Source of the DNA: Escherichia phage vB_EcoM_G5211
Reading direction: 5' to 3' (one strand)
Sequence record: MK327947.1
DNA length: 64,000 nucleotides
Shown: positions 1-64,000 of the stretch, in pieces
How positions within the stretch are numbered: the first letter of the stretch is position 1
Layout: each line of letters starts with the position of its first letter
Made by a program: the position numbers and the translations under genes
Notes under the pieces: model-generated
What the model was told of the DNA's origin: nothing
What the model saw: the letters and a program-made list of their open reading frames with translations, nothing else
Databases searched by the model: none

Positions 1-37
1 AAATTTTTATTATTCTAAAGATCTTTCTTCGTTTTGG
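1..37. repeat. Copy of a ~25-50 bp intergenic repeat (tctaaagatctttcttcgttttg); other copies at 35926-35976 and 36083-36126
   Basis: Exact 23-mer shared with 36089-36111; 5' part (aaatttttattattc) shared with 35926-35940. Confidence 0.6.
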
Positions 38-106
38 TTATGTTTTAACCAATAACTATATTTTTATACAGTAATAAATAAAACGGGTACTATACGAGGA
101 CTTCTT

Positions 107-361
107 ATGACAGAAGACATTTTGTTAAAACTCTATGATCGTTTGGATAACGAATTAGCAACATTGCGGGGTGAAGTTCTCTATTTGTCTAAATGCAATA
201 CAGATCTGCTTAAGCAGATTGCAGAAAGGGATGATCAAATAAAATCCCTTTCAGGTGCATTACGTGATCGCGACAAGGCATTAGAGATTTTACAGCGTGT
301 TACCAATAAGGAAGAATTAAAAGACTTCTTACATGGTTATGCTCATGCTATCGATCTATAA
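107..361 (+). CDS. Hypothetical small protein (84 aa), charged, predicted coiled-coil
   Basis: ORF with RBS-like gagga upstream; heptad-like charged sequence; convergent with gene 2 and sharing the hairpin at 369-385. Confidence 0.45.
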   Translation: MTEDILLKLYDRLDNELATLRGEVLYLSKCNTDLLKQIAERDDQIKSLSGALRDRDKALEILQRVTNKEELKDFLHGYAHAIDL

Positions 362-392
362 TAAAAAAGCCCGTCAATGACGGGCTTAATGT
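362..392. terminator. Bidirectional rho-independent terminator hairpin (gcccgtc-aat-gacgggc) flanked by A-run and T-rich tract
   Basis: 7-bp GC stem 369-385, A6 upstream; lies between convergent ORFs. Confidence 0.6.
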
Positions 393-1213
393 TATGCATC
401 CTTCCAAACTTTCCTTGCGTCGTATTTCTTGCCTTTTGACATAAACTGATATGTAGGCATATAGATAATATTGCTCCAGTCTTTCGGGCTAATCTCAACA
501 AGTTTTGTTTTAATGTGTCCCGGTAGATATGCTTTGATCATGTGATCACTTCCACGCATACCTTTTACATCGCTCCATTTGATTTTTAAGCGTGTTTTAT
601 TGCTCAAGGTAGGAGTAGATGCATATTGCTTTAAAAGTGCCTCTAAAAACTGCTGACGGGCTTTAGGCGTTACATAGTGTAAGTTAAGACCCAACATTAC
701 AGTATTACCCGCCTTTGTCTTAGAATCACCCAGACAAATGATCAGCGGGAAAACATCCCAATATGGCAAAGTGTCTTTATACTTCGCATCATACATAAAG
801 GTATAGATTCGCCCTACTTGCGGTTTTACAATCTGGTGTCCCTTTATTCCCGCTTTTATTGTTTTAGTAAACCACTCCTGTGATTTTTCTTTAGGACGAC
901 TCTTTGATACAGCACGCATAGACGCACGAAAATCATTAATCATCATCATTGCGCGTTGCTGCTTATTGAGACCCTTTGCACTTTTCCCTTTTAGTTTTTC
1001 AACTTCTATTGCTGTTTTAATTTCGCTGGCATAACGAGACATACTTTTAGTGAAAGTCGCATAGGCTATTCCCTTAGAATCTGCAAATGCTTTAGCTGTC
1101 ATGCCTTTGGCTTTTGCTTTCGCAAATTCTACACCCAATTCGACCCACTGTTTAGACTTTCTTTTTTGGGGAGACGGCTTTTCGTCTTCTGTGATTATTT
1201 CAAATACGCTCAT
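392..1213 (-). CDS. 2: gp2-like DNA end-protector protein
   Basis: 273 aa (T4 gp2 is about 274 aa); position upstream of gene 4/53/5 as in T4; sequence identity not verified. Confidence 0.6.
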   Translation of the reverse strand: MSVFEIITEDEKPSPQKRKSKQWVELGVEFAKAKAKGMTAKAFADSKGIAYATFTKSMSRYASEIKTAIEVEKLKGKSAKGLNKQQRAMMMINDFRASMRAVSKSRPKEKSQEWFTKTIKAGIKGHQIVKPQVGRIYTFMYDAKYKDTLPYWDVFPLIICLGDSKTKAGNTVMLGLNLHYVTPKARQQFLEALLKQYASTPTLSNKTRLKIKWSDVKGMRGSDHMIKAYLPGHIKTKLVEISPKDWSNIIYMPTYQFMSKGKKYDARKVWKDA

Positions 1214-1224
1214 AATATTATCCT

Positions 1225-1698
1225 CTATTTGTTAAGCCCTTTAAAACCGAACACTTTCTTTAATGCATGTTCGGTTATGATCTTAAACTCCATGTTATGC
1301 TTTTGGCATAATTTCACGGCAGCTAACCATTTTTCAGTATTTTTTGTGTATGTCCATACTTCATGCATATATCGTTGCTTTGTCTTCGCGGTCATTCTTT
1401 TTGGCTTTTCCGGTGGCCTTGTCTCTTTAGCTGGTTTAACTTCCCATAAATGCTCCTTGCCATCATCAAACTTAACGTAAAAATCCATAAAGTATCTGTG
1501 TCTTTTCCCGTCTGTTGATGACTCATAAGGAATTACTACGGTCTCAGATCCCCATTTTGCAACTCTAGGATTGCGGTCTAGCCACTGCATGATCCATCTT
1601 TCCCAGCTTGAACGGTATGTGATCTTACGTATATCCCCTTTATACTTTTCCTTATTCTCAGGAACATACTTGCCCTTATAAGTGTTAGATCCTCCCAT
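1225..1698 (-). CDS. 4: gp4-like head completion protein
   Basis: 157 aa (T4 gp4 about 150 aa); synteny between gene 2 and gene 53. Confidence 0.55.
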   Translation of the reverse strand: MGGSNTYKGKYVPENKEKYKGDIRKITYRSSWERWIMQWLDRNPRVAKWGSETVVIPYESSTDGKRHRYFMDFYVKFDDGKEHLWEVKPAKETRPPEKPKRMTAKTKQRYMHEVWTYTKNTEKWLAAVKLCQKHNMEFKIITEHALKKVFGFKGLNK

Positions 1699-1713
1699 TT
1701 TAGCACCCTTTAT

Positions 1714-1721
1714 TATAAATA
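1714..1721 (+). promoter_or_regulatory. T4-type late promoter TATAAATA upstream of gene 53
   Basis: Exact TATAAATA about 33 nt upstream of ATG at 1754. Confidence 0.55.
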
Positions 1722-1753
1722 CATAATACTATTTATCAATTGAGGGTGCTAAA

Positions 1754-2308
1754 ATGCTCTTTTCTTTCTTCCCTGCCATTGAATACAACGGCAAGATGAT
1801 TACTGACATTGTGCGCAATTACCGCGCATATTTCAACGCAATAATTTCTGATTATAACATACAAACATATTACATTCAAGGTAGTCCACGACCGGAACAA
1901 GTTGCATATGAAGTATACGGAAACCAACAACTTTATTGGATCTTGCTGATGCTTAATGACGTATACGATCCGTTCCATGACTGGATCACCGATCAAGAGA
2001 CAGCCTATGAATCAGCCGAACAACGATATGCAAACGTAGGAGGAAATCAAGTATTATACCACGTTGATATTGACGGAAACAAGTATTGGAATCTTACCGA
2101 ATATCCGAAAGGATCAAGCAATTGGTATGATAAAGGGGATATTCATCACCGTCATTTGCAGTTTCAGGGTGCATTATCGGCAGTAGACACACTGGAAGAT
2201 GCGATCCTCCGCAATGAGGAACGACGCAAGATCAAGATCATAGATCCTACACAAATTAAACAATTTATTAACGCATTCATTCGAGAAATGGAAAAGGCTG
2301 ATGTGTAA
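1754..2308 (+). CDS. 53: gp53-like baseplate wedge protein
   Basis: 184 aa; immediately upstream of gene 5 as in T4. Confidence 0.6.
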   Translation: MLFSFFPAIEYNGKMITDIVRNYRAYFNAIISDYNIQTYYIQGSPRPEQVAYEVYGNQQLYWILLMLNDVYDPFHDWITDQETAYESAEQRYANVGGNQVLYHVDIDGNKYWNLTEYPKGSSNWYDKGDIHHRHLQFQGALSAVDTLEDAILRNEERRKIKIIDPTQIKQFINAFIREMEKADV

Positions 2309-2319
2309 GGTGATTAATT

Positions 2320-4119
2320 ATGCTAATGTTTAATAACTCCGTTAAATGGTTTACCGGAATTGTAGAAAACAGGGAAGACCCATTAATGCTGGGGCGTGTT
2401 CAGGTTAGGATTCATGGTATACATCCCTCGCTATCCGCACACGGTGACATTCAAGGTCTTCCAACCGAAGATCTATTATGGATTACGCCAGTACAAGATA
2501 TTACAAGCGCGGCGATCTCCGGTATAGGTCAAAGCCCTACTGGTATTGTTGAAGGTTCAATGGTATTTGGTTTGGCTTTAGATGAACGTTATTTAAACTG
2601 CGTTATTCTTGGTACTATTGCCGGACAATATACAGAGAAACCACTCACTACAGAGGGTTTTTGCGACCCTTCTGGTGCATATCCTCGTTATATTGGTAAT
2701 GATGTTAATATTCTTGCTCGTGGCGGTATTAACCCAGAAACCGGACAAACAACAAAACCTGATAGTGTCTATATTCGAGATGAAAACACTGGAGTTGCAG
2801 TAAATCCAGACGACGAGCCATTAGACCAAATTCCGGTTGATGATAATCCTGATTTTACAATCGAAAAAATGCTGCGGGGCGATGAGGGATATCGCGAGAA
2901 ATGGTATCTTGATTCAGAAGGATATCCGACAATAGGCATCGGGCATTTGATCATTTATAAGAAAACCAGTGATCTGGGTATTATCAATAATGAACTTTCT
3001 AAGCTGGTAGGGCGTGAAGTTACAAACGGAAGACTTACCGCCGAAGAAGTTAGTAAAGTATTTGCCGACGATATAGAAAAGACTCGTCGTGATATGCGCA
3101 AACATCCACGAATTGCACCTGTCTATAATAAATGTAATGCCTCACGTCGTATGGCATTAGAAAATATGGCGTTTCAAATGGGTGTTGGTGGATTGGGTAA
3201 ATTTAAGAATAGTCTTGCTGCGATGTTAGCGGAAGAATGGAAACAAGCCTATGATGGATTACGTCAATCGGTATGGGCTAACCAAACTCCAGGACGCTCC
3301 AGCCGTGTTTCTAAAATTATTTTAACTGGTAACTTAGAATCATATGGCGTAATTGCTCCAAAGAAAGAGGAATCAATTTCTGATGATCCGCGAGCACGTT
3401 TGAGAAATGCCCGTATTGCTGCCTATAAGACGCAGAGAGCAGAAGAAGACCCAGAAGCACCGTTTACCCCACAAGACACACGAATCATGTTTAAAGAGCC
3501 TAAGAGTTCGTATTCTGCTAGGTATCCTTATAACCATGTGTACGAGTCAGAGAGCGGTCATATTATCGAGATTGATGATACTCCTTCTCATGAGCGATAT
3601 CATCGTAAACATCCTTCGGGTACATTTGAAGAAACCAGACCGGACGGAACGAGGGTAGAAAAGATTGAAGGCGATGATTATCTGATCGTTAAACAAGGCC
3701 GGAAAGTAAACGTTAAGGGTAATTTGCAAGTTGTTGTTGAAGGTGACGCGCAAGTTTATTATATGGGCAATGTGATGCAAACCGTTGATGGTAACGTCAC
3801 TGAATTTATTCGTGGCAATGTTAATCAGACCGTTGAAGGTACTGCTAACATGCATGTTGTTGGTGATGTTATCGCACAGCTTGACGCTAATTTGACGGCT
3901 AACGTCAAGGGTAATGCTGAATTAATGATCGAGGGTAACACTACCGAAACAATTAAAGGTAACTATGATTTAACCGTTGAGGGTAATTTTAATATGACCG
4001 TCAATGGCACTAAATCAGATCAGGTTAATGGTGACTGGTCCCGTAATTGTGGTGCAAGCGTTAAAGATATTGCATCTGGTACAGTTCAAATTGATGGTAG
4101 CCGTATTGATTTTGGGTGA
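2320..4119 (+). CDS. 5: gp5 baseplate hub / cell-puncturing protein with tail lysozyme domain
   Basis: 599 aa; N-terminal OB-like region, central T4-lysozyme-like motif (DSEGYPTIGIGHL), C-terminal VxGxxxxx beta-helix repeats. Confidence 0.9.
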   Translation: MLMFNNSVKWFTGIVENREDPLMLGRVQVRIHGIHPSLSAHGDIQGLPTEDLLWITPVQDITSAAISGIGQSPTGIVEGSMVFGLALDERYLNCVILGTIAGQYTEKPLTTEGFCDPSGAYPRYIGNDVNILARGGINPETGQTTKPDSVYIRDENTGVAVNPDDEPLDQIPVDDNPDFTIEKMLRGDEGYREKWYLDSEGYPTIGIGHLIIYKKTSDLGIINNELSKLVGREVTNGRLTAEEVSKVFADDIEKTRRDMRKHPRIAPVYNKCNASRRMALENMAFQMGVGGLGKFKNSLAAMLAEEWKQAYDGLRQSVWANQTPGRSSRVSKIILTGNLESYGVIAPKKEESISDDPRARLRNARIAAYKTQRAEEDPEAPFTPQDTRIMFKEPKSSYSARYPYNHVYESESGHIIEIDDTPSHERYHRKHPSGTFEETRPDGTRVEKIEGDDYLIVKQGRKVNVKGNLQVVVEGDAQVYYMGNVMQTVDGNVTEFIRGNVNQTVEGTANMHVVGDVIAQLDANLTANVKGNAELMIEGNTTETIKGNYDLTVEGNFNMTVNGTKSDQVNGDWSRNCGASVKDIASGTVQIDGSRIDFG

Positions 4120-4127
4120 GGTAACTA

Positions 4128-4697
4128 ATGGTTGAAATTCTTCCGATGAGTTCAAAATTGGAGGATATCAGCGAGCGAGAAATCTTTGAGGTGGTGTTCT
4201 CTTATAAAGCAACGCCACCGGATGCAAATACCACATACACGATTAAAGAGTTTAAGATCAGCGAGTATCGCCCTAATAAGGGCGTTACCGTTGAAGAAAC
4301 TAAAATATCTGGTGAGTATAGGGATAGTTTTTCGCTTGGCGCGGATTCTCTTAAATATATAACGAAAGATCGAATTAAAAAATCTGCCGGAAGTTTTGAT
4401 GATTTACCAGATCCAACTACCGCAGATCTATATTATTTTAACGCTCCTACACGTCTACAGGAGGTTTATACTTATAAAGTAACCCTAACCTATATCCAAT
4501 CTGTTTCAGAGTCTTCTGGTGGTTCTGGTGAAGGAAATAGTGGTGGTTCCAGTAGCCGAGAGGGTGCTGGTGAAACTAATCCGCCTCCGGTAGTAACCGA
4601 GCACACAATAGAGAAAGTTTATACTCAAACCGTTTTTGGAAATTGGGATGTGTGGAGTAAACAGTTAAGAGATTATGTTAGAAGAAGTGAGGGATAA
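4128..4697 (+). CDS. Hypothetical protein in gp5.1 position
   Basis: 189 aa ORF directly downstream of gene 5; Gly/Ser-rich middle segment. Confidence 0.5.
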   Translation: MVEILPMSSKLEDISEREIFEVVFSYKATPPDANTTYTIKEFKISEYRPNKGVTVEETKISGEYRDSFSLGADSLKYITKDRIKKSAGSFDDLPDPTTADLYYFNAPTRLQEVYTYKVTLTYIQSVSESSGGSGEGNSGGSSSREGAGETNPPPVVTEHTIEKVYTQTVFGNWDVWSKQLRDYVRRSEG

Positions 4698-4698
4698 T

Positions 4699-5238
4699 AT
4701 GATTGAAGTAATTCATTACACCAAAGAAGATGAAATTTTATATAATAGACTACATGAACTATTTTATGAAGTTGACGGAAAGGTTTATAGAAGGTTCTCT
4801 CGTGGACGTTCTAAAGCCGGAAGTCTAGTTGGTGGATTGAAGATAAATCCATGTGGATATAGATATTGGAGACTTGCTGTTGATGGTAAAGAGTTTCAGA
4901 GGTCTCATGTTGTTTATCATATGCATCACGGACACACTCCAAAAAAACCACTACAAATAGATCATATTAACACAAACTCCCTTGACGACCGAGTTAGCAA
5001 TTTAAGACCAGTAACAGTTACTCAACAAATGTACAACCAAAATAAACAATCCGATTGCACATCTTCATATATTGGTGTTAATTGGAATAAAAATTCCAAA
5101 AAATGGGAAGCTAGAATTAGAGCTAATGGAAAACGAATCCGTTTAGGTCTATTTGATAATGAAATTGACGCTGCGATTGCCTATAACACCGCTGCATTAT
5201 CTAGAGATTCAAAAGTTAACAAATTAAACGATGTATGA
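4699..5238 (+). CDS. HNH homing endonuclease with C-terminal AP2 DNA-binding domain
   Basis: HNH motif (HHGHTPKKPLQIDHINTN...NLR) and AP2-like motif (YIGVNWNKNSKKWEARI...LGLFDNEIDAAIAYN); ATG at 4699 with RBS gaggga; inserted between 5.1 and 5.4. Confidence 0.75.
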   Translation: MIEVIHYTKEDEILYNRLHELFYEVDGKVYRRFSRGRSKAGSLVGGLKINPCGYRYWRLAVDGKEFQRSHVVYHMHHGHTPKKPLQIDHINTNSLDDRVSNLRPVTVTQQMYNQNKQSDCTSSYIGVNWNKNSKKWEARIRANGKRIRLGLFDNEIDAAIAYNTAALSRDSKVNKLNDV

Positions 5239-5253
5239 GGATGGGGGTGTTTA

Positions 5254-5547
5254 ATGGCTGGATTATCCTACGATAAAGCTAAAACTACAGGGCACGGAAA
5301 CTACCCACCTACTGTAATTAATGCAACTCAATCGAAGGTATTTGTTGAGGGTATCCCTGTATTAGTAGAAGGAGACCCAATTACACCACACACAAAAACA
5401 ACAAAGCCTTATGATACACACGGGGGAACTACGGTCGCCAGTACCCCGAAAGTCTTTGTTACCGGAAAGAAAGCAATTCAAATGGCAGATCGTATTAGCT
5501 GTGGCGATACCGTCGCTATGGCATCACCGAAGGTTTATATCAAATGA
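5254..5547 (+). CDS. 5.4: gp5.4-like PAAR-repeat spike-tip protein
   Basis: 97 aa, same size and position as T4 gp5.4. Confidence 0.7.
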
Positions 5548-7448
5548 CAAAGCAAAAGATTACACAAATTCCTGATATTTTTAATGCTGCTACATTCGAT
5601 GAAATTAAAAGCGCATTAACAGACTGGATGAGAAACCAGGAAGAATTTAAAGATTTTGATTTTAATGGTGCTGGTATTAACGTATTGATGGACTTGCTCG
5701 CATATAATACCCTTTATATTCAGCAATTCGCCAACGCCGCGCTATATGAATCTTTTATCAGAACGGCAATTAAGCGTAGTTCAGTTGTTCAAGCCGCGCA
5801 AGATTTAGGATATTTGCCAGCAAGTAAAACTAGTGCATCAACTACAATTATGTTGCATGTATCACATCCACGAAATCCGGCAAGTATTCGAATCCCACGA
5901 GGAACTAAATTTATTGCAAGTGTGGACCGCCAGACGTCTTATCCGTTTGTTACTACAGAAGACGTTGTGAGCGTTTTAGGTTCAAATGGTTTATATACTC
6001 CTATGCTTAAAGTCGCACAAGGTCGTATTGTTCGTACAGAAATGTTATTTGATCCGAAGAAACAAATTCTGATCCGCGATCCTGATATTGACCGCGCTCA
6101 GGTTAAATTGTGGGTGGATGGGGCTGAATGGAAAGACTGGACGCGAGAAAGTATTGTTAATGCAACTGGCGCCAGTAATATTTTCTATATGCGTGAAACC
6201 GTAGACGGTCATACAGAAATCTTCTTTGGTGAAGGTGAATCAACTTTATCTGCTGCTGGCGGTGCACTGGAAGCAAATTATATTGGTGGACTTAAGCCGT
6301 CAACTGGTGCTAATATTGTTATTGAATATATTAGCACTAAAGGCGCGGAAGCAAACGGATCTGTCAATTTCACATACGCGGATACCCTTGCATCTATCTC
6401 TATTGTTAAAATTATTGAGAATCCGACAAATGATCGTGATTATGTCGGTGCAGATGGTGGTGGTGATCCTGAATCAATCGAACGTATTCGTGAACTTGCT
6501 CCGGTAATGCGTGAATCTCAGCGTCGTTGTGTTACTGCTTCCGACTATGAGGCTTTTGTATCTAGCCGTTTTGGTAGTATTGTTCAGGCGGTACAATGTT
6601 TCACCGATCGAGAAAAACCAGGTTATGCTTTTGTTGCTGTTAAGCCTAAATCTGGTTTGCGATTGACAACTATTCAAAAAGAAGATATGCGGGATTATCT
6701 GGCAAAATATAACCTTGCCCCTATCACACCGAGCATCATTGACCCTAACTATCTGTATATTAAACAGAATATTAAAGTTTCCTATTCAATCAATGACTTA
6801 TCAGAATCAGAGCAGTGGTTGCGCGGTGCGGTTATTGATCAGATTGATGCATATTATACCGACGAAGTGGAAATTTTTAACCAGACCTTTAGTAAGTCTA
6901 AAATGCTTGCGCGTATTGACAAAGCTGATGTATCTGTGATAGGTTCTAGTGCAGAAATAGAGATGGTTCGAGAGATCGACAACTTCTATAAAGCACCTAT
7001 GGCGGGAATCAAGTTTTTAAACCAGTATAAGAGCGGAATCAAGTCTAGTTCGTTCAACTTCGAAAAGGACGGTAAACAATACCCGATCCATTATGTAAGT
7101 ACAGAAATGAACAAAGAATCCGGTTTAGCTAAATTGCTGGTTGGACCTTTCCCTGTTGATTCTACAATCGCTTTACCGCACTATTCCGGCACTGATTTTG
7201 ATAAAGAGGTTATTGACGGTGCGGACCTATACTTTGAGGTTGGAGAGGTTCAGCATTATGACGACCTTATTTCATGGGATCTGGGTAAACTGAATATCAA
7301 TAGCGATCGCTTTACTGGTTCATATATTGAGTTGACAGCTAAACCGATTGCTGATAACATCTTTACTAAAGACGGTTCTTTGATCGTGTTTGAAAACGAT
7401 CTCCGTCCTCAGTACACAACTATTAGTCTGGAGGCAATTGCTCAATGA
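5544..7448 (+). CDS. 6: gp6 baseplate wedge protein
   Basis: 634 aa; order and size match T4 gene 6; overlapping start/stop with neighbours. Confidence 0.8.
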
Positions 7449-10400
7449 TTAAAGCGCCTAGTGTAACTAGCTTGACAATAGAAAAATTGTCTGCTAATCA
7501 GGCGTATATCACATGGGATGACGTAGGCGAAAACTTCTTTTATTTTGTGGAGTTAGCCGAAACCAGAACACGAGACGGGGAGATCATCCCCGTCGATGAG
7601 TTAAGCTGGGTAAACCTGGGATATACTGCCGAACAAAACTGGTTTGAGGATAAAAACCTTTTTCCAGAATATTATTACAAGTTTCGTGTAGCAGTAGCCG
7701 CAGAAGGATTTGAACAAAGTAAATGGGTTGAGACAGAAGAGTTTCAGACATTTAAAACAAACGCATATAATTTTTCTATGATGCGAGAGTTCAACCTTGC
7801 AAACGAGTTTATAAAGGAAAAATTTACATACGATAATCGAGAGTATGTCAAGTTTAATACCGACCTTATTCAAGCATCATTGATGAAGGAAGATTTTGTC
7901 TTTAGTCCTGAATATGCAAACATGACAAATATCTCAAACTACATTGTAGTTGATGAGAACTTTCATGAAATACAGGACCACATAGAAAAAGTTTGTACTG
8001 ATATAAACCACACTATGTTAGCGGAAATGAACGGTGTTTTGTACCTTTTCGAACGGTTCCAGCCGATCGTGAAAGTGTCAAATGATAAAGGCCAATCATG
8101 GAAGGCATACAAGGCTTTTAATGACCGTGTAGGCAATCCGGTTTCCCGTACATGCGTTTATCAGTCTAAAACCACTACTTACGTTTTAGGATATGACCGA
8201 ATCTTTTACGGACGACAAGCGAGCGATACTCGATGGAGCGCGGACGATGTTCGATTTAGTGATGATACGATCACTTTTGCAAAGGTCGGTGACGAAAACG
8301 ATTTAGGCTTTGACGTTGAGGTCTTTGGTGTATTTTCCAGATTAACAGGTGATACCACAAAATACGCCGAAGCTATGGCGTGTAGTGATGACTATTTGTG
8401 GGTTGGTGCTAAAGATGTTATTCGCCGGATTCGTCTTAAGAATACTCCTGTTGATACCGTACAGGGTTCGCCTACGTTTGGAGAAAAAATATTCGATCCT
8501 GATGTTATCCGAGTAACAGGAAATGATAAAGCTGTCATTCAGAAAATGGATGTGGTCGACGGTAAATTGCTTGTATTTGTTACGGGTGAAGTTAAACAGC
8601 GTTATCAAGATCCAACTAAACCAGAAAACGTTGTTCCGTCAGATGATGCGGGTGTATACTTAATAGGGAGTGATGGTCTGTCTTTTCAGAGAGTATTTGG
8701 CAACACTCCGCAGGAAAGGGAATATATTCAGCATGGGTTCAGTAATATGTCAACCAATGGTGATGAGGTGTTCATAAGCCATTATAATCATCACTTCGAA
8801 AGCATTTTACCTGATCCAGAAACTGCCGAGAAATATGAATTGGGAGAAGCTGTAAAATATTCTCATGAGCCAACTTATCTAACTGATAAGAAAATACATC
8901 AAACTACTTTCAGAGCAAGTTATGATGATTTGCGTATTTGGGAGTTAGGACCGCAAGCGTATTATAATGAGGCCGATTATACATGGATGCGTCGAAACGG
9001 TGTCCGTGTGTGGATCACAAATGATAATCGCCCGTTGGTTGTTTATCCAGAGGTTATCTATACTCAAGAAGTTGATACATCTGGCATTCTTGACCAAAAT
9101 AGGATCAACCGAGAAGTTTATGATAAAGGGACCGTGACCTGTTATCTTAACAATGTTAAATTTGAAGGATTCAAACAATATGCATCCGGTGTAATGTTCC
9201 ATAAAAACACAGGAGAGATCATAGGATTCTATCAATTTAATTATCGTGTTCGTGATCAGGTTGGTGTATATTGGAAACCTACAAATGTAGCATTTGTTGC
9301 TGAATTGCAAAATCAGGTTCGAGAGGTTCCCTGGGTTCCGGTTCACTACGATCGAGAGCAAGATCCAGATTTGCGGCCTTTACTGAATAAGATGACCCCT
9401 GATAGCTTTTTACTTGAGAACGAAAATTTCAGAAAATTCTCTGAATATTATCTGCAATTCTTAAGCGATGGTTCAGGAACATATTATAATAAACTAAAAA
9501 ATCTGATTAAAAACAAATATCCACGCGAGAAAGATGCATATGAGTATCTTTGGTCAGAGATGAACAAACGAAACATCTATGCAGATAAAAACAAGCGAGA
9601 TGCGGTAGTAAGATTCTTTGAATCCCGCAAATCAGATTTTTATTCCACTAAGGGCGTGGAGGCTTCTTATAAGTTCTTGTTTAAGTTACTTTATAATGAA
9701 GATGTGGAAATTGAGGTTGAATCACAAGCCGGACTAGAGTATGATATTGTTGTTAGTTCAACGAACATTGACGAGGATATCGTAGGTCGCACGATTTATA
9801 CTCCAACCGGACGGGCTAACGTGACGTATCTTGAAAGGGAATATGAAGGTGGTCGCCTACGCTGGCGAGTAACCATTCATAACCTGATCGGGCGGTTCGA
9901 AGAAGGTCAAGTGATCAAATCAGAGAAAACAGCGTTTGAAGGGATGATCCTTGTTGGTGTACGTGGTAAAGAGTTGTTGAGTAGTTCAATCGACTATATC
10001 AACCGCTCACGAAGCCAATACACCATGAAGATTAAAAGTGCATTGCCAGTTTCGCGCTATGCAAATGATGTAATGCGATTCGTTCATCCTGTCGGCTTTG
10101 GGTTTATCGGTGTTACCCTGCTTACGATGTTCATTAACAGCGGGTTGAGCATGAAGCACACCGAGACGATAATTCAATCTCTGAAAAATTATAAGTTTGA
10201 CAGCGGATTGCCTAGCGTGTATCCTGATCGGGTGGCAGACCTTGACGTTGACGGAAACATTAAGAAAGACCCGCTTACCGGAAAAGCATTATATTTGACT
10301 TCACCTTTAATCGGTGATGAATTTCCGGTTCCTCCTGAATATGATCAGGAGAACAGCGAATTGTTCCACGGACTTAAAGCAAGCGAACGAAGATTTGCAA

Positions 10401-10531
10401 TGAGTCCACTGTTTGACCAGTCGGCGGTAACATTCTCTATGTTCCGTGAGCTTGTGGATAAACGGTTGAAGGATAATATAGGGAATCCACGCGATCCGAA
10501 GAATCCGACACAGAGGAAAATTAATGGCTAA
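7445..10531 (+). CDS. 7: gp7 baseplate wedge protein
   Basis: 1028 aa (T4 gp7 about 1032 aa); synteny. Confidence 0.85.
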   Translation: MIKAPSVTSLTIEKLSANQAYITWDDVGENFFYFVELAETRTRDGEIIPVDELSWVNLGYTAEQNWFEDKNLFPEYYYKFRVAVAAEGFEQSKWVETEEFQTFKTNAYNFSMMREFNLANEFIKEKFTYDNREYVKFNTDLIQASLMKEDFVFSPEYANMTNISNYIVVDENFHEIQDHIEKVCTDINHTMLAEMNGVLYLFERFQPIVKVSNDKGQSWKAYKAFNDRVGNPVSRTCVYQSKTTTYVLGYDRIFYGRQASDTRWSADDVRFSDDTITFAKVGDENDLGFDVEVFGVFSRLTGDTTKYAEAMACSDDYLWVGAKDVIRRIRLKNTPVDTVQGSPTFGEKIFDPDVIRVTGNDKAVIQKMDVVDGKLLVFVTGEVKQRYQDPTKPENVVPSDDAGVYLIGSDGLSFQRVFGNTPQEREYIQHGFSNMSTNGDEVFISHYNHHFESILPDPETAEKYELGEAVKYSHEPTYLTDKKIHQTTFRASYDDLRIWELGPQAYYNEADYTWMRRNGVRVWITNDNRPLVVYPEVIYTQEVDTSGILDQNRINREVYDKGTVTCYLNNVKFEGFKQYASGVMFHKNTGEIIGFYQFNYRVRDQVGVYWKPTNVAFVAELQNQVREVPWVPVHYDREQDPDLRPLLNKMTPDSFLLENENFRKFSEYYLQFLSDGSGTYYNKLKNLIKNKYPREKDAYEYLWSEMNKRNIYADKNKRDAVVRFFESRKSDFYSTKGVEASYKFLFKLLYNEDVEIEVESQAGLEYDIVVSSTNIDEDIVGRTIYTPTGRANVTYLEREYEGGRLRWRVTIHNLIGRFEEGQVIKSEKTAFEGMILVGVRGKELLSSSIDYINRSRSQYTMKIKSALPVSRYANDVMRFVHPVGFGFIGVTLLTMFINSGLSMKHTETIIQSLKNYKFDSGLPSVYPDRVADLDVDGNIKKDPLTGKALYLTSPLIGDEFPVPPEYDQENSELFHGLKASERRFAMSPLFDQSAVTFSMFRELVDKRLKDNIGNPRDPKNPTQRKING

Positions 10532-11519
10532 TGAAAATAGTGTGATCTATCGCTCAATCATTACTAGTAAATTCAGAACGGAAAAACTTCTGAATTTCTA
10601 TAATTCTGTAGGCGATGGGGCAAATCAAATTACAATTTATGGAACGTTTGGACGTTCGGAGCCGTGGTCAGAAAACGAAAAAGAGGTGGGCTTTGCCCCA
10701 CCTTATCCGACCGATTCAACGGCTGGTGTTGTTGACATGTGGACCCATATGATGGGGGCGGTTAAGATTAACAAATCACTTCTTGATGCGGTTATCCCTC
10801 GTAAAGATTGGGGTGATACCGGACAGGATAACCCGCGCACATTCTTTATCAATGACATTGTTGTTGTCAACTCAGCACCATATAACCGAACTGATGTTGG
10901 TAGCGGCTGGATGGTGTATCGCGTAACCGATGTTCCTGATCGCGGTTACTGCTCGATTTCAAGCATTGACGCTAAAGTAGAGTGTTTGAAGTTGGGCGGA
11001 AAGTGGACACCCACTCATGAATCAATTGCGCCACCTGTAGGAAAGGGCGATTCTATTGATATGGGTGATGGGTATCGTTGGGAATATCTGTACACAATTC
11101 CACCTGATGCGGCGATCAACCGTTGCACCAATGAACATATTGTTGTACCGTTCCCCGATGAACTGCGACAAGATCCGGCGCGTTGGGGTTATGACAATGT
11201 GATCACCTGGTATAATGACTATAATCTGCTTTATCGGCTGAAAGTAGTAACTTTGCGTTTTCAGGCTTATATGGACTCTGCGCAATTCCCAACTACCGCG
11301 TTAGTGGGTAATACTGGTTTCCGTCAGTTAAGCATTATCCTTAACCCATTGGAAAAGAAAGCACGCCCTAGCGATCCAGACGTTAAAGCGGTTGAAGATA
11401 AGTACCGACCGCAAGACTTAGAGCCACACTCAGGCGAAATGATCTACATGGAAAACCGACAACCTATCGTTCGGTCATTAGATCAAACAGAACTTGTTTC
11501 TGTATTGTTTGAGTTCTAA
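10524..11519 (+). CDS. 8: gp8 baseplate wedge protein
   Basis: 331 aa (T4 gp8 about 334 aa); synteny. Confidence 0.8.
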   Translation: MANENSVIYRSIITSKFRTEKLLNFYNSVGDGANQITIYGTFGRSEPWSENEKEVGFAPPYPTDSTAGVVDMWTHMMGAVKINKSLLDAVIPRKDWGDTGQDNPRTFFINDIVVVNSAPYNRTDVGSGWMVYRVTDVPDRGYCSISSIDAKVECLKLGGKWTPTHESIAPPVGKGDSIDMGDGYRWEYLYTIPPDAAINRCTNEHIVVPFPDELRQDPARWGYDNVITWYNDYNLLYRLKVVTLRFQAYMDSAQFPTTALVGNTGFRQLSIILNPLEKKARPSDPDVKAVEDKYRPQDLEPHSGEMIYMENRQPIVRSLDQTELVSVLFEF

Positions 11520-11534
11520 GTGTATGATTTAAAA

Positions 11535-11562
11535 AGCCAATTCTAGAGAGTTGGCTTTTTCT
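11535..11562 (+). terminator. Rho-independent terminator after gene 8
   Basis: Hairpin agccaa-ttctagagag-ttggct followed by TTTTT. Confidence 0.65.
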
Positions 11563-11572
11563 ATTTTGGGTG

Positions 11573-11600
11573 TTGACAATCTTGTCTGATAAGGTATAAT
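11573..11600 (+). promoter_or_regulatory. Sigma70-type (early-like) promoter: TTGACA, 16-nt spacer, TATAAT
   Basis: Perfect -35 and -10 hexamers; RBS ggagg and ATG at 11630 downstream. Confidence 0.7.
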
Positions 11601-11629
11601 GCTCACATCTAAACAACGGAGGATAAATT

Positions 11630-11887
11630 ATGGCACGTCGTAAATTTACAGATAATTGTGAAGCAATTCAGGTATCCCCTTGCGGTTGGGATGTGATCGC
11701 GAACGGTGAAAAGATCGGAGAGATCATCGATCATACTCATTCATCACTAGCCGATTACACCGATGAACTATGGGAGGGTATCAACTTCATGAATGACACT
11801 AAACGATTCAAGACTATCGACGAAGCTATCTATTTTGTGTATAATCCAACTTTCGGTATGTGGGGAACTAGAAAATGGCACGCGTAA
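11630..11887 (+). CDS. Hypothetical protein (85 aa), first gene of inserted cassette
   Basis: ORF with RBS; overlaps next ORF; absent from T4 8-9 junction. Confidence 0.5.
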   Translation: MARRKFTDNCEAIQVSPCGWDVIANGEKIGEIIDHTHSSLADYTDELWEGINFMNDTKRFKTIDEAIYFVYNPTFGMWGTRKWHA

Positions 11888-12207
11888 ACATTAAACTACA
11901 CTACACAATGGGTAAAGCTAAGTTCCCAATGCAAAAGCATTACTATGGTCTACGTGCACAAGATCCAAAACTCTATGGTACTCATTGGTTTTGTAAACAT
12001 GATAACCAATGGCACACATACGAAGAAATGCACGAGATGATGAAACAGGGTATTGAATTGAGTTATTCTAATTATGACCATCGTATAACTTGCATTCGAA
12101 AATTGAAACGATGGATTCGTAAGAATCCGCAATTTAAAAACTTTGTGTTCTTTATGTCTCATGTTTATTTGGGACATAGCGTTACCGTCACAGCAAAGGT
12201 TAAATAA
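11875..12207 (+). CDS. Hypothetical protein (110 aa), second gene of inserted cassette
   Basis: ORF with RBS gggga; stop overlaps next start (TAATG). Confidence 0.5.
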   Translation: MARVNIKLHYTMGKAKFPMQKHYYGLRAQDPKLYGTHWFCKHDNQWHTYEEMHEMMKQGIELSYSNYDHRITCIRKLKRWIRKNPQFKNFVFFMSHVYLGHSVTVTAKVK

Positions 12208-13046
12208 TGGCACGACTTTCTAAACAAGAACAAAAATTACACGATCGGGTGATGGAGTTGATTAATTCAGATCGCCCATTGACATATGAAGAAAAAGAAT
12301 TTTGCTATAATAACTATCATGGCGATGGTCTAGGCGGTTCAGGTGCATTCTTTACCCCAGAAGGGCTTGCATGGGATTTTACCATCGATGCACATTGCAC
12401 AGGAAAAGTATTAGATCTTTGTGCTGGGATCGGTCGCTTATCTTTTTGTATGTTACATCGTTGTAAGCCAGAAAAGATCGTATGCGTCGAACTCAATCCA
12501 GAATTTGCGCGGATTGGCAAGCGACTATTACCGGAGGCAGAATGGATCACCAGCGATGTATTCGAATTTGAGTCAAACGAAAAATTCGATGTGGTGATCA
12601 GCAATCCACCCTTCGGGAAAATCAATACAACCGACACAAAGGATGTATTTGAGTACACTGGTGGCGAATTTGAATTTAAGGTTATGACATTAGGCCAGAA
12701 GTTTGCCGATGTAGGTTATTTTATTGTTCCTTCTGGTTCCGCTGGTTTTGCCTATTCCGGCAGACCTTATTATGACGGGACCATGAAGTCTAATAAATAT
12801 CTAAAATGGAGCAAACAAACTGGTTTGGTGACTTATGCCGGATGTGGGATCGATACATCAATCTATCGTGATGAATGGCATAGTACCAACGTTTTAACAG
12901 AAGTGGTTGAGGTTCGGTATTACGAGAAAGAAGCCGTAGAAGCGCCTAAATCACGTCCTAACGAACAAATAGAAGAAAGTAAGGAGATTACCTTACCGAA
13001 ACAGGAAAGCGAGTCTGGGACGCTCTCAGATTTGTTTGACATTTAA
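12207..13046 (+). CDS. Putative gamma-class amino-methyltransferase (likely DNA N6-adenine MTase)
   Basis: Motif X-like GAFFTPEG, motif I VLDLCAGIGRL, motif IV VISNPPFG in gamma order; 279 aa. Confidence 0.65.
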   Translation: MARLSKQEQKLHDRVMELINSDRPLTYEEKEFCYNNYHGDGLGGSGAFFTPEGLAWDFTIDAHCTGKVLDLCAGIGRLSFCMLHRCKPEKIVCVELNPEFARIGKRLLPEAEWITSDVFEFESNEKFDVVISNPPFGKINTTDTKDVFEYTGGEFEFKVMTLGQKFADVGYFIVPSGSAGFAYSGRPYYDGTMKSNKYLKWSKQTGLVTYAGCGIDTSIYRDEWHSTNVLTEVVEVRYYEKEAVEAPKSRPNEQIEESKEITLPKQESESGTLSDLFDI

Positions 13047-13052
13047 TTATAA

Positions 13053-13077
13053 GCCGTCCTTGTGGACGGCTTTTTTG
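13053..13077 (+). terminator. Rho-independent terminator closing the inserted cassette
   Basis: Hairpin gccgtcc-ttgt-ggacggc followed by TTTTTT. Confidence 0.7.
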
Positions 13078-13086
13078 TATGTGTTT

Positions 13087-13094
13087 TATAAATA
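13087..13094 (+). promoter_or_regulatory. T4-type late promoter TATAAATA upstream of gene 9
   Basis: Exact TATAAATA about 28 nt upstream of ATG at 13122. Confidence 0.6.
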
Positions 13095-13121
13095 ATACAT
13101 CATAACATGAGGAATTAAACA

Positions 13122-13976
13122 ATGGCACAAGTTCCAAAGAAAAGAATAGACACAGGTACTGTCGGCAATCCATCGACTGGCGATATCTTATATGATGGCG
13201 GTAATAAAATTAACGATAACTTTGATTCAATATATGACGCATTTGCTGATCAACGTCTAAAAGAGATTGATCATGGTGCTGGTCGAATGGTTATTCATGC
13301 CACGGGATACTATCAGAAACACCCACGACAAAGCTATGCAGGGTCGGCGGTAGAGATTGGTAGCTTACATGATATTGACACAACTCAAGGCGCATTAATA
13401 GCAATTCTTCCTAAAGCTAAAGTCGGTGAGGGTGTTGTGTTCATAAATAGTAACGGTAGCTTTTCGGCAACAACACCACTAAACATTAGAACTCAAGCAG
13501 GAGATTCTATTAGCGGGTATTCCGGTGACGCGGTAATAACTCAACCTTTCTCAAAAGTCACCGTCTGGTGTACTGCCGTCGAAGGTAGTAGAGTTACCTG
13601 GCGGCTAGGCATCGAAAGTATGTTTACCGACACAACCACACCACTAGATAGGACAGTTAATGTAACTGGAGTTGCAACCAACGTTGCTATTGCAGCAAAA
13701 ACAGAATATGTATCAATTAAACTATTAACAACCGCTAGCAATACGACGGGTTCAAAAATGCGCTCAAGCGAAACTCTATTGATGATTGATGCCAGAGCCG
13801 GAAAAGTTTACGCGACAGAATATGCGGTTTTACAGAAAACAGAAGACGAATTATACACGGTTCGTTATTTCATTGGTTCCGGCGATAAAGTATATGCAGA
13901 GTATAAGGCTACTGGCGAAAATATTCGTTTAGCAGTTAAAGCCACAGACACTATTAAAATCGGGGTTGCTACATGA
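13122..13976 (+). CDS. 9: gp9 baseplate wedge / long tail fiber socket protein
   Basis: 284 aa (T4 gp9 288 aa); synteny. Confidence 0.8.
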   Translation: MAQVPKKRIDTGTVGNPSTGDILYDGGNKINDNFDSIYDAFADQRLKEIDHGAGRMVIHATGYYQKHPRQSYAGSAVEIGSLHDIDTTQGALIAILPKAKVGEGVVFINSNGSFSATTPLNIRTQAGDSISGYSGDAVITQPFSKVTVWCTAVEGSRVTWRLGIESMFTDTTTPLDRTVNVTGVATNVAIAAKTEYVSIKLLTTASNTTGSKMRSSETLLMIDARAGKVYATEYAVLQKTEDELYTVRYFIGSGDKVYAEYKATGENIRLAVKATDTIKIGVAT

Positions 13977-15775
13977 AACAATTAATTAATATCGGTAACG
14001 TTGTAGATGACGGTACTGGTGATTATCTAAGAAAAGGCGGTCAAAAGATCAACGACAACTTTTCTGAACTTTATACTAAGCTGGGGGATGGAGATACCCC
14101 CCACGCATCCGGTGCATGGAAAACGCATACAGATCCATTATTAAAGCCTAATTTTGGTGATGCGTGGGCTATCAATACAACAAACAACGCGGTGTCGGTA
14201 GAGCTTCCTAAAGGTGGCGTTGGTGATTATAACAAGACAATTAAACTTCGTGATGTTTGGCGCTCGTGGGCGTCTCATAACGTAACACTTAAGCCAGCAC
14301 AAGGTGATACCATTAAGGGATCTCCAATCGACCGTGAGTTGTATAAAGATTTTATGGATGTTGAATTGGTTTATTGTGCGCCTGGACGCTGGGAATATAT
14401 CGAAAATAAGCGAGTTGACACGATCACCACGTCTGACCTAAGCACAGTAGCTAAGGAAGTTTATATTGCCACAGAAGGGCAAACAGATTTCCCTAATGTA
14501 TTTGGTTCTAACACATATAACACTCGAAATGTTGAAGTATATTATCGAGGAAACCTTTTATATTATGGCAAGTCTTTTAGTAATGACTCTAACTACGGTT
14601 CAATCGGTGAGGATGGATCACTTGTTGAACTTGATGGCAAAAGCATAAAACTTCGTTTTCCTTGTTCGGCTGGGGACACCGTTCAAATTATTACATATAT
14701 GGACGGAATTGCATCATTCCGGTCTAGTTATATCACACACACAATTAGAGTGTATGATACCGGAATGACAGCACTAGAAACTATTCCGGGTGAAGTGTGG
14801 GTAGGTGATTTATCGACGAAAAAAGAATTTACCAATGCTGATTTGGGAGTTAGTAAACGTGATATAATTAACCCAAATTCATTTGAGTTATTAATAAATG
14901 GTACTCAAATGATTAAAGCTGGTGATGCTGATCTTCCTTCGTTTGTTTGTGAAGGTGCTGACGGAGAAACCGAAGAGAGTTGCGCACTTGCTGGCGGTCA
15001 GTGGGTACAGTCTGGAGAAGATTATTCACTGGTATTTGATGAGAATAGCATTGTAACAGGGATTAAATTAGCTAAAGCGTTGGACAATAGAGATACTATC
15101 ACAATTCGTTGGTTTAATAACGATATCGGAACTCTATTAGAATGGGATGGTGTCGGCGGAATTAAAGAAAAAGCAGACAAGATTTATCTCAATAACGAAG
15201 ACGAAGTTAATTTAACAAAACAAATTGAATATACCGACTTCCAGAATCCCAGCCAGAAAAACACTCGTCCGGCAGAAGAGTATTCAGGTCGAATTATGGA
15301 TATATATGCACTGTTTGATATTTTCCATCCGATCGGCACGATATACGAAAACGCACATAACCCAGCTAACCCAGCGACCTATATGGGTATTGGTATCTGG
15401 GTTCGGTATGCGGAAGGAGAATTTCTTGCTGGTTGGTCTTCCGATGCCAGCGACCAGAATTTTGCATTAAACAATAACGATCTTGATATTCATGGACAAC
15501 CTACACACACCGCTGGTGGTACTGGTGGTGAAGTTGCCTATCAAATCAAGAAAGATATGATTCCTGAATTACAATCCAGCGATCGTGTTTTGGTGAAAGA
15601 CGATACAGGGTCAATTATCATTGGTGGTTGTCAAGTTGATCCCGATGCGGCAGGTCCAGCGTTTACGAAATATAGAGAGGATATCGTAAAAGTTAATTCT
15701 GGAAATGCTGATCCATCAATGATGGGCATTCTTCCTCCATATCGCACCGTTCATCGCTGGTTAAGGGTAGGTTAA
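13973..15775 (+). CDS. 10: gp10 baseplate wedge protein
   Basis: 600 aa (T4 gp10 602 aa); synteny. Confidence 0.8.
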   Translation: MKQLINIGNVVDDGTGDYLRKGGQKINDNFSELYTKLGDGDTPHASGAWKTHTDPLLKPNFGDAWAINTTNNAVSVELPKGGVGDYNKTIKLRDVWRSWASHNVTLKPAQGDTIKGSPIDRELYKDFMDVELVYCAPGRWEYIENKRVDTITTSDLSTVAKEVYIATEGQTDFPNVFGSNTYNTRNVEVYYRGNLLYYGKSFSNDSNYGSIGEDGSLVELDGKSIKLRFPCSAGDTVQIITYMDGIASFRSSYITHTIRVYDTGMTALETIPGEVWVGDLSTKKEFTNADLGVSKRDIINPNSFELLINGTQMIKAGDADLPSFVCEGADGETEESCALAGGQWVQSGEDYSLVFDENSIVTGIKLAKALDNRDTITIRWFNNDIGTLLEWDGVGGIKEKADKIYLNNEDEVNLTKQIEYTDFQNPSQKNTRPAEEYSGRIMDIYALFDIFHPIGTIYENAHNPANPATYMGIGIWVRYAEGEFLAGWSSDASDQNFALNNNDLDIHGQPTHTAGGTGGEVAYQIKKDMIPELQSSDRVLVKDDTGSIIIGGCQVDPDAAGPAFTKYREDIVKVNSGNADPSMMGILPPYRTVHRWLRVG

Positions 15776-15776
15776 T

Positions 15777-16421
15777 ATGATTTCTAAAACACGTTCTAAA
15801 GCAAGCGTATTTTCTAGCGACGCAGCATTCATTTCATACGATCCGGGGTCGAAAGACCCCATTATTGGTGACATTCGCCCAATTGGTGGATTAAACGTAG
15901 ACCAATCTCGCAAAGGTTCTTTTATTAACAACGTACAATCAGCCATTGATGATTTGTATAGCATTTCTATGCTTAATGTCGGTGATGTATTGGTAACTAC
16001 AAATTCAACTCCACCGGAAGCGGCTGGACAAATAGAAACTCTTTCTTTCACTGGAACGGTAACAAATAAACACGATCCAGCCGCGACAAAAGTTGTAATT
16101 GAAGTTTTGGGTTATCCATTTGTTGTTAATGTTGGAACATCGAATGTTGCATTATGCGAAATGGTCACAACAAAATTTACTGAATTGAAAGACAAAAGTA
16201 TCTTATTCTCTAAAGTTGAGAGGAAAGGTACTGGCAACGATAAAATAGAGATTCAGTATATTGATTCAAACGCACACGAAGCAACGGTCGTAGAAAAATA
16301 TGGTATTAGCGTTCGTGGGGAAATAAATTCCCCTGCTCGTTATGGTTATGGTGCATGGTCCAGATTGGGAACGGAAGAAAAATTTGATTCAACACTATTT
16401 TATTTTAAGCGTATTGCGTAA
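15777..16421 (+). CDS. 11: gp11 baseplate wedge / short tail fiber attachment protein
   Basis: 214 aa (T4 gp11 219 aa); synteny. Confidence 0.8.
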   Translation: MISKTRSKASVFSSDAAFISYDPGSKDPIIGDIRPIGGLNVDQSRKGSFINNVQSAIDDLYSISMLNVGDVLVTTNSTPPEAAGQIETLSFTGTVTNKHDPAATKVVIEVLGYPFVVNVGTSNVALCEMVTTKFTELKDKSILFSKVERKGTGNDKIEIQYIDSNAHEATVVEKYGISVRGEINSPARYGYGAWSRLGTEEKFDSTLFYFKRIA

Positions 16422-16432
16422 GGTGTAAAATT

Positions 16433-17836
16433 ATGAATAACACTATTAATCACGTAAAAGACGATGCACAGTATGTTAAGTTTGACCCTACCGGAAATTG
16501 GCCTAGCAATATAAAAAACGTACAAGCGGCATTAGCCGCTATTCAGGGATTTGCGATTGCAGGTCTTCCAACGGCAACCGAAGAAACAGCGGGTATTGCT
16601 GAAATTGCTACTCAACAAGAAGTAGATGATGGGTTGGATGGAACGAAAATTGTTACCCCAAAAACATTGGCTGTTAAGCTGTCAAGACCGGACGCAACAA
16701 AACTTGTCAAAGGGATCACTCGCTATGCTAATAACGATGAAGCTATGGGCGATACTCCAAATATTGCAATTGGTCCTGATACATTAACCCATGTATTCGA
16801 GAACAAGAAAGCAACGGAAACCGTACAGGGTACAATTAAAATCTGTTCTATGGATGCGGCAAAAATAGGTAGCGATGACACTATGGCAGTAACGCCTAAA
16901 AAGATGCACGCTGCTATTGCTCAGATTGTTCCAGGGTTGATTCCAGAACAAAACACGGCGACCGAGTCCCGTGAGGGTTTAGTTAGACTGGCGACAAGCC
17001 AACAAACGCTTGCTGGTACTATCAGAGAAGGATTTGCCGTTAGTCCATATGCATTTTCCAACGCAAGAGCCAATGAAAATCAGGCGGGTACTGTTAAAAT
17101 TGCCTCATCCCAACAAATGATTGACGGCAATGACAACACAGTAGTAGTATCAGCACAAAAATTTGCGAACACTAAAGCAACCACTGGACAATTCGGTGTT
17201 GTTAAGCTAACAGATAACCCAGGATCAGGCGAGGCAAACACAGCACTGTCGGCAAACGCTCGTGTATTGCCTCTAAGTGGTGGTGTCGTTACTGGTGATG
17301 TGTATCGTCATAGCGGAGGCGACGGAAACCAGTTTATCATTAAAAATGAACTGGATGGTCTTTGTATGCCTATTGGTGGCATCATTCTTACAGCATTTAA
17401 CAGTTTCGACCACGCACAATTCAAAATCTGTAACGGTCAATGGTTAAATAAACACCAATATCCAGTATTATTTTCACGAATCGGTTTCACTTATGGCGGA
17501 GATGGTGGAGACAACTTTGCTCTACCCGATATGCGAGGGCTTGTTGCTAGAGGATGCGACCACGGTCGAGGACTAGACCCAGGTCGTGGATTTGGTACTT
17601 ATCAAGACGACACCATGCAACATATGACAGGTAACTTCCCTGTAGCTAACCGTTGGCGCGGTTGGACTGGTGGTGCATTTGCCATCACAGGCGGTCAATG
17701 GAGCACGAACTATAAAAACGGTGGTGGCGATGATTGGGGTAGTATTGTTAACTTTGACAGCGCAAGACAGGTTAGAACGTCTGGCGAAACTCGCGTTAAA
17801 AGCCTTGCATTAAACTACATGATAAGGGTACAATAA
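16433..17836 (+). CDS. 12: gp12 short tail fiber
   Basis: 467 aa; position between gene 11 and wac; shorter than T4 gp12 (527 aa). Confidence 0.75.
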   Translation: MNNTINHVKDDAQYVKFDPTGNWPSNIKNVQAALAAIQGFAIAGLPTATEETAGIAEIATQQEVDDGLDGTKIVTPKTLAVKLSRPDATKLVKGITRYANNDEAMGDTPNIAIGPDTLTHVFENKKATETVQGTIKICSMDAAKIGSDDTMAVTPKKMHAAIAQIVPGLIPEQNTATESREGLVRLATSQQTLAGTIREGFAVSPYAFSNARANENQAGTVKIASSQQMIDGNDNTVVVSAQKFANTKATTGQFGVVKLTDNPGSGEANTALSANARVLPLSGGVVTGDVYRHSGGDGNQFIIKNELDGLCMPIGGIILTAFNSFDHAQFKICNGQWLNKHQYPVLFSRIGFTYGGDGGDNFALPDMRGLVARGCDHGRGLDPGRGFGTYQDDTMQHMTGNFPVANRWRGWTGGAFAITGGQWSTNYKNGGGDDWGSIVNFDSARQVRTSGETRVKSLALNYMIRVQ

Positions 17837-19605
17837 TGATCGAACAGTTAAACATTCGAAAGATCCCTAACGTCGATGGTGTCCCTGGAGAGGGACAGCA
17901 TTCTATTAGCTGGATTAAAAATGGTGAATGTCTAAGCGCAGCAACCACAGAAACAGGACACGAGGGGACGCTTAACCGCGCCCCTTATGCGATTCAAGAA
18001 AATATTGTTCGTCTGGATGAAAATTCTAAGACAACGGTAACAAAAGTTAACGAAGTTGTTACAGCAGTTAATGATATTAAAACTACTTTAGGCGCGGTTG
18101 CTGATGGTAGTATTATTGATATTGTCAATCAAACTATTGCAAAGGTTGAGTCTGTAGAAGAAAATTTAGGAGAAACTTCAAGGACATTACAAACCACAGT
18201 AGATGAACTGGCGGAGACAGGAAAGAAAATTGGTGTTCGTCCGGCAGCAGATCCGAGTACACGAACAATATATGATGATATTTCTTTCATCAAACAAGAA
18301 TTGGGCGCTTTCCCTAACTTCAATATCAACGGTTCTCCAGATCCGGGTAGTTCCGGTTCCGGTATCAAATATCGAGTTATCCAGAATACGGAAGCATTAA
18401 ACAACCACGGTCAGCGAATCCGCCAACTAGAAAACGACTGGCAAGATTCTGACGTTGGAGAGCTAACAAAACAAGTTAACAAAATGCGAAGCGAGCTAGG
18501 CGATACATCACTAGCAACACAGGACAATGTTTATCTTCGTCTTCGCACAAATACTCGCAATATCGCTAGTATATCAAACGAAGTTCAGGAAGTAAAGAAA
18601 GCGATTCTATTTGAATCAATTCCTGATATCGGGACTAAAGTAACTAAGCTACAATCTGATTATACACAGCTTAATGATGAAGTCAACGGCGTTGACGCTG
18701 GTATCCGTCCTCGTTTAACTCTTCTGGAAAATAATATTGGCAATCCTCAAGCCGCTGGAAGTATTGATTATCGATTGACTAATCAAGAACGGGAATGTGT
18801 AGATCTTAAATCTGTTGTCGGTGTTAGTGGTGCTGATGGCCTACGTGGTGAGGTTGCACGAATATCTAACACAGTTGGTACTGATAGTGAGCGTCATACT
18901 ATCGCAGGTCGTCTAAAAATTGTAGAAAACACACAGGGACGACTAGAAGCTAGCGTACAGGATATCGAGCAAATGATCGGCGATCGAGATTCCGGTCTAA
19001 CCGCCGGGGTTATTAAGCTGTCAAGCGACATGTACGGTAATCCAGAAGGAAGCACGCAGCTTGAACAAGATGGGATCGTGAAAACTGTTAAGGAATTGAG
19101 CACATCCAATGCAAGTAAGGTAACAGACGTTCCTGATGATGGTTTCCATTATCTACGTAAGCACGGGGAATGGGTTCAGGTCGCATGGGCGGCTGGTGCA
19201 TTTAAAAACACCGCTCAGATTGATATTACTCTCGACGGACAAGATCAATACAAAGGAATCCCGCTAAACGATATGACCGAAGAAGTTCCTGCGCGTGGAA
19301 TGGTTAAGAGCGAATCTATTGTTACGGTTAACGACAAAGGCTTATTCCGTTGTGTTTTCCGTTGTTCTGTACATGCTGCACATAACGCTACTTTCGTAGT
19401 CGGTATTGCTAAAAATGGTCAGATTGTACATGAGGTACGAAATGGTCAGTATGGAACTGATGATTTAATTAGCTATTCTACCAGTGCTTTCCTAAATATT
19501 GAAAAGGGCGACCGGATCGATATTCGCATTAAGGGCGTATCCGAAGAAACATTAGCGCAACAGCTACAAATTAAAGAGTTCCTCTTTGGAATTTCTCCGG
19601 TATAA
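17836..19605 (+). CDS. wac: Fibritin (whisker/collar protein) with extra C-terminal domain
   Basis: N-terminus matches T4 Wac pattern (GEGQHSISWIKNGE); coiled-coil middle; foldon-like GFHYLRKHGEWVQV followed by about 135 extra residues. Confidence 0.8.
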   Translation: MIEQLNIRKIPNVDGVPGEGQHSISWIKNGECLSAATTETGHEGTLNRAPYAIQENIVRLDENSKTTVTKVNEVVTAVNDIKTTLGAVADGSIIDIVNQTIAKVESVEENLGETSRTLQTTVDELAETGKKIGVRPAADPSTRTIYDDISFIKQELGAFPNFNINGSPDPGSSGSGIKYRVIQNTEALNNHGQRIRQLENDWQDSDVGELTKQVNKMRSELGDTSLATQDNVYLRLRTNTRNIASISNEVQEVKKAILFESIPDIGTKVTKLQSDYTQLNDEVNGVDAGIRPRLTLLENNIGNPQAAGSIDYRLTNQERECVDLKSVVGVSGADGLRGEVARISNTVGTDSERHTIAGRLKIVENTQGRLEASVQDIEQMIGDRDSGLTAGVIKLSSDMYGNPEGSTQLEQDGIVKTVKELSTSNASKVTDVPDDGFHYLRKHGEWVQVAWAAGAFKNTAQIDITLDGQDQYKGIPLNDMTEEVPARGMVKSESIVTVNDKGLFRCVFRCSVHAAHNATFVVGIAKNGQIVHEVRNGQYGTDDLISYSTSAFLNIEKGDRIDIRIKGVSEETLAQQLQIKEFLFGISPV

Positions 19606-19611
19606 GAAATT

Positions 19612-19635
19612 AAAGGGGCGTTAAGCCCCTTTTCC
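19612..19635 (+). terminator. Rho-independent terminator after wac
   Basis: Hairpin ggggc-gttaa-gcccc followed by TTTT; same hairpin in opposite orientation at 53588-53607 and 57610-57630. Confidence 0.65.
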
Positions 19636-19651
19636 GTTTATAGGTGATATT

Positions 19652-20584
19652 ATGTCAGGATATGTAACCAATAACCCAAGAGAATTAAAAGACGCTATTC
19701 TGCGTCGTTTAGGCGCACCAGTAATTAACGTAGAAGTCACAGAAGACCAGATTTACGATTGTATTCAGAGAGCACTAGAACTCTATGGGGAATATCATTT
19801 CGATGGTGTGAATAAAGGATATAAAGTATTTCGTGTTAGTGCAGAGCAAGCGCAACACGGGGTATTTGATTTAAGCGATTCTGGAGTATTCGCAGTAACT
19901 AAAATAATTCGAACAAACGTAGGTAGCGCGGCTACGATGGATGGTACTGCCGTTTATCCGTGGTTTACTGACTTTCTGTTGGGTTTAGCGGGTGTAAATG
20001 GCGGTTTAGGATCTGGCTGTAGTAAATTTTATGGTCCAAATGCAATGGGCGGTGATCTGGGATATTTCGAACAGCTTATGAGCTATCGCGCAACTATGCA
20101 AAATATGCTCAATCCGCTTCCAGATTATTGGTATAATAGCGCAAACGGACAACTTAAGATTACAGGAAACTTCCGAGAAGGTGATCTCATTGTTGTTGAA
20201 TTATATGTTAAAAGCTATATAGACGTTCCTGATATGATCGGTGCGGTTGCTGGTTATGCTCATGCGGGAGGATGTTCTACCGCTGGCGGGATTAGCGCCG
20301 TTTATGATAACCCAACTGCTGGTTTAAGCGGGATTGTTGCTGGCATGGGACCGATCCGTGATAACAAGCAGGGCGCATATAATAACCGTTGGGTTAAAGA
20401 CATGGCAACCGCTTTCACTAAGGAGGTGTGGGGGTCCATCATGGCTAAACATCAAGGTCTGCAATTACCCGGAGGTGTCACTGTTGATGGTATCCGAATC
20501 ATTGAAGAAGCACGCGCCGACATTGAGAAATTGCGACAAGAACTACTTGACTTAGATCCACCATTTGGTATACTAATGATTTGA
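19652..20584 (+). CDS. 13: gp13 neck protein
   Basis: 310 aa (T4 gp13 309 aa); synteny. Confidence 0.8.
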
Positions 20585-20601
20585 TTTATTGGGGGAGTAT
20601 T

Positions 20602-21246
20602 ATGAAAAGACGAAACACATTTTTACGATTGTATGTTACCGAATTTTTATCATCCTCCGGCAAAAAGATATATGGAGGGAAACGACACTCTCCATATAAA
20701 AATTTCGAATCAGACCCGTATGTCGGGTCTGGAGTGATTATAAAACGAGCAATAGAAAAATATGGAAAGGATTGTGTAATTTCCATATCTTGGTCAAAAC
20801 CATTTGAAACACCAGAATTATTGAAAGAGGCCGAAGAATTATTAATAGACGAACTCAAAGACAAATATTCCTATTTTTGCGCTAATTTGGTTAAAGGTGG
20901 ACAAGGTGGTTCATATTATGACAAAGACAAAAATCCACGCGTAGGAAAAAAGAGAACTAAAGAAAGTCGAAATAAAATGTCAGAGGCAGCAAAAAATAGA
21001 AAATGGACAGAAGAAGGGTTGAAACGTAGAATCGAAGCAACAATTAAAATGAAAAAAACAGCAAAAGTCCCAGATTTTTCTGGCGACAAAAATCCAGCCG
21101 CAAAGAAAATACAGGTAGGAGATCTTATTTTTAATACTGGAAAAGAATGCGCGAAATATTTTAATATATGTCAAGCAACGGTCATAGATAGGTGCAAAAA
21201 TCAACGTCCTAAATGGAAAGAATGGAGATATTATGATTCAATATAA
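20602..21246 (+). CDS. Seg-type GIY-YIG homing endonuclease-like protein
   Basis: KIYGGKRHS...DPYVGSG...KRAIEKYG parallels the GIY-YIG core of the ORF at 39653; NUMOD3-like [14 protein letters not shown]; ATG 20602 with RBS ggggag; inserted between genes 13 and 14. Confidence 0.6.
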
Positions 21247-21979
21247 TTCTAACTTATTCGCAAGACTAGAAAATGGTAGCGGATATGATAAAACATACGC
21301 GACGGAGATTTTAAATCCGTGGGTGAATTTTAATTCACATACAAACACCCAGACGTTAGCCGACGTTATGGTCGCCGAAGCTATTCAGATGCGAGGTGTA
21401 GAATTATATTACATCCCTCGTGAATTTGTCAAACCAGATATGATATTTGGTGAGGATGTTCAAAGCAAATTTACTAAAGCATGGAAATTTGCGGCTTATA
21501 TTAACTCATTTGATGGGTATGAAGGAGCGGGTAACTTCTTCTCTAGTTTCGGTTATCAAGCCAATGATGAACTAACTTTTACGGTTAACCCCAACCTATT
21601 CAAGCATCAAGTAGATGATCAAGAGCCAAAATCAGGTGACTTGATTTATATTCCAATGAGTAATGATTTATTTGAAATCTCATATGTAGAGCCATATCAG
21701 CCGTTTTTTCAGGCTGGCAAAAATGCCATGCGTAAAATTATTGCAGAGAAATTCGTGTATAGCGGCGAGGAATTGCGACCAGAATTACAACGCAATGAGG
21801 GAATTAATGTTGATGAGTTTGCGGATCTGGACCTTGCACCGATCACTAATCTGGACGGATTAACAGATATCAACTTAGAACAGTACAAAGAAGATAAGCA
21901 ATTCAGAAGCGAAGGACAAGATTTTATTGACCCGTTTGATCCTATTAATGGCAAGGGTTCACCTTTTGCTAATTTTTGA
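21233..21979 (+). CDS. 14: gp14 neck protein
   Basis: 248 aa (T4 gp14 256 aa); synteny. Confidence 0.8.
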
Positions 21980-22839
21980 TAAATACTCATAAACAAGGGG
22001 GTCAAATGTTCGGTTGGCACTATAATTCGTCAATTAGACGGTATATTGTATTGCTGGGTAATTTATTCTCCGGCGTACAAATTAAAAGGGTGCGTAGTGA
22101 CGGTGAGCGTTTTATTAAAGTTCCTATCACCTACGCAAAGAAAGAAAAATTCATGATGAGTCTGGACAAATATAACAATATCTCAAGCGAGGAAGACGTA
22201 GCAAAGGTAGAAACTATTTTACCGCGTATGTGTCTTTCTTTGATTGATATGACATACGCCCAGAACTTTAAAACAAATATTGCAAATAAGACAGTACCAA
22301 AATATACGGCTGATGGAATCAGGAGTGTGACACAATATAATCCTGTACCATATAAGTTTACTTTCGAGTTGGGGATTTATACACGTAACGAAGATGATAT
22401 GTTTCAGATAATTGAACAGATTCTCCCTTACTTCCAGCCTCATTTTAACTGTAAGATTAAAGAACTACACGGCAATGATGTATGGATTGATCGAGATATT
22501 CAGGTCACAATTAGTTCTATTACTCCAGATGAACAGGTAGGCGAAGATAAGTTTTCTCGTCGTCGTCTTGAGTGGACCATCATGTTTGAGTTCATCGGGT
22601 TTATCTATCCTCCAGCTACCGACGTTAAGGGGGAAATCAGAACGATTTATCTCGATTTTCATGCTAATTCTCGTGAATTAAATCCTAGCGGTAATTTTGA
22701 ATCTGTGGATCATGAGGTCGTTAAACGTGATGTTGAGCAAGAAGAATGGGATGGAACAATCAAAGAATCATATTCTAGTGATATTCCAATACCAGTTGCA
22801 CCAACTCCACCGGGTCCACGTATTGTAAGAGAATTTTAA
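21976..22839 (+). CDS. 15: gp15 tail sheath stabiliser / tail completion protein
   Basis: 287 aa; synteny. Confidence 0.8.
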
Positions 22840-22852
22840 GAGGTAATTTATT

Positions 22853-25170
<2,318 letters not shown>

Positions 25171-25204
25171 ATACGATAATGCATAAAAAGATGAGGAAAT
25201 TCTA

Positions 25205-27202
25205 ATGACTCTATTATCACCGGGTTTCGAAACGAAAGAAACTACTCTCTCCACTACCATTGTGCAATCTGCGACTGGTCGCGCGGCACTGGTGGGTAAA
25301 TTCCAATGGGGTCCAGCTTTCCAGATTGTTCAAGTAACTAATGAAGTTGAATTAGTTAATAAATTTGGTCAGCCGGATAATAACACCGCAGACTATTTCA
25401 TGAGCGGGGCTAACTTCCTCCAGTATGGCAATGACCTGCGTGTTGTTCGTGTACTCAATAAAGAAAAAGCAAAAAACGCAACTGTCCTAGCTGGTAACGT
25501 AGAGTTTGAAATCACAAACGAAGGTTCTAACTACAAAGTAGGCGATTCAATTAAAGTAAAATACAATCGTCAGGATGTTGAAACCGCTGGCAAAGTAACC
25601 AAAGTAGATACCGAAGGTAAAATTAAAGGTATTTTCATCCCAACCGGGAAAATCATTTCTCTGGCTAAATCCATTGGTGTTTACCCTAATCTGGATGGGT
25701 TTACCGTAGAAATCACTTCCGGCACTGGTAACTCAACTGCGGCAATTACCATTTCCAAAATTGTAACCGATTCCGGTCTTCTCTTAACGGATCTGGAAAC
25801 TTCCCGTGCCAATATCACAAATCAAACTTTCTTGACTAAACTCAAGAAATATGATATGCCAGCGGTAAGTGCAATCTATGCGGGTGAGATCGGGGACTCT
25901 CTGGAAGTCGAGATCCTAGCACGTAGTGCGTTTAAGAACACCGCACCGGATCTGACAATGTATCCTTACGGCGGTACTCGCACCGCAGCACGCAACCTGA
26001 TTCCATATGCACCGCAGAATGATAATCAATATGCGTTTATTGTTCGTCGTGATGGTGTTGTGGTAGAATCCTATGTACTGTCTACTCTGAAAGGGGATAA
26101 AGACGTATACGGCAATTCTATCTATATGGACGACTTCTTTGCTCGTGGTTCTAGCCAGTACATCTATGCAACCGCTCAGGGCTGGGTAGATGGTTTCAGT
26201 GGTATTATCTCTCTTGCTGGTGGTGTGTCTGCTAACGAAGCAACGATCGGTGGAGTTGGTGCTGATCCGTTCATCGGTGCGATGATGCAAGGTTGGGATC
26301 TGTTTGCTGAACGAGAATCTATTCACGTAAACCTGTTGATTGCTGGTGCATGTGCTGGCGAAGGCGATGCGTTCTCTACCGTACAGAAACATGCTGTTTC
26401 CATCGGTGATGAGCGTCAGGATTGCTTAGTAATGGTTTCTCCGCCGCGTAGCACTGTTGTTAATATTCCGGTGACTACTGCAATTGATAACCTGATTGCA
26501 TGGCGCGAAGGTTCAGGAAACTATAATGAAAACAACATGAACATTAATACCACTTACGCGGTTATTGATGGTAACTACAAATATCAGTATGACAAATACA
26601 ACGACGTAAACCGTTGGGTTCCGTTGGCTGCTGATATTGCTGGTTTGTGCGCTCGTACTGATGCTGTATCCCAGCCGTGGATGAGTCCGGCAGGTTATAA
26701 CCGTGGTCAGATCATGAACGTGGTTAAACTGGCAATTGAGCCTCGTAAGGCGCACCGCGATCGTCTGTATCAGGCCGCAATTAACCCGGTAATCGGTGCT
26801 GGCGGTGAAGGGTTTATCCTAATGGGTGATAAAACCGCTACGACTGTTCCTAGCCCGTTTGACCGCATTAACGTTCGTCGTCTGTTTAACATGCTGAAAA
26901 AGAATATCGGCGATTCAAGCAAATACAAACTGTTTGAAAACAACGATAACTTTACTCGCGCTTCCTTCCGTATGGAGGTTTCGCAATATCTCAGCACGAT
27001 TCGCTCTCTGGGTGGCATTTATGACTTCCGAGTACAATGCGACACCACGAATAACACGCCGGATGTAATTGATCGTAACGAATTTGTTGCTAGTATGTTC
27101 ATCAAACCAGCAAAATCGATCAACTATATCATGCTCAATTTCACTGCTGTTGCAACTGGTTCTGATTTTGACGAAATTATCGGTCCAGCTAACCAGGCAT
27201 AA
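25205..27202 (+). CDS. 18: gp18 contractile tail sheath protein
   Basis: 665 aa (T4 gp18 659 aa); synteny. Confidence 0.9.
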   Translation: MTLLSPGFETKETTLSTTIVQSATGRAALVGKFQWGPAFQIVQVTNEVELVNKFGQPDNNTADYFMSGANFLQYGNDLRVVRVLNKEKAKNATVLAGNVEFEITNEGSNYKVGDSIKVKYNRQDVETAGKVTKVDTEGKIKGIFIPTGKIISLAKSIGVYPNLDGFTVEITSGTGNSTAAITISKIVTDSGLLLTDLETSRANITNQTFLTKLKKYDMPAVSAIYAGEIGDSLEVEILARSAFKNTAPDLTMYPYGGTRTAARNLIPYAPQNDNQYAFIVRRDGVVVESYVLSTLKGDKDVYGNSIYMDDFFARGSSQYIYATAQGWVDGFSGIISLAGGVSANEATIGGVGADPFIGAMMQGWDLFAERESIHVNLLIAGACAGEGDAFSTVQKHAVSIGDERQDCLVMVSPPRSTVVNIPVTTAIDNLIAWREGSGNYNENNMNINTTYAVIDGNYKYQYDKYNDVNRWVPLAADIAGLCARTDAVSQPWMSPAGYNRGQIMNVVKLAIEPRKAHRDRLYQAAINPVIGAGGEGFILMGDKTATTVPSPFDRINVRRLFNMLKKNIGDSSKYKLFENNDNFTRASFRMEVSQYLSTIRSLGGIYDFRVQCDTTNNTPDVIDRNEFVASMFIKPAKSINYIMLNFTAVATGSDFDEIIGPANQA

Positions 27203-27235
27203 TCAGTAAATTAGCATAGATTAAAAGTTAAATCA

Positions 27236-27256
27236 AGCGGGGAGAAAATCCCCGCT
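27236..27256 (+). other. GC-rich stem-loop (agcgggga-gaaaa-tccccgct) between genes 18 and 19
   Basis: 8-bp perfect stem; near-identical hairpin at 27783-27801; no strong T-run. Confidence 0.5.
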
Positions 27257-27275
27257 CTATTAAGGAATATCAATT

Positions 27276-27770
27276 ATGGCACTCGATTTGAATGATATTA
27301 CACGCGGTTTCGAGTCTGGCGATTTTGCTCGTCCTAACCTGTTTGAAGTTGAGATACCGTATCTGGGGCAAAACTTTAAGCTGATGTGTAAGGCTGCGAC
27401 TGTCCCGGCTGCTACCGTAGAAAAAATTGCTGTAGGCTATCAAAACCGTAAAATTAACATCGCTGGCGACCGTGTATACGACGACTGGACCATCACTGTA
27501 TTCAACGATGACGCACACAAGATCCGTGATGCTATCGTTGCATGGAGCGATCAGACACACGGCACTGGTTCGGCGATCACTGGTGCAACTCCTGCACAAT
27601 ATAAGAAACAAGCTATTGTTCGTCAACTTAACCGTAACACCGAATCAACTAGCGAAAAAACATTGTACGGTATTTTCCCAACCAACGTTGGTGAAGTAAC
27701 CCTCGATTGGGAACAAAACAACGAAGTTGAAACGTTTGAAGTTACTTTTGCTATCGATTGGGTAGAATAA
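27276..27770 (+). CDS. 19: gp19 tail tube protein
   Basis: 164 aa (T4 gp19 163 aa); synteny. Confidence 0.85.
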   Translation: MALDLNDITRGFESGDFARPNLFEVEIPYLGQNFKLMCKAATVPAATVEKIAVGYQNRKINIAGDRVYDDWTITVFNDDAHKIRDAIVAWSDQTHGTGSAITGATPAQYKKQAIVRQLNRNTESTSEKTLYGIFPTNVGEVTLDWEQNNEVETFEVTFAIDWVE

Positions 27771-27782
27771 ATATATTATCAT

Positions 27783-27801
27783 GCGGGGAGAAGTTCCCCG
27801 C
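27783..27801 (+). other. GC-rich stem-loop (gcgggga-gaagt-tccccgc) between genes 19 and 20
   Basis: 7-bp perfect stem, paralogous to hairpin at 27236. Confidence 0.5.
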
Positions 27802-27828
27802 CTAATTTCTCCCAATTCGAGGTGAATA

Positions 27829-29394
27829 ATGTTTAGTAGATTAAAAATGCTTGCGCGTTGGGCTGATTTTGACAACGACAAATACGAAGAACAAATTAAA
27901 GATAAAGCAGAGTCTATCGCCGCACCTAAAAACAATGATGGTGCTACGGAAGTAGAAATTAATGATAATTCACCTGCTAGCTCGTGGAACTCTCTTACCC
28001 AGCAATTTTACAGCACCGACCAGAAAATCAGCACAACTAAGCAATTAGTTAACACATATCGCGGTTTGATGAATAACCATGAAGTCGAAAACGCTGTACA
28101 AAATATCGTTAACGATGCGATTGTATTTGAAGAAGGTCATGAAGTTGTTTCATTAAATCTTGAGGCGACTGGCTTTAGTGAATCTGTAAAAGAGCGCATT
28201 CATGAAGAATTTAAAGATCTTTTAAACACTATCCAGTTTGATAGACGCGGTCAGGATATGTTCCGTCGCTGGTATGTCGATTCTCGTATTTTCTTCCATA
28301 AAATCATCGGCAAAAATCCAAAAGATGGTATCATAGAATTACGCCAGCTTGACCCACGTAATCTTGAATACGTTCGAGAGATCATTACAGAAGACACACC
28401 GGAAGGTAAAATTTATAAAGCAACGAAAGAATATTTCATTTACACTGTAGGCAATAGCTCTTATTGCGCAGGTGGTCAAGTATTCTCTCCTAATAGTCGC
28501 GTTAAAATCCCGCGTAGTGCTATTACATACGCTCACAGCGGCTTGATGGATTGCGATGATAAATATATCATTGGTTATTTGCATCGGGCTGTTAAGCCAG
28601 CAAACCAGCTTAAATTGTTGGAAGACGCAATGGTCGTTTATCGTATCACGCGTGCACCGGAACGCCGAGTGTTCTTTATTGATACCGGAAACATGAACAA
28701 CCGCAAGGCTGCACAGCACATGAACTCAGTGGCACAGTCTTTTAAAAACCGCGTTGTTTATGATGCATCGACTGGTAAACTTAAAAACCAGCAAGCAAAT
28801 CTATCAATGACAGAGGACTACTGGTTACAGCGTCGAGATGGTAAAGCAATCACCGACGTTACTACTTTACCAGGTGCATCCGGTATGAGTGATATCGATG
28901 ATATTCGCTACTTTAACCGTAAATTGTATGAAGCGTTGCGTGTGCCATTGTCACGTAGCAATCTCTCCGATGCAAATATGGTGATCGGTGGTGACGGTTC
29001 AGAAATTACTCGCGATGAGTTGGAATTTTCGAAATTCATTAGAACTCTGCAATCACAGTTTTCGGAAGTATTGCGCGATCCGCTTAAATATAATCTGATT
29101 CTCAAAAATGTAATTACGGAAGACGATTGGGATCGTGAAATAAATAATATCAAGGTGGTTTTCCATCGGGACTCTTACTATACAGAAGTTAAAGACGCGG
29201 AAATTTTAGAGCGTCGAATCGGTCTAATCGAACGTATTACACCTTACATTGGTAAATATTTCTCTAACCAGACAGTGATGCGTGACATTCTGAAATATAC
29301 CGATGACCAGATGGACACCGAGAAGAAACAGATCGAAGAAGAAGCGAACGATCCGCGCTTTAAACAAACTCCCGATGAAATAGAGGATTTTTAA
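27829..29394 (+). CDS. 20: gp20 portal vertex protein
   Basis: 521 aa (T4 gp20 524 aa); synteny. Confidence 0.9.
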   Translation: MFSRLKMLARWADFDNDKYEEQIKDKAESIAAPKNNDGATEVEINDNSPASSWNSLTQQFYSTDQKISTTKQLVNTYRGLMNNHEVENAVQNIVNDAIVFEEGHEVVSLNLEATGFSESVKERIHEEFKDLLNTIQFDRRGQDMFRRWYVDSRIFFHKIIGKNPKDGIIELRQLDPRNLEYVREIITEDTPEGKIYKATKEYFIYTVGNSSYCAGGQVFSPNSRVKIPRSAITYAHSGLMDCDDKYIIGYLHRAVKPANQLKLLEDAMVVYRITRAPERRVFFIDTGNMNNRKAAQHMNSVAQSFKNRVVYDASTGKLKNQQANLSMTEDYWLQRRDGKAITDVTTLPGASGMSDIDDIRYFNRKLYEALRVPLSRSNLSDANMVIGGDGSEITRDELEFSKFIRTLQSQFSEVLRDPLKYNLILKNVITEDDWDREINNIKVVFHRDSYYTEVKDAEILERRIGLIERITPYIGKYFSNQTVMRDILKYTDDQMDTEKKQIEEEANDPRFKQTPDEIEDF

Positions 29395-29637
29395 ATGAAA
29401 CAATTTATCGAAGCAATTGAAACTCGCGATCTAACGCTGATCGAAAAAGAATTTGATAAGATCATGGAGGCTAAAAAAGCCCAGATCATCGAATCCCAGC
29501 GTGTCGAAATCGCATCCAGTATCATGATCGAAGGTGAAGAAGAAAAAGACCGCGATGATGAAAAAGATATGGATGATGAGGACGACGAAGACGAAGATCG
29601 CAAAGACGATAAAAAAGACAAAGAAGACGACGAATAA
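29395..29637 (+). CDS. 67: gp67-like prohead core protein (highly acidic)
   Basis: 80 aa with Asp/Glu-rich tail; position after portal as in T4. Confidence 0.7.
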   Translation: MKQFIEAIETRDLTLIEKEFDKIMEAKKAQIIESQRVEIASSIMIEGEEEKDRDDEKDMDDEDDEDEDRKDDKKDKEDDE

Positions 29638-29649
29638 TAGGAAGCCAAC

Positions 29650-30057
29650 ATGATTAAAGATTTTACTCCTAAAGCTGACTTAGAAACTTTTCTGCCGGAA
29701 GCACAGGAAAAATTGGACATGTTGGCTATGTTTGAGTCAGAAGAACTATTGAAAATCGTTGAAGGTATCTCCGAGGATGAGCCGGAACTGGCGGTAGCAA
29801 TGCTGTCTATCATCGACGGAATTACTGTAAATGAAGCAATGGTTAAACATGTAAACGCACGCGGGGAAGTTGCACGTAAGAAAGATCGCAAAACCCGTGA
29901 GCGTAATGCTTACATGACTACTGGCCTAAGCAAAGCTAAACGCCGTCAAATTGCCCGTCGTGCTGCAAAAACCAAACGCGCAAATCCATCTATCGAACGT
30001 CATGCGGAACGTAAGCGCAAAAAAGCAATGCGTAAACGTAAGGCGTTAGGATTATAA
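29650..30057 (+). CDS. 68: gp68-like prohead core protein
   Basis: 135 aa; basic C-terminus; synteny. Confidence 0.7.
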   Translation: MIKDFTPKADLETFLPEAQEKLDMLAMFESEELLKIVEGISEDEPELAVAMLSIIDGITVNEAMVKHVNARGEVARKKDRKTRERNAYMTTGLSKAKRRQIARRAAKTKRANPSIERHAERKRKKAMRKRKALGL

Positions 30058-30068
30058 CAGGAAACAAC

Positions 30069-30764
30069 ATGGAAAAGAACGAATTACTGATCGAACAATG
30101 GGGCGTTCCTGGTGCTCGCGGTAGTTCGTCATTGCTTGAATCATTTGATGATAAGGCTACAGGAAATCTCTATATTCAAGGGATTTTCCTGCAAGCCGAA
30201 ACGGTAAACCGCAATAAACGCTGGTATCCTCGCAGTGTTCTAGAAAATGCGGTTACTAAATACATACATGAACAAGTTGAGACACATCAAGCTCTAGGCG
30301 AACTTAATCACCCAGCAAGAGCAATGCCAGATCCATCTAATGCTTGCATCATAATTGAAAAATTATGGTGGGAAGGTAATAACGTGATGGGTAAAGCCCG
30401 TGTTATTGAAGGGGATAAAGGCGCAGGTGATAAACTTGCGGCACTGATTCGCGCTGGCTGGATTCCTGGCGTTTCCTCCCGTGGGTTGGGTCGGTTGAAA
30501 GACTCTGGTCGCGGATACAATATTGTACAGGAAGGTTTTGTGTTGACGGTTGGTGTTGATGTTGTATGGGGTCCGAGCGCACCAGATGCGTGGGTAACTC
30601 CGGTGGTTGAGTCAACGGATAGCGATTCTAGCGCGTCAGACGCACCAGAAATCGATAAAACCGAAAAAGTGACTAACCCTACAGCCTCACAACAAAACAT
30701 CGTAGAATTGAATAATAGCGCGTTTATGGCGCTCGCAGAAGCGTTATCTAAACGCTATAAATAA
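30069..30764 (+). CDS. 21: gp21 prohead core protease
   Basis: 231 aa; synteny between 68 and 22. Confidence 0.8.
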   Translation: MEKNELLIEQWGVPGARGSSSLLESFDDKATGNLYIQGIFLQAETVNRNKRWYPRSVLENAVTKYIHEQVETHQALGELNHPARAMPDPSNACIIIEKLWWEGNNVMGKARVIEGDKGAGDKLAALIRAGWIPGVSSRGLGRLKDSGRGYNIVQEGFVLTVGVDVVWGPSAPDAWVTPVVESTDSDSSASDAPEIDKTEKVTNPTASQQNIVELNNSAFMALAEALSKRYK

Positions 30765-30795
30765 TAACGTCGTTATCAACAAGAAGGTTATAACC

Positions 30796-31590
30796 ATGCT
30801 TAAAGAAATGCTGCTCGAAGAAGCAAAACAGATCACCGTAGACGTTGCTCTCGATGACCTGTTTGAATCCGTCGAACTGTCGCCGGAAGTAAAAGAAAAT
30901 TTTGGTACTATCTACGCTCAGGCGGTAAAAGCTAATGCTGTTGCACTGGCAGAAAGCCACATTGAAAAAATCGCCGCTAAAGCCGATGAACTGGTAGAAT
31001 CAAAGGTCGAAGAAGCACGCACCGAGATTGAAACCAAACTGTACGAAGATGCAGATAAATTCCTGAATCACTTAGGCGCTAAATGGCTGGCAGAAAATAA
31101 AGAAGCCGTTACCCGTAATATTAAAGCGGATCTGTGCGAATCCCTGATTGGTTCTCTGAAAGATGTTTTCGTTACTCACAATGTTGTAGTACCGGAAGAA
31201 TCTGTAGACGTTGTTGCTGAACTTGACGAAGCACTCAAAGAAGAAAAAGAAAAAACCTCTGAACTCTTTGATGCCAAACTGCAACTTGAAAGCGAAATTC
31301 GTGGCATGAAGCGCGAACAAGCGATCAATGAAAGCACTCGTGATCTTTCCGATACTCAGAAAGAAAAAGTAACCGCGCTGATTGAAGGTCTGGAATATAG
31401 CGAAACTTTCGATAAGAAATTAACTGCAATTGTCGAAATGGTTGCTAAGAAAGAAGACAAACCAGCGAAGATTGAAGAATCACTAAATACTGATGCCGAC
31501 AAGCTGAATGTTATTGCAGAAGCTGTCGAAGAATCAGAGAAAAAGGCAACTGTAGATTCCGGCGTATCCCGCTACCTGAATTTCATCTAA
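30796..31590 (+). CDS. 22: gp22 prohead scaffold core protein
   Basis: 264 aa, Glu/Lys-rich helical; synteny. Confidence 0.85.
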   Translation: MLKEMLLEEAKQITVDVALDDLFESVELSPEVKENFGTIYAQAVKANAVALAESHIEKIAAKADELVESKVEEARTEIETKLYEDADKFLNHLGAKWLAENKEAVTRNIKADLCESLIGSLKDVFVTHNVVVPEESVDVVAELDEALKEEKEKTSELFDAKLQLESEIRGMKREQAINESTRDLSDTQKEKVTALIEGLEYSETFDKKLTAIVEMVAKKEDKPAKIEESLNTDADKLNVIAEAVEESEKKATVDSGVSRYLNFI

Positions 31591-31608
31591 TGTAATTCAA
31601 ATCTACTT

Positions 31609-31616
31609 TATAAATA
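31609..31616 (+). promoter_or_regulatory. T4-type late promoter TATAAATA upstream of gene 23
   Basis: Exact TATAAATA about 34 nt upstream of ATG at 31650. Confidence 0.6.
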
Positions 31617-31649
31617 CTTTAGGTTAACAACAAACAAGGTTTAAAGAAC

Positions 31650-33233
31650 ATGAAAACTACCAAAGAACTGATGGAAAAATGGTCCCCGCTGCTGGAGAAC
31701 GAAAAACTGCCGGAAATCGCAACTGCGTCTAAGCAGAAACTGGTTGCTAAAATTCTGGAATCTCAGGAAGCGGATTTTGCTGTAGACCCGATCTATAAGG
31801 ATGAAAAAGTTGTTGAAGCATTTGGTGGCTTTATCACCGAAGCAGAAGTTGCTGGCGACCACGGTTACGATGCATCCAAAATCGCCGCAGGTCAGACCAC
31901 TGGTGCAATCACCAACGTAGGTCCGGCTGTTATCGGTATGGTTCGCCGTGCTATCCCTAACCTGATCGCATTTGATATTTGTGGCGTTCAGCCGATGAGC
32001 ACTCCGACTAGCCAGATCTTTGCAATCCGTTCTGTATACGGTGGCGATCCGCTGAAATCCGATGCTCGCGAAGCATTCCACCCGATGTTTGCGCCGGATG
32101 TATATCATAGCTCTCTTGCCGCTAAAGACGCAACCGCAAGCTCTCCGACTGGTACTGCATTCCAGAAACTGCAAAACAGCCAAGCAATCAACGAAGGTGA
32201 TATTGTATATCACGTATTCGAACAGACTGGTATTGCATATCTGCAAAACGTTAAAGGTTCTACCGTAACACCTACTCAGGCGGGAGATACCCTTGATGAA
32301 TGCGTAATGAAGCTGATCGAAAAAGGCGAACTGGCTGAAATTGCTGCTGGTATGGCTACTTCCATCGCTGAATTGCAGCAAGGGTTTAATGGTTCTCAGA
32401 ATAACCCGTGGAACGAAATGTCAATGCGTATTGACAAACAGGTTGTTGAAGCGAAATCTCGCCAACTGAAAGCCCGTTACTCTATCGAAGTTGCGCAGGA
32501 TCTGCGTGCTGTACACGGTATGGATGCTGACGCTGAACTGAATGCTATCCTGGCTAACGAAGTTCTGCTGGAAATCAACCGTGAAATCGTTGACGTCATC
32601 AACTTTACCGCTCAGGTTGGTAAGACTGGTATGACTCAGACCGTTGGTTCTAAAGCTGGTGTATTTGACCTGCAAGACCCGATCGATACTCGCGGTGCTC
32701 GTTGGGCTGGTGAATCCTTCAAATCTCTGATCTATCAGATCGACAAAGAAGCTGCTGAAATCGCTCGTCAGACTGGTCGCGGTGCTGGTAACTTTATTAT
32801 CGCTTCCCGTAACGTTGTAAACATTCTGGCTTCTGCTGATCAGGGTATCAGTCTTGCTATGCAGGGTGCTGCACAGGGTCTGAACACCGACACCACTAAA
32901 GCTGTTTTCGCTGGTGTTCTGGCTGGTAAGTATAAAGTATTCATCGACCAGTATGCTCGTCAGGACTACTTCACCGTAGGTTACAAAGGCGACAACGAAA
33001 TGGATGCTGGTATCTACTATGCTCCGTATGTTGCTCTGACTCCGCTGCGTGCAACTGATCCGCAGTCTTTCCACCCGGTTCTGGGCTTCAAGACTCGCTA
33101 CGGCATCGGTATTAACCCGTTTGCAGACAGCAAATCCCAGGCACCGTCCGCTCGCATCACCTCCGGTATGTTGAGCAAAGACAGCGTAGGTAAAAACGCA
33201 TACTTCCGTCGTGTATGGGTTAAAGGTTGCTAA
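31650..33233 (+). CDS. 23: gp23 major capsid protein
   Basis: 527 aa (T4 gp23 521 aa); sequence strongly T4 gp23-like. Confidence 0.95.
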   Translation: MKTTKELMEKWSPLLENEKLPEIATASKQKLVAKILESQEADFAVDPIYKDEKVVEAFGGFITEAEVAGDHGYDASKIAAGQTTGAITNVGPAVIGMVRRAIPNLIAFDICGVQPMSTPTSQIFAIRSVYGGDPLKSDAREAFHPMFAPDVYHSSLAAKDATASSPTGTAFQKLQNSQAINEGDIVYHVFEQTGIAYLQNVKGSTVTPTQAGDTLDECVMKLIEKGELAEIAAGMATSIAELQQGFNGSQNNPWNEMSMRIDKQVVEAKSRQLKARYSIEVAQDLRAVHGMDADAELNAILANEVLLEINREIVDVINFTAQVGKTGMTQTVGSKAGVFDLQDPIDTRGARWAGESFKSLIYQIDKEAAEIARQTGRGAGNFIIASRNVVNILASADQGISLAMQGAAQGLNTDTTKAVFAGVLAGKYKVFIDQYARQDYFTVGYKGDNEMDAGIYYAPYVALTPLRATDPQSFHPVLGFKTRYGIGINPFADSKSQAPSARITSGMLSKDSVGKNAYFRRVWVKGC

Positions 33234-33318
33234 TATAAGCCAATTCCTGAAAACTCCGGTCGGGTGCAATACCCGACTTATCATAAACCTTATGACAGTG
33301 TAAAGTGTTAATTCCAAA

Positions 33319-33347
33319 GGGAAGACTCGAAAGGGTCTTCCCTTTTT
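33319..33347 (+). terminator. Rho-independent terminator after gene 23
   Basis: Hairpin gggaagac...gtcttccc followed by TTTTT; extra hairpin gtcgggt-gcaat-acccgac at 33259-33277. Confidence 0.65.
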
Positions 33348-33363
33348 GCGTATTATATCCCGT

Positions 33364-33371
33364 TATAAATA
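33364..33371 (+). promoter_or_regulatory. Late-promoter-like TATAAATA in 23-24 intergenic region
   Basis: Exact TATAAATA; no ORF immediately downstream. Confidence 0.35.
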
Positions 33372-33449
33372 AGGTTGCAAGCCTATATTCTATTGGGAGC
33401 GAAAATAGATACACACAACAAAGACAGGAAGATGCAGAACATCGGTGGG

Positions 33450-33477
33450 TTGCTAGCCTAAATCCGGTGGCTATAAT
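33450..33477 (+). promoter_or_regulatory. Possible sigma70-like promoter (TTGCTA, 16-nt spacer, TATAAT)
   Basis: Hexamers read from sequence; about 255 nt upstream of small ORF at 33733. Confidence 0.3.
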
Positions 33478-33732
33478 ATGTGATTTCTTTTGATGCTGGA
33501 TTTATTAAAACACAACAAACAATTCCACCAATTTTCGTAGTAACTGCATGGCAAAGGGACAAATGAATGAAATGAGCGTTCATGTTGATATTGGGTCGGA
33601 TAGATTTTGTAGATATACAGATCTGGTGTATGCCGACCTTGTTATGACATTCCAGCGTGACGCTAGCGGTAATTTTTGGTTTTGGTACGCTGTTCCCTGA
33701 ATTAACCCAAAATTCTCCATAAGGAGGAATGC

Positions 33733-33885
33733 ATGAGTAAGAAAGAAAACAGCTATGTTATGACTCGTAAGGAATACAACGAATTGATGTTAGCATTAGC
33801 TTATGCAATTATTCGTTCTGATCATGCAATTAATCTGGTAAACAAAGTTAACCGTAGCGTTGATAATGTTTCTAGGAAGAAGTAA
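33733..33885 (+). CDS. Small hypothetical protein (50 aa)
   Basis: Strong RBS aaggagg 7 nt upstream of ATG; followed by UUCG-type hairpin terminator; below the 60-aa cutoff of the ORF track. Confidence 0.4.
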   Translation: MSKKENSYVMTRKEYNELMLALAYAIIRSDHAINLVNKVNRSVDNVSRKK

Positions 33886-33894
33886 GTTTATTTT

Positions 33895-33916
33895 GGAATC
33901 CTTCGGATTCCTTTTT
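33895..33916 (+). terminator. Rho-independent terminator (ggaatcc-ttc-ggattcc + T-run)
   Basis: Perfect 7-bp stem with TTCG-type loop followed by TTTTTCTTTTT. Confidence 0.6.
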
Positions 33917-33923
33917 CTTTTTG

Positions 33924-33931
33924 TATAAATA
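33924..33931 (+). promoter_or_regulatory. T4-type late promoter TATAAATA upstream of gene 24
   Basis: Exact TATAAATA about 38 nt upstream of ATG at 33969. Confidence 0.6.
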
Positions 33932-33968
33932 TGATATATCCATTAAGGCAAATACAGGATTCATAAAC

Positions 33969-35210
33969 ATGACTCATATTTTTACTGAACTGTTGCGGGA
34001 ATCTACTTCCTCAGTAGCTAACCAGACAGCGCGACCGCAACTATTATCATTAACTCGCGCGGTAAACAACCTGATTTTCTCTGATCTGGTAGCAATCCAG
34101 CCAACGGATCAACCAGTATCTGCATTGTACGGCCTACGTTATCTTAATCGTGATGGTCAGATGACTTTCCGAACTGCTGCGACCTACGGTGGCGCGGCTG
34201 GTGATCGCACAGAGATTGAAGAGTTTTCAAAAGAAAAATCTTATGACGAAGGCGCACTGTTCAAATCAGGCGATGTTGTATACGAAGTTGTGACCGCTGG
34301 TACAGTCGGTGAAGATGCCGAAACTCCAGAATCTGCAATCTTTAAAGGCGTAATGACAAACAAAATTCGTTTCTATAGCGATTGTGCATCGGTAGAATAC
34401 TTTGAAGATAAAAACACCGAAATTGCGTCTACCTCTATGCAGTTTGACAAGTGGCAAGTTAATGTAGGTTCTCGTAAACTGAAAACCTCGTTCACCACTG
34501 AATTAATGCAGGATCTTGAGGCAAGCCAAATCAACTCTGAAAACTCTGTAATTGATCTTCTGGCTACTGTTGCTTCCGAAGAGATCAACAAAGATATTAT
34601 TCAGAAGTTGATCACTGTATCATCTCGCTATAAAATTAAAGGGATCACCCCTGATGGCGTACTTTCTCTCGTTAGCGTTCAGGATGCACCAACACAATCG
34701 CGTGAACTTTACCGCTATGCTTGCGAGATGAGCAATCAAATGTTGCGGACTTCCTCCTTTGCTGGTACATACGTTTTGGCGTCTTCTCGCGTGGTTGGCC
34801 TCCTGCAATCATCCGGTTGGATGGAAGAAACCGACAATGCTCTAAGCGAAGGTCGTCTACGTTGCGGTCTGGAAGTGTACGCAGACACGACAACACCTTT
34901 CGATTATATGCTCGTTGGTTGTAAGCACATGATCGGTGATATGGAGAGTGTCGGTTCTCTGTTCTACTCCCCATATACAGAAGCCGACGGCGCTGGCGCG
35001 TATAAGAGCGTAATTGACCCTAATAGCTTCCAGCATCATGTAGCTATTATGAATCGTTATTCACTCTCTGTCAACCCATACACATCAAAAGTTGATCAGG
35101 AAGAACACCAGGTCATCAAGGGTGACGATTGGGGTAAAATGGCTGGACGTTCAGAAATGTCCTACATTTTAGGAATCGAACTGCCACCACTTGAGATTGA
35201 CAACGCTTAA
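33969..35210 (+). CDS. 24: gp24 capsid vertex protein
   Basis: N-terminus ELLRESTSS...ARPQLLSLTRA parallels T4 gp24; ATG at 33969 preferred over TTG at 33921. Confidence 0.85.
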   Translation: MTHIFTELLRESTSSVANQTARPQLLSLTRAVNNLIFSDLVAIQPTDQPVSALYGLRYLNRDGQMTFRTAATYGGAAGDRTEIEEFSKEKSYDEGALFKSGDVVYEVVTAGTVGEDAETPESAIFKGVMTNKIRFYSDCASVEYFEDKNTEIASTSMQFDKWQVNVGSRKLKTSFTTELMQDLEASQINSENSVIDLLATVASEEINKDIIQKLITVSSRYKIKGITPDGVLSLVSVQDAPTQSRELYRYACEMSNQMLRTSSFAGTYVLASSRVVGLLQSSGWMEETDNALSEGRLRCGLEVYADTTTPFDYMLVGCKHMIGDMESVGSLFYSPYTEADGAGAYKSVIDPNSFQHHVAIMNRYSLSVNPYTSKVDQEEHQVIKGDDWGKMAGRSEMSYILGIELPPLEIDNA

Positions 35211-35798
35211 CTAAATATCTAACCAAGACAAGTCAGATCCGCCAAAGATTTTTTCGACGGCGGATCTATTTTCTTGATGATATAAGTTAAAACATGGTAT
35301 CCCATGTCTACGGGCAACATAAACAGCAATTCTAGTTCCTCCCGAAACGATTCCATTAACTTCTTTCGCCCAAAATATCACACAATCTACAGGGTCATCA
35401 AGTGTCTCACCTAAGACTTGAGCAACATTTCTAGAAAACAGATTTTGCATGTATAACGGTATAGAACGAGGATTATCATAAACGTGTTCTAATTCATCCA
35501 TCGCCAGATTTTTTTGTTCTAAGGTTTGCCATGCAATCACATCATGACCGTTATGCTTGTGGTCATAAAACTTCCAATTTGGAATGAAAATTTTTCTATA
35601 ATCTGGATCGTAATACTTCATGAAAGCATTGTCCATACCGTAAGCCCCTCCAGAATGCGCTACAACGCGATTTTCTGACAATACCCTCCCAATGGTACTA
35701 GCCATTATCAAAATGTCGCTAGGCGCTTTTCTAGAGCCTATTAAAGCACATCTACGAAGTGGTTTTACTCCAAATAGATCTTGTAACTGGTCAAACAT
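35211..35798 (-). CDS. DprA/Smf-like (SLOG superfamily) Rossmann-fold protein
   Basis: Motifs LIGSRKAPSD, VVAHSGGAYGMDNAF and FSRNVAQVLG resemble DprA core; 195 aa; occupies T4 rnlB position. Confidence 0.5.
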   Translation of the reverse strand: MFDQLQDLFGVKPLRRCALIGSRKAPSDILIMASTIGRVLSENRVVAHSGGAYGMDNAFMKYYDPDYRKIFIPNWKFYDHKHNGHDVIAWQTLEQKNLAMDELEHVYDNPRSIPLYMQNLFSRNVAQVLGETLDDPVDCVIFWAKEVNGIVSGGTRIAVYVARRHGIPCFNLYHQENRSAVEKIFGGSDLSWLDI

Positions 35799-35925
35799 AA
35801 TATTTCCTCCATAGAAAGCAATATCATACTACAAGTTAATAACAAATACAAGTATCCGCGTAGCGGAAGCGAGCACAGCGAGCAATAAAAACACTTCCAG
35901 TAATTGATTAATAAATGTTCGAAAC

Positions 35926-35976
35926 AAATTTTTATTATTCTATAAGATAAGTCTTCGTTTTGATCATAATTTAATC
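35926..35976. repeat. Intergenic repeat copy A (aaatttttattattc...cttcgttttgatcataatttaatca)
   Basis: 25-mer cttcgttttgatcataatttaatca identical to 36102-36126; 5' 15-mer identical to window positions 1-15. Confidence 0.6.
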
Positions 35977-36082
35977 ACACATGTAAAAACTACACAAAAG
36001 GATATCGCTTCGCGAACTCCTACGGAGTATAACATTTGTGTTACAATATGTAGTGATTAATAATTAACCAAAGATACATTTT

Positions 36083-36126
36083 CTATGTTCTAAAGATCTT
36101 TCTTCGTTTTGATCATAATTTAATCA
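36083..36126. repeat. Intergenic repeat copy B (tctaaagatctttcttcgttttgatcataatttaatca)
   Basis: Shares a 23-mer with window 14-36 and a 25-mer with copy A. Confidence 0.6.
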
Positions 36127-36180
36127 AACAGTATTAATATTGTGCACATGTAAACTAAAATTATGTTAATAACATATACA

Positions 36181-36205
36181 AAAAAAGCCGCCCCGAAGGA
36201 CGGCT
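36181..36205 (-). terminator. Rho-independent terminator (minus strand)
   Basis: A-run then hairpin agccgcc-ccgaagg-acggct, i.e. hairpin + U-run on minus strand; near-identical copy at 37335-37360. Confidence 0.6.
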
Positions 36206-36213
36206 AATGTTAA

Positions 36214-36651
36214 TTATTTGTTGATAACGATCTGATTTCGGCGAATGGTAACATTACTCTTAGAGATGATCAGATCATCCGGCACTACGTTAGTTTTGTA
36301 TGGTTGGAAGCGAACAAGCATCTGATTGCGTTTAGACCCTTCCTTAATCTTGATTTCCATCTGGATATTGTTGCCTACGTGAGCAACCGCAATTTCACCT
36401 TTATTCTCATAGACCCACTTGCTGGTAACGTCTCCAGCAAAAGCCTTAATAACTTGCAATGCTTCGTCGTATGCGGTAGAGCTGTGAACTTTCAGAAGGC
36501 CAGCCGTAGCAAGACGGGAGCAGGTGATCGCCGGAGATTGCCAAACATCAACATTAATTTGCTCAATCAGAGTAACACCGCCCTGATCAACTGCTTTGAA
36601 TGCTTCGAACATTGCCTTTTTCATTGCTACGTGGTTTTTACGGAATTTCAT
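36214..36651 (-). CDS. Hypothetical protein (145 aa)
   Basis: ORF with terminator downstream. Confidence 0.45.
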   Translation of the reverse strand: MKFRKNHVAMKKAMFEAFKAVDQGGVTLIEQINVDVWQSPAITCSRLATAGLLKVHSSTAYDEALQVIKAFAGDVTSKWVYENKGEIAVAHVGNNIQMEIKIKEGSKRNQMLVRFQPYKTNVVPDDLIISKSNVTIRRNQIVINK

Positions 36652-36697
36652 AATTAGTCACCTCTATTGATTAGTTATTCAGAATATTAATTACAAA

Positions 36698-36973
36698 TCA
36701 GGACATTGCCCGTTTGAATGCGTCCATTATAACAGTGTTATTTGGCTTGTCAACACGTTTTTGAACTTTATTTTTAAATTTTTTGTTGATGTGGTGTTTA
36801 CGATAAACAACCTTTTCACGGTTGGCGTAAGCCTCGCGTGCATCTTTTACCATCAACCATGCCTTAGCCGCATCTTGTCCGCTGATCCCGCCAATCTTTT
36901 TAGCAATATCAACAAAATTAAGACCGTGGTCTTCTCGTAGCATGTAAACCATTAACGCTGTTTTCTTGTCCAT
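36698..36973 (-). CDS. Hypothetical protein (91 aa from internal ATG of the 127-aa ORF)
   Basis: ATG at 36973 overlaps the stop of the upstream ORF (ATGA), suggesting translational coupling; longer ORF 36698-37081 is the alternative. Confidence 0.4.
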   Translation of the reverse strand: MDKKTALMVYMLREDHGLNFVDIAKKIGGISGQDAAKAWLMVKDAREAYANREKVVYRKHHINKKFKNKVQKRVDKPNNTVIMDAFKRAMS

Positions 36974-37170
36974 CACTTCGCCCCATTGACGATTAACAGG
37001 ATAGTGATCAGCACCGGAAACTGGATCATGATAGTGCCAATAAACCGGATAAACGCATTTTCTGACTTCCACACATGACATGCGACTAGCTGATATACCA
37101 TTGTTGCCACCAAAGCCAGAAAATACATCTCGATTGGTGTTTCTTTGATCAATCGTACAATCTCATTCAT
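36973..37170 (-). CDS. Small hydrophobic (probable membrane) protein, 65 aa
   Basis: Hydrophobic stretch FLALVATMVYQLVA and C-terminal FPVLITILLIV; preceded by strong promoter. Confidence 0.4.
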   Translation of the reverse strand: MNEIVRLIKETPIEMYFLALVATMVYQLVACHVWKSENAFIRFIGTIMIQFPVLITILLIVNGAK

Positions 37171-37297
37171 ACTTCACCTCATACATTCATAAACACAACA
37201 ACGAATAATACAGTAACAGTTATCAACGCCATTTTCAACCCCACATTCATAATATTTTCTTCGCCTCACTATGGACAGTAGCATGTCGATGTGTGCC

Positions 37298-37325
37298 ATT
37301 ATAGGCATCTAAATCGCTCTGTCAA
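37298..37325 (-). promoter_or_regulatory. Sigma70-type promoter on minus strand (TTGACA, 16 nt, TATAAT)
   Basis: Reverse complement of tgtcaa at 37320-37325 and attata at 37298-37303. Confidence 0.6.
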
Positions 37326-37334
37326 GCACAAAAA

Positions 37335-37360
37335 CAAAAAAGCCACCCCGAAGGATGGCT
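37335..37360 (-). terminator. Rho-independent terminator after hoc (minus strand)
   Basis: A-run + hairpin agccacc-ccgaagg-atggct; paralog of 36181 terminator. Confidence 0.6.
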
Positions 37361-37371
37361 GATATATTTCA

Positions 37372-38586
37372 TTAAGCAGGATGCATTTCACGAATGCGTA
37401 GAACTCGCTCTAACGTCTCTCGGTCCAGTTTATGTAACTCTTTGGAATGATACATGAAACCATTGCGAGATTCCATGCAAGTGCAATCACTATATTTTTC
37501 TTCCGCTGCCGCGATTGTCTCCAGATCTTTGGCGTACTTGCTGGTTGAATAAACTTCTCGATCACGCCACTCTAACCCAGCCTCATTGAATTTAACAATC
37601 TCGTCAAATACCCACCATCCAATGTAGATAAATGAAGTTTTGCGCCACGGGATCGGGTGTACGTAACGAAACATTTTAACAACTTCCATTGAACATTTTC
37701 GGCTTGTACTTGCTGCAACTTCTACTGTTTCATCTTCGATCTGTTGATATAGTTTAGCAACACACCAGAATTTGGCTGTGTCATCGTAAGTAGCACTCTC
37801 TTTGAACAGATGACCGTCTGGCATGATAGAAAATCCTTCCAGTGCTTCGCCGGCCTCACTACCGATTAGAGTCGGTGACGGTTGCCCTTCGCGCTGCAAA
37901 TACCAGTTATATTTGATCGTCAAATTAGGCATACCGCTAGAATCGCCTACAATGTCCTCTGACACAACATAATTAAGTGATATCTCATTACCTAGTGCCA
38001 CGGTCTTTGATTCCACCACATCCTGATCTACGTTCATTGTTGCCAGCATGATTTTAGTCGATGCGCTAGCGGCTGAATCTTCCGACTCACCCCACACTTT
38101 TACAGTATACAAGCCGTTTTTATCTGCTGTAAATTCTCGGATTGTAATATCCTGTTTTGTGTCTATAACGTCTTCGCCCTTACTCCAACTATAATGTAGT
38201 TCATAGTCGTCTGCTGGAGTCTTCCCACCAGAAAATTTTACTGTTGCATGTAATTCTACGTCTTTTTGTGATGATACGTAAAAATGCTGCGGTTCGGTGA
38301 TATTTACGATTAATTCAGCTTCTTCCATGAGGAAAACTTCAGATTCTACTGATTCCGTCGTATCGGTATCTTGTACCGTTACTTTATAGCTACCCGCATT
38401 TTCACTTGTTGCGTCTGCTACAGTTAGCGTAGCTGTGTTATTTTCATGCGGTTGGTCGTCTTTTGTCCATGTATATGTCAAATTGCTGGGTAATGGTTCG
38501 TCACCCGCTACAGTCGCCGTTAAGGTGAAACCATCTCCAGCAAGAAAACATCTTTTGTTAGATTGTATTGATACTGTGAAAGCCAT
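37372..38586 (-). CDS. hoc: Hoc-like outer capsid decoration protein with Ig-like repeats
   Basis: 404 aa; repeated Ig-like segments (YTWTKDD...TLTV...NAGSYKVTV; HYSWSKGE...YTVKVWG); position as in T4. Confidence 0.75.
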   Translation of the reverse strand: MAFTVSIQSNKRCFLAGDGFTLTATVAGDEPLPSNLTYTWTKDDQPHENNTATLTVADATSENAGSYKVTVQDTDTTESVESEVFLMEEAELIVNITEPQHFYVSSQKDVELHATVKFSGGKTPADDYELHYSWSKGEDVIDTKQDITIREFTADKNGLYTVKVWGESEDSAASASTKIMLATMNVDQDVVESKTVALGNEISLNYVVSEDIVGDSSGMPNLTIKYNWYLQREGQPSPTLIGSEAGEALEGFSIMPDGHLFKESATYDDTAKFWCVAKLYQQIEDETVEVAASTSRKCSMEVVKMFRYVHPIPWRKTSFIYIGWWVFDEIVKFNEAGLEWRDREVYSTSKYAKDLETIAAAEEKYSDCTCMESRNGFMYHSKELHKLDRETLERVLRIREMHPA

Positions 38587-38851
38587 ATAAAGCCACTCCC
38601 ATCGAAAATCCGAATTTAATTAATTGAAATAGTTGATTGTCATCAACCAGATAACCATTGCGAGATTCCAATACATGAGTATTAGAATAGTGATGCAACG
38701 AGGCCGAAATAGTATCGATCTCGTCTGGGTATTTGTTCTGTTTGATGTAATACATTGATTTTGTTAGACATGTAGTATCCTCTTTTTAATTGCATAACGG
38801 AACTACAATTAAAATTATAACAAATATTTCACAACTTTTATCACCCAAAAA

Positions 38852-39580
38852 TTACTTGAGTGTGTGGAATTGGCTATGTTTAGTCTCTCGCACCTTGACA
38901 GACCCATCGCGTTTGATATAATAGATCAGTGACTTGAGGGTGTCGTGTACATACGCGTGCGGGAAACGCTCTGGATACTTCTTCCAATCTGGAGTATTAA
39001 CGATCCAGTCGAAAATCCACCACGGGCAGGAGTAGTAACCACGACCGCCACCGATCAAGCAAATGGTTGGACGGAAGCCGGTAAGATCGCAAAATGAATC
39101 AGTGTCATGTGCTGGGGAACGATGTTCTGCTTCGTCAGATAAAATGTTGGCTACCTGAGATTCCACTTTAACTTCCGGTACAACCACAATTTCAACTGGT
39201 ACTGTGTGTGGTTTGGCTTCTTCTACAACTGTAACTGTAACTGTAATTGGTTCTTCTTTTTGTTCTGGTTCTTTCATTGCTTCAACCAGAGACGGATCAA
39301 CTTCGTCGAATACTACTTTATCATCTGCGGTATCTGCTGCCAGAATAAGATCGTTAATACTGGTTCCTTCTGCCGGAGTTTCTTCTTCCATTTCGGATGC
39401 CAGTTTAGTTAATTCTGTTTCTACGAACTCGATCATGTTCTCTAGTGATAGCGTCTTTTTGACCTTGATGTCAAATTGTTTTGCGTAGTCCGCTAATTCT
39501 GTTTTAGCGGCTTTCTGTGCTTCTTTGTCGTCGGACGCCGCAATAGCGCGGAGTTCTTCGAAATATTCTTTATCAAACAT
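38852..39580 (-). CDS. Hypothetical acidic protein; possible Inh-like head protein by position
   Basis: 242 aa; acidic low-complexity centre; C-terminal WWIFDWIV motif resembling Hoc WWVFDEIV; adjacent to hoc. Confidence 0.4.
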   Translation of the reverse strand: MFDKEYFEELRAIAASDDKEAQKAAKTELADYAKQFDIKVKKTLSLENMIEFVETELTKLASEMEEETPAEGTSINDLILAADTADDKVVFDEVDPSLVEAMKEPEQKEEPITVTVTVVEEAKPHTVPVEIVVVPEVKVESQVANILSDEAEHRSPAHDTDSFCDLTGFRPTICLIGGGRGYYSCPWWIFDWIVNTPDWKKYPERFPHAYVHDTLKSLIYYIKRDGSVKVRETKHSQFHTLK

Positions 39581-39606
39581 GTTATTCTCCTGATTGGGGG
39601 TGTTTG

Positions 39607-39614
39607 TATAAATA
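39607..39614 (+). promoter_or_regulatory. Late-promoter-like TATAAATA upstream of Seg-like gene
   Basis: Exact TATAAATA about 39 nt upstream of ATG at 39653. Confidence 0.4.
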
Positions 39615-39652
39615 TTTGTATACTGTATTTATTGCATACGGAGATTTTTACT

Positions 39653-40384
39653 ATGGCTAAAAGATTTCATTATGTTTATGAGATAAAGAATCTTGTAAAC
39701 GGCAAGCTGTATATAGGTAAACATTCTACTAACAATATGCATGATGGATATATGGGGTCTGGTGACCTTCTTCGTGCTGCATTTGAAAAATATGGCATTG
39801 AGAACTTCGAGAAGCGCATATTAAAAATGTTTGATACCGAGCAGGATGCTTACCTATACGAGAAAGAACTTGTCACTGTTGACATTGTAAAAGATCCCAA
39901 TTATTATAATGTAGTTACTGGCGGTCGTTATGACGGAGACCAGGTATACTCAGACTCTGTACGCGCTAAAATGTCTTCTTCTGCCAAAGAGCGCGTAGAA
40001 CGTGATATGAAAACTGGAAAACTAAAAAAAGCAATAGTAGGTATGCGAGAGAGTGTTTCCGGTAGCTCATGGTATAATGACGGTGTTAAATCTATACGAG
40101 TTCGAGATGGAGAAACTCCACCTGACGGATTCGTCAAGGGTAATTTACATGCTGGGTGGGACCATATAGAATGGACGGAGGAACGCAAAGCCGCTAACAG
40201 GGAAATATGTCTAAGACAAGTCCAAAAGGATCGTGAGTCCGGTGCTCTCGCCGAGCGTGTAGCAAGGCTTAACGATTTTCATACTGGCAGTAAGTGGTAT
40301 AACAACGGGGTAGTTAATAAGGTCGTGAAACGCGGTGACACCCCTCCTGATGGTTTTGTTCTTGGAAAACTTGTTAAAAGGTGA
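39653..40384 (+). CDS. Seg-type GIY-YIG homing endonuclease (SegE-like position)
   Basis: GIY-YIG core HYVYEIKNLVNGKLYIGKHS...YMGSG...EKYG; repeated WYNxGVxxxxVxxGxTPPDGFV modules; between hoc/inh and uvsW as T4 segE. Confidence 0.8.
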   Translation: MAKRFHYVYEIKNLVNGKLYIGKHSTNNMHDGYMGSGDLLRAAFEKYGIENFEKRILKMFDTEQDAYLYEKELVTVDIVKDPNYYNVVTGGRYDGDQVYSDSVRAKMSSSAKERVERDMKTGKLKKAIVGMRESVSGSSWYNDGVKSIRVRDGETPPDGFVKGNLHAGWDHIEWTEERKAANREICLRQVQKDRESGALAERVARLNDFHTGSKWYNNGVVNKVVKRGDTPPDGFVLGKLVKR

Positions 40385-40388
40385 TGTG

Positions 40389-41891
40389 ATGCAAGATATT
40401 CATGTGCATTTTATGAATTATAGTTTTGTTAAAATTGAATGTTCTGATTCAATATCTATGGAATTACGAGACTATTTTTCTTTTGAGATTGAAGGTGCAA
40501 GATTTAATCCTCGTTATCGCTACGGGCAATGGGATGGGCGAATCCGGCTATTTACCTATGAAAACACTCTTCCTATCGGACTGATCAAAACTTTGGGTAT
40601 CTTTGCTAAGAATATGAGCTATTCTGTTTGGATTGATCCCCGTCTTCTGGAAAAGGAGAAAATCACTAAAGAAGATATTGATAGTTGGATCGGTTCGTTG
40701 GCGATATATTCTGGCGCTAATAAGATCACCCCTCATTGGTATCAAAGTGAAGCTGTATTTCAGGGTATACATAATCGTCGTAGAATGTTAGTTTTGCCTA
40801 CTTCTGCTGGTAAAAGTTTGATTGCTTGTTTATTATCTCGATGGTATCTGGAAAACTACGAGGGAAAGGTACTAATCATCGTTCCAACTACTTCTCTTGT
40901 TCTCCAGATGCGTGATGACTTTATTGATTATAGGCTATTCCCTTTTGAGGCTATCCATACAATGATGAGTGGTAGCCAAAAACATCCAGGGGAACGATTG
41001 ATAACTGTTTCAACTTGGCAATCTGCGTGTAAGATGCCTAAAGAGTGGTTCCAGCAATACGGAATGGTTATTGTCGATGAATGTCACAAAGCAACCGCCA
41101 AAAACCTTCAAAATATTGTAAATGATATGACTCATTGCCAATTTAAGATTGGTATGACTGGTTCACCTCGTGACGGTAAGTGTAATGCTTTACAATATGT
41201 TGGATTATTTGGCGATATATCTAGGATCGTAAGTATTGATCGTCTTATGGATGAAGGACAAGTTACAAAACTGAAAATTAACTGTCTATTCCTAAAATAT
41301 ACTGACGATGAATGTACGTCGATTAAGGGGAAAGAATACGCGGAAGAGATCAAATATATAACTTCACACGGTAGACGGAATAAGTTTGTGTGTAATTTGG
41401 CACTAAAACTAGCTAAGAAGGGCGAAAACGTATTCCTGATGTTCCGCAATACTAAGCACGGAAAACTTATGTATGACGCGTTACAGAAGGTACACGACAA
41501 GGTTTATTATATTGACGGTGGAGTTAAGACAGAAGAACGTGATGAATTTAAGAAATTAGCGGAAGGGGAAACAGGGATCATTTGTGTTGCTTCCTATGGT
41601 GTTTTCTCTACTGGTGTTTCAATTAAGAATTTGCACCATGTTATTTTCGGTCATCCCGTGAAGGAATCAACTATCGTTCGTCAGAGTATCGGTCGTGCAT
41701 TGCGTAAACATGGTTCTAAGGATATTGCAACGGTCTGGGATCTTATAGATCATCTGGCGGTGAAGACAAAGAGCAATAATGCTAAGAAACAGTTTAGCCA
41801 CCTTAATTATGCTCTTAAACATGCGCTTGAAAGAATAAAAATTTACAACACCGATCGATTCGAATATGTCACGAAAACAATCGAGATTTAA
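40389..41891 (+). CDS. uvsW: UvsW DNA/RNA helicase
   Basis: N-terminus and core parallel T4 UvsW (HWYQ...RRRMLVLPTSAGKS, DECH box, VASYGVFSTG...KNLHHV); ATG 40389. Confidence 0.9.
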   Translation: MQDIHVHFMNYSFVKIECSDSISMELRDYFSFEIEGARFNPRYRYGQWDGRIRLFTYENTLPIGLIKTLGIFAKNMSYSVWIDPRLLEKEKITKEDIDSWIGSLAIYSGANKITPHWYQSEAVFQGIHNRRRMLVLPTSAGKSLIACLLSRWYLENYEGKVLIIVPTTSLVLQMRDDFIDYRLFPFEAIHTMMSGSQKHPGERLITVSTWQSACKMPKEWFQQYGMVIVDECHKATAKNLQNIVNDMTHCQFKIGMTGSPRDGKCNALQYVGLFGDISRIVSIDRLMDEGQVTKLKINCLFLKYTDDECTSIKGKEYAEEIKYITSHGRRNKFVCNLALKLAKKGENVFLMFRNTKHGKLMYDALQKVHDKVYYIDGGVKTEERDEFKKLAEGETGIICVASYGVFSTGVSIKNLHHVIFGHPVKESTIVRQSIGRALRKHGSKDIATVWDLIDHLAVKTKSNNAKKQFSHLNYALKHALERIKIYNTDRFEYVTKTIEI

Positions 41892-41896
41892 TAAAT

Positions 41897-41920
41897 AGGG
41901 GCTTTAATGCCCCTTTATTC
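41897..41920 (+). terminator. Rho-independent terminator after uvsW
   Basis: Hairpin aggggc-tttaat-gcccct followed by T-rich tract. Confidence 0.6.
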
Positions 41921-41934
41921 TACGGAGATTAAAA

Positions 41935-42171
41935 ATGATTAGCTTTAAACGTTTTTTGGTTGAGGCCGCTATTGACGGTTTCATGCGTAAGATTTATTCT
42001 TGTAATACTATCGAGGGATTAAATGAACTTGAGGCATATTATGAGAAGCGCAAGAAAGAAACAGAATTGAAACCTGCTGATGATATTTCGATCCGTGATG
42101 CCATCGCTGGACGCCGTAAGCAATTGGAAGCGGACAACGAGCCAGAAGAGGAGCCGGAAGAGGATTTTTAA
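41935..42171 (+). CDS. UvsW.1-like small protein
   Basis: 78 aa ORF directly downstream of uvsW as in T4; acidic C-terminus. Confidence 0.5.
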   Translation: MISFKRFLVEAAIDGFMRKIYSCNTIEGLNELEAYYEKRKKETELKPADDISIRDAIAGRRKQLEADNEPEEEPEEDF

Positions 42172-42175
42172 GATA

Positions 42176-42201
42176 TAAAAAAGCCCCATCAATGATGGGG
42201 C
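42176..42201 (-). terminator. Rho-independent terminator (minus strand)
   Basis: A-run + hairpin gccccatc-aat-gatggggc; resembles the hairpin at 369-385. Confidence 0.55.
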
Positions 42202-42234
42202 AAAATAAACCAATTAAAATCGGTTATCAACAAA

Positions 42235-42411
42235 TTACATTAACAGCATTGTTTGCTCTACGAGTTGTTCTTGTTCTTCGCCGTTCGCATCTTCACTAAT
42301 CGAACGTTCTGTTACTAGCTGTAAGCAGTAGCCAGTGTGAACAACGCCGTTTTCTGTCTGGACGGATAACGCATCCTCGACAGGTTGTTTACAACAAATA
42401 CAGATTTTCAT
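42235..42411 (-). CDS. Small Cys-containing hypothetical protein (58 aa) upstream of uvsY
   Basis: ORF MKICICCKQP...; below the ORF-track cutoff; position like T4 uvsY.-2. Confidence 0.35.
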   Translation of the reverse strand: MKICICCKQPVEDALSVQTENGVVHTGYCLQLVTERSISEDANGEEQEQLVEQTMLLM

Positions 42412-42432
42412 AAAAATTCCTCCTGCATGTAT

Positions 42433-42840
42433 TTAGCGACCAGATTCCAGCATACGCAATTCTATAGCATTCTTGATCGCAAATCCACGAGATTTAACGA
42501 TATCAAGTGCGCGACCAGCGAAATCCATTACCATCTGGTAATATGCAATTTTCGTATCAAGCGGTAAGATCTCGTCGTCTGCTGCCATGACAACTTTCAA
42601 TTCTGATTTCTCATATTCAGCACGACACCAGTCATCACTACGGTTAGTGTAAAAGTCAAGACGATTTTTCATAGCCTTTTTCTTTTTAGCCTCAAGAGCA
42701 ATCGTCTCTCTTTTCGCCTCGCTGTAAATCCTTAACCACTTTGAGTATACTACCGGATTATTCAGCGCCTCCCATTGCAACTTAGTCGCATCGATCTTCA
42801 TGTCAGCTTCTAATTGTTCTTTCAAATCGTTTAGGTCCAT
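42433..42840 (-). CDS. uvsY: UvsY recombination mediator protein
   Basis: 135 aa; sequence parallels T4 UvsY (KLQWEA.NN...YSKWL...KSRGFAIK). Confidence 0.9.
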   Translation of the reverse strand: MDLNDLKEQLEADMKIDATKLQWEALNNPVVYSKWLRIYSEAKRETIALEAKKKKAMKNRLDFYTNRSDDWCRAEYEKSELKVVMAADDEILPLDTKIAYYQMVMDFAGRALDIVKSRGFAIKNAIELRMLESGR

Positions 42841-42887
42841 AATATCCCCTTATTCACACTAAGACCTATATCATATCACACACAAAA

Positions 42888-43286
42888 TCACTTTGCAAGT
42901 CTTATGCGTAGTTGTTCAAGATCATCTGGGTTATCTATTACTGAAAAGTAGATTGATACTATGATTGAGTTATCGTCGTACTGCGGGGTTACTTCTACTG
43001 TCAGGTTTCGGACCCGTGGTTCATAGTTTCGGATCGCCTCATTGATGTTTTTTGATAAGGTATCCACTGTCAGTGGGTTCATGTTCTCAAACAGTGATTT
43101 ATTGAGATCGCATCCAAACAGTGGATCAAATGGACGAGATCCCTTGCGAGTAGTCACGATCAGTAGAATAGAATCCTTAACCGCTTTAATCCCTATGTTC
43201 TTTTTAACGTCGTTATTCCACGATCTGGATATATTGAGATCCAAATCAGTATACATCTGATTAATAGTTGCCATGTTATACCTCAA
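42888..43286 (-). CDS. 25: gp25 baseplate wedge protein
   Basis: 132 aa, same as T4 gp25; TTRKGSRPFDP...FSVIDNPDD conserved. Confidence 0.9.
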   Translation of the reverse strand: MRYNMATINQMYTDLDLNISRSWNNDVKKNIGIKAVKDSILLIVTTRKGSRPFDPLFGCDLNKSLFENMNPLTVDTLSKNINEAIRNYEPRVRNLTVEVTPQYDDNSIIVSIYFSVIDNPDDLEQLRIRLAK

Positions 43287-43912
43287 AGAATTTTAAGGAA
43301 ACTGGATAGACCTGATAATGAATATACACCAGATTCCCCGCATTCGCACTTGATCGGTACTGCCAGTGTGATTTGATTTCTTGTTAGCTCGTCGATCACT
43401 TCTTCCACTTTATCCGTGGTAAGCATATCCAGCACGCGGTCAAAGTCCTGTGCGTTCAGGTCGTCTATATTGAATTGCTGATCGCCTATCACGATATATT
43501 CGATACATGCAATTACCATCTGCATAATATCAACATCTTCTGTAAACTTAGGTTGACGAAATTTGATTTTTACTTGCCCTAAGTCCAGAATATACGGTTC
43601 AACTTCTGGTATCTGTGTGCGTGAAACATCAAGAGAGTATACTTTCTCTTTATTGCATACACCACACACCCAAGTAGCATCAATTTTCATCTTATTGAGG
43701 CTGTGACACCATAAGAGAAGAAAAATATATTCTGCTTCGCATTTCTCTAGCTCTAATGCATTGATCCCCGTACATTCATGTATGATCTCTATAACAACCT
43801 CTGACAGCTTGCCAGTCTCTTTTGCTGCTACCAGTTTTTGAAATTCGCCGAAGGTGAAAGCACGGGCGTGTATCAACTTTTCGCCTAATTGGATCTTGAA
43901 AAAGTATTGCAT
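43283..43912 (-). CDS. 26: gp26 baseplate hub protein
   Basis: 209 aa (T4 gp26 208 aa); synteny. Confidence 0.75.
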   Translation of the reverse strand: MQYFFKIQLGEKLIHARAFTFGEFQKLVAAKETGKLSEVVIEIIHECTGINALELEKCEAEYIFLLLWCHSLNKMKIDATWVCGVCNKEKVYSLDVSRTQIPEVEPYILDLGQVKIKFRQPKFTEDVDIMQMVIACIEYIVIGDQQFNIDDLNAQDFDRVLDMLTTDKVEEVIDELTRNQITLAVPIKCECGESGVYSLSGLSSFLKIL

Positions 43913-43954
43913 AATAAAACACCCTTTATAAACACATAGAATTATTTAGTATTT

Positions 43955-43962
43955 TATAAATA
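43955..43962 (+). promoter_or_regulatory. T4-type late promoter TATAAATA upstream of gene 51
   Basis: Exact TATAAATA about 21 nt upstream of ATG at 43983. Confidence 0.55.
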
Positions 43963-43982
43963 CCCGAAAGGGGGATTATACC

Positions 43983-44753
43983 ATGAATATTATCAGAATA
44001 AAACTACCGGAAGGTGTGCAGAGATTTAAACCATTCACGGTAAAAGATTATAGAGATTTCCTTCTGGTGTCAACTGAAATTAAGATGAATCCAGAAGAAG
44101 AACAAACGATTCTTGATGAGCTATTAGAAGAAATATATCCAGACGTAGATCCGGCATTTCGTGAATATATTTTCCTGAATGTCTTTACTAGTTCAATTGG
44201 TAAAACTAAAATACCTCTTTGTTTTACTTGCCCGACTTGCAACAAAGAAAGAAAAATGTTGCTTAACTTACAGGTTGAAGCACTAAAACCAATCGTTCTA
44301 GAGGCCGCAGGGCTTAAAATAACTTTCCGGTATGTTAAACCATCAACCGACTATGCAAAAACGTTTCTGGATGCGATAGAGCGTGTATCTGATGGTATTA
44401 ATGATTATCTATGGACTGAATTACCGGAAGAAGTTAGAGAACAGGTTATCGATTCAATCTCATTTGCTGAATTTGAAGAAGTTGTTAAGCAGATGCACAC
44501 AATCAAGATCGAACAAAAGATATCTTGTTGTGAAAGTCATGACCTGAAATACATAGGTCTTCTTCCATTATTCAAATTGTTGTTGAATCCAGATGAGTTA
44601 TTCATCTTTTATCGAATAAACCATCTATTGGCAAAATCAAATTATTCTATCAGTGATCTTATGGATATGTTACCGGTCGAGAGAAACATTGCACTGACAC
44701 TGGTCGAGAAAGACGTAAAAGAGGCAAATAATGCAAAGAACGGGGTTTCCTAA
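43983..44753 (+). CDS. 51: gp51 baseplate hub assembly protein
   Basis: 256 aa (T4 gp51 249 aa); synteny. Confidence 0.7.
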   Translation: MNIIRIKLPEGVQRFKPFTVKDYRDFLLVSTEIKMNPEEEQTILDELLEEIYPDVDPAFREYIFLNVFTSSIGKTKIPLCFTCPTCNKERKMLLNLQVEALKPIVLEAAGLKITFRYVKPSTDYAKTFLDAIERVSDGINDYLWTELPEEVREQVIDSISFAEFEEVVKQMHTIKIEQKISCCESHDLKYIGLLPLFKLLLNPDELFIFYRINHLLAKSNYSISDLMDMLPVERNIALTLVEKDVKEANNAKNGVS

Positions 44754-45840
44754 TGTCTCAATAAAACTTTATCAGGATTATGAGGCATTTCTAAATCATC
44801 GCTTTATAGAATTGGGTGCTACCTTTGTTACAATGACTCTGCGTGATTCGATTCGTGGGGTGAACGAAGGATTGTTGCAATTCTATGATAATAAGGCGAT
44901 GCATACAAAATTAAACGGGAGAGAGATCATTCAGATTTCGCTATCAACTGCTAATACAGATGAAGTGTTTAACCGAATCTATGGGATCTCTCATAGTAAT
45001 GTAACAATTGACCAAAAATCCGACAACATTTTAACATTCCAGTTAAAGAGCTATCACGAAACACTAAACCTTAAATTTTCCCGCTCATTGACAAATAACG
45101 CTGTTAATAACGTAACTAGCATGATTGATGCCATCTATAAGGAAGTTCCTTTATGGAAACCTACTATAAAGGGTGATAACGTTGTTATTCCTCGTTGTCC
45201 GTGGGTTAGTACCATAAATGACTATATGGATTTTGTGAGGGCATACGGGCAAAGCGTAGAAACAGAGTCTTTCGTGTATTGCTGGGAAGATTTTGATGGT
45301 ATAACGATCGCTGGACACGATACAATATTAAAAAATGAGCCAATACCAGCTATAATCTGTGAGCCTAGACTCATGGGGCAATTTATTGATATGTCGCCTA
45401 ATCTGATGGTTTTTAATTTCGAGTGGAAGACTAAGAGCAATGCTAAAGTTAAAAATTCATTTAGCAATGTGACATACACAACTATTGATTTTGTTACTAA
45501 GCAGTATAATAAAATTATTGTTGGTAATGGGGATAATATTGCACACTTTGCTCATGGTGGCGCTTATGGCGATTTAACTTATAAGAATGCGTTTTTGGAA
45601 GGTTCTAAACTTGCCACAATAGAACAATATGATTCATATGCTACCGCCGTGTGTCACGGTAATTTTTCGTTGCGCCCCGGTATGGTTATTCGATTCTTTG
45701 ATGAGAAGCAACAAGCACGCAATGATTTTATTGTTGACGAAGTGGTGCATGAAATTAGCCGAGAGCAATCATTAACTCACCTGTATATGATCGGTAACAG
45801 CGAAGAATTACAGGAAGTCAAATTTGAAGGTAAGATATAA
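44731..45840 (+). CDS. 27: gp27 baseplate hub protein
   Basis: 369 aa; synteny. Confidence 0.8.
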   Translation: MQRTGFPNVSIKLYQDYEAFLNHRFIELGATFVTMTLRDSIRGVNEGLLQFYDNKAMHTKLNGREIIQISLSTANTDEVFNRIYGISHSNVTIDQKSDNILTFQLKSYHETLNLKFSRSLTNNAVNNVTSMIDAIYKEVPLWKPTIKGDNVVIPRCPWVSTINDYMDFVRAYGQSVETESFVYCWEDFDGITIAGHDTILKNEPIPAIICEPRLMGQFIDMSPNLMVFNFEWKTKSNAKVKNSFSNVTYTTIDFVTKQYNKIIVGNGDNIAHFAHGGAYGDLTYKNAFLEGSKLATIEQYDSYATAVCHGNFSLRPGMVIRFFDEKQQARNDFIVDEVVHEISREQSLTHLYMIGNSEELQEVKFEGKI

Positions 45841-46358
45841 TGACAGAAACTAAACCTATGTTAAAATTTGTTGTTCCTGTAAAAAAATTAGAGATAAACG
45901 GGAAACATATCAAGATCCCAAAAATGGGGATTAAGCAACATCGATTATTAAAAGATGTTCGTAGCTGTGATGAAACATTAAAGATTCTTCTTGATTCAAT
46001 CTGTCCTGGGTTAAACGCTGCCGAGTCTGAATTGGTTATGCTTAACCTTTGTGCGTTTAATGGTAAGTGTCTGGAAGAAAAAGATGGTCTTAAGCTGTCT
46101 GATGTGTATATTTGTACAGAGACTGAATTTACTTTAAATGGTAAAGTCTTTAAATTTAAAAATCCAATGTACACTTCTGACCCCATTATCGATGACGCTG
46201 ATTTCTTGAGTCATCATTATCACGATCCTAGTGTAGACTTCCATGATTTCCCAGCTTTTATTATGGATTGGGCTACAGGATTAAGAAAAACTATTGCGCT
46301 GGATACACCGGAAGGTACTATCTATGGTGGAATTAACATATTGGATCGCCTATCATGA
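45840..46358 (+). CDS. 28: gp28 baseplate hub distal protein
   Basis: 172 aa (T4 gp28 177 aa); synteny. Confidence 0.7.
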   Translation: MTETKPMLKFVVPVKKLEINGKHIKIPKMGIKQHRLLKDVRSCDETLKILLDSICPGLNAAESELVMLNLCAFNGKCLEEKDGLKLSDVYICTETEFTLNGKVFKFKNPMYTSDPIIDDADFLSHHYHDPSVDFHDFPAFIMDWATGLRKTIALDTPEGTIYGGINILDRLS

Positions 46359-48088
46359 ATGACGCATTAACATCATTTCGCGGGATGCGCAAGGAAGCGG
46401 AAGAAAACCCGATTGATAAACTTAACAAATTAGATAAACTTGATTCTATTGATAATTTGCAAGCCGCTACCGAATTGGTGGCAGAGACAGTAGAACAAAA
46501 ATCTAATGAAGTTGTTGGTGCGGTAGAGGATAACACCGCAGCCAATGAATTGACGGCAGAAAATACACAATCTACCGCTGGCAATACCCAAAAAACTTAT
46601 GAAGAATTGCAAAAACTCAATAATTTCTCTTCTCAGATGAATGAGAAATTACGTGGTTTTGGTGTTATGATGGAACGTAGATTTGGTGTTGTCAGTAAAA
46701 TGGCTAGCGGTATTGGTGCGATTGAAGAAGCACTGAAAAAACCGGAACAACCGCAAACAATGCCATCACCTCAGCCAGTTTTGCCTACTGTACCGGAACA
46801 GCCTAATAATGACAACTATCAAGGTCTTCCAAAGAAAAAACCGGATGTTGAGGAACGGAAGAAAAAGAACGCCGCAGATAAGCGCAATGCAGATTCTATG
46901 GAAAATCTTCTTAAAGTTGTTCGTGGAGGATTTAAAGAAACCATAGGTATCTCTAATAAGGTCTTAGGGATGTTATTTAAGATCACCTTGACCGCTATGG
47001 CAGAAGCCGCAAAATGGGGCGCTATTTTGATGGGTATTGTTTTTGCCATTGATACCCTTATGATTCATTTCAGATATTGGAGTGATTTATTCGAAACAAA
47101 ATTTGATGAATTTATGGATAAAGCCGGAGAATGGGCTGGACCAATTAGTGATATTCTAACAACTATTCGTCAAGTTCGAGATTATTGGTCTAAAGGCGAA
47201 TATGGAGAGTTAATTAAATCTCTTGTTATGGGTATTGGTGATGCATTCTATAAAACCTTTATCCAACTTGATCGAATTATCACTACTGGTATTGCTAAAA
47301 TTCTTCGCATGATCCCTGGTATGGGTGATTATGCCGATAAGTTAGAATATGGTGCTTTAAAATCTGCTGTCGCTCAAGGCTATACGCCAAATGAAAGAGA
47401 ACTCGAATTAATGGATAAGGTCGAGTCTGAACACGAAGAGGACAAATACGGGGAGCGTACTGGTTGGACCGGAAAAGCCCGTGATATTGGTGAGGCTATC
47501 GGTGACTCCATTAAAGATAAAGTTAACGAGGGTCTTGTTAGTCTGGGTTGGAGAGATCAAAAGGATGTTGACGCAGAGAAACGACAAGAAGAATTAAAAC
47601 GCGGGGAATATAAGTCTGTTTCTGCTGAACAACGATCTGCTAGTCGTAAACTTAGAATTAAAAGCGAGGGCGCGATCAATAATATTAATGAAGTTATGGA
47701 GAATTTGAGCGGTGACTATGACAAAGAAAGAATGGAAGAGTTGAAAAAGGATATTGATGTTTACCGTGAGCAAGTTCAAGATCCTACATTAGTTGAAAGT
47801 GATCGTTCTCAGTTAGAGCGTCTTATTGAAAAATTTGATGAGATGTATGCTGATAAAACTAAGGGTGCGGTTCCAACTAATCCTGTTCCTGCAACTGAAA
47901 CGGAAACAGCAAAACAAGCGGAACGTACTGAACAAATGCAGAAACAAGCTGCAATCCAGCAACAAACGACAAATCAGACCTCAAACGTAAATAATACACA
48001 AATTGTAACAAACAATAGAACTATTAAACAGGGTGCACCAACAACTAGAATTGATGCCCCCGGTACAATTAATATGGGGAACTTTTAA
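46355..48088 (+). CDS. 29: gp29 baseplate hub / tail length determinator
   Basis: 577 aa (T4 gp29 590 aa); synteny. Confidence 0.8.
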   Translation: MNDALTSFRGMRKEAEENPIDKLNKLDKLDSIDNLQAATELVAETVEQKSNEVVGAVEDNTAANELTAENTQSTAGNTQKTYEELQKLNNFSSQMNEKLRGFGVMMERRFGVVSKMASGIGAIEEALKKPEQPQTMPSPQPVLPTVPEQPNNDNYQGLPKKKPDVEERKKKNAADKRNADSMENLLKVVRGGFKETIGISNKVLGMLFKITLTAMAEAAKWGAILMGIVFAIDTLMIHFRYWSDLFETKFDEFMDKAGEWAGPISDILTTIRQVRDYWSKGEYGELIKSLVMGIGDAFYKTFIQLDRIITTGIAKILRMIPGMGDYADKLEYGALKSAVAQGYTPNERELELMDKVESEHEEDKYGERTGWTGKARDIGEAIGDSIKDKVNEGLVSLGWRDQKDVDAEKRQEELKRGEYKSVSAEQRSASRKLRIKSEGAINNINEVMENLSGDYDKERMEELKKDIDVYREQVQDPTLVESDRSQLERLIEKFDEMYADKTKGAVPTNPVPATETETAKQAERTEQMQKQAAIQQQTTNQTSNVNNTQIVTNNRTIKQGAPTTRIDAPGTINMGNF

Positions 48089-49146
48089 TGAAAATTAGTG
48101 TTATCAATGATGCCGTTGATAGCTTTAAAGCGGGGGTTAAAACCTCCGCTGGTTTTACCTCAAAAAATAAAGGGAAAACATTAACCGCTCAATTCCCCGC
48201 TGAACGTGCTAGCGGTAATGATGCTAGCGGTTATTATATCAACGACTTATATAATAATGGTCTGTTATTCACTGCATACGATTATACATCTCGTACTACC
48301 GGATCGTTGCGTGATTTCAGGAAAAAGAAAAATGTTGCTAGCGGTTTTGGTGGTAGCGTTAATATCGCTGGTTTTGATTTAAATTTGGGTGGGAGAAATG
48401 CTGCATTTGACCGAGAGGCAATTGCTAATATTCTTCTTCCTCGTAGTCAATCTGACGTTGACGCTGCTAGCCATAAGTTTAATGATGTTGGTGAATCTGT
48501 CATTTCTCGCGGCGGTGGTACTTTAGGCGGTGCTCTTTCTAATATGGCATCTACTGCCGTTTTTGGTGGTATCGAAAGTATTACTGGTGGATACCTTGCC
48601 GACCACGGTGAACAGATTTATAATACTGCGCGAAGCATGTATGCGGGTGCTGACGCACGAACTAAAAACTACGTATGGCATTTAACCCCACGTAGTATTG
48701 AAGACCTTCGCAATATTCTGATCATATACGAAACGTTTTTAGAATTGTCTTATGGATCTAGTGGTATTTCCAGCACCGCAAAAGAATTAAAAGCGGAAGT
48801 TGATGCGTGGTATAAAAATACACTATTGAGAAAATCCACCCCAGAGGAAGCGAAGAGAAATGATACTCTGTTTGAAGGGATCACCGATTTTCTATCAAAC
48901 GCAATTACTGTATCTAACCCGACAATATGGATGATCTCTAACTTCGGTAAGCGTACATCGTTTGAAGGGCGTAGCGATGCATTTGGTCCCGCTCAGATCT
49001 CAAGTGTACGTCTGGACAAGTCGCCTGATGGTAAGTTTAATGGTCTTGCTATTTCTCCTAACTTGCCTAGTACATTTGTTCTGGAAGTATCATTTAGAGA
49101 GATCTTGACACTTTCCCGTGGTACTATATTTGGGAGTGCGGCATAA
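48088..49146 (+). CDS. 48: gp48 baseplate tail-tube junction protein
   Basis: 352 aa (T4 gp48 364 aa); synteny. Confidence 0.8.
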   Translation: MKISVINDAVDSFKAGVKTSAGFTSKNKGKTLTAQFPAERASGNDASGYYINDLYNNGLLFTAYDYTSRTTGSLRDFRKKKNVASGFGGSVNIAGFDLNLGGRNAAFDREAIANILLPRSQSDVDAASHKFNDVGESVISRGGGTLGGALSNMASTAVFGGIESITGGYLADHGEQIYNTARSMYAGADARTKNYVWHLTPRSIEDLRNILIIYETFLELSYGSSGISSTAKELKAEVDAWYKNTLLRKSTPEEAKRNDTLFEGITDFLSNAITVSNPTIWMISNFGKRTSFEGRSDAFGPAQISSVRLDKSPDGKFNGLAISPNLPSTFVLEVSFREILTLSRGTIFGSAA

Positions 49147-50078
49147 TGTTTGATTTAAATGACTTTAACGAACAAGCCGCTAACCTTGACTTTCAGCGAT
49201 CTAACTTATTCAGCGTGGCATTTGCCACCACTCCAAGTAATAAGACACAAGCGATCCTAGAAAGTATGGGCGGTGCGGTATATGATATTATACCAAATGC
49301 ATTAAATGACTATTTCGGGATTACTCGTGGTGATTATACTGACGCATTAACAAATCTTGCTGTACAGGGTGTTAGGCGTGCTGTTGATTCATCCGGTGTC
49401 AAAAAGTATCTTTTAGGTGCAATGTCATCCCGCGTAGTTCAATCTCTTCTGGGGCAATTTGATGTTGGTACATATGCGCTTGACTGGTTCAATATGGCAT
49501 ATAAGACAAGCGGTCTTCTGGTGTATGCTGTTAAGGTTCCAGAAAACAGATTGAATTATGAAATGGACCGTAACCACAATGCGCCAAACATTCGAATTAC
49601 CGGACGTGATTTTGATCCGCTTGTATTGAGCTTTAGAATGGACTCTAGCGCATCAAACTATAGAGCAATGCAGGATTGGGTTAACTCAGTAGAAGACCCC
49701 GTGACAGGGCTTCGTGCGCTTCCTGTTGACGTTGAAGCAGATATTCAGGTTAACTTACATAACCGAATGGGAGTTCCTCACACAATCATGATGTTTAATG
49801 GTTGTGTTCCTGTTGGTGTGAGTGCACCGGAATTAACCTATGAAAACAACAACGAAATTACAACATTCGATGTTACTTTTGCGTATAGGACTATGCAAAC
49901 TGGTGCTGTAGGAGAGCAAGCCGCGCGAGAATGGATTGAGGATAAGGCAATAAACGCAATAACAAACACTTTCGGCAATAATTTACTTGATAGTGGGTTA
50001 TCTGCTGCTGGTAATGCTTTATCGCGTCTAAATGGCGTTGGTGGGCGTGTGGTGAATACTGTCACTAACTGGTTCTGA
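49146..50078 (+). CDS. 54: gp54 baseplate tail-tube initiator
   Basis: 310 aa (T4 gp54 320 aa); synteny. Confidence 0.8.
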   Translation: MFDLNDFNEQAANLDFQRSNLFSVAFATTPSNKTQAILESMGGAVYDIIPNALNDYFGITRGDYTDALTNLAVQGVRRAVDSSGVKKYLLGAMSSRVVQSLLGQFDVGTYALDWFNMAYKTSGLLVYAVKVPENRLNYEMDRNHNAPNIRITGRDFDPLVLSFRMDSSASNYRAMQDWVNSVEDPVTGLRALPVDVEADIQVNLHNRMGVPHTIMMFNGCVPVGVSAPELTYENNNEITTFDVTFAYRTMQTGAVGEQAAREWIEDKAINAITNTFGNNLLDSGLSAAGNALSRLNGVGGRVVNTVTNWF

Positions 50079-50087
50079 TAAGCGAAA

Positions 50088-50111
50088 GGCGGGGATTATC
50101 CCCGCCTTTTT
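50088..50111 (+). terminator. Rho-independent terminator after gene 54
   Basis: Hairpin ggcgggg-attat-ccccgcc followed by TTTTT. Confidence 0.7.
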
Positions 50112-50595
50112 ATTTTGCTAAATCATTGCAATATTTTAGTGCCTTAGTTTGAAATTCTGCGCTGTTAAGTTCTTCATAACGGTCATAATCACCGTTTAAT
50201 GCTGCTTTTCTTGCTTCTTGCTCTATCTGCATGTCAGACATGATAATACAGCGATCCCGCGCTTTCATCTTCTCAAGTTGTATAGACTCTTCTTTCTGCT
50301 TGCGCAATTCTTCTTGACGCTTCTTTTCTTCTTGTGCTTTCTCTTCCCGCGCTTCTTTGATTGCATCCTTGAACATCTGCGTTTGTGGTGCTAAACCAAC
50401 TTTAACTCGATCTACGTCTCGACGTTCCATTTTAGAAATAAAGCATGATTCGATCTGATCATCACTTGCATATGCTGCTTTACATTCACGAAGCAAGAAA
50501 ACCGGATCTGATTTAGCATTCATCATAGCTTCCATGTTGGCACAACCAGTAAGCATGAATGCAGCCGCAAGACCAATCAGTTTAATCATTTTCAT
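50110..50595 (-). CDS. Putative lipoprotein (signal peptide with LTGC lipobox)
   Basis: N-terminus MKMIKLIGLAAAFMLTGC; charged coiled-coil-like middle; 161 aa. Confidence 0.6.
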   Translation of the reverse strand: MKMIKLIGLAAAFMLTGCANMEAMMNAKSDPVFLLRECKAAYASDDQIESCFISKMERRDVDRVKVGLAPQTQMFKDAIKEAREEKAQEEKKRQEELRKQKEESIQLEKMKARDRCIIMSDMQIEQEARKAALNGDYDRYEELNSAEFQTKALKYCNDLAK

Positions 50596-51416
50596 TTAGT
50601 CACCTCACCGAAAATTGTAAATTGTCTACGATTCTCATCGCCGAAAGATTCTACTACGTCGTTTACCTTGACGCAAGTCCCGCGCGGTAAAATTACTTCA
50701 CATTCGCAAGGGTTCCATGCAATGGACCCAACAACAAAACCTTTATGATCTTTTACATCAATCACCCATGATACATTACAAGAATGTTGCATCTTTCCGG
50801 TCATGGATTCATATCGATTCTCACAATAAAGGCTAGTGCTGTTTGATAGCCAGCCTCCAAAGATGATCGGTGTCATGCTGGTCGATACAAAGTTTTTAAA
50901 GGTAAACTCCTTATCTTCAATGATACGCTCTATTGTCTGAATGTCAAGATGTTGACCGCGATAAAGAGTACCGTTTAACTTTTCGGTTTTATCCATGACG
51001 CAATCCATCAAATCGACAATCTCTGATATCTCATCGGTCATGTCTTCTTCCCCTAAGAGAGCACCATTTACCCATTCGTATTGCTCAGACACATAATCAC
51101 AGATTGCATTATATTCTGCTGGGGTTATGTTGTTATGTTTGTAATGTTTGAATACATTATCTCCAAAGTCTTCGGAGTGTACTTCATACATCACATTAAT
51201 GATTTTCTTGACAAATCCATAATCTTGTGTCTCACGCTCAAGGAAGCGGATAACCTTCACATAATCATCAAAGTTAATCTGATCGCTGATCATCTCAGTG
51301 ATCATGTAACCATTAATACCCTCAATGTCATATGTTTCGATGTAATTATCCATACGTTCCATCATTGATTCGCGTGATTCTTCTGAAAGACGAAAATCCT
51401 GTAATTTCTTGAACAT
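50592..51416 (-). CDS. Short Alt-like ADP-ribosyltransferase (R-S-E class)
   Basis: LYRGQ (Arg), FVSTSMTP (STS), ECEVILPRG (ExE-like) parallel the Alt catalytic region; 274 aa. Confidence 0.7.
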   Translation of the reverse strand: MFKKLQDFRLSEESRESMMERMDNYIETYDIEGINGYMITEMISDQINFDDYVKVIRFLERETQDYGFVKKIINVMYEVHSEDFGDNVFKHYKHNNITPAEYNAICDYVSEQYEWVNGALLGEEDMTDEISEIVDLMDCVMDKTEKLNGTLYRGQHLDIQTIERIIEDKEFTFKNFVSTSMTPIIFGGWLSNSTSLYCENRYESMTGKMQHSCNVSWVIDVKDHKGFVVGSIAWNPCECEVILPRGTCVKVNDVVESFGDENRRQFTIFGEVTK

Positions 51417-51494
51417 TTTAAACCTCCCATATAACAGAAAACGGGGCTAGTATAAAACTAGTCCCCGTTTGAGTCAACCATTATTTCTTAAAAA

Positions 51495-53546
51495 TTACAT
51501 TTTAAATTTATCTGGCATTGCGTCTACAGATACCAGATCAGCGATAAGCTGACGTAGAGTTGCCTTATCTGCTTTCTTACGTTCGGTTTTAGCTTCGCTA
51601 ATGAAGCTGGAGAAAGACAGGTCAGAAGCAGGTTTAATAACACCTTCACGGATGAATGCATCACCGTCCGCGATCATCTCGCCAGATTCTTGTAATGCTG
51701 CCAGTTCATTTTTGTTCATAATATGTGCCTCAATGTAATAAGTTTCTTGTGAATCCGTCGATGCCGTAGCACGAGTTACCGTATCAAAGGATAACACAAC
51801 ACCGCGAGGAAGTAAAATCTCGCATTCTTTGTAAGCAAATGCTTTGTTACCTACTGGCAATACAGGGATGTTTTCCGCGCCAGCAATGGAGAAAGCAACA
51901 TTAGCGCCACCTTCACCGCGAGAGCCAGCCATAGAATCAACACCAGCAACGGCACTAGCCACGTTTGCATTCCAGCCGCCAAAAATGTTAGGTGCAAGGG
52001 AAGTGCTCACATAGTTTTTAAAGTAAAACGCTTTTTGCTTACGTGCAGTTTCCCACATTTGCGACCGGAAGTCCATACCACGATACAGAATAGTACCCGG
52101 ATCAAGTTTAACGCCATAGTTGGAGAAGGCATTATCCAGTGCATCGCACATCTTGACCAATTCTTCTGGATCTGCGATGCCTTCAAACTCTTCCAGCTTA
52201 CGGTCGGTTAGGAAGTTGTTCATATTGATGTATGCTGCATCGGCATATTCGCTCAACACAAAACCTTCCGCGCCCGGCAGATCAAGATCAATATCTGCCA
52301 TCATTTCACCCATGTTGCTAGCAATTGCTTCAAACATACCGGAAGCAACATTACGTAGGGCATCGGTTTTAATCTGGGTGATGTGACTACGCAGCATTTC
52401 AGCTTTTACATCTGCTGGCATAGACTGGTCTACTCGATCCATTGCCAGGGCGGTGATCTTGTTTTCGAATACTTCCTCGCTCATGATTTCTTTTAAGCGT
52501 TTGATTGATGCTGCGATAACTTCCGCAGACAATGGATCATATTGATCCTGAACTTTTACCAGTTCGCTTACTGCGTATTTTGCATCGGCTTCGCTTTCAA
52601 AAATAGTACGCATGAAACCATAGCGAGTGATAATATCACTTGTCCAGTCATTCAGAGAACGGGCGGTTGAACGTTCTAAGGCTTGACGATCAATCAGAGT
52701 ATTAAACTGTTTCTTAGGTTCGGCTTCGGTGATATCTTCTTCCGGTTTAAGATTAATTTTTTCTGGATGATTCACATAGTCGCTGTTATAGGTCGCTTGA
52801 GTTTTCAGCATTTCTTCTTTAGTCAAACGAGATTTAGCCGCTACGCGTTGTTCTGCTTCCGCGTTTCGTTCTTCTTCTGACACAAGACTAGCCGCATATG
52901 CCTCATCTTTAGTCAGAGATTCACCAGTAGCCTTAGATACCCAGCGATCACCTAAATCACTTTCTACTTTAGTGAACAAGGATTCATCAAGTTTAATCCC
53001 TTTAATCTTATCAATCGCCATCCCGCGACGCTTGACAACAACTAAAGCGATCTTTTTGCTGGTCATTACTTCCTGCTGGAATACTTCAAACTTCGGTGTA
53101 CGACGCACCAAACGCTCTATAACGCGCTTAACCAGTTCGGTCTTACCTTTCATGCGGGATACGTTAAAACGGAACATAACAGCGTCTAATTGCGCTTTAC
53201 GGGCTGTTTCCATAACCACATCAAAAGCACTTGACATAACTGCAATCGGGTTATCGCCTAGACCATTTTTAAGCTGTACAATACGACCGCTTTTGTTCAT
53301 TTCGCACAGTACAACATGTGCGGTCTTGTCACCCATACGAATGATTTTAGGTGTTTTGTTGGTGAAGTTACAAAGACGGACAATCACATCTTTATCGCGT
53401 GTCTGTACTGCAAAAAGCTGTTTAGGATTCTGCTTAGGCTTTAAGCACTGTACCGGAGCAATACTGCCAAAGTTTTCTTCCTCTTCCGTCAACAGCCATT
53501 TCTCGAAAGATTCAATCATTAGATCGTCGATTTCTAAGTTAAACAT
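51495..53546 (-). CDS. alt: Alt ADP-ribosyltransferase
   Basis: 683 aa (T4 Alt 682 aa); ILYRGMDFRS, YVSTSLAP, ECEILLPRG motifs; position next to gene 54. Confidence 0.85.
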   Translation of the reverse strand: MFNLEIDDLMIESFEKWLLTEEEENFGSIAPVQCLKPKQNPKQLFAVQTRDKDVIVRLCNFTNKTPKIIRMGDKTAHVVLCEMNKSGRIVQLKNGLGDNPIAVMSSAFDVVMETARKAQLDAVMFRFNVSRMKGKTELVKRVIERLVRRTPKFEVFQQEVMTSKKIALVVVKRRGMAIDKIKGIKLDESLFTKVESDLGDRWVSKATGESLTKDEAYAASLVSEEERNAEAEQRVAAKSRLTKEEMLKTQATYNSDYVNHPEKINLKPEEDITEAEPKKQFNTLIDRQALERSTARSLNDWTSDIITRYGFMRTIFESEADAKYAVSELVKVQDQYDPLSAEVIAASIKRLKEIMSEEVFENKITALAMDRVDQSMPADVKAEMLRSHITQIKTDALRNVASGMFEAIASNMGEMMADIDLDLPGAEGFVLSEYADAAYINMNNFLTDRKLEEFEGIADPEELVKMCDALDNAFSNYGVKLDPGTILYRGMDFRSQMWETARKQKAFYFKNYVSTSLAPNIFGGWNANVASAVAGVDSMAGSRGEGGANVAFSIAGAENIPVLPVGNKAFAYKECEILLPRGVVLSFDTVTRATASTDSQETYYIEAHIMNKNELAALQESGEMIADGDAFIREGVIKPASDLSFSSFISEAKTERKKADKATLRQLIADLVSVDAMPDKFKM

Positions 53547-53587
53547 TTTATATCCTCTAGTTGATAACCTATAAACCTATATTTATG

Positions 53588-53607
53588 AAAAGGGGGCTTA
53601 ACGCCCC
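53588..53607 (-). terminator. Rho-independent terminator (minus strand)
   Basis: A-run + hairpin gggggc-ttaa-cgcccc; identical motif at 57610-57630. Confidence 0.6.
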
Positions 53608-53612
53608 ATTTA

Positions 53613-53825
53613 TTATAATGCACCATCGAGCAATTGCTCTAAGGTGTATCCTGAATAGTCTTTTTCAATCAGGATATATTTTCCTACTCGTTTAATACAA
53701 CCACGCATTTCAACGTATTCTGCGTAGTTGATGGTACGAGTTGTTCCATCTTCCAGTAATGCAGTACCGATTTCGTTAATGCGGTCATAAGTTACGTCGG
53801 TAATGATGATTTCGATGTTAGCCAT
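53613..53825 (-). CDS. Hypothetical early protein (70 aa)
   Basis: RBS aaggag; own promoter cassette upstream. Confidence 0.5.
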   Translation of the reverse strand: MANIEIIITDVTYDRINEIGTALLEDGTTRTINYAEYVEMRGCIKRVGKYILIEKDYSGYTLEQLLDGAL

Positions 53826-53861
53826 TTGATACTCCTTAGTAGTTCGTTTCGGTATGGGTGT

Positions 53862-53890
53862 ATTATGATATACACCCTCTGTTATGTCAA
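53862..53890 (-). promoter_or_regulatory. Early promoter cassette (TTGACA, 17 nt, CATAAT) on minus strand
   Basis: One of nine near-identical cassettes: -35, -10, conserved leader with RBS. Confidence 0.65.
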
Positions 53891-53896
53891 CAACTT

Positions 53897-54076
53897 TTAG
53901 AACATTTTTGAAATTAATTCTGCTTTGATTTCGCAGAGAACATCTAAAGATTTCTCGTCACCCGCTTTTGCTGCTTCTGCTTGCATTTTTGAAATGGCTT
54001 CAATGTCAGTGCAATTATAAGCCGCTTGAACTTTAGCGATTGCGATGATTGCCGATTCGATGGTTAAGTGTTTCAT
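53897..54076 (-). CDS. Hypothetical early protein (59 aa)
   Basis: ORF MKHLTIESAI... with RBS ggagaatc and promoter; below ORF-track cutoff. Confidence 0.4.
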   Translation of the reverse strand: MKHLTIESAIIAIAKVQAAYNCTDIEAISKMQAEAAKAGDEKSLDVLCEIKAELISKMF

Positions 54077-54108
54077 GTTTGATTCTCCTTTCGTTTCGGT
54101 ATGTGTGC

Positions 54109-54138
54109 ATTATAGGGGATCTCCGACCCCCCTGTCAA
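54109..54138 (-). promoter_or_regulatory. Early promoter cassette (TTGACA, 18 nt, TATAAT) with GATC palindrome in spacer
   Basis: tgtcaa at 54133-54138, attata at 54109-54114; spacer ggggatctccgacccccc. Confidence 0.65.
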
Positions 54139-54145
54139 CAACTTT

Positions 54146-54664
54146 TTAGTTATTTTTTAATTGCTCATCTTGCAATAGGGCAATCACATGCTGGCGATGT
54201 TCTTCCGATTGAGGAACACCGAAAAAGTTTGTTTTGTAGAAATACTCTAATCGGTCTTCTCGTGTGCTCTCTTCCATCATGATCGCGGGTAGTCCGAGAT
54301 TTCGGAAACGTCGCTTTTCTGCTGGCGTAAAATCACTGTAATACAACATAGAATCATCATTACCAGCAATGCTAAACTCATCATTCATGAAGGAGAATAT
54401 TGCGTTTAAACGCTGTTTACCGTCCACGATTTCGATCTCATAGCGAGAGCCATCATCAATCTTAGCCATTGCGATAGCACCAACCGGAAAATCATTAATC
54501 AGGTTTTCGATAAACATACGTTTGTTTTCGGTGTCCCATACCAAAGGACGCTGATAATCTGGGTTCATGTTGATATAGCCATCTTCTAACCATGCATCAT
54601 AAACAGAGATGACAAAGTTTTTAGTATTGGTATAGTAACGGCGTTTAGGCGTTAAACGGTTCAT
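54146..54664 (-). CDS. DUF262 / ParB-like nuclease-domain protein (DGQQR-type motif)
   Basis: PDYQRPLVWD and IVDGKQRLNAI motifs; ATG at 54664 immediately follows upstream stop (alternative start 54700); about 172 aa. Confidence 0.6.
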   Translation of the reverse strand: MNRLTPKRRYYTNTKNFVISVYDAWLEDGYINMNPDYQRPLVWDTENKRMFIENLINDFPVGAIAMAKIDDGSRYEIEIVDGKQRLNAIFSFMNDEFSIAGNDDSMLYYSDFTPAEKRRFRNLGLPAIMMEESTREDRLEYFYKTNFFGVPQSEEHRQHVIALLQDEQLKNN

Positions 54665-54665
54665 G

Positions 54666-54995
54666 TTATAGTCTCCTGAATGGATCATCACGTAAATCAA
54701 TATCTTTTAAGAACTCATCCCATGAATGGCGGATATTGTTCTTAATTCTCCAGATAAGCGCAGGGATTGAACGCTCTCCCATCTGGAAGTAAGGATCATA
54801 TGATCCGTATGCCCAATATGCTACTACAATTCCACAGTCAGCGCAATAGTATTCTATTTCACTTGCTGGCGACCAAAGTCCATCAATATGATCAGTGATC
54901 TTGCTTTCGATGTTATGACTATGACAATCAGGGCAACGGATGCAATGACCTTGTTTATCGTAATTTGACGTTAGAGAATACTTAAACAATCTCAT
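54666..54995 (-). CDS. Cys-rich zinc-ribbon protein (109 aa)
   Basis: CIRCPDC and CADCG Cys pairs; start overlaps upstream stop (TAATG). Confidence 0.5.
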   Translation of the reverse strand: MRLFKYSLTSNYDKQGHCIRCPDCHSHNIESKITDHIDGLWSPASEIEYYCADCGIVVAYWAYGSYDPYFQMGERSIPALIWRIKNNIRHSWDEFLKDIDLRDDPFRRL

Positions 54996-55711
54996 TATAG
55001 ATCCTTATTGGCTTCAAATACTGCCTTTGCGAATCCTCGCGGGGTAAGTGACCTGATAGTCTTTGTTCTGGTTCCTTTCCCGCCTAGCTTAGAATGCTGT
55101 TTACTGTACCCTTTATTAATCTGCAACGGTTTCTTTTCTGGCATTATAAAGCCTTGTCCGGTCCATAAGCAAGTCTTTTTCGGGTACATATCACGGGCGG
55201 CAATATACTCAGGAAACGTAGGATGCTTATCATCTTCCGGCAAATAACCGCCATATTCCCACGGATGGAACATGTAATCAGGCTTACGCCACATACTAGA
55301 GATAACGCTTACAGGATTCTCTATCATGTAGGGAACTCCTAGCCATTCACCCAAATAAGCGGTTATTTTAGCTGTCCGTACATCATGAACTTGAATCAAT
55401 GGTCCTTGTTCTCGTTTCTTTCGTTCAAAGTGTGCAGCGCCACTAACAGCTAAATTGGTGCACGGTGGGAATGCAAAGATAATATCCGGTTTCCCCCATT
55501 CAAGGTCCATTGCTCTTTCCAGCCAGTTCAAATCAATCCAGGTGTTTACATAAGTAATGTTTGGATGTTCAAATCTGGTATTATACTTTTTGTATGTACC
55601 GTGGTCGGCGTCATCCGCATTAAAGCAGACTACCTTATGACCTGCTTTAGCCCATTCTAGCCCCATTATCCCCGATCCGTCAAAGTTGCAGAATATTAAT
55701 TTTTGTTTCAT
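54995..55711 (-). CDS. Compact DNA cytosine-5 methyltransferase-like protein
   Basis: Motif I-like FDGSGIMG, motif IV PC (FAFPPCTN), motif VI-like IENPV, C-terminal RSLTPRGFAKAV; 238 aa, short for a canonical C5-MTase. Confidence 0.5.
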   Translation of the reverse strand: MKQKLIFCNFDGSGIMGLEWAKAGHKVVCFNADDADHGTYKKYNTRFEHPNITYVNTWIDLNWLERAMDLEWGKPDIIFAFPPCTNLAVSGAAHFERKKREQGPLIQVHDVRTAKITAYLGEWLGVPYMIENPVSVISSMWRKPDYMFHPWEYGGYLPEDDKHPTFPEYIAARDMYPKKTCLWTGQGFIMPEKKPLQINKGYSKQHSKLGGKGTRTKTIRSLTPRGFAKAVFEANKDL

Positions 55712-55949
55712 ATACCACCCTTTAACCCAGCACAGATTTTAGTCGGTTCTTTACCGTGCCACATTAAGTAAAGTCCGTTAATGCGACCTTGTTTTGTGTG
55801 TGATTCTTTTCTAATCTTCTTATAGTGTCGTGCTTCCTCAACTTATTGTTTAGAATACCAATCATAAAGGAAGAGGCACAAAGGCCAACCATTAGCGGCC
55901 TTAATGCAGTTATTAAGAAATTCCTTATTGCGTTTAATTAATTTTCTTT

Positions 55950-56201
55950 TCACGCTACCCCCATTGGTTTGATAGTAACAGAATCTAAAAGACCTTTGTT
56001 AGCCAGTTCGCGGCAAGTTTTCAGATCCGCAACTTCCCAGCCAGCCGCAATCAGGTTATCAATCAGGCTGTTAGCAACTTCTTCGCTCATGAAAGAGCAC
56101 TGTTTGCCGATGGTGTAGCGCACACGCTGTAATTTCAGTTTACGGAAGCCTTTAACGTTCAGGTCTTTAGCGATTTTCTTTGCGGTTTCGATGTTAGCCA
56201 T
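55950..56201 (-). CDS. Hypothetical early protein (83 aa)
   Basis: ORF with promoter cassette upstream. Confidence 0.5.
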   Translation of the reverse strand: MANIETAKKIAKDLNVKGFRKLKLQRVRYTIGKQCSFMSEEVANSLIDNLIAAGWEVADLKTCRELANKGLLDSVTIKPMGVA

Positions 56202-56241
56202 TGTTTGATTCTCCTAAGTGGTATCTCGTCTTGATGGTTGT

Positions 56242-56270
56242 ATTGTAGGGGAGTTATCCTCCCCTGTCAA
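56242..56270 (-). promoter_or_regulatory. Early promoter cassette (TTGACA, 17 nt, TACAAT) with palindromic spacer
   Basis: Spacer ggggagttatcctcccc is an inverted repeat. Confidence 0.6.
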
Positions 56271-56284
56271 CACTTTTTATAAAA

Positions 56285-56452
56285 TTATTTGTTAATTTCT
56301 GGTGCGTTGCTAGGATAGTAACCTTCTTTAACTCCGAGGTATTTCGCAACCATCCCTACAATCTTCTGTGCTACTACAATGTCAAATTTCAGATAATCTT
56401 CGCCGTGGGTTTCAATGATATATGCTTCACATGCTGCTTTAGTCTCGAACAT
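56285..56452 (-). CDS. Small protein (55 aa), paralog of 59551-59718
   Basis: MFETKAACEAYIIETHGEDYLKFDIVVAQK...; 48/55 residues identical to the second copy. Confidence 0.55.
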   Translation of the reverse strand: MFETKAACEAYIIETHGEDYLKFDIVVAQKIVGMVAKYLGVKEGYYPSNAPEINK

Positions 56453-56485
56453 TTTGATTCTCCTATTTCGTTTCGGTATGTGTGT

Positions 56486-56514
56486 AGTATAGGGGATCTC
56501 CCGATCCCCGTCAA
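56486..56514 (-). promoter_or_regulatory. Early promoter cassette (TTGACG, 17 nt, TATACT) with GATC palindrome
   Basis: Spacer gggatcgggagatcccc; conserved leader and RBS. Confidence 0.6.
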
Positions 56515-56528
56515 CAACTTTTTTAAAA

Positions 56529-56810
56529 TTATTCGTGATTAGTTTCGATATTGTGCATTTTGCACCAGTTCAGCCAATCGCCCAGATCTTTATAGTTGAT
56601 GCTTTTATCTGCTGCCATCGTTTTTGTCTTGATACCCATATGTGCGTTATGAGTAAGCATTTTTACAGTGAACTCAATTTTATCGCCTTTAGCTTTAACA
56701 TCAACCAGTTTGGTCCACTGGCTACCAGCGCCGCGAATGTTCATACCAACGATGTTTCCGATGTATGCTTCTTTGTTTTTCAGGATTTCGGTTGCTTTGA
56801 TGAATTTCAT
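56529..56810 (-). CDS. Hypothetical early protein (93 aa)
   Basis: ORF with promoter cassette upstream. Confidence 0.5.
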   Translation of the reverse strand: MKFIKATEILKNKEAYIGNIVGMNIRGAGSQWTKLVDVKAKGDKIEFTVKMLTHNAHMGIKTKTMAADKSINYKDLGDWLNWCKMHNIETNHE

Positions 56811-56843
56811 TTTTGATTCTCCAGTTCGTTTCGGTATGGGTGT

Positions 56844-56872
56844 ATTATGCTATGTTCTTACTTTGGTGTCAA
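56844..56872 (-). promoter_or_regulatory. Early promoter cassette (TTGACA, 17 nt, CATAAT)
   Basis: tgtcaa 56867-56872 and attatg 56844-56849 on plus strand. Confidence 0.65.
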
Positions 56873-56880
56873 CAACTTTT

Positions 56881-57150
56881 TTAGATATTTTCAGAAATAA
56901 ATTTTAAAACTTGACGTAAATGTTTCTCATCTTTGATAGTCGCCGGAAGTTCTTCTTTTACTTCCTGTGCAAGATAGATATTTCCGTTCCAAGTGAAAGA
57001 TCCGTCTTTGTTTACGCGATAGCTGAACATCCACTCGCAATCATTTTCGATTTCATATACACACAGAAGGGTGTAATCGTTAAAGCTATTGATTTCAAGG
57101 TCGAAGCCGTGACGTTTTGCAAAGTTGGTAGTGGTTTTAGTCAGTGCCAT
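56881..57150 (-). CDS. Hypothetical early protein (89 aa)
   Basis: ORF with promoter cassette upstream. Confidence 0.5.
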   Translation of the reverse strand: MALTKTTTNFAKRHGFDLEINSFNDYTLLCVYEIENDCEWMFSYRVNKDGSFTWNGNIYLAQEVKEELPATIKDEKHLRQVLKFISENI

Positions 57151-57190
57151 TGTTTGATTCTCCTAAGTGGTATCTCGTTTCGATGGGTGT

Positions 57191-57219
57191 ATTATGCTAT
57201 AGGCTAGATCAGGTGTCAA
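57191..57219 (-). promoter_or_regulatory. Early promoter cassette (TTGACA, 17 nt, CATAAT)
   Basis: tgtcaa 57214-57219 and attatg 57191-57196. Confidence 0.65.
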
Positions 57220-57242
57220 CAACTTTTTTAATTTTTTGGAAA

Positions 57243-57270
57243 TAAAAAAAGCCGACACTAAGGTCGGCTA
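57243..57270 (-). terminator. Rho-independent terminator (minus strand)
   Basis: A7 + hairpin gccgac-actaag-gtcggc. Confidence 0.6.
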
Positions 57271-57276
57271 ATAAAA

Positions 57277-57585
57277 TCATTTAGACAAATAATCATTCTG
57301 TGCAATCCGGTCGGCGTATGCTGGTGTTATGTCAATCGCCAGCACTTTAACGCGTGCTTTCTTGCGACCTGTGTTTTCTCGTAACCAGTGCTCATGACCG
57401 TGAACATTTTTATACTGCGATGCTTCTTCGAAGGTACGGATCGGACCTGGATAATCTGCGTAAAGGATCTCTAGGTCTTCGGTGATGTAAAAATATACAT
57501 CATAATTACTGTTCTCTAGTTTAAGCAGAGACTTTCGGAACATTGGGAGATTTTCGCGGGTAAATTCAAAGATATTATCTTTCAT
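57277..57585 (-). CDS. Small protein of the H-x-H-W paralog family (102 aa)
   Basis: YDVYFYITEDLEILYADY...HGHEHW...VKVLAIDI; paralogs at 58005, 58298, 59016. Confidence 0.55.
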   Translation of the reverse strand: MKDNIFEFTRENLPMFRKSLLKLENSNYDVYFYITEDLEILYADYPGPIRTFEEASQYKNVHGHEHWLRENTGRKKARVKVLAIDITPAYADRIAQNDYLSK

Positions 57586-57609
57586 AGTATTATCCTCAAT
57601 AGTTGGATG

Positions 57610-57630
57610 AAAAGGGGGCTTAACGCCCCC
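57610..57630 (-). terminator. Rho-independent terminator (minus strand)
   Basis: A-run + hairpin gggggc-ttaa-cgccccc; same motif as 53588. Confidence 0.6.
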
Positions 57631-57635
57631 ATATA

Positions 57636-57923
57636 TTAAAACAGACCTTCCTGTACACCGTAGTAGAGTTCATCGCTGATAATTTCATTAATGCGACGGT
57701 GTGCATATTCCTGATTTGCGAAGTTGTCAGCAAGTTCTACTTTAGTTTCGCCGTCATGAGTCCATTTAGTGATAACTTTACCATCTGCAAATTTGAAGTT
57801 GAACTCTTTAGCTACCGCATCGCGTACCAGACGTGCAAACTTATTGTTGCGGATTGCATTGTCGGTTTCGTGTGCAGCGTGAGCGAATTTGTTAACTTTC
57901 AGAGTGATAGTAATGTATGCCAT
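57636..57923 (-). CDS. Hypothetical early protein (95 aa)
   Basis: ORF with promoter cassette upstream and terminator downstream. Confidence 0.5.
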   Translation of the reverse strand: MAYITITLKVNKFAHAAHETDNAIRNNKFARLVRDAVAKEFNFKFADGKVITKWTHDGETKVELADNFANQEYAHRRINEIISDELYYGVQEGLF

Positions 57924-57969
57924 AATTTGATTCTCCTAGTTAGAAAGTGTATCTCGTTTCGATGGGTGT

Positions 57970-57998
57970 ATTATGCTATACACCCAACCTCATGTCAA
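57970..57998 (-). promoter_or_regulatory. Early promoter cassette (TTGACA, 17 nt, CATAAT)
   Basis: tgtcaa 57993-57998 and attatg 57970-57975. Confidence 0.65.
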
Positions 57999-58004
57999 CA
58001 CTTT

Positions 58005-58283
58005 TTATAAAATAATTTTTTGATATTTTTCTATGATGTTCGTGTAATTCACATCAACCGCTAGCACCGTTGCTTCGAATCCACCGTTTAGCCAATGGCT
58101 ATGATCGTGATCGTGAAAGAAACCTAGACCAGTACGAAGACCTTCTTTATATTCGGCGCGTACATTTAGATCATCATCGATAAACAGATAAAACCATGAA
58201 TTTTTACTAGGATTGATGATACAACCTTTCAGATTCGGGAGAATATCACGACTAAGAATAAACTTATCACCTACTTTGAACAT
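58005..58283 (-). CDS. Small protein of the H-x-H-W paralog family (92 aa)
   Basis: SWFYLFIDDDLNVRAEY...HDHDHSHW...TVLAVDV. Confidence 0.55.
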   Translation of the reverse strand: MFKVGDKFILSRDILPNLKGCIINPSKNSWFYLFIDDDLNVRAEYKEGLRTGLGFFHDHDHSHWLNGGFEATVLAVDVNYTNIIEKYQKIIL

Positions 58284-58297
58284 AATATTTTCCTCAC

Positions 58298-58606
58298 TTA
58301 TAAAGTTTGACCGTTGTTTTTCGCATAATGCTTAATGCGTGCTTGATCTGCTTCCGCTGGTGATAGATTCCATGCAACCACTACAACTTCTGACGCATCG
58401 TCATCCGTTTCTGATACCCAATGGTTGTGATTCATACAGTTATTTGCTATCGAGTGAGCAAATGATTTCATCACTGGAGACGTATAATCATAGTAACGGA
58501 TTTTCAGATTTTCATCAACATACAAGTAGATCGTATAAGGTTTATATTCAGTAACCAGTAACAGACAGTTACGCAATTCTGGGAAAATCTTTTTAGTTAA
58601 TTTCAT
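58298..58606 (-). CDS. Small protein of the H-x-H-W paralog family (102 aa from ATG 58606)
   Basis: YTIYLYVDENLKIRYYDY...NHNHW...VVVVAWNL; ATG 58606 with RBS gagga, 1 nt after upstream stop. Confidence 0.5.
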   Translation of the reverse strand: MKLTKKIFPELRNCLLLVTEYKPYTIYLYVDENLKIRYYDYTSPVMKSFAHSIANNCMNHNHWVSETDDDASEVVVVAWNLSPAEADQARIKHYAKNNGQTL

Positions 58607-58607
58607 T

Positions 58608-58817
58608 TTATAATCCTCGGTCGCGGCTATAGTACACGGTACGCCATACAATTTCATGTTTCGTGTCGCTCCAGCACACGATCTCATTTACTCTTAAATC
58701 TTTGTTATCAACAAAAGATGAACATTGTGACGCTTCTTTCATCATTTTATCTGCTGTTTTCTCATCAAATACAGCACAGATTTCTTTATACACTCGATAA
58801 TCTTTAAACTTGCTCAT
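58608..58817 (-). CDS. Small protein, MSKFKDY family copy B (69 aa)
   Basis: MSKFKDYRVYKEICAVFDEKTADKMMKEASQC...; paralog of adjacent copy. Confidence 0.45.
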   Translation of the reverse strand: MSKFKDYRVYKEICAVFDEKTADKMMKEASQCSSFVDNKDLRVNEIVCWSDTKHEIVWRTVYYSRDRGL

Positions 58818-58819
58818 AA

Positions 58820-59035
58820 TTAACACCAATCAAGAGTTTTTGAGAAAACCTCTATCCATTGTTGAGTATATGCGGTTTCTTTCCATGATACAATACCAGT
58901 AGAATAATGGTTTTTGTTTCCAGAAAATGACGGGCATTTTGATGCATCTTCCATCATCTTTTCGGCGAACTCTGGTTCGTATACTCGCAAGATCTGTTGA
59001 TATGCTTTATAATCTTTAAATTTGCTCATAATCAT
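58820..59035 (-). CDS. Small protein, MSKFKDY family copy A (71 aa)
   Basis: MIMSKFKDYKAYQQILRVYEPEFAEKMMEDASKC...; tandem to copy B. Confidence 0.45.
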   Translation of the reverse strand: MIMSKFKDYKAYQQILRVYEPEFAEKMMEDASKCPSFSGNKNHYSTGIVSWKETAYTQQWIEVFSKTLDWC

Positions 59036-59294
59036 TCACTACCTTATCAGCTTCTTTTGTTGTTTTTACATCAACTGCGATAACCCGTAAAGGTTCGTCA
59101 TGGTTCCACCAATGATCGTGAATATCGGCTTGTGATTTATCACCAAAGGAATCACGAATATCATTTTTACTTTTATAGCTAATGTGACCGTCATAGTCAA
59201 CATAAAGGTAATTATCGAAAATCGGCGTTTTTAAGATCATGCCGAAAAATCTTTCTTTGTGTGTCTTATCCAGCGTTGCAGTAATTCGCATCAT
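59016..59294 (-). CDS. Small protein of the H-x-H-W paralog family (92 aa)
   Basis: NYLYVDYDGHISYKSKND...HDHWW...RVIAVDV. Confidence 0.55.
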   Translation of the reverse strand: MMRITATLDKTHKERFFGMILKTPIFDNYLYVDYDGHISYKSKNDIRDSFGDKSQADIHDHWWNHDEPLRVIAVDVKTTKEADKVVNDYEQI

Positions 59295-59306
59295 AATATA
59301 TTCCTC

Positions 59307-59486
59307 TTAGAAAGGGATGGTCATTTCTTGAGCTTGTACATTCTCGTTAGGATTAAACTTCATCCAACCAATATTGTCTACCAGCATATGCACATTTTTA
59401 TCATATCCTACGTGAGTAGTCAACACTAAATGTGATTTACCTTCAACGATGATTTCCATGTACTTCTGAACTTCGATAGCTTTCAT
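59307..59486 (-). CDS. Hypothetical early protein (59 aa)
   Basis: ORF MKAIEVQKYMEII... with RBS ggagaatc; below ORF-track cutoff. Confidence 0.4.
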   Translation of the reverse strand: MKAIEVQKYMEIIVEGKSHLVLTTHVGYDKNVHMLVDNIGWMKFNPNENVQAQEMTIPF

Positions 59487-59518
59487 TTTGATTCTCCGTT
59501 TGTTGTCTTGATGGGAGT

Positions 59519-59547
59519 ATCTTACTACTCCCTTTAATCATTGTCAA
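59519..59547 (-). promoter_or_regulatory. Early promoter cassette (TTGACA, 17 nt, TAAGAT)
   Basis: tgtcaa 59542-59547; weaker -10. Confidence 0.45.
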
Positions 59548-59550
59548 CTA

Positions 59551-59718
59551 TTATTTGTTAATTTCTGGTGCGTTGCTTGGATAGTAACCTTCTTTAACAC
59601 CCAGATATTTTGCAACCATTCCGGTGATCTTCTGTGCTACTACGATATCGAATTTCAGGTAGTCTTCACCGTGTTTTGCTACAATGTATGCTTCGCATTC
59701 TGCTTTAGTCTGGAACAT
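59551..59718 (-). CDS. Small protein (55 aa), paralog of 56285-56452
   Basis: MFQTKAECEAYIVAKHGEDYLKFDIVVAQK...; own promoter. Confidence 0.55.
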   Translation of the reverse strand: MFQTKAECEAYIVAKHGEDYLKFDIVVAQKITGMVAKYLGVKEGYYPSNAPEINK

Positions 59719-59752
59719 TTTTGATTCTCCTATATCTCGTTGGTATGTGTGT

Positions 59753-59782
59753 ATTATAGGGGATCTCCCGATCCCCTGTCAA
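59753..59782 (-). promoter_or_regulatory. Early promoter cassette (TTGACA, 18 nt, TATAAT) with GATC palindrome
   Basis: Spacer ggggatctcccgatcccc, identical to the 56492-56508 spacer core. Confidence 0.65.
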
Positions 59783-59795
59783 CAACTTTTTTGAA

Positions 59796-60272
59796 TTATT
59801 TTTCTTGATGCTCGCGCTCGTACTTTTCGAAATAAAATTCTACTGGCTGGTCATGAATTGACAGCAAGCCAAAGCGTTTAGCCGCTCGCAATCCCATATT
59901 GCGCTGAATGTACTTCTGGAAGTTCTCGCGTATACACTTACGCCAGTATTCTAAGCCCATACAGCTTTTATAAAGATTGCATTGTACACACGCCGGATTC
60001 ATGTTATCAAGTATATCATGTTCCGGTTTATGCATTCCTACAACCTTATACTTCCACGACCCATCATCATTACGGGCAATTCGTCCATTTTCATCATAGA
60101 CTACCTTTGAGCGTCGCAATACTGGTTTGATATGGTCTGCGTGCCAGCGATCCCCTAGTTCCTCGCCACAATAGGCACAACGCCCACCGTATTTCATTTT
60201 CAGGATCTGGCGTTGCTCTTTCTTTGACAATTTTTTAGGTTTAGGGGCTTTCGCCCCTTCATTATCACACAT
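59796..60272 (-). CDS. HNH endonuclease (possible homing endonuclease)
   Basis: CAYCGE...HADHIKPV...N...CVQCN: Cys pair-HNH-Cys pair architecture; 158 aa; overlaps ligase stop. Confidence 0.7.
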   Translation of the reverse strand: MCDNEGAKAPKPKKLSKKEQRQILKMKYGGRCAYCGEELGDRWHADHIKPVLRRSKVVYDENGRIARNDDGSWKYKVVGMHKPEHDILDNMNPACVQCNLYKSCMGLEYWRKCIRENFQKYIQRNMGLRAAKRFGLLSIHDQPVEFYFEKYEREHQEK

Positions 60273-61767
60273 CGAATACCTCTTTTACTGTATTTGCCGT
60301 GGTCTTGTCGTAGCGAATACGTTTGATGATTGGGAGAAATAAAGAGAACTCCGGTTCATCTTCTTTACGTGATTTGCTGCGGATATACCCGTTGCATGTC
60401 ATCTCAATGACTTTTCCAATCAGGTTATGACGGTCAGCCCATAACATTTCTCGGTCGAGTTCATTTCGACGATCGAACGGAATTACACGTTCGATACCAT
60501 CATCACCTTTTTCGGTTGTGGTGTCGGTTAATCCCGATCCGGTGTTAGTCATCATTCGTCCGCACGCACTACGGACAGTAAAACCGCCTACCTTATTGGG
60601 GTCTTTACTATGCGGATATACATCAACAATTTCCGCGTCGAAGTCAATAACTTCTTTAAATTTAACCTGATCTTTACTGCGACGATCTTCAAATACACCA
60701 TGTAAATTTTTAAGGATAATACCTTCTAAGCCCATGTTTACATAGCGATGATATACTTCGCGAGCTTCATCGATATTGTTAACTACAGTGTTTTCGATTA
60801 TCTGAACACGAGGATCGTTAAGTTCTTCAACAATCTGTTTTAGTTCTTCGAATCGATCTTTATATTGCTTCGTTGCTTTCTCGTTTCCGTAATACACATC
60901 ACGGTCGATAACATCCCAGACAGTGTAAACAATACATTGGGCTTCTTCTTTTGGAATAGTTCCTTTCAGTGATTTGTTGAGGATACCATTTCCGGTCTGA
61001 CGATCTGCAACAACGGATTCTTTCACTGCTTCCGCTACTGGCGTTAATGGCATTTCATCTTCTTCAAATATCCATGACAGAGTACCATCATAAACGCTCT
61101 CAACGAAGTTCTGCGCTGGTGTTTGCGAAAGGGTAGGCATATATACCAATTCGCCATCTAGAACAATTCCACGGCCTCGTAGACGCTCTAAAACCACAAA
61201 CAAATCATCAAGCCCTTGATAGGTATTACCTGAACGGGTATAGATTGCTAATGTTTCCCCGTCAATATCAGCCATCCCACGAGCGCCATCGCTTTTAAGT
61301 TGTGCATACGCCGGATATTTGATATTGGCAATGGTCTTATCAGAACATGACGATGCAAGGTGGCACGGCTGCTGAGGAATCAGTTTCTTCCATACCTTGT
61401 TTGCGGTGGTAGCGGAACAACCGCATTCTAGGTCTCGATTCAGGACCATCATTGCAACTTTAGCATCGTCTTCCGACAAGCAAGTCAGAGTATCGGTAAC
61501 TAGCTGTAATGCTGCATTACCAGTTATTTGACGCGTGGCAAGTTTATTTTTAAAGACCTGTAATGCGCCAGATAAAGACAATACAGATGAATAACGCGAC
61601 GGTTTATCGTATTTCTTTACGCCAAACGTAACCTGTTTGCAATATGCCAGATAAAAGCATTCTTTCAGCGTTTCATTGCTTGCAGATTCTTTCAGGATCT
61701 TTTCTTTCAGCGATGTTTTGTCTGTTGCTGCAAGCTGATTAATGATATTAAGAATTGACATTTTCAC
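60265..61767 (-). CDS. 30: ATP-dependent DNA ligase
   Basis: 500 aa; adenylation motif AQLKSDGARG; LATRQITGNAA and DLECG segments parallel T4 ligase. Confidence 0.9.
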   Translation of the reverse strand: MKMSILNIINQLAATDKTSLKEKILKESASNETLKECFYLAYCKQVTFGVKKYDKPSRYSSVLSLSGALQVFKNKLATRQITGNAALQLVTDTLTCLSEDDAKVAMMVLNRDLECGCSATTANKVWKKLIPQQPCHLASSCSDKTIANIKYPAYAQLKSDGARGMADIDGETLAIYTRSGNTYQGLDDLFVVLERLRGRGIVLDGELVYMPTLSQTPAQNFVESVYDGTLSWIFEEDEMPLTPVAEAVKESVVADRQTGNGILNKSLKGTIPKEEAQCIVYTVWDVIDRDVYYGNEKATKQYKDRFEELKQIVEELNDPRVQIIENTVVNNIDEAREVYHRYVNMGLEGIILKNLHGVFEDRRSKDQVKFKEVIDFDAEIVDVYPHSKDPNKVGGFTVRSACGRMMTNTGSGLTDTTTEKGDDGIERVIPFDRRNELDREMLWADRHNLIGKVIEMTCNGYIRSKSRKEDEPEFSLFLPIIKRIRYDKTTANTVKEVFDV

Positions 61768-62227
61768 CTCGTTTTGTTAAACGTTCACGAATATCATTGA
61801 GGATACTACAAAATTCCGATTCAGTCAATATAGTCTTTAACGGATCAGTTCCACCTATGCTATGACGTAATTTCTTATTTCCGGTAGCGAGTAATGCTTT
61901 ACAAAATTCTGGGTTATTCCGTGCCATCGTAACAAATGCCAGATGTACCAGTCTGTAATAATGCTCACTCATTCGATGAATAGGGCGACCCTGAAAATAT
62001 AACATGTGATTCTCAATCTTTTCAGTTCTTCCGGTTCTTTTTGCTTTGCCACCGTGCATCAAAAAGATTTCTCTTTGTCTCTGAGGGTTCTTAAATCTTA
62101 GCCCCTGTAAAAATCCTTCTGTGCTGTTAATATCGCAACCAAATAGACGGAATGGTCTTTTATTGAAATTGCTCAATTCACCCGATGGATAAGGTCCACC
62201 CGCATAGATATCAATTTCAGAAGTCAT
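61748..62227 (-). CDS. NADAR (YbiA-like) domain protein
   Basis: GGPYPSGELSNF...STEGFLQ...F and LLATGNKKL resemble YbiA/NADAR core; 159 aa. Confidence 0.5.
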   Translation of the reverse strand: MTSEIDIYAGGPYPSGELSNFNKRPFRLFGCDINSTEGFLQGLRFKNPQRQREIFLMHGGKAKRTGRTEKIENHMLYFQGRPIHRMSEHYYRLVHLAFVTMARNNPEFCKALLATGNKKLRHSIGGTDPLKTILTESEFCSILNDIRERLTKRGENVNS

Positions 62228-62381
62228 TGAAACTAATCTCGCTAATCAGAGAGAACGGATCATAATCGTCATTAGGAATATCGATAGTAATCGAATGAGG
62301 ATTTACCCATACACCAAACTGGCCTTCTTCGGTGAATACTTCGGTATGGATTTCGTGGATGTTTACATTCATAGTTTTCAT
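62217..62381 (-). CDS. Small hypothetical protein (54 aa from ATG 62381)
   Basis: ATG with RBS aagga; longer ORF starts with TTG. Confidence 0.35.
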   Translation of the reverse strand: MKTMNVNIHEIHTEVFTEEGQFGVWVNPHSITIDIPNDDYDPFSLISEISFNDF

Positions 62382-62419
62382 AATAAATTCCTTAATAATC
62401 AATAACTTACAAAATCATA

Positions 62420-62451
62420 TAGCCAAAATATAGGCGGGATTATTTCCCGCC
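62420..62451 (-). terminator. Rho-independent terminator after gene 31 (minus strand)
   Basis: Hairpin ggcggga-ttatt-tcccgcc followed (on minus strand) by T-rich tract. Confidence 0.55.
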
Positions 62452-62462
62452 GTTTAAAATCA

Positions 62463-62786
62463 TTAACCGTAAACTACCACAATATTCTGTTTGTGTGTTA
62501 CAGTCCATTTCAGGTCGATCTCTTCTTCCTTCTTAACGCCATTAATAACGTCTGGATGAGGAACTTTATTCATCTTGCCATGTGGCAGTAAAACAGTTTT
62601 ACCCAGCAATTCTTTATCTACCGTTTCACCAATATCAATAATCTTACCTACCAGCGGAATCTCACCCATAGTGCGCTTTTGCTCAATAATGATCCCCATA
62701 GAGCTTTTTACTTCGGTCCCTGCGCTTTCTGCTTTAGCTTCGATAATTACATAATCACCAAGTGCTTTAGGAGTTTTAACGGTCAT
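62463..62786 (-). CDS. 31: gp31 GroES-like co-chaperonin
   Basis: 107 aa (T4 gp31 111 aa); GDYVII start and mobile-loop-like region; position between gene 30 region and cd. Confidence 0.8.
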   Translation of the reverse strand: MTVKTPKALGDYVIIEAKAESAGTEVKSSMGIIIEQKRTMGEIPLVGKIIDIGETVDKELLGKTVLLPHGKMNKVPHPDVINGVKKEEEIDLKWTVTHKQNIVVVYG

Positions 62787-62827
62787 AATTTTATTACCTC
62801 TTCAAATCAATACAGTTTAATGATGAA

Positions 62828-63148
62828 TTATTTATAAATTTCGACGATCTGCTCTGTAGTCAGCCCGTCTACATTAATCAGACTATCAAGCCCAAAACTA
62901 CGGAAACCTTCAACTGCAATTTCATATACTGGCAAAGATGTTTCTGATTCTTTACGCGGTTTTTCAACATTCGGAACTAACCACTTTTCGTATGTTTCAA
63001 ACGGCATCAGTGCCGGATCTCGCGTGGCGATCATCTCACAGACAGTACCATCTTTCTTAGTAAACTGCAAAGAGTGAGTACCGACCGAAAACATTTTCTT
63101 TAGTGCTTCACGAAGTGCGATATTATCAACTTGTTCAGTCATTATCAA
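62828..63148 (-). CDS. Hypothetical protein (106 aa)
   Basis: ORF between cd and gene 31, as T4 31.1/31.2 region. Confidence 0.45.
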   Translation of the reverse strand: MIMTEQVDNIALREALKKMFSVGTHSLQFTKKDGTVCEMIATRDPALMPFETYEKWLVPNVEKPRKESETSLPVYEIAVEGFRSFGLDSLINVDGLTTEQIVEIYK

Positions 63149-63641
63149 TACCCTTCAAATCAGTCAATAATGCTTTTGGAATACGCGTGATCGTAATATC
63201 TGCATTATTCAGAATATCAGCCCAATCACGCCCACCATTTCGATCATATGTGTCGCAATAGTATAGATGTTTAATACCACTGTTTGCAATTGCTTTAGCG
63301 CAATCTGGACACGGTGAAGCAGTACACCACATACTAGCGCCTTCAATCGATACACCGCTACGGGCAGCAAACAAAATAGCATTTAATTCAGCATGGATCT
63401 CGTTTTTCTGTGACCATGCACTATGCTCTGGTCGTTTTTCTGGGATCATTTTGCCGTCATCATCCAGCCAACCGTTTTTATGTGCATGACAGCTACAATT
63501 TACTTGCCCTGCTGGAGTTCCGTTAAATCCAGTAGAAATGATTCGCCCGTCTTTTTCGATCAGTGCGCCTACCTTCCACGAAACACATTTAGAGTTCTTT
63601 GCGATCAGATAGGCGATCTGCATGTAAGTTTGTGACAACAT
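63135..63641 (-). CDS. cd: dCMP deaminase
   Basis: Zinc-binding deaminase motifs HAELNAI and PCPDCA; 168 aa. Confidence 0.85.
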   Translation of the reverse strand: MLSQTYMQIAYLIAKNSKCVSWKVGALIEKDGRIISTGFNGTPAGQVNCSCHAHKNGWLDDDGKMIPEKRPEHSAWSQKNEIHAELNAILFAARSGVSIEGASMWCTASPCPDCAKAIANSGIKHLYYCDTYDRNGGRDWADILNNADITITRIPKALLTDLKGIDND

Positions 63642-63662
63642 AATATAATCCTCACATAGTAA

Positions 63663-63865
63663 TTAACCGTATACGCGAAAGTATTCTACTGATCCGTCGC
63701 TATACTGTTTTACATTGAATGTATTCACACCATGATTATTTCTCATGATGACATATACACTGCGACGTTCATCGCTAAACGGCATAACTGGCGCTGGTTC
63801 AATATCAACACTAAAACCACGTTTAGCAAGTGCTTCGCCTAATTGCTTGAGTTTATCGGTAAACA

Positions 63866-63866
<1 letters not shown>
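63663..63866 (-). CDS. Hypothetical protein (67 aa)
   Basis: ORF with RBS ggagaa; start overlaps upstream stop (TAATG). Confidence 0.4.

Positions 63867-64000
<134 letters not shown>

Follow-up and report, generated by a model that had tools for sequence, protein, structure and literature searches.

A compact Dcm-like methyltransferase, a zinc ribbon and a stand-alone ParB/DUF262 domain in the early region of a Krischvirus genome: probably accessory neighbours

Described relatives of the three proteins

A characterised phage Dcm is that of K42, a KarlJaspers-type phage, whose 711-bp dcm gene is the trigger of retron Ec86 (bioRxiv 10.1101/2023.08.16.553469). The protein raises the level of 5-methylcytosine (5mC) on the retron msDNA as measured by LC-MS, is active when a plasmid supplies it by itself and loses its activity in the C82A/E128A/K175A/K176A mutant, and its CCWGG specificity was deduced by mutating the motif in msDNA, in a dcm+ host (bioRxiv 10.1101/2023.08.16.553469). 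The genome of KarlJaspers (Bas06) is 95.4% identical to that of K42.

The architecture of DUF262 sensors has also been described (PMC12065111) and serves here as the yardstick for the third protein. In GmrSD, BrxU, SspE and the Menshen sensor NsnA, a ParB-DUF262 core with the motifs QRxxxW and DGxQR is accompanied by a ParBDB domain, a DUF1524/HNH nuclease or another effector. Stand-alone DUF262 proteins (phrog_1583), such as RB43 ORF182c, ST64B Sb33 and those of KP15-like phages, measure 160-190 aa, and no Dcm-like or zinc-ribbon gene adjoins them. Zinc-ribbon proteins of phrog_2993, for instance gp22 of phage 9g, annotated as 'ZPR1 zinc finger protein', are encoded elsewhere among replication or uncharacterised genes, without relatives of the other two genes. 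Within Krischvirus, phage SAP is reported to contain hmC and glucosylated cytosine without a recognisable pathway for making them; TB34 is 99.96% identical to SAP and unmodified, no modified base having been detected in its DNA by HPLC/MS (PMC13390438).

The locus described here contains one gene of each of these three kinds. It lies in a 64,000-nucleotide stretch of Escherichia phage vB_EcoM_G5211 (MK327947.1), hereafter the window. An earlier note on this DNA had read the three genes as a three-part system; its domain calls have held, and the system has not. The reading preferred here, with a probability of about 0.75, is that an orphan Dcm-like methyltransferase, a C4 zinc ribbon and a minimal ParB/DUF262 protein are three unrelated accessory genes in the early zone of an RB49-like Krischvirus rather than a co-evolved system.

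The five-gene early unit

The 2-kb region is 97-98.6% identical to Phi1, GEC-3S, TB34, RB49-type and other Krischvirus phages, and by its sequence the window can be assigned to Krischvirus (RB49/Phi1/GEC-3S-like). The trio makes up the 3' three of five genes in an early transcription unit between two stem-loop early promoters:

56242-56270, minus strand: early sigma-70 promoter at the start of the unit, TTGACAGGGGAGGATAACTCCCCTACAAT, with a G/C stem-loop between -35 and -10
55950-56201, minus strand: first gene of the unit, 83-aa protein, phrog_14908
55708-55953, minus strand: second gene of the unit, 81-aa ORF with a GTG start, phrog_7065
54995-55711, minus strand: gene 1, predicted C5-methyltransferase, 238 aa
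54666-54995, minus strand: gene 2, predicted zinc ribbon, 109 aa
54146-54664, minus strand: gene 3, predicted ParB/DUF262 (GmrSD_N) protein, 172 aa
54109-54138, minus strand: next stem-loop early promoter, at the downstream end of the unit, TTGACAGGGGGGTCGGAGATCCCCTATAAT, 12/12 consensus positions

The start of gene 3 was taken at the ATG that follows an AGGAG Shine-Dalgarno sequence; the ORF listing reaches a TTG at 54700. The annotation of GEC-3S gives the same order, namely promoter, 83-aa ORF, 81-aa ORF, genes 1, 2 and 3 and the next promoter, and places a promoter at the site matching 56242-56270. The downstream promoter at 54109-54138 drives the following 59-aa ORF.

The stem-loop promoter pattern has three matches in the window, compared with 0 expected. 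They resemble, and we take them to be, the 'promoter-early stem-loop' cassettes of RB49-like phages, sites of modular gene shuffling; the three promoters are likely recombination sites for such shuffling in Krischvirus. The third copy lies at 59753-59782 on the minus strand, and all three have a G4...C4 stem-loop and bound small gene blocks. About 0.6 kb downstream of the trio and outside the unit, a 683-aa ORF (51495-53546, minus strand) lies where the GEC-3S annotation has an Alt-like RNA polymerase ADP-ribosyltransferase.

The junctions within the trio are tight, as had been noted from the sequence. Between genes 1 and 2 the stop and start codons are combined in TAATG at 54995, the last A of TAA being the first base of ATG (1-nt overlap), and between genes 2 and 3 the TAA ends at 54666 and is followed, after a 1-nt spacer, by the ATG at 54664. 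The three packed minus-strand reading frames were found where the earlier note had placed them. Since they are conserved in 56 Krischvirus records and each falls within a sizeable protein family, all three can be taken, on sequence grounds, as genuine genes.

The 83-aa protein encoded by the first gene of the unit has only sub-threshold matches in Pfam and resembles the C-terminal part of RT_UG35 weakly in PADLOC (E 2.6e-5, profile positions 722-785 of 938), and this match to the UG35 defence reverse transcriptase probably reflects a small shared helical domain. The 81-aa ORF is unbroken in GEC-3S, TB34, SAP, FL04 and an ECD7-like contig, and in these relatives its stop codon overlaps the ATG of gene 1 (ATGA). 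In the window it is broken by a TAA at codon 37 (55843-55845), so that this phage has lost the coupling between the 81-aa ORF and gene 1.

Domain content of the three proteins

The motifs quoted in the earlier note were all located in the translations: gene 1 contains FDGSGIMG, FPPCTN, IENPV and RSLTPRGFAKAV, gene 2 the pattern CxxC...CxxC, and gene 3 both DYQRPLVW and DGKQR. In gene 1, FDGSG occupies residues 10-14 (motif I), PPC residues 82-84 (with Cys84) and ENP residues 131-133 (with Glu131), followed by Lys178/Lys179; motif I, the Pro-Cys of motif IV and the Glu of motif VI stand in the canonical order of C5-methyltransferases. C84, E131 and N132 are invariant across 30 family members. 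The protein matches phrog_757 'DNA methyltransferase' over residues 1-237 (E 3.4e-91) and has 7311 homologues, which measure 219-259 aa among the 120 matches listed. Its structural model adopts a Rossmann-type SAM-methyltransferase fold, with DNMT3B and bacterial C5-methyltransferases as the best structural matches.

The likeness to the KarlJaspers Bas06 Dcm extends over the full length (56% identity, E 4e-93) and includes size (236 vs 238 aa), motif order, the Cys/Glu/Lys-Lys residues and a DNMT3-like fold class, and the four residues mutated in K42 Dcm align to C84, E131, K178 and K179 of gene 1. On account of the phrog_757 match, this identity and the conservation of the four catalytic-mutant residues, gene 1 is placed, from its sequence and predicted fold, in a family of phage C5-methyltransferases that is known, compact and functional. 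Both it and the KarlJaspers/K42 Dcm are orphans, a cognate restriction enzyme being absent nearby; they differ in that the KarlJaspers gene belongs to Drexlerviridae rather than Straboviridae and has another genomic neighbourhood. The kind of gene is already known, and several GenBank records name gene 1 Dcm or C-5 cytosine methylase. By analogy with K42 Dcm we infer the activity and the specificity of this protein, which would be directed to CCWGG.

Thus far the C5-methyltransferase call of the earlier note is borne out by motif order, phrog_757, fold and the homology to the KarlJaspers Dcm. In structure comparison the fold is nearest to C5-methyltransferases, and the match to PF00145 stays below threshold (E 0.014; 15.2 bits against a gathering score of 22), covering residues 10-100 with motifs I-IV only. 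The curated PF00145 model does not accommodate the gene 1 family, which has diverged too far or is too compact for it. A PDB sequence search with gene 1 returned nothing even at E 10, and none of the unit's five proteins had a match in NCBIfam. Gene 1 shares with E. coli Dcm and M.EcoRII (PF00145) the catalytic fold and the order of motifs I, IV, VI and C-terminal helix, and a CCWGG target is presumed to be common to them. Compared with canonical C5-methyltransferases, however, it is about 90-230 residues shorter and lacks the large target-recognition domain, which agrees with the small size remarked on before. Conservation within the family is highest between motif VI and the C-terminal helix, and this stretch is the only candidate for sequence recognition.

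Gene 2 has a strong match to phrog_2993 and a weak one, below cutoff, to the Pfam family Zn_Ribbon_TF (E 5.6e-4). An exhaustive search assembled a family of 164 cluster representatives, mostly 55-140 aa long, in which Cys21/24/51/54 and a YWAYG motif are conserved; across 28 sequences C21, C24 and C54 are invariant and C51 is present in at least 90%. The phrog_2993 proteins, 9g gp22 among them, have the same four cysteines and YWAYG at 38-48% identity, and the Krischvirus gene 2 is set apart from them by its own C-terminal extension of about 20 residues. For the viral-contig scan a 9-sequence alignment was used as seed, the 28-sequence alignment being too diverse; a scan with the gene 2 sequence alone recovered Krischvirus only. 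With two CxxC pairs kept across the family, the reading of gene 2 as a Cys-pair zinc ribbon stands, and it is predicted to be a C4 zinc ribbon.

Gene 3 matches PF03235 (GmrSD_N) above threshold (5e-20). A profile search found 2870 relatives at E <= 0.001; those among the 120 matches listed carry PF03235 only, and in the same set some measure 160-190 aa and others 260-300 aa. The motifs YQRxxVW, DGKQR and NFxGVPQSEEH are invariant across relatives at 25-57% identity. The stand-alone proteins of phrog_1583 introduced above have the same three motifs at 35-42% identity. In PADLOC gene 3 resembles the Menshen sensor NsnA (1e-20), with the match confined to the N-terminal half (profile positions 48-188 of 385), and PD-T4-2_A (4e-12); by fold it resembles BrxU and SspE. 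It has the ParB-DUF262 core, QRxxxW and DGxQR in common with GmrSD, BrxU, SspE and NsnA, whereas GVPQSEEH, the third motif, is peculiar to the subfamily of gene 3.

In addition, gene 3 differs from these sensors in what it lacks. A ParBDB DNA-binding domain and a nuclease domain are absent, the 172-aa chain ending after the DUF262 core, with neither DUF1524/HNH nor another effector, and Pfam and PADLOC searches of all five proteins encoded in the unit returned no nuclease family. Read from its sequence, gene 3 would be the ParB-DUF262 core alone. Of the link to DUF262 and GmrSD proposed earlier, the DUF262 domain remains and the GmrSD enzyme does not: a GmrSD assignment was ruled out by the absence of the DUF1524 His-Me/HNH nuclease from gene 3 and from the unit. 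Membership of Menshen (NsnABC) or PD-T4-2 was likewise rejected, as ParBDB, ABC-ATPase and effector are missing and a promoter and the 59-aa ORF lie downstream. The invariance of its three motifs across very divergent relatives suggests that gene 3 may be an active NTP-binding protein, with an NTP-binding or hydrolysing function.

As a best guess, gene 3 would interfere with the DUF262-based DNA sensors of the host or mimic them. A fuller anti-defence account would make it a truncated copy of a sensor domain (GmrSD/BrxU, SspE, NsnA, Dazbog, PD-T4-2) that pairs or competes with host DUF262 proteins and shields 5mC-containing phage DNA from modification-dependent restriction. Such an account fits the nearness of gene 3 to defence sensor domains (NsnA at 1e-20, PD-T4-2_A at 4e-12, BrxU and SspE by fold), the absence of effector and DNA-binding domains, and its position under an early promoter next to an enzyme that would make 5mC; natural GmrS-only proteins are known to act with GmrSD partners (PMC12373910). 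Nevertheless, it is judged unlikely: the invariance of the three nucleotide-binding motifs at 25-57% identity suggests enzymatic activity rather than mere mimicry, relatives occur also in prophages, and in phages where no Dcm-like gene adjoins them, and no described example of a phage-encoded DUF262 anti-defence protein was found in the literature. A broader proposal is more doubtful still, in which gene 3 and its relatives of about 170 aa in RB43-, KP15- and ST64B-like phages disarm GmrSD/BrxU, Menshen, Dazbog and PD-T4-2, and in which the Krischvirus copy was recruited beside dcm, 5mC-marked DNA being a substrate of such enzymes.

Distribution, DNA modification and probable roles

The distribution of the three families was surveyed by tblastn against 50,697 phage records. 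Relatives of gene 1 occur in 1524 records (Dhillonvirus, Drexlerviridae, rV5-like and others), those of gene 2 in 92 and those of gene 3 in 302, and near-identical Krischvirus copies number exactly 56 records for each gene. At the DNA level, matches to other phage groups are limited to the gene 1 segment (577 records, 60-80% identity). Loci with relatives were also fetched from IMG/VR (80 for gene 3, 38 for gene 2 and 80 for gene 1) with flanks of 5-6 kb and searched by tblastn or with family HMMs. All three families were found together at only two loci, both Krischvirus, in each of the three sets; a gene 1 or gene 2 relative lay within 6 kb at 2/80 loci of the gene 3 family, again both Krischvirus, and at one other locus of the gene 2 family a gene-1-family fragment was present about 5.8 kb away.

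Individual loci gave the same picture. A methyltransferase or other member of the trio is absent alongside the gene 3 relatives of Morganella phage vB_Mm5, RB43 and ST64B and alongside the gene 2 relative of phage 9g, and in the 50 kb examined around the KarlJaspers (Bas06) dcm neither tblastn nor annotation revealed a relative of gene 2 or gene 3. When all ORFs neighbouring gene 3 relatives were clustered, no partner family was common across lineages; the search for a conserved partner yielded lineage-specific neighbours and antisense artefacts only. In the Krischvirus phage FL04 (PP358550.1), an extra 59-aa ORF (2263-2442 of the extracted locus) is inserted between genes 2 and 3 with a 4-nt overlap at each side. 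It has no similarity to the window or to gp21 of phage 9g, and a mobile pair of zinc ribbon and 59-aa ORF shared by FL04 and 9g was rejected, the two 59-aa ORFs being dissimilar. In each of the 56 Krischvirus records where it occurs, the trio is intact. This is compatible with selection for the set, but the genomes are about 97-99% identical in the region, and simple shared ancestry may account for it.

Tight packing is widespread in these genomes. In 14 kb of annotated GEC-3S sequence, 10/28 same-strand junctions overlap or are separated by <=4 nt, and six of these ten lie outside the five-gene unit and link unrelated hypothetical genes. The junctions are bimodal, 15/28 measuring 50-125 nt and the remainder <=17 nt, and 14 of the 15 longer ones carry an annotated promoter or terminator. 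Over the whole window about 23/71 same-strand junctions overlap or are <=1 nt, an approximate figure from a crude gene caller that mis-set the start of gene 1. Close packing is the rule among genes that share one promoter here. Because overlapping or near-abutting junctions are so common in the genome, the tight packing of the trio is weak evidence for a shared function.

These observations bear on the possibility that genes 1-3 form one machine, in which the ParB/DUF262 NTPase and the zinc ribbon load or target a methyltransferase poor in target-recognition sequence, like ParB-domain/methyltransferase fusions, or in which the three together exclude phages or modify DNA beyond 5mC. The stop/start overlap and 1-nt spacer within a single transcription unit, the conservation of the set in 56 Krischvirus records and the small region left to gene 1 for sequence reading, between motif VI and the C-terminal helix, would all suit it. 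It is nonetheless improbable, given that many other phages have one of the families on its own and that a single near-clonal genus is where the combination is seen, that the KarlJaspers dcm has no gene 2 or gene 3 relative in the 50 kb examined, that K42 Dcm works alone from a plasmid, that FL04 tolerates an ORF between genes 2 and 3, and that tight junctions are common in the genome. The earlier note had argued for one functional unit from the junctions and had named an absent or scattered trio in relatives as counter-evidence; outside near-clonal Krischvirus the families are indeed scattered and occur separately, and the argument from packing has lost much of its force.

Hypermodification, a further role proposed earlier, was examined in SAP and TB34. 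Throughout the five-gene unit their sequences agree (2154/2154 nt), which speaks against that role and excludes the trio as the cause of their difference in modification. An assignment of the trio to the SAP hmC/glucosyl-methyl-cytosine pathway, with gene 1 as a post-replicative C5-transferase of a non-methyl group, is very hard to maintain, as the unmodified TB34 is identical to SAP over the 2154 nt, the close homologue K42 Dcm makes plain 5mC, and glycosyltransferase and oxygenase are absent from the unit. The only local difference between the two phages is a tandem duplication in SAP (OZ034687.1) of the 79-bp stem-loop promoter/leader just downstream of gene 3, at about 1677-1826 of the extracted locus (window about 54077-54145), of which TB34 has a single copy. 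It is invisible to SNP-based comparison and could be an assembly artefact.

The absence of modified bases from TB34 DNA in HPLC/MS counts against methylation by gene 1, although a mark on the roughly 0.2% of cytosines that lie in CCWGG sites would probably have gone undetected, and host Dcm makes the same mark. In the window CCWGG is the most depleted short palindrome, with 27 sites observed compared with 82 expected from a Markov model and 55 from shuffling. GGCC is depleted as well (24 vs 73 expected), GAATTC, GGATCC, AAGCTT, TCCGGA, CCGCGG, AGCGCT, AGTACT and CAGCTG are absent, many 6-bp palindromes being wholly missing, and GATC is not depleted. A footprint of 5mC deamination was rejected as the cause of the CCWGG depletion, since the product CTWGG/CCWAG is also depleted (0.5) and outer-base variants are mildly enriched; the depletion looks like selection against the site rather than mutational decay. 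The avoidance of palindromes is consistent with largely unmodified phage DNA under type II restriction pressure. For the idea that gene 1 fully protects CCWGG, the depletion of this site is neutral or a little awkward, as it would not be expected at a site under full protection.

Returning to the reading of three unrelated accessory genes, the region would be part of the plastic early-gene zone of RB49-like Krischvirus, in which one early promoter (56270-56242) would drive five small genes arranged end to end, as in other promoter-bounded blocks nearby. With SAM and the Cys84 nucleophile, gene 1 would form 5-methylcytosine; its target is most probably CCWGG or another site of similar length. 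By marking the phage DNA, the methylation may protect it from restriction of the EcoRII type, and in hosts with retron Ec86 (Eco1) it would incidentally trigger the retron. Gene 3 would be a minimal nucleotide-binding ParB/DUF262 domain that binds or hydrolyses NTP. The trio was presumably assembled in a Krischvirus ancestor through the modular shuffling typical of the region and not by co-evolution.

For the understanding of phage methylases little changes, gene 1 being one more member of a widespread anti-restriction family with a characterised homologue. In T4-like early regions, stop/start overlap should not be taken as the sign of a functional module. The stand-alone ParB-DUF262 proteins make up a sizeable uncharacterised family of phages and prophages, and since they resemble defence sensors it is reasonable to include them in anti-defence screens. 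Finally, Krischvirus phages carry a likely trigger of retron Ec86, which is relevant to the prediction of host range on E. coli B/BL21-type strains.

Follow-up and report, generated by a model that had tools for sequence, protein, structure and literature searches.

Two diverged copies of a 55-residue early gene in PeSL cassettes of an RB49-like coliphage: probably an old paralog pair that still recombines

Promoter-early stem-loops (PeSLs) were defined in the phages RB49 and phi1 by Arbiol, Comeau, Kutateladze, Adamia, and Krisch in 2010 (PMC2839356), and the cassettes in which they accompany ORFans were also treated by Comeau et al. in 2014 (PMC4122927). In the 2010 paper, PeSL206/205 is a very strong promoter (~13,000 Miller units), termination equal to that of rrnB T1 is published for the stem-loop of PeSL211/210 only, and sequenced mini-circles that carried ORFs 191-194 had their crossovers between the -10 box and the ATG (PMC2839356). 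Promoter strength, terminator activity, and mini-circle formation are taken here from this literature, whereas our own comparison supplies what is said below on the anatomy and orthology of the copies, their age and the selection on them, the conversion tracts, and the junctions of deletions. Morons, which bring their own promoter and terminator and sit between other genes in lambdoid phages and further siphoviruses, are believed to spread through illegitimate recombination. In integrons, small accessory genes are arrayed close to a promoter as cassettes, which can be released as circles and inserted again at conserved repeats. Among bacterial paralogs, tufA and tufB of Salmonella and E. coli are an example of concerted evolution driven by gene conversion.

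The window, which is the whole stretch of 64,000 nucleotides analyzed here, belongs to a Krischvirus, one of the RB49-like coliphages of the T4 type; the region under study is 94-97% identical to Krischvirus genomes. From alt to DNA ligase extends a hyperplastic region full of hypothetical ORFs, and two single-gene early cassettes lie in it. Copy A (56285-56452, minus strand) is the orthologue of RB49 ORF191, with 98-100% identity to ORF191 orthologues, and copy B (59551-59718, minus strand) is the orthologue of ORF205; in the RB49 annotation they are RB49p191 and RB49p205. An earlier note on this DNA had placed two 55-aa ORFs here about 3.2 kb apart, and both are present, with starts separated by 3,266 bp. 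The note had counted 48 identical positions of 55; the near-identity holds, but BLASTP gives 49 of 55 (89%, E = 2e-37, ungapped), which bears out the claim that the gene is duplicated and the two ORFs are true paralogs. Their coding sequences differ at 26 of 168 nt (84.5% identity).

Between the copies, the ORF list places a block of ~11 small early ORFs (56529-59486, minus strand), orthologues of RB49 ORF193, 194, and 197-204. On the other side of copy B, an HNH endonuclease gene orthologous to RB49 ORF212 (59796-60272, minus strand) abuts the PeSL of copy B because the orthologues of ORF206-211 are absent from the window. We rejected co-mobility of the 55-aa gene with this putative homing endonuclease, as the ORF212 orthologue has a fixed place next to DNA ligase in every phage examined. 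Also rejected was the identification of the 158-aa gene upstream of copy B with RB49 ORFan192, which would have implied a cassette hop between the paralogs: BLASTP found no similarity, and the gene is the HNH orthologue. ORF192, which lies beside copy A in RB49, is unrelated to it.

What the earlier note called a GATC-palindrome promoter is a PeSL, and each copy does have its own: a sigma-70 promoter with a GGGGATC-GGGA-GATCCCC spacer precedes both. PeSL 193/191, which drives copy A (PeSL-A; 56453-56528, minus strand), consists of an AT-rich upstream part, promoter, hairpin, and Shine-Dalgarno sequence (SD). Its sigma-70-type promoter, TTGACG-17-TATACT (56514-56486), matches 10 of 12 hexamer positions; the -35 box lies at 56514-56509, the hairpin at 56509-56492, the -10 box at 56491-56486, and the SD, GGAG, at 56463-56460. 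The PeSL driving copy B (PeSL-B; 59719-59795, minus strand) has the promoter TTGACA-18-TATAAT (59782-59753), also of sigma-70 type and matching at all 12 positions, with the -35 box at 59782-59777, the hairpin at 59776-59759, and the -10 box at 59758-59753. The spacer reads ggggatctcccgatcccc on the plus strand and occurs at 56492-56509 and 59759-59776 and nowhere else in the window. Folded alone, it pairs into a stem of 7 bp closed by a loop of 4 nt, at -12.5 and -12.7 kcal/mol, and the hairpin persists in both the minimum free energy and the centroid folds of the whole cassette. The fold z-score is -2.8 for PeSL-B and a weak -1.25 for PeSL-A.

Two further PeSLs lie 3' of the genes, and a 7-bp hairpin is found in all four cassettes flanking the copies. 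PeSL 191/190, directly 3' of copy A (56202-56284, minus strand; z = -3.7), has the stem-loop GGGGAG-GATAA-CTCCCC, unlike that of PeSL-A, and a promoter, TTGACA-17-TACAAT, that serves the ORF190 orthologue. PeSL 205/204, 3' of copy B (59487-59550, minus strand; z = -4.5), has its -35 box directly after the stop codon and a stem-loop, GGGAGTA...TACTCCC, that overlaps the -10 box. Sequence comparison also revealed a third PeSL of the GGGG(A/G)TC...GATCCCC type at 54077-54152 (minus strand), which precedes the unrelated ORF186 orthologue.

In both PeSL-A (...cacgaaTAAttttaaaaaagttgTTGAC) and PeSL-B (...gaaaaaTAAttcaaaaaagttgTTGAC), we found near-consensus sigma-70 hexamers with a spacer within 16-18 nt and a stable stem-loop, built from a G-run and a C-run, that lies between the promoter boxes or overlaps them. 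The AT-rich leader of the PeSLs holds the upstream stop codon, and the SD and start codon, GGAGAATCAAA(A)ATG, form the 3' end. No T-run follows the PeSL hairpins, a terminator scan of the region lists none of them, and no Rfam family matched in the region. The GATC palindrome had also raised the idea of a Dam-related oddity, which found no support: GATC occurs 375 times in the window against 346 expected and is neither depleted nor enriched.

With this layout of AT-rich stretch with upstream stop, sigma-70 promoter with a hairpin in or next to its spacer, SD, and start codon, each copy would be transcribed from its own PeSL by host RNA polymerase as soon as infection begins. Because transcription starts downstream of the hairpin, the hairpin would be found only in read-through RNA from upstream genes, which, according to the published model, it would attenuate. 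Each unit resembles a moron in that one small accessory gene comes with expression signals of its own. Unlike morons, the window genes are early lytic rather than prophage-expressed, and in the PeSL model the homology for movement is given by the regulatory cassette itself. The likeness to integron cassettes is one of analogy only, as there is neither an integrase nor attC/attI, and movement would be by general homologous recombination between PeSLs.

The closest match is to the RB49/phi1 cassettes, with which the locus shares the genus, the hyperplastic region, and the genes concerned. The order of AT-rich part, -35 box, hairpin, -10 box, SD, and ATG is the same, the indel breakpoints fall inside PeSLs, and copy A corresponds to ORF191, which was on the 191-194 mini-circle that was sequenced. 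Upstream of copy B, the cassette corresponds to the tested PeSL206/205 but has a different loop and upstream part. PeSL-B is a hybrid, with a left part that corresponds to the post-HNH cassette of other phages and a 5'UTR of the PeSL206/205 type, which is explained by the loss of ORF206-211; unlike in RB49/phi1, its loop is one otherwise typical of PeSL-A. A position within it, ~59790, is a break point in most Krischvirus alignments. Together with the hybrid PeSLs of JK32/Brandy, FL04, the window, and phiS, this marks the PeSLs as sites of crossover between related phages. A term search of the 2010 paper found no mention of the paralogy of ORF191 and ORF205 (PMC2839356).

The earlier note had read the pair as a recent intragenomic duplication of a gene-plus-promoter module. 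Within the window this has some appeal: the 18 nt of the promoter spacers match exactly, PeSL-A and PeSL-B are 89% identical, and the final 15 codons differ by a single base. The age of the copies contradicts it. Between copy A and copy B, NG86 dS is 0.99 and dN 0.059 (dN/dS ~0.06), a dS that rests on 55 codons and is noisy and further blurred by conversion, against a dS of 0-0.22 for eight neighboring genes compared with their orthologues in eleven other Krischviruses. Moreover, 51 of the 58 Krischvirus records carry two copies, seven carry one, and none lacks the gene; RB49, Phi1, and JSE have the same two-copy arrangement. Thus, the synonymous near-identity, flank homology, and absence from relatives that mark a recent segmental duplication were not found. 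The duplication appears to be old, and the substitution pattern points to strong purifying selection maintaining both copies.

The module part of the claim could not be established either. An alignment that included the flanks defined the boundaries of pair-specific homology as the ATG and one base past the stop codon. The PeSL similarity is not specific to the pair, since the PeSL at 54077-54152, before an unrelated gene, is 84% identical to PeSL-A and 83% to PeSL-B; the duplicated gene therefore does not have this cassette to itself. Ten other phages with an intact B locus were compared, and their B loop is GGT or ACC, as opposed to the GGGA of copy A; GGGA occurs in a B context elsewhere only in the single hybrid copy of FL04. 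The identity of the 18-nt spacers is thus private to this lineage and no trace of the original duplication; it is probably a product of PeSL shuffling or conversion. With the 3' similarity attributable to conversion as well, we consider a recent duplication very improbable. A collapsed or mis-joined repeat in the assembly, which the earlier note had named as its refutation, has nothing in its favor beyond the generic risk that repeats carry. The 26 nucleotide differences, the distinct flanks, and the presence of the same arrangement in dozens of independently sequenced genomes exclude it.

Our comparison of the copies across phages indicates that short tracts have been exchanged between them by gene conversion. 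Of the 25 sites with variation inside a paralog group, 18 have the consensus base of the other paralog as the variant, for which ~5% per site is expected by chance. Copy A of PTE-Eco09 carries a B-type 5'UTR and B-type codons 3-8, codons 17-26 are A-type in copy B of Brandy and of PTE-Eco09, and codons 38-40 are B-type in several A copies. The 3' similarity of the copies is explained in the same way, as the same sites are polymorphic for the alleles of the other paralog. As with tufA/tufB, this is a dispersed pair in direct orientation with short conversion tracts and polymorphisms that match the other copy. In contrast to tufA/tufB, the unit is tiny (168 nt) and resides in a virus, and homogenization is far weaker, leaving 15% nucleotide divergence and six fixed amino acid differences.

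Deletions at the locus follow the same repeats. Cognac and FL04 have one copy, with the ORF206 context upstream and the ORF190 context downstream; in Cognac the crossover lies in the interval from the SD/ATG to codon 3, whereas that of FL04 falls within the AT-rich/-35 part. This indicates that recombination between the copies deleted the intervening block and left one hybrid copy. JK32 and Brandy are without copy A and carry a hybrid PeSL in which the left of 193/191 and the right of 191/190 are joined between the -10 box and the SD, which points to a precise loss of copy A by PeSL-PeSL crossover, although the junction alone would fit an insertion of A elsewhere equally well. In MIZ4 and an IMG/VR contig, copy A was removed by other PeSL-bounded deletions. 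The coding repeats, through gene conversion and the start-codon crossover of Cognac, are thus also recombination substrates, unlike in the published RB49/phi1 account.

Taken together, these data make it likely that the two genes are an old paralog pair housed in PeSL cassettes and still recombining, in line with the published model of PeSL shuffling. The duplication most likely arose in an ancestor of the sampled Krischviruses, when a cassette was excised and inserted again by way of its PeSLs. Both the genes and the PeSLs are repeats in direct orientation, and homologous recombination is very active in such a phage, which would lead to gene conversion, to unequal recombination that removes the 3-4 kb between the copies and leaves a single hybrid copy, and to precise removal of each cassette through crossover between its two flanking PeSLs. 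The roughly one dozen genomes compared display all three outcomes: conversion tracts, unequal-crossover deletion, and precise cassette excision. They make a sequence-level case for modular PeSL shuffling in T4-type phages, based on a duplicated cassette of which both copies have long been kept. The pair is an unexceptional though instructive case of a mechanism already known and leaves current understanding unchanged. A further idea, which we consider doubtful, is that the paralogous PeSL-gene cassettes act as direct-repeat handles that make the ~11-gene block a reversibly excisable, transferable 3.3-kb mini-circle. If so, the diverged yet recombining copies would be kept as part of a Krischvirus trade in the block, and Cognac and FL04 would be empty-site products.

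The 55-aa protein matches a single PHROGs family, phrog_8009, whose function is unknown, over profile positions 1-55 of 55 (E = 7e-38 for copy A and 3e-38 for copy B). Searches of Pfam and of PDB sequences gave no match, and Foldseek against viral structures returned nothing below E = 1.9. The AlphaFold model is of low confidence (pLDDT 67.7), with two helices and a disordered tail. The protein is predicted to be small, slightly acidic, and cytoplasmic, with two helices and a conserved GYYPSN tail. From these features we infer, as a guess, that it may bind a partner, from the host or the phage, in the early phase of infection, with paralogs that differ at six fixed positions.

Homologs are few. 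A word-indexed search found four close relatives, an exhaustive HMMER search of 1.8 billion representatives found 3-4 credible small ones, and IMG/VR added only two further loci; long multi-stretch HMMER matches look spurious and were set aside. A scan of species-representative genomes found no relative, and the homolog-bearing island is absent from complete E. coli genomes. The family is nevertheless horizontally mobile, with homologs in Swiduovirus-type and other siphoviruses (38-72% identity) and in prophage- or satellite-like islands of one enterobacterium beside homologs of ORF193 (58%) and ORF194 (40%). One could therefore regard the copies as xenologs from two acquisitions, one copy, probably A with ORF193/194, having arrived by PeSL recombination from a divergent phage or prophage-like element and the 89% identity being partly due to later conversion. 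The closest homolog outside Krischvirus, P0003, directly follows an ORF194 homolog and shows 83% identity to A against 78% to B, and a dS of ~1 far exceeds the divergence within the genus. However, A and B remain mutual closest relatives (89%), protein, IMG/VR, and representative-genome searches turned up no lineage outside Krischvirus that carries an A-type or B-type allele and could have been the donor, and Krischvirus could equally be the source of the island genes; we regard two acquisitions as unlikely. In the siphovirus, the swi2 homolog is preceded by a plain sigma-70 promoter and belongs to a two-gene unit closed by a terminator. With at least one copy retained in all 58 Krischvirus records and homologs in siphoviruses and islands, the 55-aa protein is a reasonable candidate for functional study among the early ORFans.

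Two 55-residue genes, copy A (56285-56452, minus strand) and copy B (59551-59718, minus strand), lie 3,266 bp apart from start to start in a part of the window where all genes are on the minus strand. Their proteins align without gaps at 49 of 55 identical positions (BLASTP, E = 2e-37), so that the pair proposed in the earlier note stands and its count of 48 was one short. The coding sequences share 84.5% nucleotide identity, with 26 differences that make up 16 synonymous and 6 non-synonymous codons. These data confirm the observation of a duplicated 55-aa gene with promoter cassettes. Over a region of 4.4 kb, 58 phage records match at 94-97% identity, and every one is a Krischvirus (RB49, Phi1, JSE, kaaroe, phiS, and others); by sequence the window is assigned to this group of RB49-like T4-type coliphages. 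In RB49, copy A is RB49p191 (ORF191) and copy B is RB49p205 (ORF205), both located among the small hypothetical ORFs from alt to DNA ligase.

Each copy was said to sit behind its own GATC-palindrome promoter, and this was borne out. The promoter 5' of copy A is TTGACG-17 nt-TATACT (56514-56486, minus) and that of copy B is TTGACA-18 nt-TATAAT (59782-59753, minus); the hexamers are of the sigma-70 type, and a hairpin, GGGGATC-GGGA-GATCCCC, fills the spacer of both. Read from the plus strand it is ggggatctcccgatcccc, at 56492-56509 and 59759-59776, with no further occurrence within the window. The folding energies are -12.5 and -12.7 kcal/mol, and the hairpin persists in folds of the entire 76-77-nt cassette.

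This promoter cassette is already known, has been characterised by experiment, and is common to unrelated genes. Arbiol et al. 2010 defined promoter-early stem-loops (PeSLs) in the same RB49 region as an AT-rich stretch holding the stop codon of the gene upstream, a promoter of sigma-70 consensus with a G-run/C-run stem-loop inside or adjoining it, and a Shine-Dalgarno sequence (SD) with start codon; there are about 50 per genome, chiefly in hyperplastic regions and 5' of ORFans (PMC2839356). PeSL206/205, which lies between ORF206 and ORF205 and fronts copy B in RB49 and phi1, gave ~13,000 Miller units, and its clones mostly acquired -35 or -10 mutations, suggesting that the native promoter is too strong for cloning (PMC2839356). 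Termination by one PeSL stem-loop was about equal to that of rrnB T1, and nearby PeSLs recombine into mini-circles with crossovers mapped between the -10 and the ATG, one of which held ORFs 191-194 and thus copy A (PMC2839356). The cassettes of both copies (PeSL-A and PeSL-B) carry every PeSL-defining sequence feature and are classed as PeSLs on that basis. PeSLs of a different subclass lie 3' of copy A (56202-56284) and of copy B (59487-59550), so each copy is a single-gene cassette bracketed by PeSLs. The PeSL hairpins have no T-run; the only two canonical hairpin-plus-T-run terminators in the block between the copies follow the ORF197 and ORF198 orthologues (57250-57269 and 57614-57630, minus).

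Homology specific to the pair extends from the ATG to one base past the stop codon (TAAT), and 3' of both copies the common sequence is limited to generic promoter and SD elements. PeSL-A and PeSL-B are 89% identical, and a third PeSL (54077-54152), which drives an unrelated gene, is 84% and 83% identical to them, respectively. The 5'UTR of PeSL-A (accgaaacgaaatagg) matches this third PeSL more closely than it does PeSL-B (accaacgagatatagg). In other Krischviruses, the GGGGATC-loop-GATCCCC type also fronts ORF210, ORF209, ORF186, and a gene at the ORF185 position. Across twelve other genomes, the PeSL-A loop is almost always GGGA; the PeSL-B loop is GGT in RB49, ECD7, kaaroe, Brandy, the IMG/VR contig L004, and the hybrid copy of Cognac, and ACC in Phi1, MIZ4, PTE-Eco09, phiS, and JK32. 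In that comparison, GGGA occurs in the B context only in the window and the FL04 hybrid copy. On this distribution, the identical spacer in the window stems from PeSL shuffling and is local and specific to the lineage. Of the gene-plus-promoter module described earlier, the separate cassette for each copy therefore holds, but the identical spacer does not show that gene and promoter were copied together, because this PeSL type is common to unrelated genes.

At the PeSL206/205 position, the GGT and ACC loops (L001 ~5759, L012 ~1642) are exact reverse complements. The palindrome has seemingly flipped, which could reflect hairpin inversion or a swap with PeSLs of opposite orientation. PeSL-B of the window is itself a hybrid, with the left part of the cassette found elsewhere after the HNH gene (ORF212) and a UTR of the 206/205 type, because the orthologues of RB49 ORF206-211 (~2 kb) are missing at 59719-60272 and the HNH gene adjoins PeSL-B directly. 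Most Krischvirus alignments break at ~59790, in its AT-rich part. The gene order of phiS is the same here, but its hybrid PeSL has a different 5'UTR, and the subsets of ORFs 206-210 retained differ among PTE-Eco09, JK32, and kaaroe, pointing to several independent PeSL-bounded deletions at this spot.

The duplication had been called recent, a view that the divergence of the copies contradicts. Between A and B, dN was 0.059, dS 0.99, and dN/dS 0.06 (NG86), values indicative of strong purifying selection, whereas for eight genes nearby, each set against its orthologues from up to eleven Krischviruses, dS was 0-0.22, mostly <0.15. Both copies are present in 51 of the 58 records (which include six RefSeq/GenBank twins), one copy in seven, and zero in none. 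Together, these data argue that the pair is older than the sampled genus radiation. Mean differences are 3.6 nt within A and 4.4 nt within B, against 23 nt between paralogs, and six amino-acid sites (positions 3, 7, 13-15, and 32) separate the two groups fairly consistently. On this sequence evidence, the two genes are old paralogs (RB49 ORF191 and ORF205), each in a cassette bracketed by PeSLs, and the duplication is not a recent one.

A nucleotide table of 20 copies revealed mosaics. In PTE-Eco09, the 5'UTR and codons 3-8 of copy A are of the B type. Six diagnostic sites in a row within codons 17-25 of copy B carry A-type bases in Brandy and PTE-Eco09, and codons 38-40 of copy A hold B-type bases in Cognac, kaaroe, ECD7, and phiS. 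Of 25 sites polymorphic within a paralog group, 18 show the base that is the consensus of the other paralog (chance, ~5% per site). The pattern is that of gene conversion, which also accounts for the near-identity of the last 15 codons of A and B in the window.

Cognac and FL04 have lost everything between B and A; the one copy left lies in ORF206 context on its upstream side and in ORF190 context on its downstream side. In the Cognac copy, promoter and UTR are B-type and the coding sequence is A-type from codon 3 on, whereas FL04 is B-type in its upstream context and A-type from the stem-loop on; the different crossover points indicate independent events. In JK32 and Brandy, copy A is precisely absent, leaving ORF193, one hybrid PeSL, and ORF190. 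This PeSL joins the left of 193/191 to the right of 191/190 between the -10 and the SD, the zone in which Arbiol et al. mapped mini-circle crossovers (PMC2839356). MIZ4 has lost ORF191-186, and contig L004 about ORF198-190. Junctions alone cannot prove polarity, but the A-type tract in Brandy copy B, although no A is present, suggests that the absence of A is secondary. Either copy can be lost but never both, from which we infer that they are at least partly redundant. Three things go beyond the published PeSL work consulted and make a tidy extension of its mechanism: the ORF191/ORF205 paralogy, the evidence of concerted evolution, and deletion variants in nature whose junctions fall inside the repeats.

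Both proteins match phrog_8009 (unknown function) along the whole length of the family, with no match in Pfam and no relative in the PDB. Searches of 5.8 billion clustered and 1.8 billion representative proteins found just a handful of relatives. AlphaFold predicted helices at residues 5-16 and 18-39 with low confidence (pLDDT 67.7), and Foldseek with this model found no match. The C-terminal tail GYYPSNAPEINK is highly conserved and disordered in the model; family-conserved positions include F2, T4, K5, C8, E9, Y11, I12, G17, Y20, K30, L39, G44, Y45, S48, and N49. By inference, the protein probably serves as a protein-binding accessory factor that is immediate-early and cytoplasmic.

Siphovirus homologs share 66-72% identity (swi2, SeSz-2, D10, Pu29, and Bas81) or ~44% (Sasha group), with a few weaker matches at 38-41% (E up to 0.1); in swi2, a plain sigma-70 promoter with no hairpin precedes the gene. 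Homologs also occur in prophage- or satellite-like islands adjoining ghrA-ycdX-tRNA-Ser in a non-E. coli enterobacterium (L016-L018, ~4000-4860; L015, 5484-5926), next to counterparts of two genes that neighbour copy A in the phage, ORF193 (58%) and ORF194 (40%). The order is 191-193-194 in L016-L018, 194-191 in L015, and 194-193-191 in the phage. The island, which also has a terminase-small-subunit-like gene (phrog_57), was not found in 5,426 complete E. coli genomes; its flank and E. coli share 76-77% identity. The closest homolog outside Krischvirus, P0003, lies directly 3' of an ORF194 homolog and shares more with A (83%) than with B (78%). This, with the island neighbours, would fit the rival and less likely view that one copy arrived by transfer and not by duplication within the lineage; old paralogy is the reading we retain.

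Four block ORFs (57277-57585, 58005-58283, 58298-58606, and 59016-59294, minus; orthologues of RB49 ORF197, 199, 200, and 203) are diverged members of one paralog family, with 25-34% identity, the common pattern Y-x-Y-[VI]-D...H-x-H-W...V-x-A-[VI]-D, and no match in Pfam. The adjacent ORF201 and ORF202 orthologues (58820-59035 and 58608-58817, minus) are tandem paralogs (43.5% over 62 aa, E = 3e-16), making this short region rich in old duplications. In the window as a whole, GGCC is markedly scarce (24 observed, 73 expected from trinucleotides) and AGCT is also low (0.64), which may reflect restriction avoidance; GATC shows no depletion (375 versus 346). The RB49 ORF189 orthologue (54995-55711, minus) is annotated as a DNA methyltransferase, and as Dcm in kaaroe, with no Pfam match at E <= 0.01; in MIZ4 it is deleted along with copy A.

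Follow-up and report, generated by a model that had tools for sequence, protein, structure and literature searches.

A small protein with the motifs of an ADP-ribose-removing enzyme, encoded beside the DNA ligase gene of a lytic T4-like phage that also carries ADP-ribosyltransferases, raises the question of which ADP-ribose modification it removes. The stretch of DNA analysed here, referred to below as the window, comprises 64,000 nucleotides of Escherichia phage vB_EcoM_G5211 (MK327947.1). An initial annotation described a 159-amino-acid reading frame in it as a NADAR-like protein next to DNA ligase and near two ADP-ribosyltransferases, and offered two explanations for its presence: that it counters host toxins of the DarT type, or that it forms, together with the phage's own Alt enzymes, a pair of writer and eraser activities.

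The reading frame occupies minus-strand positions 61748..62227, where it runs from an ATG to a stop codon over 159 amino acids, and all three of the YbiA/NADAR-like motifs quoted for it are found there, with GGPYPSGELSNF at residues 10-21, STEGFLQ at residues 35-41 and LLATGNKKL at residues 112-120. It stands far above chance, since the encoded protein matches the Pfam family PF08010 (Phage_30_3) with E=1.2e-38 and PHROG 652 with E=2.5e-45, and has homologues in 1509 phage records (tblastn). The protein shares 100% of its residues with gp30.3 of phage RB49 (AJ550428.1; tblastn), and the surrounding 2.5 kb has 98% nucleotide identity to RB49 and to 58 other RB49-like Krischvirus phages. In sequence terms, the window frame is thus RB49 gene 30.3, a long-catalogued member of the gp30.3 family and a homologue of T4 adfN, although GenBank records of RB49-like phages still carry it as a “hypothetical protein”. 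Across 59 RB49-like phage records the protein has at least 95% amino acid identity, and no truncation is seen among them.

The assignment of this protein to the NADAR superfamily, which was defined by De Souza and Aravind (as cited in PMC11543638), is not delivered by simple profile searches. The PF08010 match covers profile positions 2-138 of 138 with 132.5 bits (cut-off 36), but the Pfam NADAR model itself, PF08719, gives the protein only 15.5 bits (E=0.021), short of its threshold of 35.1; other members of the gp30.3 family score 21-27 bits with PF08719. The NCBIfam model “NADAR family anti-phage protein” reaches only E=0.023, and PADLOC returns no match for 30.3. The assignment is nevertheless settled, because it is carried by profile-profile and fold comparison. 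When 86 gp30.3-family sequences were compared with 112 YbiA-family sequences using hhalign, the two families aligned with a probability of 98.2% (E=2.9e-14, 130 columns), and a search of the PDB with a profile HMM of the gp30.3 family yields YbiA and nothing else (E=0.12). An AlphaFold2 model built on a 12-sequence alignment has a mean pLDDT of 94.2 and a pTM of 0.89, and the predicted fold is of the YbiA type, with small beta-sheets flanking core helices; YbiA is its best structural match, and it matches the same three NADARs in the PDB that were reported for AdfN-T4 (PMC11825919). NADAR membership is therefore solid despite the sub-threshold Pfam score, and the initial description of the protein as NADAR-like is borne out by the comparison with the YbiA family and by the fold.

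A single-sequence search of the PDB also aligned residues 45-151 with the C-terminal part of the D-alanine carrier protein ligase DltA (7vhv_D, E=3.8e-4), and the NCBIfam DltA model gave E=0.24. This similarity is rejected as chance, because it is lost, leaving only YbiA, when the single sequence is replaced by the gp30.3-family profile. The family extends far beyond the T4-like phages, as indicated by the 973 clusters (at 50% identity) that match it at E<=1e-3. Among metagenomic proteins, the gp30.3-type NADAR domain is found fused to a calcineurin-like phosphoesterase (P0058) and to BspA-type leucine-rich repeats (P0061), and it occurs in tandem copies in P0019, P0069, P0117 and P0135, where the C-terminal copy is without the catalytic glutamate.

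The conservation of individual residues was counted in 167 domain rows, which represent clusters at 50% identity, and separately in 80 viral-contig loci; the roles given to the catalytic glutamate and the phosphate-binding lysine are those established in PMC11825919 and PMC11543638. E37 (codon GAA, 62117..62119, minus strand) aligns with the glutamate of the YbiA motif SEHYFQAQK and corresponds to the distal-ribose-binding catalytic glutamate of the known enzymes (E36 of T4 AdfN, E88 of the C7 NADAR, E43 of PnNADAR); glutamate occupies this position in 161 of the 167 rows and in 80/80 viral loci. H122 (codon CAT, 61862..61864, minus strand), which is equivalent to T4 H123, follows directly on the predicted last beta-strand of the model (residues 119-121), and histidine is found there in 160 of the 167 rows and 79 of the 80 loci. 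A histidine at this site marks the phage NADARs, while the YbiA family has glutamate and the DarT-linked proteins have aspartate (PMC11125620, PMC11543638). E37, Q41, R85, H122, T135 and E138 are all conserved in the protein, which has the majority residue of the 167 rows at nearly all of the strongly conserved positions (L18, S19, N20, F26, E37, Q41, Q51, A62, K63 and R85, and also L112, H122, G125, L134, T135 and E138). The C-terminal alpha-helix (residues 136-155; 61763..61822, minus strand), placed by the AlphaFold2 model and by the alignment to T4 gp30.3, is intact and modelled with high confidence, and the alignment reaches the end of the T4 protein; the RB69 allele, by comparison, is truncated so that this helix is removed, with a reduction in activity (PMC11825919).

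The one exception lies seven residues after the glutamate, where the conserved phosphate-binding lysine (T4 K43, C7 K95, PnNADAR K50) is not present in the window protein, and arginine, R44 (codon AGA, 62096..62098, minus strand), stands in its place. Of these three residues, then, E37 and H122 are present and the lysine is replaced, by way of a conservative change. The position is occupied by lysine in 151 and by arginine in 10 of the 167 family rows, so that arginine accounts for about 6% of the family, and by lysine in 77 and arginine in 3 of the 80 viral loci. The sequences with arginine belong to several unrelated groups, keep the glutamate and the histidine, and have nearest neighbours with lysine; the substitution thus has more than one origin. 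The same variant occurs in a T4-like contig of 159.8 kb (IMGVR_UViG_651703001_000001, L053), whose protein is 40% identical to that of the window and which keeps the T4 gene arrangement 31 - 30.3 - 30.2 - 30.

The second element of the initial annotation, the location of the gene, holds in part. The protein is indeed encoded next to DNA ligase: gene 30, which encodes an ATP-dependent ligase (60265..61761, minus strand; PF01068 E=5.1e-22, 41% identity to T4 gp30, RB49 annotation), has 30.3 immediately upstream and shares with it the 14 nt in which 30.3 ends and gene 30 begins, so that the ATG of the ligase and its Shine-Dalgarno sequence, GAGGTG, fall inside the last codons of 30.3. On the other side, the 54-amino-acid ORF215c (RB49ORF215c; 62217..62381, minus strand), which lies upstream of 30.3 and has no known domain, reaches its stop 11 nt inside 30.3. 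These start-to-stop overlaps suggest that ORF215c, 30.3 and the ligase gene are translationally coupled. This block is separated from gene 31 by a hairpin that resembles a terminator, GGCGGGAAATAATCCCGCC with a run of T after it (62433..62451, minus strand). No promoter is claimed for 30.3 itself, because a consensus scan gave 14 sites against 12.2 expected from shuffled sequence.

The two ADP-ribosyltransferases are also real, since both carry PF03496. One is alt, which encodes the packaged enzyme of 683 amino acids (51495..53546, minus strand; PF03496 E=2.2e-9, T4 Alt tblastn E=2.4e-58, RB49 annotation), and the other is an Alt-like gene encoding 274 amino acids (RB49ORF183c; 50592..51416, minus strand; PF03496 E=4.3e-16, match to the C-terminal part of T4 Alt E=2.6e-20). 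“Near” is, however, a generous description of genes that lie 8.2-11 kb away, with alt at a distance of 8.2 kb and about 28 small reading frames between the transferases and the ligase. Several of the features in this intervening stretch deserve mention in their own right. The product of RB49ORF187c (184 amino acids; 54146..54700, minus strand), placed among the small early frames between alt and the ligase, contains DUF262 (PF03235 E=6.4e-20), the domain found at the N-terminus of restriction enzymes of the GmrSD type, which is unusual for a lytic T4-like phage. A duplicated two-gene cassette is suspected at 58005..59294 (minus strand), where the frames at 58608..58829 and 58820..59035 have 44% mutual identity (E=6e-20) and those at 58005..58283 and 59016..59294 have 31% (E=4e-7) and share the motif H-x-HW...V(L/I)AVDV; a further frame at 58298..58687 looks related to them by eye. 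Adjoining the ligase, an HNH endonuclease gene (RB49ORF212c; 59796..60272, minus strand; PF01844 E=5e-6) overlaps the ligase 3' end; it is probably a homing-type insertion, and T4 has no counterpart at that position.

The closeness of 30.3 to the ligase and Alt genes is best described as inherited T4-type synteny, because T4 has the same backbone: the order in RB49 is 54, ORF182c, ORF183c (Alt-like), alt, about 28 small frames, ORF212c, 30, 30.3, ORF215c, 31, 31.1 and cd, and that in T4 is 54, alt, 30, 30.1, 30.2, 30.3 and, after further genes, 31 and cd. Gene 30.3 has been kept, whereas the window contains no homologue of T4 30.1, 30.2 or 30.4-30.9, and 30.1 and 30.2 are for this reason rejected as co-factors of 30.3. 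Among 80 diverse loci from viruses that encode a gp30.3-family protein, taken with 3 kb flanks, a ligase homologue was found within 3 kb at 4 loci and an Alt homologue at 1. Adjacency therefore carries no functional signal across the family, and on these counts a functional linkage of 30.3 to ligase or to Alt is rejected.

What the members of this family do has been addressed by a series of studies. Iyer et al. 2022 (PMC9503650) described NADARs in T4-like phages that are expressed together with ADP-ribosyltransferases, and Schuller et al. 2023 (PMC11543638) reported that NADARs hydrolyse guanine-ADP-ribose and serve as antitoxins of DarT1. A 2024 paper in Toxins (PMC11125620) gave the phage NADARs the name “gp30.3 proteins” and found that, in vitro, T4 gp30.3 hydrolyses guanine-ADP-ribose (G-ADPr) and leaves T-ADPr untouched. 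Combining genetics with a dot-blot assay in vitro, Johannesman et al. 2025 (PMC11825919) traced the ability of T-even phages to resist DarTG1 to gene 30.3, which they renamed adfN (“anti-DarT factor NADAR”). They found that T4 AdfN removes ADP-ribose from DNA, and observed impairment by E36A, K43A and a C-terminal truncation. A transposon screen has since identified adfN as conditionally essential on DarTG1 hosts (bioRxiv 10.1101/2025.11.20.689424). The anti-DarT role of the gp30.3 family, which makes these NADARs phage “orphan antitoxins” that reverse the ADP-ribosylation of DNA by DarT1, was thus already known from work published from 2023 to 2025, and the countermeasure foreseen in the initial annotation has been demonstrated experimentally for the T4 orthologue, gp30.3/AdfN (PMC11825919, PMC11125620, bioRxiv 10.1101/2025.11.20.689424). 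The phages assayed in PMC11825919 are Tevenvirinae only. No paper linking RB49 or Krischvirus to DarTG was found in the collection of papers searched, and RB49 is not named in the tables of PMC11543638, where phiM12, which has a 40%-identical homologue, appears under “Phage NADARs”.

It is likely, with a probability of about 0.8, that the window gene is the Krischvirus orthologue of T4 adfN and encodes a stand-alone N-glycosidase of the NADAR fold that undoes guanine ADP-ribosylation by DarT1. Within an early or replication gene block, the gene would probably be translated together with the 54-amino-acid frame before it and the ligase gene after it. In an infected host, DarT1 toxin would attach ADP-ribose to guanines of the replicating phage DNA; the enzyme would bind this ADP-ribose with E37 and H122 flanking the distal ribose and R44 holding the pyrophosphate, and would then cut the bond between ribose and guanine, leaving unmodified DNA on which replication could go on. 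From the identity with RB49 gp30.3, the family, the NADAR fold, the conservation of the glutamate, the histidine and the C-terminal helix, and the gene order, we infer that the RB49-type protein, with its arginine for the conserved lysine, would hydrolyse guanine-ADP-ribose in DNA and protect from DarTG1 as T4 AdfN does. Caution is called for, in that the identity to T4 AdfN is only 38%, and AdfN-T4 is fully effective only in T-even infections (PMC11825919), so that the function need not carry over from one genus to another.

The other explanation offered at the outset, in which 30.3 would erase the ADP-ribosylation of host or phage targets by the phage's own Alt and Alt-like enzymes, draws on the fact that both transferases are encoded on the minus strand in one block with it, 8-11 kb off. 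That arrangement is the inherited T4 synteny, however, and an Alt homologue lies within 3 kb at only 1 of the 80 diverse loci. Alt modifies arginine in proteins, and all of the assayed NADARs, including T4 gp30.3, act on guanine-ADP-ribose in DNA. In addition, the phenotype of T4 adfN has been seen only on DarTG1 hosts (PMC11825919, bioRxiv 10.1101/2025.11.20.689424). The pairing of writer and eraser thus finds no support, and it is very improbable. An unlikely alternative substrate, in place of DNA adducts, would be soluble molecules derived from ADP-ribose, such as NAD-derived immune signals or toxins, or intermediates of the riboflavin pathway, as in the case of E. coli YbiA; YbiA, the best structural match of the model, is annotated as an N-glycosidase. 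This prediction is older than the experiments, which show that the T4 orthologue strips ADP-ribose from DNA in vitro and that the need for it is specific to DarTG1, and the glutamate that defines the YbiA family is a histidine in the phage family. The enzyme may still have a second substrate beside DNA adducts.

The sole feature that leaves real doubt about extending the DarT1 antitoxin function to the RB49-type allele is R44. An arginine at a site where about 90% of the family has lysine could make the protein a weak anti-DarT1 factor, or one tuned to another writer of guanine-ADP-ribose or to another substrate context, and the precedent for such an effect is the C7 NADAR, whose K95R form retains G-ADPr hydrolysis in vitro but loses the rescue of DarT1 toxicity (PMC11543638). 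Against this, the recurrence of arginine in unrelated lineages that keep the glutamate and the histidine, and in L053, suggests that it is tolerated, every other conserved residue is intact, and the protein is preserved at 95% identity or above, untruncated, in the RB49-like records; it is therefore improbable that the allele is attenuated or retargeted. In T4 AdfN, K43A is only partly defective (PMC11825919). Because the same change from lysine to arginine ends the in vivo function of a DarG1 NADAR and spares catalysis, R44 could conceivably mark a distinct subtype of AdfN which is directed against a defence other than DarT1 that ADP-ribosylates guanine or another base, or which needs a different phage co-factor. 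This suggestion is speculative and rather doubtful, but if true it could help to explain the dependence of AdfN-T4 on phage context.

With the orthologue of T4 adfN as the preferred reading, the practical value of the result lies in the transfer of annotation, because the RB49-like records in GenBank do not name the gene's product. The case also illustrates that a reader given nothing but the letters of a sequence can correctly spot an anti-defence enzyme.

A comparison with the known NADAR systems places the window protein among the phage enzymes. It differs from E. coli YbiA and the Phytophthora NADAR (PF08719) in that it falls below the Pfam NADAR threshold, in the replacement of the YbiA-defining glutamate by histidine, and in an extra beta-hairpin at residues 75-84 which is without a counterpart in the hhalign alignment. 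It differs from the DarG1 antitoxin NADARs (the BC4488 family, those of E. coli C7 and Geobacter lovleyi, PDB 8bat) in having histidine in the region of the catalytic aspartate of the last strand (C7 D171), in lacking the N-terminal extension (159 amino acids, as against 219 for 8bat), and in its failure to match PADLOC and its E=0.023 with the NCBIfam NADAR anti-phage model. Nor is there a DarT gene beside it: a DarT1 toxin operon is absent from its surroundings in this lytic phage genome, where the neighbours are DNA ligase and the domain-less frame of 54 amino acids, and the window gene is therefore an orphan. The closest parallel is T4 AdfN. The window protein departs from it in having R44 at the position of K43, in abutting the ligase gene directly, with T4 30.1 and 30.2 absent, and in belonging to a phage of another genus, Krischvirus. 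It resembles AdfN in its end-to-end alignment (38% identity over 151 amino acids, BLASTP E=2e-30), in its membership of PF08010 and its length class (159 amino acids, as against 152 in T4), in its genomic position between the ligase gene, 30, and gene 31, and in having the same glutamate (T4 E36, window E37), the same phage-type histidine (T4 H123, window H122) and an intact C-terminal helix.
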